Positions 1 through 27,675 of a DNA stretch of 27,675 nt are shown piece after piece. Numbering within the stretch: position 1 is the stretch's first letter; each line of letters starts with the position of its first letter. The notes beneath the pieces were generated by a model that was not told where the DNA came from, did no database searches, and saw only the letters and a program-made list of their open reading frames with translations. The stretch is from positions 1 to 27,675 of the forward strand of contig CBIMKN010000001.1 in assembly GCA_966244515.1 (NCBI GenBank), given 5' to 3'. A program made the translations under genes and the position numbers. Source of the stretch: an uncultured bacterium (GTDB lineage: Bacteria > Patescibacteriota > Minisyncoccia > Phycocordibacterales > UBA2100).

Positions 1-12
1 GCCTTTTTCTTT

Positions 13-762
13 TTATGCAGCGAGGATCTCGTCGATGCGCTTCTCGGTGTCGGCAGGACCTGATACCAGGTGCGTTTGTACGCCCGTGGGGATCACCACC
101 GCATCATTGCCGCCTTCGTAGAGCGCGTCGCCCATATAGAGGATCTCCGCTGCGGCGATGCCGAGGTGCTCCGTATACCAGCGGATGCCATACGATTTGT
201 TGATGCTTTTTTGCGTGACATCGATGGTGGTGAGGCCGCCGATGAAAATATCAAATTCGGGCAATCGCTCTTGCAGGAGTGCGCGCACTTTCTTGCGCTT
301 CGCGCCATCCGGATCCCAGCTTCTGCGCACGTCAATCGGCGCATCGATGCCGAGCGCTGAGAATGCGAGGTACCCTTCGTAGTCGACGAATTGCGGACCA
401 TACGGGGGACGATCCTCGAGTATGCCGGTCGCGGCCGTGGCTTCCTCGAGCGCCGTCTGGATGTGCATGCGCTCTGCATCCGTAAAGCCGAAGCGGTACT
501 GCGCTACCCACGCGCCGTCTTTGTGGATGTAGCACTGCGCGGCGTTGGCGGTGAAGAGCGAGAGGTGCGAGAGATCAAAGTTCGGGCATGCAATCGAGAG
601 TACGTCGCGCTCGATGCGCTCGAGGCTTGCCGCCGACATGATCGCGATGGGGAAGCGCTGCGAGAGCGCCGCGAGCTTATCCATCATGGATGGAGTAGGC
701 GGCCGGTGCGGCTCCGCGAGCGTATTGTCGAGGTCGAATACCAGTGCTTTCGGCATATGCAT
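13..762 (-). CDS. HAD-IIB hydrolase, eukaryotic-type phosphomannomutase (PMM)-like
   Basis: Motif I FDLDNTL, motif II IMS, cap FSALG, GGLTTIDV...NK, motif IV YMGDALYEGGND. ATG 762 lies 7 nt after a TGgTACCCT box; ATG 756 is an alternative start. Confidence 0.85.
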   Translation of the reverse strand: MHMPKALVFDLDNTLAEPHRPPTPSMMDKLAALSQRFPIAIMSAASLERIERDVLSIACPNFDLSHLSLFTANAAQCYIHKDGAWVAQYRFGFTDAERMHIQTALEEATAATGILEDRPPYGPQFVDYEGYLAFSALGIDAPIDVRRSWDPDGAKRKKVRALLQERLPEFDIFIGGLTTIDVTQKSINKSYGIRWYTEHLGIAAAEILYMGDALYEGGNDAVVIPTGVQTHLVSGPADTEKRIDEILAA

Positions 763-769
763 TCTCCAG

Positions 770-778
770 AGGGTACCA
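770..778 (-). promoter_or_regulatory. Extended -10 (TGgTACCCT) for a leaderless HAD-IIB transcript
   Basis: TGn-TAnnnT 7 nt before ATG 762; the same geometry recurs across the window. Confidence 0.55.
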
Positions 779-784
779 CACGGG

Positions 785-793
785 TGCTAAAAT
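785..793 (+). promoter_or_regulatory. Extended -10 (TGcTAAAAT) for GT4
   Basis: TGCTAAAAT abuts ATG 794 and lies 6 nt before in-frame GTG 800. Confidence 0.6.
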
Positions 794-2008
794 ATGCGTG
801 TGTCCACCCGCATCCTCATGTTCGGATGGGAGTATCCGCCGCACAATTCCGGCGGACTCGGCGTCGCATGCCAGGGGATCACGAGATCACTCTCCGAGCG
901 CGGCTACCAGGTGATATTCGTGATGCCGAAGAAGCTCGATGTCTCGAGTCCGTGGGCGAAAATGGTGTTTGCAGAGCGGCCGGAGGTAGTGACGGAGTAT
1001 GCGGTGAATTCTCCGATCACGCCGTACATCACGAGCTCGAAGTATCGCAGCGAGCGCCACGGCGGCATCTACGCGGGCAATCTTTTTGATGAAGTGGAGC
1101 GCTATCGGCAGATGGGCGCGACGATCGCGAAGGAAGAGGAGTTCGACGTGATATACGCGCACGATTGGCTCTCGTTTGGCGCAGGGATCGAAGCAAAGAA
1201 AGTGACGGGCAAGCCGCTTATCGCGCACGTGCACGCCACTGAATTCGACCGAAGCGGCGGGGCGGATGGGGTGAATAGCCATGTGTACGCAGTGGAGAAG
1301 GCGGGCATGGAGGCAGCGGATCGCGTGGTAGCTGTGTCGGAATTCACGAAGAGAATCATTGTGGAGAAGTACGGTATTCCCGCAGAGAAAGTCCGCGTCG
1401 TGTATAACGGCATCGACGAAAGCACCGCGCCGACAGGCGAGGGGATGCGCCGATTGCGCCACCTCAAGAAGGCGGGCTACAAGCTCGTGCTCTTCTTGGG
1501 GCGCATCACGCTGCAAAAAGGCCCCGACTATTTCCTTCGCGCTGCGAAGCGCGTGCTCGAGCGCGAACCGAAGGTCATGTTCGTCGTCTCGGGCTCCGGC
1601 GATATGGAACAAGACATCATGCAGCTCGCCGGGAAGCTCGGCATCTCCGAGAACGTGCTGTTCACGGGCTTTCTCAGCGGATCCGATAGGCACGAGATGT
1701 ACCTTGCGGCGGACCTCTTCGTGATGCCGTCGGTCTCAGAGCCTTTCGGCATCACGCCGCTCGAGAGTATGAAGCTCGGCACGCCTGTCCTCATATCAAA
1801 GCAATCCGGCGTAGCCGAAGTCGTCCACCATGCGCTCAAAGTCGACTTCTGGGACATCGACGAGATGACCAACAAGATCCTCTCTGTCGTAGGGCACGAT
1901 GCACTGCGCGAAGCACTCTCCGACAATGCCAAAAAGGAGGCTGAGCTCATCACGTGGGCGGATGCGGCTGTTAAATTGGATGGAATAATGCACGAGCTCG
2001 TCAGATGA
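794..2008 (+). CDS. Glycosyltransferase family 4 (GT-B), putative alpha-glucan/glycogen synthase-type
   Basis: MFGWEYPP..SGGLG, AHDW, HVHATEFDR, EPFGITPLE motifs; adjacent to GH57 and GH15. The true start may be GTG 800. Confidence 0.88.
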   Translation: MRVSTRILMFGWEYPPHNSGGLGVACQGITRSLSERGYQVIFVMPKKLDVSSPWAKMVFAERPEVVTEYAVNSPITPYITSSKYRSERHGGIYAGNLFDEVERYRQMGATIAKEEEFDVIYAHDWLSFGAGIEAKKVTGKPLIAHVHATEFDRSGGADGVNSHVYAVEKAGMEAADRVVAVSEFTKRIIVEKYGIPAEKVRVVYNGIDESTAPTGEGMRRLRHLKKAGYKLVLFLGRITLQKGPDYFLRAAKRVLEREPKVMFVVSGSGDMEQDIMQLAGKLGISENVLFTGFLSGSDRHEMYLAADLFVMPSVSEPFGITPLESMKLGTPVLISKQSGVAEVVHHALKVDFWDIDEMTNKILSVVGHDALREALSDNAKKEAELITWADAAVKLDGIMHELVR

Positions 2009-2020
2009 GGCTGCTGGAGA

Positions 2021-2029
2021 TGCTAAAAT
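2021..2029 (+). promoter_or_regulatory. Extended -10 (TGcTAAAAT) upstream of GH57
   Basis: Identical 9-mer to the GT4 box, 26 nt before ATG 2056. Confidence 0.5.
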
Positions 2030-2055
2030 AAGGATGTGAATACCCGATACTCCGC

Positions 2056-3249
2056 ATGAAATCGGTCTGCTTTTACTTTCAGGTGCATCAGCCGTATCGC
2101 GTGAAGCGATATCGCGTCTTCGATATCGGCAACGACCCGGAGTATTTCAATGATCGCAGCGAGAGCGACCTCAACAATCGCAAGATCGTCGAGAAAGTCG
2201 CCGCGAAATCCTACATCCCGACCACATCGCTCCTTCTCGAGCTCTTGCAGAAGCATCCCGAGATGCGTGTGAGCTTCTCGTTCTCCGGTATCGCGCTCGA
2301 GCAGCTCGAGCGGTACGTCCCGCAAGCGATCGAGCTCTTCAAAAAGGTGATCGAGACGGGCCGTGCAGAGGTCTTGGGCGAAACGTACTACCACAGCCTC
2401 GCATTTTTCTATTCGCCCGGCGAATTTGAGCGACAGGTAGCGAAGCACCGCGATGTCGTGCGCCGACTCTTCGGTGTCTGGCCGCGCGTCTTCCGCAACA
2501 CCGAGCTCTCGTACCGCAACGATCTCGCGCATTGGGCCGACAGGGAAGGATACCTCGGCGTCATCGCCGAAGGCTGGGACCCGGTGCTCGGTTGGCGCAG
2601 CCCGAATTACGTATACACGCCGAAAGGGGCGAAGAACACGAGGCTCCTCCTCAAGAACTACCGCCTCTCCGACGACATAGCATTCCGATTCTCCTCGCGT
2701 GATTGGTCTGAGTGGCCGCTCACGAGCGAGAAATTCGGCGAGTGGGTGAGATCGGCGGATGGCGACACGATCAACCTCTTCATGGACTACGAGACCTTCG
2801 GCGAGCACCAGTGGGAGGATACGGGCATCTTTCATTTCCTCGAGAAGCTCCCCGAGCAGCTCTACAAGAATCCCGACATCGGCTTCAAGACGCCTTCCGA
2901 GGTGATCCTCTCGTACGATTCGCGCGACGAAGTGGACATGCCGCACATCGTCACCTGGGCCGATACCGACCGCGACCTCACGGCATGGGTGGGAAATCCG
3001 ATGCAGAAAGCGGCGATCGAGGCGGTGTATTCGATCGAAGATCAGATCCTCCTCGCCAACGATCACAAGCTGCTCGACGACTGGCGCAAGCTGCAGACGT
3101 CGGACCACTTCTACTATATGTGCACAAAATGGTCGGCCGATGGCGACGTTCATGCGTACTTCTCGCCCTATGAGTCACCCTACGATGCGTACATCTCCTA
3201 TATGAATGCGCTCTCGGATCTAAAACTAAGGCTCGGAAAGAGGAAGTAA
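2056..3249 (+). CDS. Glycoside hydrolase family 57 (alpha-amylase-like)
   Basis: GH57 regions FQVHQPYR, ETYYHSL, FRNTELSY (nucleophile Glu), LFMDYETFGEHQW (acid/base Asp), HFYYM. Confidence 0.93.
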   Translation: MKSVCFYFQVHQPYRVKRYRVFDIGNDPEYFNDRSESDLNNRKIVEKVAAKSYIPTTSLLLELLQKHPEMRVSFSFSGIALEQLERYVPQAIELFKKVIETGRAEVLGETYYHSLAFFYSPGEFERQVAKHRDVVRRLFGVWPRVFRNTELSYRNDLAHWADREGYLGVIAEGWDPVLGWRSPNYVYTPKGAKNTRLLLKNYRLSDDIAFRFSSRDWSEWPLTSEKFGEWVRSADGDTINLFMDYETFGEHQWEDTGIFHFLEKLPEQLYKNPDIGFKTPSEVILSYDSRDEVDMPHIVTWADTDRDLTAWVGNPMQKAAIEAVYSIEDQILLANDHKLLDDWRKLQTSDHFYYMCTKWSADGDVHAYFSPYESPYDAYISYMNALSDLKLRLGKRK

Positions 3250-3252
3250 TGT

Positions 3253-5211
3253 ATGGCGCGCGCTGTTGTTCTTTCCAATGGCGAACTCTGCATCTCGATA
3301 GACGAGAAGGCTGAGGTGCGCGATATCTACTACCCGCACGTCGGGCTCGAAGACCATGTGCGCGGCCACTATCTGCACCGCCTCGGCGTATGGGTGGATG
3401 GCCAAATGGCGTGGTTCTCCGACCCTGAGTGGAACATACAGGTCGCAAGCGAGACTGATGCGCTCGCGAGCGCTGTGACGGCGAAGCACGAGCGGCTGCA
3501 GCTTGAGCTGAAATTCAAGGACATCGTGTACAACGAGAAGCCCGTCTTTATCCGCCGCGTTTCGATACTCAATACATCTGACCGCACGCGCGAGATCAAG
3601 CTCTACTTCGCACACCAATTCGAGATCTACAAATCGCACGGATCCGATACCGCGTATTTCGATCCGCAGACGCACGCGCTCATCCACTACAAGGGTCACC
3701 GTGTTTTTCTCATGGGCGCGCGCCTCGATGGCGAGCCTTTTCAGGATTACGCGACAGGCAGAGCGAATTTCCAGGGGAAAGAAGGCTCGCACGTCGATGC
3801 CGATGACGGGCAGCTCTCGAAGAATCCTATCGAGCACGGGCCGGCGGATTCCGTGATCGGCCTCTACGGCACCTATGCACCGAAGCAATCACGAACGTGT
3901 TACTACTGGGTCGCCGCGGCCCAGTCGATCCAGGATGTGCAGGATCTCAATGAGTACGTCCTCAAGAAATCGCCCGAGCACATGGTAAAGACGGCGACCA
4001 ATTTCTGGCACGCGTGGGTGAGTGCCTACCAGTGGGACTTCGACGGCCTCACGCCAGAGCACGCGACACTCTTCAAGCGCTCGATGCTCAATATGCGCGC
4101 AGCGGTCGATCACGACGGCGGCATCCTCGCATCGGTCGACTCCGACATGCTCCAGTACGGTCTCGATACGTACTCCTACGTGTGGCCGCGCGATGCTGCA
4201 TACGTGGCGCTCGCGCTCGACAGCATAGGCGACAAGAATACAGCGCAGCGATTCTTTTCGTTCGCGCGCGACGTGCTCTTTAGAGAGGGCTACTTCCTGC
4301 ACAAATACCTTCCGGATAAATCGCTCGGTTCCTCGTGGCACCCGTGGATAAAGGACGGCGTTCCGCAGTTGCCCATTCAAGAGGATGAAACAGCGCTCGT
4401 GATCTATGCGCTCCGCAAGCACTACGAGATGAGCAAGGATCTCGATTTCCTCGAAGAGATGTACAATCCGCTCGTCGAGAAGGCTGCCAATTTCCTCGTG
4501 CGCTACCGCGATCCGAAGACGAATCTGCCTGAGCCGTCGTATGACCTGTGGGAGAGAAAGCGCGGCGTATCGACATTCACGTCGTGCACCGTGTACGGGG
4601 CGCTCATGGCGGCCGCAGAGCTCTCGCAGATCCTCGGCAAAGACACGCACGAGAGCCGCTACCGCAAGGCCGCGGAGGAAGTGAAGGCCGCGATCCTGGA
4701 GCACTTGTTGGACGAGAAAGAACAGATCTTCATCAATATGCTCGTGCCAAGGGCCGGTGGCATGGAGCGGGACACGACCGTCGATATCTCGAGCGTCTAC
4801 GGCGTTTTCAGCTTCGGCGTCTTGCCGATCAGTGATCCTCGACTCCAAAAAGCGTGGGACAAGACGGTACGCATCCTCTCGCGCGGTATCACCGCGGGCG
4901 GCCTGGCGCGCTTCGACAACGACGACTACTACCAGATCGACCACGCATCGGCGGGGAATCCGTGGGTGATCACGACGCTCTGGTACGCGGAATACCTCAC
5001 GGCGAGGGCCAAGAGCGACCACGACCTCGACCGCGTGCGCGACATCTTCACCTGGGTCGTGCGCCACGCGCAGCCTTCAGGCGTGCTCTCGGAGCAGCTC
5101 CATCCTCACACGGGACTCCAGGTAGGTGCGACCCCGCTTACGTGGGCGCATGCGGCATACGTACAGGCAGTGCTCCGCTACCTCGAAAAGCGGCGTTCAT
5201 TGGGTCTTTAA
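3253..5211 (+). CDS. Glycoside hydrolase family 15 (glucoamylase-like; trehalase not excluded)
   Basis: YSYVWPRD, QEDET, YDLWE, GVLSEQ, PLTWAHA; 652 aa with an N-terminal accessory domain. Confidence 0.92.
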   Translation: MARAVVLSNGELCISIDEKAEVRDIYYPHVGLEDHVRGHYLHRLGVWVDGQMAWFSDPEWNIQVASETDALASAVTAKHERLQLELKFKDIVYNEKPVFIRRVSILNTSDRTREIKLYFAHQFEIYKSHGSDTAYFDPQTHALIHYKGHRVFLMGARLDGEPFQDYATGRANFQGKEGSHVDADDGQLSKNPIEHGPADSVIGLYGTYAPKQSRTCYYWVAAAQSIQDVQDLNEYVLKKSPEHMVKTATNFWHAWVSAYQWDFDGLTPEHATLFKRSMLNMRAAVDHDGGILASVDSDMLQYGLDTYSYVWPRDAAYVALALDSIGDKNTAQRFFSFARDVLFREGYFLHKYLPDKSLGSSWHPWIKDGVPQLPIQEDETALVIYALRKHYEMSKDLDFLEEMYNPLVEKAANFLVRYRDPKTNLPEPSYDLWERKRGVSTFTSCTVYGALMAAAELSQILGKDTHESRYRKAAEEVKAAILEHLLDEKEQIFINMLVPRAGGMERDTTVDISSVYGVFSFGVLPISDPRLQKAWDKTVRILSRGITAGGLARFDNDDYYQIDHASAGNPWVITTLWYAEYLTARAKSDHDLDRVRDIFTWVVRHAQPSGVLSEQLHPHTGLQVGATPLTWAHAAYVQAVLRYLEKRRSLGL

Positions 5212-5217
5212 TCAGTC

Positions 5218-5226
5218 TGCTACAAT
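5218..5226 (+). promoter_or_regulatory. Extended -10 (TGcTACAAT) for cupin PGI
   Basis: 7 nt before ATG 5234, no SD. Confidence 0.65.
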
Positions 5227-5233
5227 AGGCCGC

Positions 5234-5809
5234 ATGGCATTTGAACCGTACGCGGCTCGGACGCATGAGAAGATGCGCGAGGTCCTCATGGCGCAGGATG
5301 CGCCGGGTCCCGCTATCCACTACTACATGGTCCGCGGCGGCAAGAATAAGCGCAATGTCACCATACTCGAGACAGGTACGATCGGGGGCGAATACATCAA
5401 GACATACGGGCACTACCATATCGGCAATCTCGACGAGACCTATTGGTTCAAAGAGGGACAGGGCGTGGCGCTCCTCCAGAAACTTGCCGATCCTTCTAAT
5501 CCGAGCGTCGTCGAGGAATTCAAAGCGGTCCAGGTGAAAGGTGGCGATGAGGTCTACATGCCGCCCGGGTACGGCCACCTCATGGCGAATATTGGAAAGA
5601 CATGGCTCGTCATGATCGATGACTCGCCTGTGGAAGGGCCCGATGACAGCGCGTCGATGCCCGGCCATGCTGACTACGAGGCAGTGAAGCAGATGCAGGG
5701 CTTTGCGTACTACATCGTAGAGCATGAAGGGAAGGCAGCGCTTAAGAAAAATCCAAAGTACGCTGAGGTGCGTAAGACGGATTTCGGCGGGTTGCCCGTG
5801 ATCGAATAG
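5234..5809 (+). CDS. Cupin-type (archaeal-type) glucose-6-phosphate isomerase
   Basis: KTYGHYH, ETYWFKEGQG, VYMPPGYGHLMAN cupin metal motifs. Start moved from 5126 to ATG 5234 (191 aa) because 5126 overlaps GH15 and 5234 follows a -10 box. Confidence 0.85.
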   Translation: MAFEPYAARTHEKMREVLMAQDAPGPAIHYYMVRGGKNKRNVTILETGTIGGEYIKTYGHYHIGNLDETYWFKEGQGVALLQKLADPSNPSVVEEFKAVQVKGGDEVYMPPGYGHLMANIGKTWLVMIDDSPVEGPDDSASMPGHADYEAVKQMQGFAYYIVEHEGKAALKKNPKYAEVRKTDFGGLPVIE

Positions 5810-5812
5810 CGC

Positions 5813-6583
5813 ATGCACATCCTCGCGGACATAGGGGGGACCAAGACGCGCATCGCGCGGACCGACGACCTTGAGCGGTTCACCGACCCCGTGATCATAG
5901 ACACGCCGCAAGAGGACGACGCTTTCCTCGACACATTTTTCAATACCGTAGCTGAAGTCTCGGGCGGGTCTGCGCCAGAGAGCTATGTGATTGGCAAGCC
6001 GCAGTGGAAACGCCGCGTCGGCCTTGAGGCCGAGATCGAGAAGCGGGCGGGCGCACCGGTGCATTTTGACAACGACACGGCGCTCGTGGGACTCGGCGAA
6101 GCGCATTTCGGCGCCGGGGCAGGAGCGCGCATCTTTGTGTACGTGACGATATCGACGGGAGTCAACGGCGTCCGCATCGTCGACGGCGTTATCGATCCTT
6201 CTGCGCAGGGATTCGAGATCGGCGGGCAGTATCTCGCGACAGACGGTACGACCTCGTGGGAGGAAATGATCTCGGGCCGCGCCATCTCGAAGCGCTTCGG
6301 CGTGCATCCGAAAGAGCTCGGCAAGGACCATGAGATATGGGACGAGCTCGCCAAGACGACTGCATATGGGCTCCACAATACGATCCTGCACTGGTCGCCG
6401 GATAGGATCGCGCTCGGCGGATCAATGCTCAATGAGATTGGTATCTCGTGCGATCGTGTGAGGACGCACCTCGAGGGTATCATGAGGAAATTCCAGACGG
6501 TGCCAGAGATCGTGCACTCAGGGCTTGGAGATGTGGGCGGCCTCTACGGAGGTCTTGCGCTCCTTAGGCAGCGTCGTTCCTAG
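5813..6583 (+). CDS. ROK family sugar kinase (putative glucokinase)
   Basis: DIGGTKT, NDTALVGLGEAHFGAG, TISTGVNG, IALGGS, GLYGG; context beside PGI and GH15. Confidence 0.85.
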   Translation: MHILADIGGTKTRIARTDDLERFTDPVIIDTPQEDDAFLDTFFNTVAEVSGGSAPESYVIGKPQWKRRVGLEAEIEKRAGAPVHFDNDTALVGLGEAHFGAGAGARIFVYVTISTGVNGVRIVDGVIDPSAQGFEIGGQYLATDGTTSWEEMISGRAISKRFGVHPKELGKDHEIWDELAKTTAYGLHNTILHWSPDRIALGGSMLNEIGISCDRVRTHLEGIMRKFQTVPEIVHSGLGDVGGLYGGLALLRQRRS

Positions 6584-7175
6584 ATCGGTACTGCTTGAAT
6601 AGTTCCCAAAAGAGCGGGATCGTCGTGACGAAGATGATGCAGAGGATTACCACCTCGAGGTATTCGCCGATGAGAGGGAAGCGAGTGCCGAGCACGTAGC
6701 CGAGGGTCGTGATACCGCTTGCCCATGCGAGCGCGCCGATGATGTTGCAGATCATAAAGGTGCGGTAGTTCATACTCGCGATGCCGGCTACGATCGGCGT
6801 AAAGGTGCGGATGATAGGAATGAATCGCGCCAGGATCACGGCCTTTGCGCCATGTTTTTCGTAGAAGTGCTGCGTCTTGCGAAGGTGCTCCTGGTGGAAG
6901 AAGCGCGAATCGGGACGCGTAAAGAGTTTGATGCCTACTTTGTTGCCGAACCAGTAGCCGATGTTGTCGCCCAAGATCGCGGCGAGCGTGACGACGGGGA
7001 CGAGGATCCAGGGGTTGAAGAGGCCTGTCGATGCGAGCAGCCCCGCAGTAAAGAGGAGCGACCCGCCCGGCAGGAAGAAGCCCACGATCGTGCCGGATTC
7101 GGCAAATATGATCGCGAAGACGCCGGGGTAGCCGACTATGTGGAGCAGCGCCGAGAGATCGATCCCGAAAAACAT
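6564..7175 (-). CDS. DedA (VTT domain) membrane protein
   Basis: FAESG...FLPG.SLLFTAG, GDNIGYWFG, ARFIPIIRTF, hydrophobic segments. Confidence 0.9.
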   Translation of the reverse strand: MFFGIDLSALLHIVGYPGVFAIIFAESGTIVGFFLPGGSLLFTAGLLASTGLFNPWILVPVVTLAAILGDNIGYWFGNKVGIKLFTRPDSRFFHQEHLRKTQHFYEKHGAKAVILARFIPIIRTFTPIVAGIASMNYRTFMICNIIGALAWASGITTLGYVLGTRFPLIGEYLEVVILCIIFVTTIPLFWELFKQYRSRNDAA

Positions 7176-7183
7176 GAATCCTG

Positions 7184-7189
7184 ATTATA
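7184..7189 (-). promoter_or_regulatory. -10 box TATAAT for dedA, overlapping the glyA stop codon
   Basis: Minus strand gTATAATcaggattcATG; the TAA is the glyA stop. Confidence 0.65.
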
Positions 7190-8456
7190 CGAAGGATTCA
7201 GGGATAGGGAACTTCTTGCAGAGCTTGCGCACATCCTCGCGCACGCGCTTGTGCACCTTCTTGTCGCTCTTGTTCTTGAGCGTCTCGATCATGAGCTCGG
7301 CGACTTTCGCGCACTCTTTTTCCTTGAATCCGCGCGTCGTGATAGCAGGAGTGCCGAAGCGGATACCGGAAGGATCCATCGGCTTTCGCGTATCGTCGGC
7401 GATCGAATTCTTGTTGAGCGTCATACCGACCTCATCGAGAAGCGTTTCGGCCTCCATGCCGGAGATGCCGAGGCTGCTCCAGACGTCGGCAAGAATGAGG
7501 TGATTGCTCGTACCGCCCGTGATCATGCGCACGCCATTTTGCGCGAATACCTTCTCCATGGCCTTCGCATTTTTGAGTATCTGCTTGGCGTAGAGCCTGA
7601 ATTTCGGAGAGAGCGCTTCGCCGAAGCACACAGCCTTTGCGGCGACGTTGTGCATGAGCGGTCCACCCTGGAGACCCGGGAAGATGCTCTTATCGATTCT
7701 CTTGGCGAATTCTGCGTCTTCGCGCGTGAGTATCATGCCGCCGCGCGGTCCCCGCAGCGTCTTATGCGTCGTGGTCGTCATGATGTCGAAACCGTGGTCG
7801 AAGGGGTTGCGCACCGCCTTTCCCGCGATGAGGCCGGCGATGTGCGCGATGTCCATGACCGCGTATGCGCCCACTTCTCGCGCGATCGAGACGAACTTGT
7901 CGTAGTCGAGCTCGCGAGGGTATGCGGAGTAGCCCGCAAGCAGTATTTTCGGCTTCTCTTTTTTTGCGACAGCGCGCATTTCGTCGTAGTCGATCTCGCC
8001 GGTCGCCACGTCTTTCATCTTGTAGCGCACGAATCGGAAGATCTTGGTGAGGTAGGTGACGGGGTGGCCGTGCGTGAGGTGACCTCCGTGCGAGAGATCC
8101 ATGCCAAGCACCGTGTCTCCCGGCTCGAGGAGTGCGAAATACATGCCGATATTAGCCGGCGCACCCGCATGCGGCTGTACGTTGGCGAACTTCGCGCCGA
8201 AGAGCTTCTTTGCGCGCTCGATGGCGATCATCTCCACCTCGTCGGTGAACTTCTGGCCGCCGTAGTAGCGCTTGCCGGGGTAGCCCTCTGAGTATTTGTT
8301 GGTGAGCGACGAGGCATTGGCTTCGCGCACGGCGCGCGAGACGTAGTTTTCCGACGGGATCAATTCGAGCCCCTCTGCCTGGCGAGTCTCTTCGCCGGTG
8401 ATCGCTGCGTACACTTTCTTGTCCTGCTTCTTGATATGTGGGTACAACTCTTTCAT
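7185..8456 (-). CDS. glyA: Serine hydroxymethyltransferase
   Basis: LELIPSENY, NKYSEGYPGKRYYGG, GGHLTHG, TTTHKTLRGPRGG (PLP Lys), SGIRFGT. Confidence 0.98.
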   Translation of the reverse strand: MKELYPHIKKQDKKVYAAITGEETRQAEGLELIPSENYVSRAVREANASSLTNKYSEGYPGKRYYGGQKFTDEVEMIAIERAKKLFGAKFANVQPHAGAPANIGMYFALLEPGDTVLGMDLSHGGHLTHGHPVTYLTKIFRFVRYKMKDVATGEIDYDEMRAVAKKEKPKILLAGYSAYPRELDYDKFVSIAREVGAYAVMDIAHIAGLIAGKAVRNPFDHGFDIMTTTTHKTLRGPRGGMILTREDAEFAKRIDKSIFPGLQGGPLMHNVAAKAVCFGEALSPKFRLYAKQILKNAKAMEKVFAQNGVRMITGGTSNHLILADVWSSLGISGMEAETLLDEVGMTLNKNSIADDTRKPMDPSGIRFGTPAITTRGFKEKECAKVAELMIETLKNKSDKKVHKRVREDVRKLCKKFPIPESFV

Positions 8457-8463
8457 AACGATG

Positions 8464-8469
8464 AAATTA
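8464..8469 (-). promoter_or_regulatory. -10 box TAATTT for glyA
   Basis: 7 nt before ATG 8456 in an AT-rich spacer. Confidence 0.45.
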
Positions 8470-8501
8470 GAAATAAGAAATATGTGTGAGCTAGACCATA
8501 C

Positions 8502-9512
8502 CTATGCTTTGCTCGGCTTTTTCTCTTCGTAGCCGCCGATGTTGGCGATCTCGGCTTTCAGCGACGGGTGCGACTGGTAGTTTTCGAGCGTAATGTCCTC
8601 CTGCGTGAAGTCATCGATATTGCCGACGGCAGGATTCAATTTCACCGTGGGGAAGGGCATCGGCTCGCGCGCGATCTGTTCCTTCACCTGGTCGAAGTGG
8701 TTGGAATAAATGTGGACGTCGCCGAGCGTGTGCACGAATTCTCCCGGCGGGATCTTGGTAACTTGCGAGACCATGAGGAGAAGCAGCGAGTAGCTGGCGA
8801 TGTTGAAGGGGACGCCGAGGAAGAGATCGCCCGAGCGCTGGTAGAGCCCCAAGTTCAACTTTCCGTTCATGACCTGGAACTGCATCATGGTGTGGCAAAA
8901 AGGCGGTACGTGCGACTTCTGGCCTTCAGACGCCATCTCGTAGATGAAATCTGGATTCCATGCGCTCACGACGTATGACTTTCGATCGGGTTTTTTCTTG
9001 AGCCCCTCGATCACCCATGCGAGCTGATCGATCTCGCGCCCGTCTTTGGCGGGCCAGCGGCGCCACATGCGGCCGTAGATCGTGATGAGATCCCCCCACT
9101 TCACGACGAAAGGATCGCTCGCCGGCAATTCGGTGAGCTTCTTGATGAAGTCAGCCTGCGAATCGAACTCCTTGGTGTCGGACCACATTTGGTAGTGCTT
9201 CCACGCCCACTCGTCCCAGATGTGATTGTTCGCATCAAGCAGCGGCTTGATGTTGGAACTGCCGGAGAGGAACCAGAGGAGCTCGGTCACGATGCCCCGC
9301 CAGAATGTCTTTTTCGTGGTGAGGAGCGGGAAGCCGTCGCTGAGGTCGAAGCGCATCTGGCGGCCGAATACGGAGCGTATGAAGGGCGGCTCTTCGCCCT
9401 TCTTTTTGTACTCTTCGAGAACGACGTCGTTGAAGAACAGCGACTTATCCGCACCGTTGTCCAGAATGTCCTGACAGAGATCGAGATACTGGTATTCCGG
9501 GTGCTTTTTCAT
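8502..9512 (-). CDS. thyA: Thymidylate synthase (ThyA), divergent phosphate-binding site
   Basis: FPLLTTKK, IWDEWA, VSAWNP, PFCH (catalytic Cys), YQRSGD, LGVPFNIASY, DVHIYSNH. Confidence 0.93.
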   Translation of the reverse strand: MKKHPEYQYLDLCQDILDNGADKSLFFNDVVLEEYKKKGEEPPFIRSVFGRQMRFDLSDGFPLLTTKKTFWRGIVTELLWFLSGSSNIKPLLDANNHIWDEWAWKHYQMWSDTKEFDSQADFIKKLTELPASDPFVVKWGDLITIYGRMWRRWPAKDGREIDQLAWVIEGLKKKPDRKSYVVSAWNPDFIYEMASEGQKSHVPPFCHTMMQFQVMNGKLNLGLYQRSGDLFLGVPFNIASYSLLLLMVSQVTKIPPGEFVHTLGDVHIYSNHFDQVKEQIAREPMPFPTVKLNPAVGNIDDFTQEDITLENYQSHPSLKAEIANIGGYEEKKPSKA

Positions 9513-9513
9513 A

Positions 9514-10074
9514 TCATTTGCTCGCTATTCTTTTCTTCTTTGCGGGAACGAAGTGCTTCCAATTGTCTTTCGCGAAGCGGCCGACTTTCTTGTAGCTCTG
9601 GCTCGGCGGCGAGGAGAGCTTTGAGAAGGTGATCTGCGCGATCTCCATGCCCGGGCGCAGGATGATCGGGATGTTGCTCTGGTTGGTGATCTCGAAGGTG
9701 ATGTTGAGGAAGTGCCCGGGATTGATGATGCCGGCGGTGTTGTGGATCATGAGGCCGATGCGCGCGAGCGACGATTTGCCGCCGACTTGTATGAGGTAGT
9801 GGTCAGAACCGAAGAACTCTTTCGAGAGGCCGAGCACGGAGACGCCGGGGTGGAGCACGAACTCCTCGCCATCTTTGATCATTTTCTCGGTGGTCTTGGC
9901 GTAGATCTTGTGGGCAGGGTCTACGAAGTGCGTCGAGCTTGCGTCGTTCTCGACGAATTTATTGCCGAGAAGAATGTCGTACGAAGCGGGCTGGAGACGA
10001 GACGGATCGAACGGCTGGAGAGTGATCTCGCCATCTTTCACTGCTTTTTTGATGTCTACGTCGGATAGGAACAT
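9514..10074 (-). CDS. dcd: dCTP deaminase (trimeric dUTPase superfamily)
   Basis: LSD, LQPASYD, GKSSLARIG, IHNTAG, ITFEITN, PGMEIAQITF. Confidence 0.88.
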   Translation of the reverse strand: MFLSDVDIKKAVKDGEITLQPFDPSRLQPASYDILLGNKFVENDASSTHFVDPAHKIYAKTTEKMIKDGEEFVLHPGVSVLGLSKEFFGSDHYLIQVGGKSSLARIGLMIHNTAGIINPGHFLNITFEITNQSNIPIILRPGMEIAQITFSKLSSPPSQSYKKVGRFAKDNWKHFVPAKKKRIASK

Positions 10075-10079
10075 AGGGG

Positions 10080-10754
10080 TTAGTCTACATTAAATATTTT
10101 GTCGGTCCCGTAGTACTCGGGCCAGTGCGCATTGTAAAAGGAGAACATACGCTCAAGTCTGTCCTGTGGGAGCTCCTCGATGCCGAGCTTCTGCATGAAG
10201 GCGTCGATATCCGCCCTTGCCTCGGAGAGTTTCGATTCGTCGTCGACGACGCGCTCGATCTCGGCCAGGTATCCATAGCCTGCGTTCTTGTCGAGGCAGA
10301 CATTGAGCCCGCCCGCTCTGTACTCCTCTCGCTCGCGCGACCACTTTGCCTGGTACGTGAAGCCGGCGGAGAGGACGAGCTCGTCGAGCTCGAGGATGCC
10401 AAGCGGCACCTGCTCTTCGAACTCCATGCGGCTCACGCCGTTGGCGCTGGTATCCTCGCCGACGGATGCTTTCACGACGAGGAGCACGATGTTGTCTTTG
10501 TCGCGCGTGCGCACGGAGAAGCTCTTTGCGCGCGCCGCGAGATCTTTCAGCTTTGCCTGCGCATCGGGACTGAGGTGCGGCGCCATCACGTCTGCCAATT
10601 TCTCGATCGTACCGCCTTCGAAGTAGTGGTTGAGCTGGCGATTCCTGTCGACGAGCTGGCAGTCCGGGTCGAGGTCTTTCAGTGCGCTCCTTAGCATGTC
10701 GGCGCGCTCTGCGCTTCCTAAGAGAGACTTCACCTCGACTTCGTAGTTCTGCAT
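10080..10754 (-). CDS. CYTH / triphosphate tunnel metalloenzyme (CyaB-like fold)
   Basis: N-terminal EVEVK (ExExK), QLNHYF, VRTR, RMEFE, REREEY, CLD...YLAEIE. Confidence 0.85.
   Translation of the reverse strand: MQNYEVEVKSLLGSAERADMLRSALKDLDPDCQLVDRNRQLNHYFEGGTIEKLADVMAPHLSPDAQAKLKDLAARAKSFSVRTRDKDNIVLLVVKASVGEDTSANGVSRMEFEEQVPLGILELDELVLSAGFTYQAKWSREREEYRAGGLNVCLDKNAGYGYLAEIERVVDDESKLSEARADIDAFMQKLGIEELPQDRLERMFSFYNAHWPEYYGTDKIFNVD
10082..10087 (-). promoter_or_regulatory. -10 box TAGACT for dcd, inside the CYTH 3' end
   Basis: 7 nt before ATG 10074. Confidence 0.4.
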
Positions 10755-10762
10755 GGACGGTC

Positions 10763-10768
10763 ATTATA
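10763..10768 (-). promoter_or_regulatory. -10 box TATAAT for the CYTH gene
   Basis: Perfect TATAAT 8 nt before ATG 10754. Confidence 0.65.
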
Positions 10769-10836
10769 GCTCGCGGTCCGCGCCGTCTAGTCTTGCGCGC
10801 GGTGGGATATGTGGCAGGGTGCAGAGAGGAAGGGAG

Positions 10837-11415
10837 ATGACGATGATCGACATCCTGGTTCCCAAGATATGGGTCAGTACGGACAAGATATGGACAGGGG
10901 AGCCGGATAGGGTGCTCCTGTTCTTCGCCGGTCCGGTGAGGGGCGGCGGGGATTGGCAGAAAGACGGCTGTGATCTGGTCTCGGTGCATCCGGCGCTGAA
11001 GAACTCGGTGATCGTGACGCCGACGCGCTGGGATCGTACGCACGCTCTTGCTCCGCGATTCATGCACGGGCCGACGACGTGCTTTCCCCGCCAGCTCAAC
11101 TACGAACGCCACTACCTAGCGCTTGCGGGACTCGATGAGAGGCCGGGGTGTATCCTCTTCTGGCTCCGCTGCGAGAGCGAGGAGGATCCGCATCCGGGAC
11201 CCGAGCCGTATTCGATGGATACGCGCGGCGAGCTTGCGGAGTGGCGCATGCGCATGAAATTCCAGAATGCGCGCGTTGTCATCGGCGCAGAGCCCGACTA
11301 CCACGGGCTCAGTCAGATCCAGCGCAACTACAGCCTCGAACTCGGGTACGAATTTCCGATCTACCCGACGCTCGAAGCCACGATCGATGCGGCAGCGCGG
11401 ATGGCGTATCGCTGA
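10837..11415 (+). CDS. Nucleoside 2-deoxyribosyltransferase-like / nucleotide N-glycosidase-like protein
   Basis: LFFAGPVRGGGDWQ, QLNYERHYL, ILFWL, TRGELAEW (putative nucleophile Glu). Start set to ATG 10837 after a purine-rich SD (gagaggaagggag), 192 aa. Confidence 0.7.
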   Translation: MTMIDILVPKIWVSTDKIWTGEPDRVLLFFAGPVRGGGDWQKDGCDLVSVHPALKNSVIVTPTRWDRTHALAPRFMHGPTTCFPRQLNYERHYLALAGLDERPGCILFWLRCESEEDPHPGPEPYSMDTRGELAEWRMRMKFQNARVVIGAEPDYHGLSQIQRNYSLELGYEFPIYPTLEATIDAAARMAYR

Positions 11416-11427
11416 CGAGAGTGCAGA

Positions 11428-11449
11428 GGGGCGGCCCACGGGCCGCCCC
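11428..11449 (+). terminator. GC hairpin after the NDT-like gene (terminator-like, no U tract)
   Basis: ggggcggcc-cacg-ggccgcccc, a perfect 9-bp stem. Confidence 0.5.
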
Positions 11450-11456
11450 ATTCACG

Positions 11457-11465
11457 TGGTATATT
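11457..11465 (+). promoter_or_regulatory. Extended -10 (TGgTATATT) for folA
   Basis: 7 nt before ATG 11473. Confidence 0.6.
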
Positions 11466-11472
11466 CGCTCGT

Positions 11473-11979
11473 ATGAATGGAGCGAAAGTCGTCGCTGTCG
11501 CCGCGATCGGCAAGAACAGGGAATTGGGAAAGGGCAACGAATTGCTCTGGCACATCCCCGCAGACCTCAAGCGGTTCAAGGAGCTCACGGCGGGCCACCC
11601 GATCGTGCTCGGCCGCAAAACATTTGAATCCATCGTCGGCTATTTGGGTAAGCCGCTGCCGGGGCGGCAGAACATCGTTGTGACGCGCGACAGCAATTGG
11701 TCGTACGAGGGTGTCCTCGTCGCTGCCTCGGTCGAAGAAGCGATCGCGAAAGGTAAGGAATTGGATGGAGAACAGGTCTCGATCGGCGGCGGGGCGCAGA
11801 TATATCAGGCGGCGCTCCCGTACACCGATGAACTCCGCCTCACCGTGATCGACGATAGCAAGGAGGCGGACTCATTCTTTCCTCCGTATGAACAAGAGTT
11901 CACAAAAGTCTTGGGCGAAGAGTCGCGCGAACACGACGGTCTGCGGTATCGGTGGGTGGATTTGGCGAGGGGAGAGTGA
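11473..11979 (+). CDS. folA: Dihydrofolate reductase
   Basis: AIGKNRELG, LLWHIPADLKRFK, LGRKTFES, PLPGRQNIV, IGGGAQIY, DSFFP. Confidence 0.97.
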   Translation: MNGAKVVAVAAIGKNRELGKGNELLWHIPADLKRFKELTAGHPIVLGRKTFESIVGYLGKPLPGRQNIVVTRDSNWSYEGVLVAASVEEAIAKGKELDGEQVSIGGGAQIYQAALPYTDELRLTVIDDSKEADSFFPPYEQEFTKVLGEESREHDGLRYRWVDLARGE

Positions 11980-11984
11980 ACAGC

Positions 11985-11990
11985 TATCAT
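11985..11990 (+). promoter_or_regulatory. -10 box TATCAT for purL
   Basis: 6 nt before ATG 11997. Confidence 0.55.
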
Positions 11991-11996
11991 GCGCGC

Positions 11997-14957
11997 ATGG
12001 CTAGGCGGATCACGGTAGCGGCTACGACAGACGATGCGCGAGCCGCCGGGTACCTGCGCACTCTCCGCTCGCTCTATCCGAAATCCCGCCTCAAGGCAGT
12101 TTCCGTAGCGGCGGCGTACACGACCGACGCGAAGCTCTCCAAAAGCGAGCTTGAATCGTTCGCCAAGCGGCTCAGCAACCCGCTGATCGAGCGCTACTCC
12201 ACCGTTGCCGTCATTGCTCCGAGATCATTCACCGCCGCGATCGAGATCGGCTTTCATCCGGGCGTGACCGACAACGTGGGCAAGACCGCGAAACAGGCGC
12301 TTGAGGACATGCTCGGCCGCTCGCTTACGAAGGACGAGGATGTGTACTCGTCCGTTTTCATGTTCCTCGCTGGACCGAGCGTACGGGATGCAGCGGCAAT
12401 GGCGAGGGAGCTGCACAATCCGCTCATCGAGCGCGCGTCGATCTACTCCGCGAGCGATGCAAAGAAGGGATTCCCCATTGTCGTGCCGAAGGTGCACCTG
12501 CACGAGAGCGTCTCTGCGGATACGGTCGATCTCGACGTGAGCGACGATGAGCTTGCGCGCATCGGCAAAGAGGGCATTGCGAACGCGGATGGCACGCGCC
12601 GCGGCCCGCTCGCACTCTCGCTAAGAGCGATGAAGGTTATCCAGGCGCACTATAAGAAGCTGAAGCGCAACCCGACCGATATAGAGCTCGAATCGCTCGC
12701 GCAGACCTGGTCGGAACACTGCAAGCATTCGATTTTTGCTGATCCCATCGATGAGGTGAAAGAGGGGATCTACCGCCGCTACATCAAAGGAGCGACGAAG
12801 AAGATACGAGCGGAGAAGGGAAAAAAAGATTTCTGCGTATCCGTCTTTACCGACAATGCGGGCGGCATCGTCTTCGATGATGAGTACCTCGTTACGCATA
12901 AGGTGGAGACCCACAATTCTCCGTCGGCGCTTGATCCGTTTGGCGGCGCGATCACGGGCATTGTCGGCGTGAATCGCGACGCGCTCGGCTTCGGTCTCGG
13001 AGCGAAACCGATCGCCAATGTGTATGGCTTCTGCGTCGCAGACCCGCGCGATACGTCGCCAATCTATCGCGATGCAAAAAAGGAGCAGCCGCTCTTGCCA
13101 GCGAGGAGGATCCTTGAGGGCGTCGTGAAGGGCGTGAACCATGGCGGCAACCAGAGCGGCATACCGACGCCGCTTGGCTTTGTCGCGACAGACCCGCGCT
13201 ATCGCGGCAAGCCGCTCGTCTTCGCGGGCACCGTGGGTCTGATCCCGCGAAAAGAAGGAAAAAGGGATCTCGCACAAAAGAAAGCGCGCCCGGGAGATTA
13301 CATCGTGATGGCAGGAGGCCGCGTCGGCCTCGACGGCATCCATGGGGCGACATTTTCATCGGAAGCGCTCGCAAGCGGCTCTCCGGCCACGGCGGTGCAG
13401 ATCGGCGATCCGATCACGCAGAAGAAAATGTCGGATGCGATTGTGCGAGAGGCGCGTGAGCGTGATCTTTACAGCAGCATCACCGACAACGGGGCGGGCG
13501 GGCTTTCGTGCTCGGTCGCTGAAATGGCGAAAGAGTGCGGCGGCGCCGTCGTGTCGCTCGAAAAGGTGCCGCTCAAATATCCCGGCCTCTCTCCGTGGCA
13601 GATATGGATCTCCGAATCGCAGGAGCGCATGACGCTCTCCGTGCCGAAGAAGAAATGGAAGGAGCTGAAGAAGCTTTTCGATCGCCACGATGTAGAGGCG
13701 AGCGTGATCGGCGAGTTCACCGGCTCCAAGAGCTGTGTCGTGAAATACAAAGGCAAGACGATCATGGATATGCAGATGGATTTTCTACACGATGGCCGTC
13801 CCGTAGAGATCCAGAAGACCAAGAAGCCCGTGTATACGAACACAGAGCCGCCAAAGAAACTCCGCGCGATCGAGCCGCAGAAGGCGCTCCTCAGTCTTCT
13901 CTCGAGGCCCAATATCGGCAGCATTTCGTTCATATCGGAGCAGTACGATCACGAAGTGCAGGGCACGTCGGTGACGAAGCCGCTCCAGGGTCGCGGCAGA
14001 GTCAATGCTGACGCCGGGGTGATCCAGCCGCTGCCGCACTCCCCAAAGGGCGTCGTACTTAGTCACGGGTATTTCCCGTGGTATTCCGATATCGACACCA
14101 ATGCAATGGCCGCCGCATCGATAGACACTGCAGTACGAAACGCCGTATGCGCTGGCGCTTCGCTCAAGCATCTCGCCATCCTCGACAATTTCTGCTGGTC
14201 GTCATCGAACACTCCTGAGCGGCTCTATGAGCTCAAGCACGCCGCTGAAGCCGTGTACGACATCGCTGTCGCATACGGCACGCCGTACATCTCCGGCAAG
14301 GACAGCATGTTCAACGATTTCCGCGGGTGGAATGCAAGGGGTGAAAAGATTCATATTGCAGCACCACCCACGCTCCTTATCTCGGCGATCGGTGTCATCG
14401 AAGATGCGTCTCGCGCAACGACACTCGATTTCAAGGCTGAGGGCGACCGCATCTACCTGATCGGAGACACGAATGACGAGCTCGGCGCATCGGAATACTT
14501 CGGAATGCTCTCGTCGTCCGCAAAAAAAGCATACGTCGGCTCGCGCGTGCCTCGCACTGATGTAAAGAAGAATGCTCGTGCGTACCGCGCGCTCGAGATA
14601 GCGATGCATAGCGGCGCGGTCGTCTCCGCACTCTCGGTCGGACGCGGCGGTCTTGGCGTCGCGCTCGCCAAATCCGCCATCGCCGGTCAGATCGGCGCTA
14701 TGATCGATCTCACGAAACTTCCAGGCGACGCACAGCATGCCGACTCCGTACTCTTCTCTGAGAGCCAGGGCCGCATCCTCGTTAGCGTCCGCGCCGGAGA
14801 GGAAGAGAAGTTTGAGAAAGCCATGCGGGGGACCGTCTGCACGCGGATCGGTACCGTGCGCGGACGCGACCTGTCGGTCATAGCTGGCAGAGGGACGCTC
14901 AATACGAGCATAGAGAAGCTCACCGCCGCATATCGCACACCTTTCAAAAATTGGTAA
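11997..14957 (+). CDS. purL: FGAM synthase synthetase subunit with PurS-like N-terminal extension
   Basis: QTWSEHCKH, KVETHNSPS..DPFGGA, DNGAGGL, SESQERM, QYDHEV, ISGKDS, FSESQGR; N-terminal PGVTDNVG. Start set to ATG 11997 (986 aa). Confidence 0.95.
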   Translation: MARRITVAATTDDARAAGYLRTLRSLYPKSRLKAVSVAAAYTTDAKLSKSELESFAKRLSNPLIERYSTVAVIAPRSFTAAIEIGFHPGVTDNVGKTAKQALEDMLGRSLTKDEDVYSSVFMFLAGPSVRDAAAMARELHNPLIERASIYSASDAKKGFPIVVPKVHLHESVSADTVDLDVSDDELARIGKEGIANADGTRRGPLALSLRAMKVIQAHYKKLKRNPTDIELESLAQTWSEHCKHSIFADPIDEVKEGIYRRYIKGATKKIRAEKGKKDFCVSVFTDNAGGIVFDDEYLVTHKVETHNSPSALDPFGGAITGIVGVNRDALGFGLGAKPIANVYGFCVADPRDTSPIYRDAKKEQPLLPARRILEGVVKGVNHGGNQSGIPTPLGFVATDPRYRGKPLVFAGTVGLIPRKEGKRDLAQKKARPGDYIVMAGGRVGLDGIHGATFSSEALASGSPATAVQIGDPITQKKMSDAIVREARERDLYSSITDNGAGGLSCSVAEMAKECGGAVVSLEKVPLKYPGLSPWQIWISESQERMTLSVPKKKWKELKKLFDRHDVEASVIGEFTGSKSCVVKYKGKTIMDMQMDFLHDGRPVEIQKTKKPVYTNTEPPKKLRAIEPQKALLSLLSRPNIGSISFISEQYDHEVQGTSVTKPLQGRGRVNADAGVIQPLPHSPKGVVLSHGYFPWYSDIDTNAMAAASIDTAVRNAVCAGASLKHLAILDNFCWSSSNTPERLYELKHAAEAVYDIAVAYGTPYISGKDSMFNDFRGWNARGEKIHIAAPPTLLISAIGVIEDASRATTLDFKAEGDRIYLIGDTNDELGASEYFGMLSSSAKKAYVGSRVPRTDVKKNARAYRALEIAMHSGAVVSALSVGRGGLGVALAKSAIAGQIGAMIDLTKLPGDAQHADSVLFSESQGRILVSVRAGEEEKFEKAMRGTVCTRIGTVRGRDLSVIAGRGTLNTSIEKLTAAYRTPFKNW

Positions 14958-14961
14958 ACAT

Positions 14962-15732
14962 ATGTCAAAACCGCGCGTCATCATATTTTCCGGATACGGA
15001 CTCAACTGCGAGGCAGAGACGCAGGCGGCTTTCGAGCGCGCGGGGGCAAGCGCTCGGATCGTCCATATCAACGATCTCATCGCGAAGCCTGCCCTGCTTA
15101 AAGACGCCGAGATCATCGCATTCCCTGGCGGGTTTTCGTACGGCGACGACACAGGATCCGGTAAAGCATATGCGAATCGCATCAAGGAGCACCTATCGGA
15201 GCAGCTCGACGCCTTCCTTGAGCGCGACACGCTCGCGATCGGCATCTGCAACGGCTTCCAGATCATGACGAGCGCAGGGCTGTTGCCGGGAGCGCTCATC
15301 GCCAACGATTCGGGACGATTCATCACGCGGTGGGTGGATCTCAAAGTCGAGAACAATAGCCCGTGGCTCATGGGTATCGAATCGCTCTCGCTGCCGATCG
15401 CGCACGGAGAGGGGAAGTACTATGCAGACGCCTCGACCCTCGCTGCGCTGAAAGTGGATAGGGCCGTAGCGCTGACATACGAGCGCGGGCCCATCTGCGA
15501 ACACTTCGACCTACCGGGGAATCCCAACGGCGCGCTCGAGGATATCGCGGGCGTGACCGCGCGGGATGGCCGCGTATTCGGCCTCATGCCGCACCCGGAG
15601 CGGGCCGTGCGCTTCACCCAGCTGCCGCACTGGACGTACGAGAAGGAGAAATACATACGCGAAGGGCTGCCGACGCCCGACGAAGGCCCGGGTATTCGGA
15701 TATTTCAGAACGCCGTGCGGTACTTTGCATAA
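14962..15732 (+). CDS. purQ: FGAM synthase glutaminase subunit
   Basis: GLNCEAET, PGGFSYGDD, GICNGFQ, PIAHGEG, NPNG, MPHPER (Cys-His-Glu triad). Confidence 0.96.
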   Translation: MSKPRVIIFSGYGLNCEAETQAAFERAGASARIVHINDLIAKPALLKDAEIIAFPGGFSYGDDTGSGKAYANRIKEHLSEQLDAFLERDTLAIGICNGFQIMTSAGLLPGALIANDSGRFITRWVDLKVENNSPWLMGIESLSLPIAHGEGKYYADASTLAALKVDRAVALTYERGPICEHFDLPGNPNGALEDIAGVTARDGRVFGLMPHPERAVRFTQLPHWTYEKEKYIREGLPTPDEGPGIRIFQNAVRYFA

Positions 15733-15789
15733 ATCGTGCAGGTGATACGCTGCCGCTAGGTCCGGCATACGAAACCGAGGGAGGGAACA

Positions 15790-16623
15790 ATGCGGACAAC
15801 GCTGTTGAATGCCCATCTCGCGGCATTCGATTTTGACAAGACGATCGCGAGAACGTTCGAGCCGAGCCCCAAAGGCATCGGCGTGAATGAGGCCTACGAA
15901 CTCGCGCTTCAGAAGCTCTTCGGCCCCAAGGGGCTGATGCAGTCGGTCGGGGGGCTCAGGAATCGGGCCCCGACGGAACTCGTGCAGGATATTCTGGATG
16001 TGCATCCGAGTCTTCTGGCGCGAGGCATGCTGACCTACGAGCGTGAGTACGAGCGCCTGAAGTCGCTGATGCCCCGCGGCAAGGGCATTCCGCTCGTCCC
16101 GCTTCGCGTAGGCGACGTGGTGGAGCTCATCGGAGAAGTGCTCGTGCGGCTCAAGCTCGAGATACTCCTCAATGAGATCAGTCCGGTGTGGCCGCGGCCG
16201 TACGAGGGCGTCCTGGAGTTCATGGACGACCTGCATCAGCGCGACAAGGCGACGGCCATCATCAGCTCGGGACACGATCCGTTCATCCGCAGGTGCTTCG
16301 ATGTCTGGGGCGCAGCGTGCCCGCGCATCTTGCTCACCGACGATGATCTGAGGCCGCGTCCCGACCCGATCGTGAAGAAGACGAAGCCATCGAGGGTCTT
16401 GATCGACTACGTCATCATGATGGCGTTCATGTCGGGCAGGACAATCACGTCGAAAGACATCGTGTATTTCGGCGACGACATCGATAAGGACGGCGGCCTT
16501 GCGGCGAATGCGGACGTACCGTTCGGGCACTTTTGTCCGGAGGCGACAGAGCCGCATCCGCGGCTCGGGAAAGACGCCTTCTGGCTCAGGTCCTGGCATG
16601 AAGCGCGCAGTGCGCTTCACTAG
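15790..16623 (+). CDS. HAD superfamily hydrolase (C1-cap type), putative phosphatase/nucleotidase
   Basis: Motif I FDFDKT, motif II ISSG, motif III KTKP, motif IV FGDDIDKD; SD ggagg upstream. Confidence 0.75.
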   Translation: MRTTLLNAHLAAFDFDKTIARTFEPSPKGIGVNEAYELALQKLFGPKGLMQSVGGLRNRAPTELVQDILDVHPSLLARGMLTYEREYERLKSLMPRGKGIPLVPLRVGDVVELIGEVLVRLKLEILLNEISPVWPRPYEGVLEFMDDLHQRDKATAIISSGHDPFIRRCFDVWGAACPRILLTDDDLRPRPDPIVKKTKPSRVLIDYVIMMAFMSGRTITSKDIVYFGDDIDKDGGLAANADVPFGHFCPEATEPHPRLGKDAFWLRSWHEARSALH

Positions 16624-16634
16624 AACAAGTGGTG

Positions 16635-16667
16635 TGAAGGGGCGGCGACGCCCCTTCATTATTTTTT
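16635..16667 (+). terminator. Intrinsic terminator after the HAD gene
   Basis: tgaaggggcg-gcga-cgccccttca, a 10-bp perfect stem followed by ttatttttt. Confidence 0.8.
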
Positions 16668-16675
16668 GATACTAT
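16667..16675 (+). promoter_or_regulatory. Extended -10 (TGaTACTAT) restarting the operon at the first AAA_28 gene
   Basis: 7 nt before ATG 16683, directly after the terminator U tract. Confidence 0.6.
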
Positions 16676-16682
16676 GCAGCGC

Positions 16683-17219
16683 ATGACGCCCCCGTGGTAC
16701 GTGCTTACTGGCGCTCCCTCATCGGGGAAATCGACGCTGCTCGGCGAGATCGCGAGGGCAGGCTACATGACGCAGATCGAGGCAGCGCGTCATGTGATAG
16801 AGCGTGAGATCGCGAAAGGTAGAGATCTGCTCGAACTGCGACAGCGAGATGCAGCAGCCTTCCAGCATGAGGTGCTGCAGTTGAAGCTTGAGTGGGAGGC
16901 GGAGCTGCCTCGCGATCAGATCGTTTTTTTCGATAGAGGCATACCGGATAGCGTCGCGTACTATCGGCATGAGGGCATTCCCGAGGACGAATTCCTTTCG
17001 AAAGCCATCGCGCGCGCGCAATATCGCCGCGTATTCGTGCTCGACCTAATATCGCGTGAGAATTTTATCCTCGATGGGGCTCGTTCAGAGACGTGGGAGG
17101 GCGCACAAGAACTCGACAGGCTTCTTGAGGCAGCGTACCGAGAGCTCGGCTATGATGTCATGCGTGTGCCCGCGCTCCCTCTTTCGGAGCGCGCGGACTT
17201 TATACTGAACAATCTTTGA
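16683..17219 (+). CDS. P-loop NTPase/kinase, AAA_28 (NadR-like) family, paralog 1
   Basis: VLTGAPSSGKST Walker A, FFDRG, ARSET. ATG 16683 is preferred over 16674, which overlaps the -10 box. Confidence 0.82.
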   Translation: MTPPWYVLTGAPSSGKSTLLGEIARAGYMTQIEAARHVIEREIAKGRDLLELRQRDAAAFQHEVLQLKLEWEAELPRDQIVFFDRGIPDSVAYYRHEGIPEDEFLSKAIARAQYRRVFVLDLISRENFILDGARSETWEGAQELDRLLEAAYRELGYDVMRVPALPLSERADFILNNL

Positions 17220-17220
17220 T

Positions 17221-17754
17221 ATGGACACTTCATCATCGCCGCCGTGGTACGTGCTCACCGGAGGTCCTTGTGCCGGCAAGACTACGACGATCGACGAGCT
17301 CGCGAAGCGCGGGCATCCTGTGCTTGCGGAACCCGCGCGGCTCATCATCGATGAAAAGCTCGCGGCAGGACACACCATAGAAGCGATCGTGACCGACCCC
17401 GATTGGCTCCCGTCGGTCACGCGACGCGCTTTCGCGCAGGAGCGCATGGTACCGAAGGAGACTCTTTTCTTTTTCGATCGCGCGCTGCCGGACAGCCTCG
17501 CATACTATCGGCTTGCTCAGAGACCCGTTGATGATTTCTTCGCTCACGCCCTGAGCGAGTCGAGTTATCGAAAGATCTTTTTGCTCGACCTTGTGGATTT
17601 TGTAAATGACGAGGCGCGAAGCGAGACACCGGAGCAGGCAATGATGATCCATGGGCAGATCCGCGAAGCATATGTGGACCAAGGATACGAGATCGTCGAA
17701 GTACCGGTGATGCCTGTCTCAGAGCGCGCGGACTTCATTCTCGAGCGGCTATGA
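17221..17754 (+). CDS. P-loop NTPase/kinase, AAA_28 family, paralog 2
   Basis: VLTGGPCAGKTT Walker A, FFDRA, ARSET; ATGA overlap with purK. Confidence 0.82.
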   Translation: MDTSSSPPWYVLTGGPCAGKTTTIDELAKRGHPVLAEPARLIIDEKLAAGHTIEAIVTDPDWLPSVTRRAFAQERMVPKETLFFFDRALPDSLAYYRLAQRPVDDFFAHALSESSYRKIFLLDLVDFVNDEARSETPEQAMMIHGQIREAYVDQGYEIVEVPVMPVSERADFILERL

Positions 17755-18839
17755 AGACCATCGGGATTGCAGGCGGCGGACAGCTCGGCAGGATGCTTGC
17801 TGATGCGGCCCACGCGCTCGGATTTCGCGTGGTGACGCTCGACCCAGTGCAGGGCGGTCCGGCAGCGCAGGTGGCGGATGAGGAGATCGTCGGCGACTAC
17901 AAAGAGCACGACCTCATGCGGCTCCTTGCCACAAAGTCCGATGTCGTGACGTTCGAAGTTGAATCGGTCAATGCGGAGGCGCTTAAGGAGATCGCGGCCG
18001 AAGGGAGGCCGGTACACCCGACACCGCACACGCTCGCGATCATCAAGGACAAACTTGCGCAGAAGCGATACCTTGCGGAGCGAGAGATACCTGTCGCACC
18101 GTTCGCTGAGGAGCACGAGGCGCCGTCGCTCGGTTACCCATACATACTGAAGGCGCGCTCCGGCGGCTTCGACGGCAGGGGCAACGCGCTCGTCGCATCC
18201 GAGGCGGATCTTCCTGCCGCAAAGGAGAAGCTCAAGGGTGCGCCCGCGTACGCTGAAGGATTTGTCAGGTTTGAGAAAGAACTCGCCGTCGTTGCAGCTC
18301 GAACCGAATCCGGCGACATGCGCATATTTCCGCTCGTCGAGACTGTCCACCGCAACCACATCTGCCACATGGTGCTCTGTCCAGCACCGGTGCCAGATGA
18401 CATCGCGAAAAAAGCACACGCGCTCGCAGAAAAGGTGCTTGCTGCTTTTGAGGGTGCAGGCGTATTCGCAGTCGAGATGTTCCTCTCGGATGAAGAGGTA
18501 TTGGTGAATGAGGTCGCGCCACGCGTGCACAACAGCGGACACCTCACGATCGAAGCGACGGAATCATCGCAATTCGAACAGCATATCCGTGCAATCGCAG
18601 GACTGCCGCTCTCTAGCGCCGAGATGAAGGTCCCTGCCGCGTGCATGATAAACATCCTCGGGGAGCGCGATGGGAAGGCCGAGTCAAAAGGCGTACCGGA
18701 GGCGGAGCAAATTGCCGGTGTGAAAGTTCATATATACGGTAAGATGGAAACGCGCCGAGAGCGAAAGATGGGTCACATCACCGCGGTCGCTGATTCACTC
18801 GACGAGGCAAAAGAAAAGGCACTTCGCGCTGAATCATGA
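17751..18839 (+). CDS. purK: N5-carboxyaminoimidazole ribonucleotide synthase
   Basis: [48 protein letters not shown]. Confidence 0.96.
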
Positions 18840-18865
18840 CGCAAGACGGCGTGGACAATTTCAAT

Positions 18866-19381
18866 ATGATACAAGCCGGCATCATCATGGGTTCTGATTC
18901 AGATCTTTCGGTGATGCAGGATGCCGCGAACATGCTCAAGGAGCTCGGCGTCGAACATGAAGTGACGATCGTTTCTGCGCATCGTACGCCCGACAGGCTC
19001 GTCGAGTATGCGAAATCGGCAGAGGAACGCGGCATCAAAGTGATCATTGCGGGCGCAGGCGGCGCTGCGCACCTGCCAGGCATGATAGCCGCATTCACAC
19101 ACCTTCCCGTGATCGGTGTGCCGATCCTGAGCAAGTCGATGAAGGGGATCGATTCGCTCCTCTCTATCGCTCAGATGCCGCCAGGAATTCCCGTCGCGAC
19201 GGTCGCCATCAATGGTGCAAAAAATGCCGGACTCCTTGCCGCGCAGATCATCGCGACGGCGGACCAGGCAGTGCGCGAAAAGCTTCTCGCTTTCAGGAAG
19301 ACACAAGAATCGAGCGTACTCGAAAAGGCGTCAAAACTCGAACACATAGGATACGAGTCATATCTTAAGGACCATGAGTAA
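18866..19381 (+). CDS. purE: N5-CAIR mutase (class I PurE)
   Basis: [47 protein letters not shown]. Alternative start 18836 (ATGA overlap with purK). Confidence 0.96.
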
Positions 19382-20492
19382 GAGCGCCTATGCACAAGCG
19401 GGGGTGGACTATACGAAGCTCGAGCCATTTAAGCACGCGATGATCGCAGCCGGGAGAAAGACGCTGACATTCCCCAATAGGCGAGATGTGTACATCAACA
19501 GCGATGTGCTCCACTCGCACGGCGGCGTTTTCGAGTATCGCGGTTCGAAGCCTCACATGTGGTGCAACACGCAAGAAGGGCTCGGCAATAAGAACTGGAT
19601 CGCTGAGTGGATGTACCAGAACGACGGCACGGGCCGGACGCATTACGAAAAGATCGCCGTCGATAATGCCCTCATGGCGGTCAACGACGTGATCGCGCAA
19701 GGCGCCATGCCTGTCGTGTACACGGACGAAGTCGCGGCCGGCGATTCTGAATGGTTTGCTGACGAGAAGCGGGCGGCGGACCTTGCGGCGGGATTTCTGA
19801 GCGTATGCGAGGAGGCAGGTATGGCCCTGCCAGCTGGGGAGTCTCCGGCACTGAAGTACCTCATCAAGGCAGAGCCGCCGGTGAAGAGCGCGCCGTCGCT
19901 CTCTGGCTGCGTCACGGCGATCATCGCGCCCAAGGAGCGCCTCATTACTGGGACGAATCTCACGCCTGGCGACAGCATCATCGGCGTTACCTCCAGCGGC
20001 ATACATGCGAATGGTATTTCACTCGTCATAAAAAAGGCACTTGAACTTAAAGATCAATTCCTCACGAAGCTCGAGAATGGCAATACGCTCGGTGAGGAGG
20101 CGCTCATTCCGACGCGCTCATACGTAAAGCTTATCGAGACGCTGCAGGACAATGCGATAGACATCCATGCGCTCCTTCCCGGTACGGGAAGCGGCGTTAG
20201 TAAGATCGCGTTCGATTCGAGACCGGCTACGTACCGCATCCATGCATGGGGCGCAGTGCCGCCGCTCTTTACGTTCATGCGCGAGATCGGTGTCTCTCTG
20301 GAGGACTGCCTCAAGACATTTAACTGGGGCATGGGGTACTACATATTTCTTCCGAAAACGGAAGTTGAGCGCGCGATATCGCTTGGTACGGCGGGGGGGT
20401 ATCAGCTCATGGAGATAGGACGCGTCGAGGAGGGTGAGCGTCAGGTGATATTCGAGCCCGAGAACATTACCCTAGCGCCTCCGGGCGAATAA
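19374..20492 (+). CDS. purM: AIR synthase (FGAM cyclo-ligase), divergent
   Basis: [50 protein letters not shown]; located between purE and purC. Confidence 0.82.
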
Positions 20493-20500
20493 CTCATTGT

Positions 20501-21436
20501 ATGACCGATGTGCTCAAAGAAACGCAGCTTGATTTTCTCAGCAAGAAATATATCGGGAAAGTGCGCGACGTATATGACATGGGCGACAGGCTCGCGCTCG
20601 TGACGACCGACCGGCACTCGTCGTTCGACCGCATCATTGCGCACGTCCCGCACAAGGGACAGGTGCTCAATCAGATCAGCGCGTGGTGGTGCGAGCAGAC
20701 GAAAGATATAATCCCAAATCACGTGATCTCAGTGCCGGATCCCAATGTGACGATCGGGAAGAAGTGCAATCCGATACAGGTGGAAGCTGTCGTGCGCGGT
20801 TACATGACGGGCGTCACTGACACCTCGCTCTGGACGCATTACCAGAAGGGCAAGCGCGACTTCGGTAATTTCCGCTTGCAGGACGGGATGAAGAAGAATC
20901 AAAGACTGCTTCGTCCTGTATTTACGCCTTCCACAAAACAAGACACTCACGATAGGACGCTCTCACCGCAAGAACTTGTGAACGAGGGCATCGTGTCGCG
21001 TGCCACGATCGATCAGCTCGAAGCTGCGGCGATCGCACTCTATACGCGCGGCGCGGAGATCGCGGCCTCAAGGGGGCTCATACTCGTCGATACGAAGTAC
21101 GAGTTTGGCCTGGACGCGAACGGCTCCATGACGCTTATCGACGAGATACATACGCCCGATTCCTCGCGCTACTGGCAGCTCGACACGTACCAAGAACGCT
21201 ACGATAAAGGGGAGGAACCGGAGTACTTCGATAAGGAATTCCTGAGACTGTGGTTCAAGGAGCATAGCGATCCGTACAAGGATGCTGTGCTGCCTGAGGC
21301 TCCGTCGGAGCTTGTGGAGGAGCTTTCACGCAGGTATATTCGCATGTATGAACAGATCACGGGGGAGACGTTCAAGCCAGGCGAAGAGCCGATCGCCCCG
21401 CGCATCGAAAAGAACCTCCGTGCCGCTAGCCTTTGA
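20501..21436 (+). CDS. purC: SAICAR synthetase
   Basis: GKVRDVY, TDRHSSFD, VVRGY, FTPSTK, LVDTKYEFG, IDEIHTPDSSRYW, DKEFLR. Confidence 0.96.
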   Translation: MTDVLKETQLDFLSKKYIGKVRDVYDMGDRLALVTTDRHSSFDRIIAHVPHKGQVLNQISAWWCEQTKDIIPNHVISVPDPNVTIGKKCNPIQVEAVVRGYMTGVTDTSLWTHYQKGKRDFGNFRLQDGMKKNQRLLRPVFTPSTKQDTHDRTLSPQELVNEGIVSRATIDQLEAAAIALYTRGAEIAASRGLILVDTKYEFGLDANGSMTLIDEIHTPDSSRYWQLDTYQERYDKGEEPEYFDKEFLRLWFKEHSDPYKDAVLPEAPSELVEELSRRYIRMYEQITGETFKPGEEPIAPRIEKNLRAASL

Positions 21437-22877
21437 CGCGCTTACTGCGGTAAGCTCCATCGACGGCCGGTACCGGAGCACCGCCGACGCGCTCGCGCCG
21501 CACATGAGCGAGTATGCGCTCCAGCGTGCACGGCTTTTCGTGGAGTGCGAGTACCTCATCGCGCTCTCCAAGGTCCCGAAGCTCGGCATGCGGAAGCTCT
21601 CTCTGCGCGAGATATCACTCTTGAGGGCGCTGCCCGAGATCACGCTCGAAGAATCGCGCGTCATCAAAGCGATCGAACGGGAAGGGTATGCTGGCATACC
21701 GGCTACGAATCATGACGTAAAGGCGATCGAGTATTTCATCAAACAAAGACTCGAGGGCACGAGCCTCGCTGATGTGCTCGAATGGACTCATTTCGCGCTC
21801 ACCTCTGAAGACGTTAACAGTGTCGCCCACGCGATATGCCTTCGCGACGCGCTCGAAGAAGTGATCCTCCCCACACTCTCAGAGGTGGCAGGATCGTTCG
21901 GCGTATTGGCGAAATCGCATGCCAAAACAAGCATGCTCGCGCGCACGCACGGACAGAGCGCTTCACCGACTACATTTGGTAAAGAAATAAACGTGTTTCT
22001 CGTACGCCTCAAGAGGCAGATTTCATACCTTGAGACGAATCCGATCCTGGCCAAGTGGGGCGGCGCTACTGGCAACTACAATGCGCATACCGCCGCAGCG
22101 CCTCAGGTGGATTGGGTGTCGTTCGCTCGGAAATTCATAGCAGGACTTACTGTGACCGCACAAGGAAAGAAGAGGGGGATACGGCTCGTCCTCAATGAGG
22201 TCACGACGCAGATCGAACCGCACGATACATATGCGGAGCTTTTTGATGCGCTTCGCCGTATCAATACGATTCTTATCGATGCGTCGCAGGATATGTGGCG
22301 ATACATCAGCGATGGGTGGGTGACGCAGAGACCCAAAGCGGGGGAGATCGGCTCAAGCGCGATGCCCCACAAGGTCAATCCGATAGACTTTGAGAATGCT
22401 GAGGGCAATCTCGGTGTGGCAAACGCGCTCTTCGAACACTTCTCTCGCAAGCTCCCCATCTCGCGCCTGCAGCGCGACCTCTCAGACTCGACAGTGGAGC
22501 GAGTATTTGGCACAGCATTCGCGCACACGCTCATAGGGTACAGATCGCTCCTGCGCGGCTTCGGAAAGATCGATGTAAACAAAGCGGCCATGCTCGAGGC
22601 ACTGCGCTCCCACCCTGAAGTCATCGCCGAGGCGCTACAGACCGTGCTCAGAAAAGAAGGCGTGGCGGTACCGTACGAGAAGCTCAAGGAACTTACGCGA
22701 GGCCGCAGTGTCACGATGGAGGACTTCGCGAAATTCATCGATTCGCTCGACATTGCGCCATCGATCAAGCGCCGTTTGAAAGCAATCAGGCCTGAGAATT
22801 ATATTGGCATTGCGGCTATGCTTGCTCGTGCTGACGGAGGGTTCACCCCGTTAGATAGACGCGAGCGACGCGCCTAG
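21420..22877 (+). CDS. purB: Adenylosuccinate lyase
   Basis: SSIDGRY, TNHDVKA, TSEDVN, ARTHGQ, GGATGN, GSSAMPHKVNPIDFENAEGN, SRLQRDLSDS. Probable GTG start at 21420 (485 aa). Confidence 0.96.
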   Translation: MPLAFDALTAVSSIDGRYRSTADALAPHMSEYALQRARLFVECEYLIALSKVPKLGMRKLSLREISLLRALPEITLEESRVIKAIEREGYAGIPATNHDVKAIEYFIKQRLEGTSLADVLEWTHFALTSEDVNSVAHAICLRDALEEVILPTLSEVAGSFGVLAKSHAKTSMLARTHGQSASPTTFGKEINVFLVRLKRQISYLETNPILAKWGGATGNYNAHTAAAPQVDWVSFARKFIAGLTVTAQGKKRGIRLVLNEVTTQIEPHDTYAELFDALRRINTILIDASQDMWRYISDGWVTQRPKAGEIGSSAMPHKVNPIDFENAEGNLGVANALFEHFSRKLPISRLQRDLSDSTVERVFGTAFAHTLIGYRSLLRGFGKIDVNKAAMLEALRSHPEVIAEALQTVLRKEGVAVPYEKLKELTRGRSVTMEDFAKFIDSLDIAPSIKRRLKAIRPENYIGIAAMLARADGGFTPLDRRERRA

Positions 22878-23067
22878 TGCAAAAAGCGAAGGTTCAAGTG
22901 GGGATCGTGTGGCTTGCGGGAGACGGTATCTAACGGGGTTCATGAAGTAAGCGGACTCCTGCCGACGCGTCTCAAAAGAACAAAGGTCGAGCGTTATTCG
23001 TGCGAAAGCCCTTTTCGATCGTTCGGGAAGTCGACGCCCCGGATGAATGGGTCTATCGCGTGCAATG

Positions 23068-23097
23068 AAAAGGACCGGACGCATGTCCGGCCTTTTT
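23068..23097. terminator. Bidirectional intrinsic terminator
   Basis: aaaagg-a-ccggac-gcat-gtccgg-c-cttttt, with A and T tracts on both sides, between convergent transcription units. Confidence 0.75.
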
Positions 23098-23113
23098 CTG
23101 TGTGCATCAACGC

Positions 23114-23896
23114 TTACTGCTTAAGTCCGAGACCAGTGCGGATCAAGTACATATTGATCGTGATGAGCGCGGCAATGAGCGCGACGAGGACGAGCACTGA
23201 TGTGCTGATCGCAATATCGCTGATGCCGAGAAAGCCGTACCTGAATCCATTGATGAGGTAGAAGAGCGGATTGGCGTAGGTGATGCTGGCCCACCACGTC
23301 GGCAACGTGTGCACGGAATAGAAAATGCCTCCCAAGTACACGAGCGGCGTCAGCACGAATGTGGGCACGATGTTGATGCCATCGATCGATTTCGCATAGA
23401 CGCCATTGACGAGGCCGGCGAGCGCGAAGACGATCGCGGTGAGGATCGCGAATCCCAAGATAATCAGCCCGCTGTGGACCGAGAGGTGCAGGCCCGTAAA
23501 GAAGAGCGAAACGAGCATGACGAGAGCACCCACGAGTACGCCGCGTATGACGCCGCCTGCCACGAACCCAGAGATAATGAGCCACGGCGGCATAGGGGAC
23601 ACGAGCATTTCATCGATAGAGCGAGCGAAGAATTTCGATTGGAAGAATGTGAACGAAGAGTTCGCGTAGGCGCTCGTGACTATGGCGAGCATGACGAGGC
23701 CCGGGACCACGAACTGCATGTAATCGACGCCCTGCATGCTCCCGATCCTCGAGCCGAGCACCGTGCCGAATACGGCGAAGTAGAGTACTGAGGTAACGAC
23801 GCTCGGGAGGAATGTCTGCGCCCAGATGCGGAAGATGCGCATCACGTCCTTGCGCACCATCGTATAGAAAGCTGTCCATTTGGCTGATGAGGGCAT
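23114..23896 (-). CDS. ABC-2 type transporter permease (YadH-like)
   Basis: QTFLPSVVTSVLYF, YMQFVVPG, LVSP, LTPLVYLGGIFYS, NPLFYLINGFRYG; about six TM segments. Confidence 0.9.
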   Translation of the reverse strand: MPSSAKWTAFYTMVRKDVMRIFRIWAQTFLPSVVTSVLYFAVFGTVLGSRIGSMQGVDYMQFVVPGLVMLAIVTSAYANSSFTFFQSKFFARSIDEMLVSPMPPWLIISGFVAGGVIRGVLVGALVMLVSLFFTGLHLSVHSGLIILGFAILTAIVFALAGLVNGVYAKSIDGINIVPTFVLTPLVYLGGIFYSVHTLPTWWASITYANPLFYLINGFRYGFLGISDIAISTSVLVLVALIAALITINMYLIRTGLGLKQ

Positions 23897-23897
23897 A

Positions 23898-24659
23898 TTA
23901 TTTTTCGTGAATGAGCTTGAGGAATACTTCTTCCAGCTTGCTGCCGCGGTAGCCCTCCTTGGCTTCGCCGGCCTCAGTGTGCATGGCGAGCATCTCGTCC
24001 ATGCTGGTGTTCGCGACTATCTGGCCCTTGTTGATGATGGCGACGTGTTTGGCGAGCTGTTCTGCCTCTTCGAGGTAGTGCGTCGTAAGAAGGATGGTAA
24101 GTCCTTCCGAGGTGAGTTTCTTGAGGTAGTCCCACATGCCGCGGCGGAGCTCCACGTCGACGCCGGCAGTCGGTTCATCGAGGATGAGGAATTTGGGCCT
24201 GTGCACGAGCGCTCTCGCGATCATCAGGCGGCGCTTCATGCCGCCTGAGAGCTGCATGCCTGAGCCGTACATTTTGTCGCCAAGACCGAGGTCGTGAAGA
24301 AGCTCCTGGGCGCGCGGAAGCGCAACGCTGCGCGGGATGCCGTAGTAGCCGGCCTGGTTGACGACAATGTCGATCGGCTTCTCGAAGGGATTGAAATTGA
24401 TCTCCTGACCGACCAGTCCGATGAAGGTCTTTGCGACCTCCGGCTCCTTGTCGGTGTCGTGGCCGAAAACCTCGATTGTGCCGCTCGTCTTGTTGACGAG
24501 GCCAGTCGCAATGCCGATGATCGTCGTTTTACCGGCTCCGTTGGGGCCGAGGAGGGCAAAAAAGTCGCCTTCGGGGATCTCGAGCGAGACGCCTTTGAGC
24601 GCCTGCGTTCCGTTGCTGTACGTCTTGGTGACGTTCTTGATTGTGAGGGCGTGTGGCAT
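23898..24659 (-). CDS. ABC transporter ATP-binding protein (YadG-like)
   Basis: GPNGAGKTT, LSGGMKRR, ILDEPTAGVD, LTTHYLEEA. Confidence 0.93.
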   Translation of the reverse strand: MPHALTIKNVTKTYSNGTQALKGVSLEIPEGDFFALLGPNGAGKTTIIGIATGLVNKTSGTIEVFGHDTDKEPEVAKTFIGLVGQEINFNPFEKPIDIVVNQAGYYGIPRSVALPRAQELLHDLGLGDKMYGSGMQLSGGMKRRLMIARALVHRPKFLILDEPTAGVDVELRRGMWDYLKKLTSEGLTILLTTHYLEEAEQLAKHVAIINKGQIVANTSMDEMLAMHTEAGEAKEGYRGSKLEEVFLKLIHEK

Positions 24660-24665
24660 AGGGTG

Positions 24666-25397
24666 CTACGATAGCATTTCTTTAATGAAGGAAAAAGTAT
24701 CATCGGGACCGGTGACCGACCTCGTCGGTATGACGCCCACGACCGTTTCGTCATTGCCGCCGGGGAAGAGGGCGTCGCCCATGTACAGGCACTCGTCTTT
24801 ATTCCAGCCGAGCGCGTCGATAAATGCCGCGACGTTGAAGCCTTTGTTCTTGCCGTATTCGAAAAAATCGAGCACTGTCGTGCCGCCGCTGCGAACTTCG
24901 ACATTGGCTCGCTTGAGCTCGTCTACATCGTCGGCAAAGTCTTCAAGAATCCCGAGGCGGATCCTGTGGTCGGGATCGAACGCGTTCTTTCTCGCCGGTT
25001 CCTCGTGGTGGCCTATGAGCGAATACGCGATTTGCGAATCGCGATCGTCGATAATGTCGTTCTCATCGCGGACTTGATAGTTCAAGTGGGCGCGCACTTT
25101 GTCTGTGAATCGGAGAATGGCGTCCTTCTGATCTTGCGAGAGCGAGCGCTTCCACAGTACACGCCCTTCCTTGGTTTCGGCGAAATTGCCATTCTGTCCC
25201 AGGATGTGGTACATGCCTGCGACGGCGGGCGTCAGATGTTCGCGGATGTCCTTCTCGCCATGGCCCGAGACAACGATCACATCGGCTGTTTCGCAGAGGC
25301 TCTTCAGTATCGGCGCGTGCTCGGGCAAGATGAGCGCCTTGCTTGGCGTCAGCGTGTTGTCGAGGTCGAAGAAGAAATGTTTAGGCTTCGATGTCAT
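24666..25397 (-). CDS. Second HAD-IIB PMM-like hydrolase
   Basis: FFFDLDNTL, VVSG, DRDSQIAYSLIG, GGTTVLD...NK, YMGDALFPGGND. Start set to ATG 25397 (243 aa). Confidence 0.85.
   Translation of the reverse strand: MTSKPKHFFFDLDNTLTPSKALILPEHAPILKSLCETADVIVVSGHGEKDIREHLTPAVAGMYHILGQNGNFAETKEGRVLWKRSLSQDQKDAILRFTDKVRAHLNYQVRDENDIIDDRDSQIAYSLIGHHEEPARKNAFDPDHRIRLGILEDFADDVDELKRANVEVRSGGTTVLDFFEYGKNKGFNVAAFIDALGWNKDECLYMGDALFPGGNDETVVGVIPTRSVTGPDDTFSFIKEMLS
24668..24676 (-). promoter_or_regulatory. Extended -10 (TGcTATCGT) for the ABC ATPase, within the last codons of the HAD gene
   Basis: 8 nt before ATG 24659. Confidence 0.5.
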
Positions 25398-25914
25398 GCA
25401 GTGTGAGGCCGTCGATGTAGTCGGATTTGCCGATGGCGAGGCCGTTATTACGAAGGATGGCATATGCCGTGACTACGTGGAAGTAGAAGTTCGGCATAAG
25501 GTACTCGCGCGCATAATCGCCGGCCGTCAGGTACTTGCCCGGGTAATAGTGGAGCGTGACCTTGCGCTCCTCCTGACCCGCGACGTCTTCAGGGCGAATC
25601 GAGTCGAGGAACGTCACTGTCTTTGCGAGCCGCTCCTTTAATTCAGCGAACGTTTTCTCGTTGTCTTCAAACGATGGAGCCTCGATGCCCGCGAGCCTGG
25701 CGGCACCGCCTTTCGCGTTGTCAGATACTCGCTGTACCTGCATCACGAGCGGGAACTGGTCAAATGTGAGACGCATATTCAGCAGGGCGCTCTCATAATT
25801 GTGGCGCTCGGTGCGCTTCGATTCGGCGAGTGCCGCTGCTTTATCGAGAATCTTATCAAGTGCGATGATGCGCTTTCTCATGGCTGGTATGGTCGATGTA
25901 TAGAGGTCGGACAT
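25381..25914 (-). CDS. DUF1993 family protein (DinB-like fold)
   Basis: RL..DQFPL..QV, ARLAG.E.P...DNE, PNFYFHVVTAYAILR..G..IGKSDY. Confidence 0.85.
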   Translation of the reverse strand: MSDLYTSTIPAMRKRIIALDKILDKAAALAESKRTERHNYESALLNMRLTFDQFPLVMQVQRVSDNAKGGAARLAGIEAPSFEDNEKTFAELKERLAKTVTFLDSIRPEDVAGQEERKVTLHYYPGKYLTAGDYAREYLMPNFYFHVVTAYAILRNNGLAIGKSDYIDGLTLHDIEA

Positions 25915-25974
25915 ATACGTAGGTGAATTGATAGAGCCGCAGTGTAAACAGGCTTTCCAAAACGGCGTTGTGGA

Positions 25975-26556
25975 TTACTCGGCTGCCCGCTTTTCCCAGT
26001 ATGAGGCGGAGGCGCTTACGTACTCTGCGACTCGGCGTTCTGCCGCCGCCGCAAGCTTCGTGACCAACTTCTCGCGGTCTGCTTCGGGTGAACCGGCAGT
26101 CAGCCATGCTTCGAGCGCGTCAATCTGCGCGACGCTTGAGAGCGTGATTCGGCGGCCTTTTGCGGCGGCCCTCAGGAGCGTGGGACCGCCAATGTCAGTC
26201 TTCTCGAGTACATCATGGCTCGTTGAGAGGGGATTGGCGATCGTCTCCTCAAGCGGATAGAGAGTTACGAATACGAGGCCGACAGGTTGCACGCCAATTC
26301 TATCGAGCTCGTCAAAATCCTCTTTCGTGACCGCAAGGAGTGAAGCGTACACTTTGCGCGCAAGCGTCACCACTCGGTGCCCCAGGATCGGGGGTCCGAC
26401 TATGTCTCCGACGTCGCGACATGCAATGCCGTTCTCGCTGAGAAACTTCGCTGTGCCAGCTGAGCCCGTAAGAGACCAGCCGTACTGAGTGAGTAGCTGA
26501 GCGAGTCGGAGCAGGGGTGCATCTTTGCCATATGAAGCGAGCAGTGCGGTTTTCAT
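25975..26556 (-). CDS. Stand-alone PurH N-terminal IMP cyclohydrolase (MGS-like) domain
   Basis: Colinear with the PurH N-domain: GSAGTAKFL, RVVTL, TLYPL, DIGGPTLLRAAAK; stops at 193 aa with no AICAR transformylase domain. Confidence 0.82.
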   Translation of the reverse strand: MKTALLASYGKDAPLLRLAQLLTQYGWSLTGSAGTAKFLSENGIACRDVGDIVGPPILGHRVVTLARKVYASLLAVTKEDFDELDRIGVQPVGLVFVTLYPLEETIANPLSTSHDVLEKTDIGGPTLLRAAAKGRRITLSSVAQIDALEAWLTAGSPEADREKLVTKLAAAAERRVAEYVSASASYWEKRAAE

Positions 26557-26562
26557 GAGGCA

Positions 26563-26571
26563 ATCCTATCA
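26563..26571 (-). promoter_or_regulatory. Extended -10 (TGaTAGGAT) for the IMP-cyclohydrolase gene; its TGA is the kinase stop codon
   Basis: 6 nt before ATG 26556. Confidence 0.5.
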
Positions 26572-27666
26572 CGATGATTTGCGAGAGAAGTCTACCGCGA
26601 TCTCGTTGAGTCCGTCGCGCAGATCCGTTTCGTTGCCTACCTGGGTTTGGCCTCGCACGCCAGGGAATGTAACCGATACTGTCGTTCCGCGTCCGACCGC
26701 GCTGCGGATCGTGATCTTTCCCTGATGCATCTTGATGAGCTCAGAGACGATCGCGAGACCGAGCCCTGTACCTCCAGATGTCTTCGTGCGCGACGGATCG
26801 CCGCGATAGAACGGCTCAAAGATCCTGAACAGATCCTTTCTTGAGATGCCGACGCCTGAGTCTTGCACTATGAGTTCCACATGGCCGCCCGGAGCGGGCT
26901 CGACAGTCACGCGGATATGACCGCCGCGAGGTGTATACGAGAGCGCATTCTTGATGAGGTTGCCGACTATTTGCTGCAAAGCAGTGGAATTGCCCCACAC
27001 TTGCGTGTCAGGGCTTTTGCGCAGCGTTACTTGATGCTCGCCGCGTTTTGCGAGCGCAGAGAATTTCTGGATAACGTCTGTCGTTATCGCCGAGAGGTCG
27101 ACCGCTGCGAATTCTATGCGCTCCGGCCGCACGAGCGCAGAGAGCGACAGGAGGTTGTTGATGATCTCGGATATACGATCGAGTTCCTCGACGTTGGAGA
27201 GCAGTGTTTCTTTGAGGTCGCCTTTTACATGGTCATCGAGAAGGGCGACCTCCGTATTGGTCTTGATGACCGAGAGGGGAGTGCGAAGCTCGTGCGCGAT
27301 GTTGCCGATGAACTGTTTCTGCGATTCAAGCGCGTTGCGCGCAGGTGCGAGCGTAATGCGCGCGATGATGTAGCCGAAGAGAACCGTCGTGAGGATGATG
27401 ACGGATATGATGGTGAGCAGATTTTGATTCTTGATCTGGTCGAGTTGCTCCACAATCGACGCGCCGAGCGTGCTCGGCGGCACACCCTCGACGGCTTCGC
27501 GAATACCCTGAATCACCGCGGTAGAGATGTCGTGGTAGAGCAGGCTGAATGAGGCGCCGACGAGACCTAGGATCACTACAGCGAACGCTGCATGGAGGAG
27601 CACCACATGCACCTCGGTGCGGTGAAAGGGGTCGTAGCGATACCTATTCAGTAAGCCTGTACCCAA
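26569..27666 (-). CDS. Membrane sensor histidine kinase (HisKA + HATPase_c); 5' end possibly beyond the window
   Basis: Two TM segments, HELRTPL, NLIKNA, DSGVGI, FEPFYR, GTGLGL. The frame stays open to the window edge, so TTG 27666 may not be the start. Confidence 0.92.
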   Translation of the reverse strand: MGTGLLNRYRYDPFHRTEVHVVLLHAAFAVVILGLVGASFSLLYHDISTAVIQGIREAVEGVPPSTLGASIVEQLDQIKNQNLLTIISVIILTTVLFGYIIARITLAPARNALESQKQFIGNIAHELRTPLSVIKTNTEVALLDDHVKGDLKETLLSNVEELDRISEIINNLLSLSALVRPERIEFAAVDLSAITTDVIQKFSALAKRGEHQVTLRKSPDTQVWGNSTALQQIVGNLIKNALSYTPRGGHIRVTVEPAPGGHVELIVQDSGVGISRKDLFRIFEPFYRGDPSRTKTSGGTGLGLAIVSELIKMHQGKITIRSAVGRGTTVSVTFPGVRGQTQVGNETDLRDGLNEIAVDFSRKSS

Positions 27667-27675
27667 TTCCGCGGA

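Follow-up and report, generated by a model that had tools for sequence, protein, structure and literature searches.

Genes of the locus and of the genome

The window, meaning the whole 27,675-nucleotide stretch of DNA analysed here, contains genes for a CYTH/triphosphate-tunnel metalloenzyme (TTM) protein, a dCTP deaminase variant termed Dcd(N), a thymidylate synthase variant (ThyA) and GlyA that are co-oriented on the minus strand and spaced by 5, 1 and 45 nt, with folA divergent (Table 1). The co-orientation and spacing of the four genes, as given in the first-pass annotation, are confirmed by the open reading frames and by Pfam and NCBIfam matches.

Table 1. Genes of the locus with their positions in the window, strand and supporting matches.
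Gene product	Position	Strand	Evidence
GlyA, serine hydroxymethyltransferase	7185-8456	-	PF00464 493 bits; NF000586 565 bits
ThyA, long-form (L. casei-like), variant type A, 336 aa	8502-9512	-	PF00303 317 bits; TIGR03284 351 bits (cut-off 108); NF002496 344 bits (cut-off 325)
Dcd(N), dCTP deaminase variant, 186 aa	9514-10074	-	PF22769 115 bits; TIGR02274 140.5 bits (cut-off 92.8)
CYTH/triphosphate-tunnel metalloenzyme, 224 aa, first gene of the operon	10080-10754	-	PF01928 48.4 bits (cut-off 23.2)
NDT-like (PF15891-like)	ORF 10753-11415, start probably 10837	+	atlas feature match 0.96
FolA, dihydrofolate reductase	11473-11979	+	PF00186 156 bits

Searches against Pfam, NCBIfam and PDB sequences gave no match for the NDT-like open reading frame; a language-model atlas alone groups it with PF15891 (Nuc_deoxyri_tr2) nucleoside 2-deoxyribosyltransferase-like clusters, and the label is a lead rather than a finding. 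The gene had been counted as a member of the system, however it occurs in only 2 of approximately 100 related loci (L017 and L025) and is a neighbour only, outside the conserved module.

A search of the whole 773-kb (0.77-Mb) genome, which is 90% complete, identified no Dut, the sole PF00692 match being Dcd at 20 bits, under the cut-off; the absence of dut noted at the locus thus extends to this assembly. Neither MazG nor a dimeric dUTPase was found in the same 90%-complete genome, nor were a dCMP deaminase, ThyX, TK or dNK. Both Tmk and Ndk are encoded on contigs other than that of the CYTH operon, and a ribonucleotide reductase-like gene lies elsewhere in the genome.

The CYTH, Dcd(N) and ThyA proteins

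The CYTH protein carries the ExExK motif as YEVEVK at residues 4-9, and E5, E7, K9, R82, R84, K95, R109, E111, R142, E165 and E167 are invariant in 14 divergent members of its subfamily. The best Foldseek matches of its AF2 model (pLDDT 90.4, pTM 0.81) are 7ns9, 1yem, 2een, 2aca and 3n0z, each with a probability of 1.00, and in this model the eight-stranded antiparallel beta-tunnel fold of TTM enzymes and the catalytic residues are intact. The fold is that of SaTTM from S. acidocaldarius (7ns9), PH1819 (2een) and CyaB/YpAC-IV (2fjt, 3n0z), with a Foldseek E of 3e-11 and a TM of ~0.7 on target, and the ExExK motif and the basic and acidic tunnel residues are shared with SaTTM, PH1819 and the class IV cyclases, however sequence identity to these structures is only 16-20%. 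The CYTH subfamily further differs from them in an extra helical hairpin (residues ~50-75), a conserved, subfamily-specific aromatic C-terminal helix (MF..YN..W..YYGT, 197-217) and a genomic context of thymidylate synthesis.

Databases label the protein 'predicted adenylyl cyclase CyaB' or 'class IV adenylate cyclase', and these names, together with a weak match to TIGR00318, would fit a CyaB-type signalling cyclase, or a gene that sits in the operon with no functional link to it. The match, however, scores 32.7 bits where the cut-off is 57.95 and aligns only residues 82-194, for which the assignment as CyaB was rejected; with the gene's conserved position, also beside ThyA on phage-like contigs, and its complementarity with Dut (both described below) equally against it, this reading appears highly improbable. 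Homology to trimeric dUTPases was also rejected, as there is no PF00692 match. Characterised TTM enzymes mostly remove the gamma-phosphate (yielding NDP and Pi) or catalyse cyclisation; we know of no CYTH enzyme with demonstrated dUTPase activity, and a TTM enzyme that directs water to the alpha-phosphate would be the first of its family. It has been suggested, as a suggestion only, that phage CYTH triphosphatases might have a role comparable to that of dUTPases (Iyer et al. 2021, PMC7824862), and our literature search found no experimental report.

The best PDB match of Dcd(N) is the bifunctional M. tuberculosis Dcd:dut (2qxx, E 2e-32), and alignment to 2qxx and 1xs1 shows that the deaminase Ser and Arg (GKSSLAR) and Glu (TFEITN) are retained. 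Along with these residues, Dcd(N) shares the TAG-x-I-x-PG backbone with the bifunctional enzymes of M. tuberculosis (Rv0321) and M. jannaschii (2qxx, 1ogh), however their IDPGFSG reads INPGHFL[NH], which alters the catalytic-water Asp, the deoxyribose-stacking aromatic and the Gly, and their KYQGQ lid reads RFAKDN (GRFAKDNW at the C-terminus of the window protein). In the window, INPGHFLN aligns with IDPGFSGH of the M. tuberculosis enzyme, placing Asn at the motif-3 Asp, and all CYTH-linked Dcd homologues examined have I/V-NPG, not IDPG. The motif-3 Asp positions the attacking water in dUTPases and in bifunctional Dcd:dut enzymes. The D83N substitution reduces the catalytic efficiency of M. 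tuberculosis Dut to 0.0002 of its original value and does not impair binding (PMC5519681). The Asp expected of a bifunctional deaminase:dUTPase is replaced by Asn here and in all linked homologues examined, and Dcd(N), having lost the dUTPase Asp and kept the deaminase Glu, is predicted to be a deaminase only. Dcd is thus altered, as first described, however the changes fall on the catalytic-water/deoxyribose motif and the C-terminal lid, and not on phosphate handling in general.

The window ThyA resembles the long-form thymidylate synthases of L. casei and E. faecalis (1lca, 3uwl), with ~45-50% identity and the same long insert. In a residue table covering 91 homologues, C146, N177, H207, Y209, R166, S167 and D169 (E. 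coli numbering) are kept in 85 of 85 CYTH-linked sequences; the catalytic Cys, Asn, His and Tyr, with R166 and S167, are thus common to the variant and the long-form enzymes. Of the four dUMP-phosphate arginines (E. coli R21, R126', R127' and R166), only R166 is kept in linked ThyAs: R21 is replaced by K, A, S or Q, R126 by K or H, and R127 by S, N or H, with K, K and S in the window protein. Alignments to PDB sequences agree (in L. casei numbering, R23, R178 and R179 are changed, and R218, the catalytic Cys, Asn229, His259 and Tyr261 are retained), and three of the four arginines of the long-form enzymes therefore read K, H or K, and N or S in the variant. The earlier description of ThyA as altered at phosphate-handling residues holds for every CYTH-linked ThyA. 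The variant also differs from the long-form enzymes by 4-7 additional residues before the catalytic Cys (VPPFCH in the window) and by a C-terminal extension of 8-31 residues opening with GG[YF] (GGY in the window), so that the C-terminal carboxylate is not at the canonical site-closing position; a version on a phage contig terminates exactly at GGY. The AF2 model has a pLDDT of 88, with values <50 in the pre-Cys insertion (191-198) and the tail (326-336). A natural thymidylate synthase active without one phosphate-binding Arg is known, the Vibrio 'VAAP' enzyme with Gly at R127 and a raised Km, and the single loss was named as the first natural case (PMC6005164). Where VAAP has lost one such arginine, the variant described here has lost three of four.

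Conservation of the operon and complementarity of CYTH with Dut

The order FolA|CYTH-Dcd-ThyA-(Tmk)-GlyA is seen in all 80 species loci as far as the contigs reach, in Kaiserbacteria, Adlerbacteria and relatives, and a synteny scan confirmed 160 loci. Among GTDB species loci with enough sequence, CYTH is followed by Dcd in 76 of 76 and by ThyA in 73 of 73; in 75 of 80 loci FolA precedes CYTH in divergent orientation, and GlyA is the final gene of the conserved block. At least nine related genomes have tmk placed between thyA and glyA, and Tmk is kept in 10 of the 12 CYTH-bearing genomes of the genus. Because it recurs in 76/76 loci with sequence downstream of CYTH, the arrangement is far beyond chance, the genomes compared being related MAGs whose counts are not independent. 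The synteny also tracks the variant motifs, with an I/V-NPG Dcd and an Arg-poor ThyA at every linked locus examined.

Distant members of the CYTH subfamily (30-36% identity) precede variant ThyA on three further contigs: L113, where DHFR and RNR follow and capsid genes are present; L119, which carries a recombinase gene; and L117, on which no phage marker was seen. In two other genomes (G183 and G258) CYTH heads a gene run that includes dCMP deaminase. These five contexts all call for a dNTP to dNMP step. In three CYTH-bearing genomes (G200, G271 and G261) neither dcd nor thyA adjoins CYTH, and CYTH genes away from dcd and thyA adjoin ROK/PGI or Gmk/Nudix genes.

Across 301 genomes drawn evenly from the order, the CYTH subfamily occurs in 34, from ~19 families, and 33 of these lack Dut (the exception, G187, encodes a true Dut as well as CYTH), while ~61% of CYTH-less genomes have a PF00692 match above the cut-off; the expected anticorrelation with dut is therefore observed. 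Eight genera (g30, g57, g58, g59, g80, g84, g139 and g149) mix species with CYTH and no Dut and species with a dUTPase-family protein and no CYTH. In two genomes (G179 and G277) the gene found between folA and Dcd(N) is not CYTH but a Dcd-family gene whose product keeps the Asp (TDPGYxGK) and has Gly at the deaminase Glu. In the residues it has kept and lost this protein mirrors Dcd(N), and it is related to 2yzj, the Dcd-like dUTPase of S. tokodaii. One genome, G157 (89% complete), encodes Dcd(N) and variant ThyA with neither CYTH nor a dUTPase-like partner.

We consider it moderately probable that the operon, the only visible route to dTMP in this organism, is a dCTP-deaminase pathway made of unusual parts in which CYTH replaces Dut. 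The RNR-like gene would provide dCTP, which Dcd(N) would convert into dUTP but be unable to hydrolyse further because its motif-3 Asp is Asn. CYTH, a predicted dUTP hydrolase yielding the monophosphate and possibly acting on dCTP as well, would cleave dUTP into dUMP with release of PPi or two Pi, both feeding ThyA and excluding dUTP from DNA as a non-orthologous replacement for Dut. The variant ThyA would methylate dUMP using 5,10-methylene-THF derived from GlyA, with FolA recycling DHF, and Tmk and Ndk would carry dTMP to dTTP. All of these activities, including the substrate and cleavage site of CYTH, are predicted from the genes present, their motifs, their synteny and their phyletic distribution. 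The predicted methylation of dUMP by ThyA with formation of DHF fits the conserved placing of folA and glyA at the locus, and also the fact that tmk is kept.

Three independent lines of sequence comparison support CYTH as a putative stand-in dUTPase: its complementarity with Dut, the replacement of CYTH in its slot by a dUTPase-type Dcd paralogue, and the loss of the Asp in the partner Dcd. On these lines the core of the initial proposal, a Dut-less dTTP module with CYTH as dUTP pyrophosphatase, stands, without the NDT-like gene, the phosphate-handling wording for Dcd and the alternative ThyA substrate discussed below. Against it are the attack of water on the alpha-phosphate, atypical of TTM chemistry, the genome with neither CYTH nor partner (G157), the genome with both CYTH and Dut (G187) and the three genomes in which CYTH adjoins neither dcd nor thyA (G200, G271 and G261), and the loss of three of four ThyA arginines is left without explanation.

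The first-pass annotation had also proposed that ThyA acts on a substrate such as dUDP or dUTP, with CYTH trimming or sanitising triphosphates. In such a route CYTH would be a classical TTM gamma-phosphatase converting dUTP into dUDP and Pi, and ThyA would yield dTDP or dTTP directly, bypassing dUMP, Dut and Tmk. The smaller residues at R21, R126 and R127, the GG[YF] tail and the pre-Cys insertion could create space for additional phosphates, TTM enzymes most commonly hydrolyse the gamma-phosphate, strict fixation of the Asn in Dcd(N) would be sensible if dUMP formation must be avoided, and the pairing of variant ThyA with CYTH persists on the distant contigs, two of them phage-like. The same ThyA lineage, however, works beside a Dcd-like dUTPase in G179 and G277, whose ThyAs are basal in type B of the ThyA tree (the window ThyA is type A), and beside a true Dut in G187; to our knowledge all characterised enzymes of the Dcd-like dUTPase/Dut fold yield dUMP. 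In addition, Tmk is widely retained and in some related genomes lies inside the operon, and the genome analysed here has no detected TK or dNK that would otherwise supply Tmk with dTMP. In ThyA itself R166, S167, H207 and Y209 are all kept, a basic residue persists at two of the three positions that lost Arg (K at R21, H/K at R126), and we know of no ThyA homologue that acts on a di- or triphosphate. The proposal gains no support from these comparisons and seems quite improbable.

Returning to CYTH as the replacement for Dut, Dcd(N) might instead still be bifunctional, or an unrecognised enzyme might remove dUTP, leaving CYTH another task in the nucleotide pool (triphosphate, dNTP or dCTP housekeeping) or in regulation. 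The nearest match of Dcd(N) is the bifunctional M. tuberculosis enzyme, G157 manages with neither CYTH nor partner, some CYTH genes lie apart from dcd and thyA, and the nearest solved TTMs are tripolyphosphatases or ATPases. We nevertheless regard this as unlikely: the Asn is fixed in all homologues examined and the equivalent change nearly abolishes Dut activity (PMC5519681), a Glu-less, Asp-bearing paralogue takes the place of CYTH in two genomes, and CYTH and Dut are nearly mutually exclusive.

Implications and comparison with known routes

Almost all organisms are considered to have dUTPase activity, and the unrelated folds known to supply it are few. If CYTH has the proposed role, the triphosphate tunnel would be an additional dUTPase fold, the large and mostly orphan CYTH family would gain a defined function in housekeeping, and annotation as 'adenylate cyclase CyaB' would be corrected in thousands of cases. 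The module is the principal predicted source of thymidylate across a wide branch of Patescibacteria (Kaiserbacteria, Adlerbacteria, Paceibacteria) and is also found on phage-like contigs. Both partner enzymes represent natural experiments: Dcd(N) would be a Dcd that split off its hydrolase half, and the variant ThyA is the first lineage of thymidylate synthases observed to have lost three of its four 'invariant' arginines for phosphate binding, which bears on the mechanism of the enzyme and on inhibitor design.

The proposed pathway follows the logic of the E. coli-type dcd-dut-thyA-folA-tmk route, from dCTP through dUTP and dUMP to dTMP, with the GlyA/FolA folate cycle and Tmk and Ndk downstream. 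It differs in the absence of Dut, the CYTH/TTM protein in the functional slot of Dut, the grouping of the genes in one operon, the Asp to Asn change in motif 3 of Dcd, and a ThyA without three of the four phosphate-binding arginines. The role proposed for CYTH, conversion of dUTP and perhaps dCTP into the monophosphate, is the same as that of the trimeric Dut, the dimeric all-alpha dUTPase/MazG-like enzymes, the T4 gp56 dCTPase-dUTPase and the Dcd-like 2yzj. As with other non-homologous dUTPases, CYTH would supply ThyA and clean the nucleotide pool, and its distribution complements that of Dut, however its eight-stranded triphosphate tunnel is a fold distinct from those of the trimeric, dimeric/MazG-like, gp56 and Dcd-like dUTPases.

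The CYTH operon and the gene content of its genome

The window encodes a minus-strand operon of four genes, CYTH, Dcd, ThyA and GlyA, with intergenic gaps of 5, 1 and 45 nt and with FolA divergent from it, confirming the coordinates and gaps of the first-pass annotation. The CYTH protein is an intact triphosphate tunnel metalloenzyme (TTM); its ExExK motif does not vary within the subfamily, nor do the Arg, Lys and Glu residues of the tunnel. AF2 gives a confident structure (pLDDT 90), and its structural matches, at 16-20% identity, are SaTTM, PH1819 and class IV cyclases. Two elements set the subfamily apart: a helical hairpin around residues 50-75 and, at the C-terminus, a helix of the pattern MF..YN..W..YYGT. 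The protein falls below the CyaB equivalog cut-off, and public annotation goes no further than the names "CYTH domain-containing protein" and "predicted adenylyl cyclase CyaB".

Features of the window and of the loci compared with it (G, sampled genome, G000 being the window's own; C, contig; L, locus)
Feature	Location	Strand or orientation	Profile, order or context
CYTH	window, 10080-10754	minus	PF01928
Dcd, dCTP deaminase	window, 9514-10074	minus	PF22769, TIGR02274
ThyA, long-form thymidylate synthase	window, 8502-9512	minus	PF00303, TIGR03284, NF002496
GlyA, serine hydroxymethyltransferase	window, 7185-8456	minus	
FolA	window, 11473-11979	divergent from operon	
NDT-like ORF	window, 10753/10837-11415		between CYTH and folA; language-model atlas only
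PurL-like ORF	window, 11952-14957	plus	1001 aa
Reductase-like gene	G000 contig 32, 4719-5354	plus	outside window; 792-aa open frame
L107	G187:C5, 5013-5729		trimeric-type dUTPase
L120	G157:C39, 4433-6579		FolA, divergent Dcd(N)-ThyA-GlyA
L113	4001-7736		CYTH-ThyA, then DHFR, RNR; capsid genes on contig
L119	5001-7037		CYTH-ThyA; SSAP recombinase gene on contig
L117	3646-4552		CYTH-ThyA; no phage marker, only intein-bearing DNA methylase
L127	G183:C34, 2799-4996		third CYTH context
L125	G258:C12, 4427-6555		third CYTH context
L103	G021:C11:16000-24000		folA <- Dcd-like <- ThyA-like, then tmk -> glyA
L104			as L103
L105			as L103

The genome assembly in which the window forms contig 1 comprises 773 kb in 101 contigs (90% complete, 56% GC). 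The absence of dut noted in the window extends to this 90% complete genome, in which no Dut, MazG or dimeric dUTPase was found and the sole match to the dUTPase profile PF00692 is Dcd itself, at 20 bits and under the cut-off. Searches of the same assembly for dCMP deaminase, ThyX, thymidine kinase and deoxynucleoside kinase likewise returned nothing, and thymidylate kinase, the presence of which had been left to a genome-wide search, is encoded on contig 60 (Tmk), with Ndk on contig 2. On this gene content, and as far as 90% completeness allows, no source of dUMP and dTMP other than the operon is visible, and ThyA is the sole visible supplier of dTMP for Tmk.

The sole ribonucleotide-reductase-like gene found lies on contig 32, and its match to PF02867 is very weak (27 bits combined, from pieces of 13-15 bits each); all dNTPs would have to come from this divergent reductase. 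Downstream of folA, a PurL-like ORF overlaps the end of that gene by 28 nt, and its FGAR-AT linker domain begins only at approximately residue 219, so that the protein is extended or fused at its N-terminus unless the start codon is over-called. A scan for promoters and terminators across 6400-12200 gave counts near or inside the shuffle range.

The NDT-like gene had been included in the system by the first-pass annotation, which was not borne out; it is placed outside the module because just two related loci carry it. The ORF has no HMM match and no meaningful PDB sequence match, and is grouped with PF15891 nucleoside deoxyribosyltransferase-like clusters by the language-model atlas alone.

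Conserved gene order and altered Dcd and ThyA proteins

The order CYTH-Dcd-ThyA-GlyA is present in 12 genomes of the window's genus. When the CYTH alignment was searched against one genome per GTDB species, 160 loci were confirmed, and among the best 80 of these, which were analysed, Dcd comes after CYTH in every one of the 76 loci with sequence at that point, ThyA comes after Dcd in each of the 73 that extend far enough, and FolA is divergent and upstream in 75. A tmk gene lies between thyA and glyA in six of these best 80 loci and in genomes G002, G014 and G016. Long frames resembling fusions of CYTH to Dcd or ThyA in G123 and G102 were dismissed as upstream read-through.

The window Dcd is closest to the bifunctional Mycobacterium tuberculosis Dcd:dut (2qxx, E 2e-32), and its deaminase residues are intact, including GKSSLAR and the Glu of TFEITN. 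However, where the M. tuberculosis enzyme reads IDPGFSGH the window Dcd reads INPGHFLN, and its C-terminal lid is GRFAKDNW in place of the reference SKYQGQ. All linked Dcds carry I/V-NPG, the motif-3 Asp to Asn change that defines the variant Dcd(N). In M. tuberculosis Dut the corresponding substitution, D83N, cuts catalytic efficiency to 0.0002 of its value and does not impair substrate binding (PMC5519681). Dcd(N) is therefore predicted, on its motifs, to be a deaminase only, through loss of this Asp.

ThyA is approximately 45-50% identical to the Enterococcus faecalis and Lactobacillus casei enzymes, and the PDB alignment places changes at L. casei R23, R178 and R179, corresponding to E. 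coli R21, R126 and R127, together with eight extra residues ahead of the catalytic Cys and a chain that runs past the canonical C-terminus. These three arginines are absent from all 85 linked ThyAs, in three replacement patterns: K/K/S in type A, to which the window belongs; K, A, S or Q at R21 with H/N at R126/R127 in type B; and F/K/H in type C. All 85 retain C146, R166, S167, D169, N177, H207 and Y209, have a WNP-to-Cys spacing of 17-18 residues, as against 10-13 in canonical forms, and bear a C-terminal extension of 8-31 residues opening with GG[YF]. In the AF2 model the core is confident and the pre-Cys insertion and C-terminal tail are disordered (pLDDT <50). Loss of a single such arginine in a Vibrio thymidylate synthase was described as the first natural case (PMC6005164), which makes the three-fold loss unusual. 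The altered residues claimed for both proteins hold across the linked loci.

Maximum-likelihood analysis places the variant ThyAs together in a single group beside canonical CPR ThyAs, with moderate support (90/76). Horizontal transfer of thyA in Patescibacteria has been noted (PMC12455944). The phosphate-site change co-varies with the CYTH module. A strict need of the variant ThyA for CYTH was rejected: the variant occurs in G157, G179 and G277, which lack CYTH, and G183 and G258 carry CYTH with a different ThyA type.

CYTH in relation to dUTPases across the order

Of 301 genomes sampled evenly across the order, 34 carry the CYTH subfamily, spanning approximately 19 families and 21 genera, and 166 of the 301 have a dUTPase-family match over the cut-off. 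The weak PF00692 matches in the 34 CYTH-bearing genomes all fall on the linked Dcd where their position was examined, and the stronger match of G275 (1e-6) is likewise its Dcd(N). Of the 34, only G187 has a true Dut. Eight genera (g30, g57, g58, g59, g80, g84, g139 and g149) mix species having CYTH and no Dut with species having a dUTPase-family protein and no CYTH; genus g71 includes a CYTH-less genome with neither.

The Dut of G187 (L107) has the motifs VDPDYRGE and RGSGGFGSTG. It is a dUTPase of the trimeric type, extended at the N-terminus by approximately 90 aa, and the cluster that it adjoins is complete (folA|CYTH-Dcd(N)-ThyA-GlyA). A second exception, G157, has Dcd(N) (INPGHFLQ), ThyA and GlyA, with neither CYTH nor a dUTPase-like partner anywhere in its 89% complete genome, and is accounted for by none of the models.

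Two genomes, G179 and G277, have a second Dcd-family gene where CYTH would otherwise stand, between folA and Dcd(N) (187-193 aa; PF22769 83-94 bits, PF00692 36 bits). Its product keeps the motif-3 Asp (TDPGYxGK) and PRSS, and Gly replaces the deaminase Glu (LTMGLTN); its PDB matches include the Sulfolobus tokodaii Dcd-like dUTPase 2yzj, the top matches being chains named dCTP deaminase. With Asp kept and Glu lost, the two activities of the bifunctional enzyme therefore appear split over two paralogues in these genomes, and elsewhere CYTH would sit in place of the hydrolase half.

The same ThyA lineage thus stands beside dUTPase-fold partners in G179 and G277, at the base of type B, and in G187, and dUTPase-fold enzymes yield dUMP in every characterised case. 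This argues against an alternative of the first-pass annotation, that the variant ThyA methylates dUDP or dUTP directly, although the smaller residues replacing the lost arginines, the new Gly-Gly-aromatic tail, the strictly fixed Asn of Dcd(N) and the gamma-phosphate hydrolysis usual for TTMs are in its favour. The phosphate site appears softened and not abolished, since R21 and R126 mostly become Lys or His, and tmk, the loss of which was considered as a signal of direct methylation, is retained in 10 of the 12 CYTH-bearing genomes of the genus, sometimes inside the operon. Direct methylation is unsupported and improbable.

The other proposal, that CYTH is a non-orthologous dUTP pyrophosphatase feeding dUMP to ThyA, draws on the phyletic pattern, the positional replacement and the Asp to Asn change of Dcd, and in these comparative terms is supported but unproven. 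A literature search returned no experimental or biochemical report on a CYTH dUTPase, a TTM with dUTP, or Patescibacteria thyA or dcd; all that emerged was one speculation in print, that the CYTH triphosphatases of phages could have a dUTPase-like role (PMC7824862).

Further CYTH contexts and comparison with the known pathway

On three metagenomic contigs (L113, L117 and L119), a distant CYTH of 30-36% identity lies immediately upstream of a type-A-like variant ThyA with RKSY at the RR site (YRKSY in L113, where the C-terminus is VVGGY). In a third context (L127 and L125), CYTH lies divergent from folA and is followed by a cytidylyltransferase-like gene (201 aa, PF01467) and a 286-aa protein with a C-terminal dCMP-deaminase domain (PF00383), with a ThyA of R-T type and canonical C-terminus a few kb off. 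CYTH is found near ROK/PGI or Gmk/Nudix genes, with thyA not nearby, in G200, G271 and G261, and profile matching over these three genomes and those of L127 and L125 (G183, G258) detected no Dut. A putative pyrimidine dNTP-to-dNMP hydrolase, also needed in pool cleaning, would fit every one of these contexts.

CYTH-less species of the window's genus have a different module at the same locus, flanked by glyA and a VTT gene (L103-L105). Its Dcd-like protein (211 aa, IDSGYEG) has Pro at the deaminase Glu, and its ThyA-like protein has Asp at the uracil-specifying Asn (FPSDVAG) and CPY replacing CH, which is the signature of a dCTPase with a dCMP methylase or hydroxymethylase, rather than of the dUMP route.

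Compared with the known dcd route to dTTP, the pathway of the window's operon is the same. What is new is its parts, judged by their predicted roles: a TTM-fold protein in the role of Dut, a deaminase-only Dcd, and a thymidylate synthase with one of the four phosphate-binding arginines.

Follow-up and report, generated by a model that had tools for sequence, protein, structure and literature searches.

Thymidylate synthases (TS) are usually described as requiring a cluster of four arginines around the phosphate of dUMP as well as a C-terminal segment that seals the active site (PMC6514825). In this arrangement R21 and R166 hold the phosphate together with R126’ and R127’ of the other subunit, and the C-terminal segment closes the site after cofactor binding (PMC6514825). 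The thyA gene of an uncultured patescibacterium is altered in both of these elements, which raises the question whether its product can still be a working thymidylate synthase. The gene is located at positions 8502-9512 on the minus strand of the window, by which we mean the whole stretch of 27,675 nucleotides that was analyzed. It encodes 336 amino acids followed by a stop codon (8502-8504) and was delimited by its open reading frame, by matches to PF00303 and TIGR03284 and by an AlphaFold2 model. All features of thyA given below lie on the same strand.

The assignment of the protein to the thymidylate synthases is clear. PF00303 (Thymidylat_synt) matches residues 8-323 with an E-value of 1.4e-94 and 316.7 bits (cut-off 24.3), and the equivalog cut-offs of two NCBIfam thymidylate synthase models are exceeded, TIGR03284 with 351.3 bits (cut-off 108) and NF002496 with 343.9 bits (cut-off 325). 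An alignment of 103 sequences served as input for AlphaFold2, and the resulting model of the apo monomer showed a mean pLDDT of 92.7. The TS fold was recognized by Foldseek upon comparison with the L. casei enzyme (TM 0.83, E 1e-37), and the model was also superposed on E. faecalis TS with a TM of 0.83. The start codon lies 1 nt past the stop codon of dcd and the N-terminus agrees with the consensus of the related proteins described below, among which an N-terminal HPEYQYL motif that had not been listed in the initial annotation is conserved.

For the residue checks we compared the protein with solved thymidylate synthases and with E. coli ThyA (MG1655), and its relatives were assessed in an alignment of 91 members. 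The catalytic core is intact, as had been read from the sequence for the catalytic Cys, the Arg of QRS, the Asn of PFN and the H-x-Y motif. C206 corresponds to C146 of E. coli. R226-S227 (8832-8837) is the phosphate-binding pair R166-S167, which is kept in 91 of 91 members and in 150 of 150 representatives of the whole family. N237 (8802-8804) equals N177, the residue specifying dUMP; it is invariant in the 91-member alignment and thus Asn, not the Asp of dCMP hydroxymethylase. H267-I-Y269 (8706-8714), which corresponds to H207/Y209 binding the 3’-OH, is invariant as well. Further intact residues comprise H207 (H147), E77 (E58), D229 (D169), W99/W102 (W80/W83) and Tyr94, the latter being retained within a motif that reads GDLITIYG in place of GDLGPVYG. 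Across the subfamily the full catalytic set (Cys146-His147, Glu58, Tyr94, Arg166-Ser167, Asp169, Asn177, His207/Tyr209 and Trp80/Trp83) is conserved.

At the phosphate site R166 is the only one of the four arginines that is kept. Where E. coli TS has the phosphate-binding Arg21, the protein has F26 (9435-9437); the register is given by a shared lysine (K18 = K23) and by the alignments. Phe is present at this position in 84 of the 91 members, His in 3, Tyr in 3 and Asn in 1. F26 is part of the loop comprising residues 24-45 (9378-9443), which according to alignments and model replaces DRTGTGT and carries an insertion of 14 amino acids, exactly the length difference that had been noted initially along with the missing Arg. 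The insertion, which carries a Y-x-x-K/R-G-E motif, is helical in the AlphaFold2 model (residues 29-37). Only 74/91 members possess it, and it is a feature of a sub-clade outside the core signature. K38 within the insertion was considered as a universal substitute of R21 and rejected, since 17/91 members lack the insertion altogether. The two arginines contributed by the partner subunit are changed too: R177-K178-S179 (8976-8984) stands in place of S125-R126-R127, turning PDSRR into PDRKS. Comparison with E. coli ThyA and solved TS structures bears out both this replacement and that of GDLGPVYG, as first described. The position of S125 is Arg in 91/91 members and that of R126 is Lys in 88/91, while at the position of R127 we found Ser in 80, His in 8 and Cys in 2 members of the alignment. 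In addition, the position of D139 is Tyr in all 91 members. A new ionic latch between R46 (E. coli L27) and E321 (E. coli P261) was considered as well and rejected, since canonical enzymes contain both residues too.

The second altered element is the C-terminus. The chain had been estimated to run about 12 amino acids past the usual end, and by alignment the extension IGGYEEKKPSKA (8505-8540) comprises exactly 12 residues beyond the canonical C-terminus. It starts with a conserved core I-G-G-Y (GGY at 8529-8537) and continues with a variable tail rich in Lys and Glu. The Gly-Gly pair is found in 90/91 members, 83 of which continue with Phe and 7 with Tyr. In 21 of 89 proteins the chain ends exactly at GG[F/Y], the others carrying a variable Lys/Glu-rich tail. 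Because these 21 proteins stop at the aromatic residue, the conserved extension amounts to four residues, [I/V]-G-G-[F/Y]. The chain thus does not end like that of the canonical enzyme, whose terminal carboxylate is used in closure; the subfamily adds at least [I/V]-G-G-[F/Y]. For residues 321-336 the model of the apo monomer gives low pLDDT values. Apparent tails of 168-171 amino acids at two loci (L087 and L088) suggested a fusion of ThyA with DHFR, which we discarded since the stop codon of thyA directly follows GGF and is abutted by the start of folA.

A further insertion, which the initial annotation had overlooked, precedes the catalytic cysteine. The segment SEGQKSH..F together with C206 (8895-8930) aligns with gaps in the E. 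faecalis and L. casei enzymes, the insertion being 8 residues long (seven plus F205). It is modelled with a lower pLDDT of 67-83, and the inserted residues are weakly conserved in the 91-member alignment, whereas Y191 directly upstream is invariant. Residues 104-138 form an insert of the L. casei type that had not been mentioned before either.

We then asked how far these features are distributed. A word-indexed search returned more than 120 clusters with 82-89% identity, and those clusters that carry a source name were assigned to Paceibacterota, Kaiserbacteria, Nomurabacteria or Parcubacteria. Scanning species-representative genomes yielded 355 stretches encoding relatives, of which 80 were retrieved; these belong to a broad range of CPR lineages, among them Moranbacteria, Peribacteria, Absconditabacteria, Microgenomates, Levybacteria and Gottesmanbacteria. 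Of 401 evenly sampled Patescibacteria genomes, 141 had a ThyA match. About 39 of these matches pass residue 326 and reach the extension, and the others end at 323-324 like canonical enzymes, so that the variant occurs in about a tenth of the sampled genomes. One of these genomes is flagged as unpublished, and none of our conclusions rests on it. An exhaustive HMMER search was directed against representatives of all ThyA proteins at 50% identity, and the best 150 matches were analyzed. Nine full-length proteins among them have Arg at position 125, with Lys at 126 in eight. All nine carry both the GG[F/Y] tail and the pre-Cys insertion, and a loop motif of the DRTxxG type is present in none. Conversely, neither the Arg125/RK motif nor a GG[F/Y] tail was found in the approximately 139 canonical representatives within these best 150 matches. 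One of the nine variant clusters includes a member from an archaeon labelled Nanoarchaeia and another stems from a cyanobacterial assembly.

ThyA thus very probably belongs to a distinct subfamily with a wide distribution in Patescibacteria (CPR) that also includes at least one archaeal, Nanoarchaeia-labelled lineage. As judged from the aligned sequences its signature is Phe (rarely His, Tyr or Asn) at R21, R-K-[S/H] at positions 125-127, Tyr at D139 and a C-terminal [I/V]-G-G-[F/Y]. As about 90 relatives share these substitutions, chance does not account for them. The initial proposal that loss of R21 and the displaced C-terminus co-evolved in a distinct subfamily is supported by the joint occurrence of RK and GG[F/Y], but requires trimming: the long loop is restricted to 74/91 members and only four residues of the extension are conserved. 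The variants cluster strongly in a tree built on all columns, in which a branch with SH-aLRT 99 separates them from the other sequences. When the trait columns were removed, the long-branch rows L009, L011 and P0186 wandered with weak support and three changes of the label were needed. We therefore do not claim a single origin of the variants, as its support fails without the trait columns. Instead of a unique gene under relaxed selection, which had been named as the finding that would speak against the proposal, we observed about 90 relatives, and dN values between 0.09 and 0.32. In detail, dN was 0.09-0.14 towards close relatives and up to 0.32 at 63% identity. Saturation of the synonymous sites left no pair with a computable Nei-Gojobori dS, which makes the conclusion on selection a qualitative one only.

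The genes surrounding thyA give further indications of its function. The order on the minus strand is CYTH - dcd - thyA - glyA, and a gene of unknown function and folA are arranged divergently. The serine hydroxymethyltransferase gene glyA (7185-8456, minus strand; PF00464, E 7.7e-148) follows 45 nt downstream of thyA in the same operon; serine hydroxymethyltransferase (SHMT) is the source of 5,10-methylene-THF. One nucleotide upstream of thyA lies dcd (9514-10074, minus strand), a member of the dCTP deaminase family according to PF22769 and TIGR02274 and presumably the source of the deoxyuridine nucleotide for ThyA. The closest solved relative of this Dcd is the M. tuberculosis enzyme. The Dcd next to thyA carries Asn at the position of the Asp of the trimeric dUTPase fold, a motif shared by at least 29 loci. 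The dihydrofolate reductase gene folA (11473-11979, plus strand; PF00186, E 1.1e-45) belongs to the divergent neighboring unit. DHFR recycles the dihydrofolate made by a true TS.

To determine how regularly these genes accompany the variant, we screened 89 related loci with the proteins of the window, covering 5 kb around the variant thyA. Within this distance DHFR is encoded in 78/89 loci, Dcd in 63, CYTH in 58 and SHMT in 52. Often folA directly abuts the variant thyA, as in L006, L009, L011, L012 and L088. The order dUTPase - DHFR - ThyA is found in L011, and contig L005, labelled Nanoarchaeia, encodes next to the variant a dUTPase, a fusion of DHFR with SHMT and two thymidylate kinases. 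The genome that contains the window comprises 773 kb, is 90% complete and encodes one ThyA, Tmk and one DHFR. ThyX, thymidine kinase, a second ThyA and a stand-alone dUTPase were not found in it; at a completeness of 90%, ThyX, Tdk and Dut count as ‘not found’ and not as proven absent. Within this limit ThyA is the only enzyme forming dTMP that was found.

Taken together, the gene is predicted to encode a working folate-dependent thymidylate synthase which converts dUMP and 5,10-methylene-THF to dTMP and dihydrofolate, and we consider this prediction likely to be correct. The coupling to dihydrofolate reductase that such an enzyme entails is present, with folA in the window and DHFR near 78/89 related thyA loci. 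A hydroxymethylase would neither make dihydrofolate nor need DHFR, so the persistent linkage favors reductive methylation. Likewise, neighboring genes for dUTPase and Tmk favor dUMP as the substrate and dTMP as the product.

The alternative that fares best is a different substrate. The altered phosphate site could be adapted to deoxyuridine, dUDP or dUTP, for example to dUTP received directly from Dcd, or to channelling within the CYTH-Dcd-ThyA unit. Such a reading would account for the change of three of the four phosphate arginines; the positive charge of the site, however, is lowered by the exchanges of Arg to Phe and Arg to Ser, which argues against di- or triphosphates, and the retention of R166 and S167 together with an invariant new Arg argues against a nucleoside free of phosphate. 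The lack of a stand-alone dUTPase among the genes found in the 90%-complete genome and the Asn at the dUTPase-type Asp position of the neighboring Dcd (at least 29 loci) would fit as well, yet the variants of L005 and L011 adjoin ordinary dUTPases, L005 in addition two thymidylate kinases, and in the genome of the window itself Tmk is present and thymidine kinase was not found at 90% completeness. The initial annotation had hinted at dUDP, dUTP or deoxyuridine as possible ligands, for which the gene context offers no support. We regard a different substrate as unlikely. CYTH and Dcd nevertheless accompany the variant in 58/89 and 63/89 loci, and CYTH lies beside none of five canonical CPR ThyA genes. 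It is conceivable, if quite unlikely, that CYTH, the Asn variant of Dcd and the variant ThyA form a module in which ThyA does not act on free dUMP but on another phosphorylation state of deoxyuridine or on a substrate channelled by Dcd and CYTH. The phosphate site and the C-terminus would then be adaptations to a pathway of dTTP supply that bypasses dUTPase.

ThyA might also be a non-reductive relative, i.e. a dUMP hydroxymethylase or another transferase acting at C5 of pyrimidines, in which the altered closure prevents hydride transfer. The canonical latch is missing from the variant, and closure by the C-terminus plays an important part in the later steps of TS (PDB 1tda title). However, a hydroxymethylase would release THF and be independent of DHFR, which is linked to the variant in 78/89 loci, and the cell would be left without a source of dTMP, as neither ThyX nor a second ThyA was found in the 90%-complete genome. 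Tyr94, Glu58, Trp80/83, Asp169 and His147 are all retained, and ThyA passes the cut-offs of both equivalog models for thymidylate synthase. The hallmarks of dCMP/dUMP hydroxymethylases, Asp for Asn177 and independence of DHFR, contrast with an invariant Asn237 and a strong DHFR linkage. We therefore consider this possibility very unlikely. A decaying or non-catalytic remnant, finally, would explain the loss of residues usually called invariant but is effectively refuted by conservation, given a signature that is near-invariant in about 90 relatives, dN far below a saturated dS, an intact reading frame, an operon position with translational coupling and a predicted fold of high confidence.

If the protein is indeed a dTMP-forming thymidylate synthase, how could it bind dUMP and close its active site? 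In canonical TS the active site is closed through a contact of R21 with the terminal carboxylate. A latch between R21 and the carboxylate is impossible in the subfamily, in which both halves have been replaced together, R21 by an aromatic residue and the chain end by Gly-Gly and a terminal aromatic residue. We infer that the canonical latch may be replaced by a hydrophobic one: the Gly-Gly pair would act as a flexible hinge, which could allow the terminal Phe or Tyr to fold back towards F26. The phosphate of dUMP would be gripped by R226 and S227 together with K178’ and the new invariant R177’ across the dimer interface. R177’ precedes the lost R127’ by two residues and therefore points to the same side in an extended chain, a position from which it might rebuild the phosphate clamp between the subunits in place of R127’. 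Both the aromatic latch and the clamp formed by Arg125’ (R177’) are thus putative. More generally, R125’, GG[F/Y] and the Tyr at position 139 are conserved additions that may compensate for the lost residues.

We compared these features with those of known enzymes. The ThyA proteins of the L. casei / E. faecalis type (PDB 1lca, 3uwl) are the best matches in sequence and fold, with 285 bits, TM 0.83 and 43-48% identity. They share with the variant the catalytic residues, the ‘small domain’ insert after IWDEWA and the obligate association with DHFR. They possess DRTxTGT with R23 and SRR (R178’, R179’), lack the 8-residue pre-Cys insertion and end in ...A-V, whereas the variant has F26 and R-K-S and continues with I-G-G-Y and a tail. 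Natural deviations of the phosphate site are known from the VAAP clade represented by Vibrio parahaemolyticus, whose TS is active despite the loss of R127’ (PMC6005164). Its Km for dUMP is about 10-20x higher than those of E. coli, L. casei and most tabulated TSs, and kcat is lower (PMC6005164). Since this clade is active without R127’, the four-arginine cluster is not absolutely required (PMC6005164). The enzyme described here is not of the VAAP type: VAAP enzymes have R127’ replaced by Gly and H147 by Met and keep R21, R126’ and a normal C-terminus, while the variant has lost R21 as well as R127’, has Lys at 126 and a new Arg at 125, keeps H147 and is extended at its C-terminus.

Laboratory counterparts of the variant changes exist for both sites. 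The L. casei mutants R23I, R178T and R179T and double mutants (PDB 1bp0, 1bo8, 1bo7, 1bp6, 1bpj) correspond to the changes at the phosphate site, and the loss of the C-terminal carboxylate is represented by deletion mutants (PDB 1tda; E. coli I264Am, 6cdz). Single and double arginine lesions as well as C-terminal lesions engineered in this way impair TS (PMC6514825). In contrast to these mutants, the changes of the variant occur together with conserved additions and have been fixed by selection. Canonical ThyA proteins of other Patescibacteria (for example P0124/P0295) are about 50-54% identical, have DHFR immediately downstream and contain a partial pre-Cys insertion. They differ from the variant by DRTGVG, PNSRR and the end ...IAV, and their neighbors are dCMP deaminase, dUTPase and Tmk instead of CYTH and Dcd.

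The subfamily is undescribed in the literature searched, and its combination of features was present in no solved structure, phage enzyme or paper that we found; likewise, neither the PDB nor the literature searched yielded a characterized member. From sequence comparison, the combination of Phe at R21, the shifted RK and the GG[F/Y] tail appears to be new; the ThyA fold and the catalytic core are already known. TS ranks among the most conserved and most thoroughly studied enzymes, and its four-arginine clamp and C-terminal closure are textbook features and anchors for drug design. The subfamily represents a natural experiment on the need for these features, with a set of putative compensating changes at hand. 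Neither Pfam nor NCBIfam holds a separate model for the variant, and a separate annotation model would be justified. The findings also refine the metabolic reconstruction of CPR and related ultra-small organisms, for which clusters of thyA, folA and glyA are discussed with regard to folate exchange with hosts. E. coli without folA could be complemented with other folA genes from CPR (PMC11974145).

We also considered a phage origin of the gene, which was rejected: the best phage matches are canonical, and the tail of the Bacillus phage BCU4 enzyme is short and unrelated. The GC content at thyA is about 56-58%, similar to that of the remaining window.

The dcd gene upstream of the variant thyA (window 9514-10074, minus strand) carries the motif IINPGHFLN, in which Asn takes the place of the Asp found in the I-D-P-G-F/W motif of dCTP deaminases and trimeric dUTPases. 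Of the proteins with a solved structure, M. tuberculosis Dcd, a bifunctional dCTP deaminase-dUTPase, is the closest relative of its product (2qxx, E 1.8e-32). The Asn form was found beside variant thyA in at least 29 of the fetched loci, including the distant L007 and L012. The next gene upstream on the same strand (10080-10754), separated from dcd by 5 nt, codes for a CYTH (triphosphate tunnel) protein, and CYTH genes occur within 5 kb of variant thyA in 58 of the 89 loci. No CYTH gene was seen beside the five canonical CPR thyA genes checked, the neighbors of which are dUTPase and/or dCMP deaminase genes. The window CYTH protein may be a source of the missing dUTP-hydrolyzing step. Upstream of folA an ORF of 220 aa (10753-11415, plus strand) had no match in Pfam or NCBIfam, even at E 0.05, and a homolog was detected in only one of the 89 related loci (L014).

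Close linkage of variant thyA to folA was observed in two loci, L088 (4989-6455, plus strand) and L087 (3403-4878, plus strand), where the ThyA products end exactly in VGGF. In L088 the thyA stop codon and the ATG of folA abut directly, and in L087 folA begins with a GTG 3 nt past the thyA stop; this arrangement suggests translational coupling of the two genes. A thymidylate kinase-like gene is located directly upstream of thyA in L088. In a cyanobacterial (Crinalium) assembly (L006:6001-7428, plus strand) a divergent variant-type thyA is directly followed by folA; its product retains RKS and a GGY end, but shows His at the Tyr94 position. This thyA is possibly carried on a mobile element or prophage, as genes with IS605 OrfB and BstA_C domains surround it. 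On the groundwater contig L005, which encodes the variant-type ThyA P0122, DHFR and SHMT domains are joined in a single gene product of 567 aa (3781-5484, minus strand), adjacent to the variant thyA and to genes for a dUTPase and two thymidylate kinases. The P0122 cluster includes a Nanoarchaeia-labelled member.

Added C-terminal residues also occur in canonical enzymes. The thymidylate synthase of Bacillus phage BCU4 (L095:2974-3864, plus strand) has a canonical DRTGTGT and PDSRR site, yet bears a short additional C-terminal tail, GLKEEEK. Downstream of this gene are those for a dNMP kinase and DHFR. A few canonical ThyA representatives likewise end in short unrelated tails (GL, GI, GN).

Translated with table 11, the thyA frames of two Peribacteria-labelled genomes (L062 and L075) are interrupted by an in-frame stop. 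As the stop in L062, following GWVIE, falls on a Gly of its relatives, these stops suggest that both genomes use code 25, with TGA as a Gly codon.

Follow-up and report, generated by a model that had tools for sequence, protein, structure and literature searches.

The window analysed here, a 27.7-kb stretch of DNA, encodes purL, purQ, purK, purE, purM, purC, purB and a stand-alone IMP cyclohydrolase domain (Table 1), and both glyA and folA also lie inside it. Genes were placed with Pfam and NCBIfam profiles, giving a plain gene inventory without a chance expectation. With these profiles, none of purF, purD, purN, purT, AICARFT (AICAR transformylase), purP or folD was found within the 27.7 kb. 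An earlier note on this DNA had described the same gene content and the same absences, correctly in both respects, and had offered three ways to account for the gaps: the missing genes lie elsewhere in the genome, unknown enzymes replace them, or intermediates are imported in a pathway shared with a host.

Table 1. Purine biosynthesis genes of the window and their neighbours, with the profile evidence for each.
Feature	Position	Strand	Evidence and remarks
folA, dihydrofolate reductase	11473-11979	+	PF00186, 155.7 bits; immediately 5' of purL
purL, FGAM synthase large subunit	11997-14957	+	TIGR01736, 531.8 bits (cut-off 525.75)
purQ, FGAM synthase glutaminase subunit	14962-15732	+	GATase_5, 255 bits; TIGR01737, 177.2 (cut-off 177.8)
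HAD-superfamily protein, large cap	15790-16623	+	Weak HAD_2 and HAD-IB matches
AAA_28 P-loop kinase-like protein "a", partner of the HAD gene	16674-17219	+	PF13521, 122.6 bits (cut-off 27)
AAA_28 P-loop kinase-like protein "b"	17221-17754	+	PF13521, 112.1 bits (cut-off 27)
purK, N5-CAIR synthase	17751-18839	+	TIGR01161, 402 bits (cut-off 318)
purE, class I N5-CAIR mutase	18836-19381	+	TIGR01162, 222 bits (cut-off 150); motif GGAAHLPG
purM, AIR synthase, divergent subfamily	19374-20492	+	TIGR00878, 155 bits over full length, below equivalog cut-off 236
purC, SAICAR synthase	20501-21436	+	NF009251, 419 bits (cut-off 371)
purB, adenylosuccinate lyase	~21420-22877	+	NF006764, 589 bits
ABC-2 exporter pair	permease 23114-23896, ATPase 23898-24659	-	NF011648, 335 bits; ABC_tran
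HAD-IIB (Cof/PMM-like) hydrolase	24666-25463	-	TIGR01484, 66 bits; synteny; same minus-strand block as the cyclohydrolase gene
DUF1993 protein	25381-25914	-	PF09351, 170.8 bits; same minus-strand block as the cyclohydrolase gene
purJ, stand-alone IMP cyclohydrolase, 193 aa	25975-26556	-	PurH profile positions 1-190 only

PurL has the FGAR-AT_linker, AIRS and AIRS_C domains (Pfam) as well as an N-terminal extension and linker; a profile search found no glutaminase domain in it. Within the extension, residues 95-163 give a weak PurS-like match (21.1 bits against a cut-off of 22.2). The alignment of PurL with its relatives spans about 1000 aa, and translation could also begin at a GTG at 11952. 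The longest purB ORF begins at 21282 and the NF006764 match begins at residue 52 of this long ORF; the true start is likely the GTG at 21420. The divergent purM is the sole one, as no second PurM homologue was found in the genome. It occupies the operon slot held by canonical purM in congeners, and its product is 67-87% identical to in-operon homologues of many Patescibacteria. The ABC-2 exporter pair beside the pur operon is kept across the genus.

Three genes between purQ and purK, encoding a HAD protein and two AAA_28 proteins, are accessory operon passengers that fill no pathway gap. The HAD protein retains intact DFDKT and GDDIDKD motifs in translation, and homologues in the same position occur only in one congener and at four distant CPR loci. 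The AAA_28 proteins are 42% identical to each other; type "b" is the common one in the genus and still follows folA even where there is no pur operon. With the "a" copy as query, the family is present in 10 of 24 congeners, and the accessory genes are altogether patchy among relatives. Copy "a" weakly matches the riboside-kinase domain of NadR in sequence (PDB 9x6f, E 0.005). An AlphaFold model of "b" (pLDDT 93) was compared with known structures using Foldseek; the predicted fold superposes best on the riboside-kinase domain of NadR (TMq 0.72-0.79, rmsd 2.7-3.9 Å), and thymidylate and deoxynucleoside kinases are also close (E ~1e-6 to 1e-5). Such a fold is compatible with a riboside kinase, and equally with NMP or dNMP kinases, and these proteins are best described as putative kinases. 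The suggestion in the earlier note that they could activate ribosides holds as far as the nucleoside/nucleotide-kinase fold goes; their distribution does not link them to the pathway.

It is conceivable, though we consider it unlikely, that the HAD and AAA_28 proteins form a riboside/ribotide shunt, in which a dedicated nucleotidase would work alongside re-phosphorylation of, for example, AICA-riboside, AIR-riboside or inosine. Its role could be to buffer intermediates that are toxic, or to channel scavenged ribosides into a pathway that is otherwise complete. The kinase fold, the intact HAD catalytic motifs and the position of the pair, which several distant CPR lineages also have between purQ and purK, would all fit it.

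The genome was binned from a metagenome (772,942 bp in 101 contigs) and is 90.3% complete, with an estimated contamination of 0.14%. Its small size and its marker proteins, whose nearest named relatives are CPR lineages, place it in the Patescibacteria (CPR); the closest contigs carry the labels Saccharibacteria, Kaiserbacteria or Parcubacteria. The whole-genome profile search that the earlier note had proposed recovered purF on contig C30 (448 bits against a cut-off of 350, 496-aa ORF), purD on C2 (515 against 288; GARS_N, GARS_A and GARS_C domains), formate-dependent purT on C10 (568 against 502; PurT_C domain), a stand-alone AICAR transformylase on C84 and folD, with both domains detected, on C6. 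PurN was not found in the genome, where the sole Formyl_trans_N ORF (C52) is Fmt-like. The search also located purA (C69), prs (C33), guaB (C46), which encodes a CBS-less IMPDH, and guaA (C33); the last two are full length and below equivalog cut-offs. All these pathway ORFs outside the window are uninterrupted and have the expected domain architecture. The genes missing from the window are therefore found elsewhere, so that the mundane one of the three explanations is the right one and the idea of a gapped pathway is refuted.

PurH is split in this genome. The window ORF, purJ, and the ORF on the 3.4-kb contig C84, purV, cover complementary parts of the PurH profile (positions 1-190 and 195-511, respectively), both end in clean stops, and the genome has a single PF01808 match and no detectable fused purH. 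The purV product scores 332 bits with Pfam and 452 with NF002049 (cut-off 402, PurH positions 199-510), and retains the Lys-His pair (VIVKHMNPCG) and a C-terminal RHFRH. A purJ-type cyclohydrolase is conserved as an ORF of 187-236 aa in 12 relatives, and 17 congeners have an intact stand-alone AICARFT ORF of 324-351 aa; the matches in two more are cut at contig ends, and another two congeners bear a canonical fused PurH instead. Because the split is kept in relatives, it is neither an assembly nor a frameshift artefact.

The window cyclohydrolase aligns to residues 12-196 of human ATIC and has Val in place of the conserved Lys66 (RVVTL for RVKTL). The LYP tyrosine, the DIGG aspartate and the AAK lysine are retained; its stand-alone orthologues likewise have unaltered TLYP, DIGGPT and AAK motifs, of which the fused forms show close variants. 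RVVTL is also found in 12 of 12 aligned stand-alone orthologues and in the full-length fused PurH of five other Patescibacteria with complete operons. The Val is thus a feature of the CPR PurH clade as a whole, and by these alignments the split form derives from a CPR-type PurH that has RVVTL for RVKTL.

Taken together, and with a probability of about 90% in our estimate, this CPR genome has a normal de novo purine pathway without gaps, whose central genes lie in the window and whose other genes are scattered over several contigs. With the missing-step genes intact on other contigs and prs, purA, guaB and guaA present, the route from PRPP to IMP, AMP and GMP is fully encoded. Prs would supply PRPP, which PurF and PurD would convert to GAR. 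PurT would then formylate GAR with formate and ATP, PurL with PurQ would yield FGAM, and PurM would yield AIR. PurK and class I PurE would carry AIR to CAIR, and PurC and PurB would carry CAIR to AICAR. The purV transformylase would produce FAICAR, with 10-formyl-THF supplied by GlyA and FolD, and the purJ cyclohydrolase would close the ring to IMP. From there, PurA and PurB would lead to AMP, and GuaB and GuaA to GMP. Each of these genes is present, intact, assignable to its family and conserved; that the enzymes are active and that the cell has a source of formate, we infer. Neither PFL nor formate-THF ligase was found in the genome searches.

The earlier note had argued that PurN and the PurH C-domain both need 10-formyl-THF. 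This applies to the AICAR step, which is folate-dependent; GAR formylation here uses PurT and formate, and is therefore folate-independent. Its further statement that GlyA, FolA and ThyA alone make no 10-formyl-THF is correct, and FolD encoded on C6 makes it.

With a bin of 101 contigs at 90% completeness, we infer rather than see the physical linkage of the contigs. Those bearing purF, purD, purT, purV and folD are short, C84 especially, and could in principle come from another organism, which would leave the genome incomplete for purines. This is very improbable: C2 bears purD together with ribosomal protein S3, which shares 86-93% identity with proteins named Parcubacteria, Paceibacterota, Minisyncoccota or Kaiserbacteria; GC is alike (0.55-0.58) on every contig; congeners show synteny with the C84 flanks and have transformylases 65-75% identical to its own; congener assemblies of only 5-10 contigs carry the same genes; and the contamination estimate is low. 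The window taken by itself, with its absent entry and formylation genes, the predicted riboside/nucleotide-kinase fold of the embedded AAA_28 proteins and the HAD phosphatase genes within and beside the operon, could instead suggest a truncated pathway, fed by FGAR- or AICA-type ribosides taken from a host and phosphorylated by the embedded kinases. We regard this as very improbable. The absent steps are encoded intact on other contigs and conserved in congeners, which leaves no need for a pathway shared with a host or fed by imported intermediates, nor for unknown gap-filling enzymes. In addition, 14 of the 24 congeners keep the pathway without AAA_28 kinases, which also occur in genomes lacking purC.

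A further alternative is that the pathway is encoded but that the Lys66-to-Val change inactivates the purJ product, ring closure then being spontaneous or due to another enzyme. Lys66 of human ATIC is a conserved active-site residue that shifts upon ligand binding (PMC9525906), and its replacement in the RVKTL motif gives this idea some ground. Its conservation as RVVTL in the 12 stand-alone orthologues and five fused CPR proteins, together with the retained motifs, indicates selection for a working cyclohydrolase, and makes inactivation improbable. A complete pathway ending in a probably functional split PurH remains our preferred reading.

Among the 24 congeners, which include genomes of 5-10 contigs, purC is present in 24, purD and AICARFT in 21 each and purT in 12. 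The purine pathway is shared by most of these species and found in at most one of the 16 sibling families of the order. In a sample of 300 genomes of the phylum, 65 (~22%) have purC. This matches published CPR figures: 32% of 399 CPR MAGs have a complete purine module (PMC11608272), and de novo nucleotide synthesis was reported for 7% of CPR genomes (bioRxiv 10.64898/2026.06.21.733656). Purine genes are thus a minority trait in CPR, as the earlier note had pointed out, though one already on record. Operons of the type purL-purQ-...-purE-purM-purC-purB also occur in MAGs labelled Parcubacteria, Doudnabacteria, Liptonbacteria, Harrisonbacteria and others.

When a pathway looks gapped in one window of a fragmented CPR genome, this is no proof of host dependence. 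Here, the whole-genome check restores all steps and ends a lead that was tempting but wrong. The result likewise documents an entire CPR genus that is purine-prototrophic while the sampled sibling families are not, which helps to tell the ultra-small bacteria that must parasitise nucleotides from those that need not. The accessory kinases and phosphatase, the divergent PurM, the Lys-to-Val cyclohydrolase and the supply of formate are modest biochemical questions and do not amount to a new system.

Compared with known systems, the AAA_28 pair shares PF13521 and a GxxSSGKS/T-type P-loop with the ribosylnicotinamide kinase domain of NadR (PDB 6gye, 8x7f). Unlike NadR, these are stand-alone proteins of 177-181 aa with neither an NMNAT nor an HTH domain, at 13-18% identity, and thymidylate and deoxynucleoside kinases match them about as well by E-value. 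Split PurH has already been described in ~5% of bacteria. A purV/purJ pair substitutes for purH in 44 surveyed bacterial genomes (Cruz et al., 2019; PMC6486802), and AF1811, an unfused PurH2 from Archaeoglobus fulgidus, has in vitro activity and can complement E. coli (Hunter et al., 2019; PMC6797443). The present genome likewise has separate AICARFT and IMPCH genes and, as in many genomes of the former survey, purJ is near other pur genes and purV apart; that survey took in no CPR genomes, whereas the split here is in one. The pathway as a whole has the same steps and enzyme families as in E. coli and B. subtilis, including PurT, PurK with class I PurE and separate PurL and PurQ. Most of its enzymes exceed curated equivalog cut-offs, and its core is clustered (purLQ-KEMCB) as in many bacterial pur operons. 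It differs in that its genes are divided between a single operon and six or more further loci, there is no separate purS, PurS being apparently part of a PurL of 986-1001 aa, PurN is absent, PurH is split, PurM is divergent and three accessory genes lie inside the operon. Like other purine-complete CPR genomes (PMC11608272), this is a small, fermentative-type genome that retains PRPP-to-IMP synthesis; unlike the wider CPR purine carriers, it belongs to a genus that has the trait throughout, in an order where it was found in almost none of the sibling families.

The ORF listing and the Pfam/NCBIfam scans bear out the inventory drawn up in an earlier note, in which the purine genes of the window span FGAR to AICAR plus ring closure; as that note also stated, none of purF, purD, purN, purT, an AICAR transformylase (AICARFT), purP or folD was detected within the window. 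For the absent entry and formylation steps the note had offered three readings, namely genes located elsewhere, unknown enzymes or import of intermediates, and at the level of the genome the first of these holds. Family searches run across the whole genome (G000; 772,942 bp, 101 contigs, 90.3% complete, 0.14% contamination) recovered intact purF, purD, purT, AICARFT and folD on other contigs, which is the outcome that the note itself had set as its refutation. The window is part of an ordinary, complete purine pathway with dispersed genes, and the apparent gap is an artefact of viewing a single window.

Features of the window and purine-related genes on other contigs of the same genome
Feature	Position or contig	Strand	Basis or remarks
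glyA, thyA, dcd, CYTH gene	upstream of folA-pur block
folA	11473-11979	+	Pfam/NCBIfam
purL	11997 or 11952 to 14957	+	N-terminal extension (weak PurS-like match) and linker; glutaminase absent
purQ	after purL	+
HAD-fold gene	15790-16623	+	between purQ and AAA_28 genes
AAA_28a (P-loop)	16674-17219	+
AAA_28b (P-loop)	17221-17754	+
purK, purE (class I), purM, purC, purB	in that order after AAA_28 genes	+
purM	19374-20492	+
purB	likely start GTG 21420	+	start-codon listing
IMP cyclohydrolase, DUF1993 protein, HAD-IIB hydrolase, ABC-2 ATPase and permease (exporter pair)	23114-26556	-	convergent with purB and the other plus-strand pur genes
193-aa protein (purJ)	25975-26556	-	matches PurH positions 1-190 only: IMP cyclohydrolase half
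histidine kinase	beyond the 193-aa cyclohydrolase gene
purF	C30		448 bits (cut-off 350)
purD	C2		515 bits (cut-off 288)
purT	C10		568 bits (cut-off 502)
AICAR transformylase domain (purV)	C84		Pfam 332 bits
folD	C6		125 bits
purA	C69		over cut-off
prs	C33		352 bits
IMPDH, CBS domain absent	C46		under equivalog cut-off
guaA	C33		under equivalog cut-off

The pathway ORFs outside the window are uninterrupted, of normal length and contain the expected domains. IMP dehydrogenase is a 375-aa ORF in which the CBS subdomain is missing and profile positions 83-213 are unmatched, and PurA is short (353 aa). Such a dispersed gene set could arise as a binning artefact, if the contigs with the apparently missing genes came from another organism. 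However, the contig carrying purD also encodes ribosomal protein S3 (rpS3), the GC content of all pathway contigs (0.55-0.58) agrees with that of the window (about 0.58), and the transformylase on C84 is 65-75% identical to the stand-alone orthologues of congeners, with upstream genes syntenic with theirs. Of 24 congeneric species searched, all have purC, 21 each have purD and AICARFT, and 12 have purT; some of these genomes are assembled into 5-10 contigs. Taken together, this makes a binning artefact unlikely.

With dispersed genes of one organism as the preferred reading, family membership predicts the following route. PRPP would be supplied by Prs and GAR by PurF and PurD; GAR would be formylated by PurT with formate and ATP, and the window's genes would convert FGAR to AICAR. 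PurV, the stand-alone transformylase, would then formylate AICAR using 10-formyl-THF from GlyA and FolD, with FolA encoded in the window, and PurJ would close the ring. AMP would be completed by PurA with PurB, and GMP by GuaB with GuaA.

PurT requires formate, yet neither pyruvate formate-lyase nor formate-THF ligase was found in the family searches of the genome; formate may be supplied by other members of the community or by minor reactions inside the cell. No PurN scored over the cut-off in this genome, whose sole Formyl_trans_N ORF (C52) resembles Fmt, nor in any of the 24 congeners. PurT itself is missing in half of the congeners (G001, G002, G008, G016 and eight more). In three of these (G002, G008, G016), an additional and divergent Formyl_trans_N ORF (235-299 aa) may formylate GAR. 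Because G001, which is 99% complete, has neither PurT nor such an ORF, there may be a true gap in GAR formylation in some relatives.

Locus comparison revealed two forms of the operon in the genus. The form of the window contains AAA_28, purK, a class I-type purE and a divergent PurM, and the other lacks purK and AAA_28 and has a canonical PurM that shares just 25-29% identity with the window's, so that two PurM types alternate at one operon position. The window PurM, the single PurM homologue in its genome, scored 155 bits against a TIGR00878 cut-off of 236 and belongs to a divergent subfamily. Homologues 67-87% identical to it are present in many Patescibacteria, and in MAGs labelled Aminicenantes, Acidobacteriota and Eubacteriales. 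The convergent minus-strand block recurs genus-wide, some loci being without DUF1993 or HAD-IIB.

Of the genes embedded in the operon, the HAD protein has a large cap and retains the catalytic motifs DFDKT and GDDIDKD; it gave no significant match to PDB sequences. The predicted structure of AAA_28b (pLDDT 93) aligns best with the riboside-kinase domain of NadR (TMq 0.72-0.79) and also matches thymidylate and deoxynucleoside kinases, the former leading the Foldseek list by E-value. On this predicted fold, the description of embedded genes as kinases in the earlier note is a fair label. A replacement thymidylate kinase was considered, given the order thyA-folA-AAA_28b in some congeners, and rejected, since this genome (C60) and 20 of the 24 congeners possess a canonical tmk, whose presence bears no relation to that of AAA_28. 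A tie of AAA_28 to the purine pathway was likewise rejected: searched with the 'a' copy, the family occurs in 10 congeners and is missing in 14, all of them bearing purC; it is present in three purC-negative genomes (G183, G093, G045), and the 'b' copy stays beside folA when the operon is absent. This last arrangement is seen in G012, G023, G018 and G007 (loci L022, L025, L026, L027), which have no pur operon between folA and the ABC-2 exporter and AAA_28b directly after folA. In addition, purD and AICARFT are missing from G013, G018 and G023, which suggests that the purine pathway was lost recently within the genus. The HAD-AAA_28a pair is restricted to the window, G003 and a few distant CPR operons (35-44% identity), the loci outside the window including L018, L058, L065 and L073, and behaves like a sporadic cassette in the purQ-purK interval. 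AAA_28 neighbourhoods outside pur operons were uninformative, and a contig scan with AAA_28a alone gave no confirmed relative. The HAD and the two AAA_28 genes are accessory, and some novelty is confined to their function.

The genome belongs to the Patescibacteria, and its rpS3 shares 86-93% identity with proteins that carry the names Parcubacteria, Paceibacterota, Minisyncoccota or Kaiserbacteria. Public class-level labels for the lineage conflict: the contigs nearest by PurM bear the titles Candidatus Saccharibacteria, Kaiserbacteria or Parcubacteria, with L053-L055 under 'uncultured Candidatus Saccharibacteria', whereas the nearest named rpS3 proteins are Kaiserbacteria, Paceibacterota or Parcubacteria. 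Outside its own family, the searches covered 16 families of this order, with one weak match to purC and none to purD, AICARFT or purT. In the phylum at large, evenly sampled, 65 of 300 other genomes carry purC (22%; 64/299 without the unpublished genome G194), a frequency similar to the figures in the literature. A complete PRPP-to-IMP module was reported in 32% of 399 groundwater CPR MAGs (PMC11608272), and de novo nucleotide synthesis in 7% of the phylum when, more strictly, purines and pyrimidines were both required (bioRxiv 10.64898/2026.06.21.733656). In some papers complete pathways are said to be absent from CPR (PMC7786006, PMC8407418). Purine prototrophy in this CPR genus is thus a minority yet known trait, and the earlier remark that such genes would be notable in CPR holds for their rarity and not for their novelty.

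Like purine prototrophy in CPR, a split PurH has been described previously. The window protein is complemented by the one on C84, which covers PurH profile positions 195-511 (452 bits to NF002049) and retains the catalytic Lys-His pair (VIVKHMNPCG) and a C-terminal RHFRH. An intact stand-alone transformylase ORF (324-351 aa) is present in 17 congeners, and the matches in G003 and G007 end at contig edges; G019 and G020 encode a fused, canonical PurH of another type (513-548 aa), which shares just 50-52% identity with the C84 protein. The stand-alone cyclohydrolase is kept in 12 relatives (61-71% identity). It reads RVVTL in the window, versus RVKTL (Lys66) in human ATIC. Because RVVTL also occurs in full-length fused PurH of other Patescibacteria (L059, L067, L068, L075, L126), this Lys-to-Val change appears to be a feature of a CPR PurH clade and not a result of decay. 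The genus has divided this RVVTL-type PurH into two genes. Separate halves were named purV and purJ by Cruz et al., who found the pair in 44 genomes of bacteria (PMC6486802). In A. fulgidus, PurH2 is unfused by nature; it has activity and can complement E. coli (PMC6797443). The structure of ForH, a stand-alone homologue of 216 aa, has been solved (6nko).
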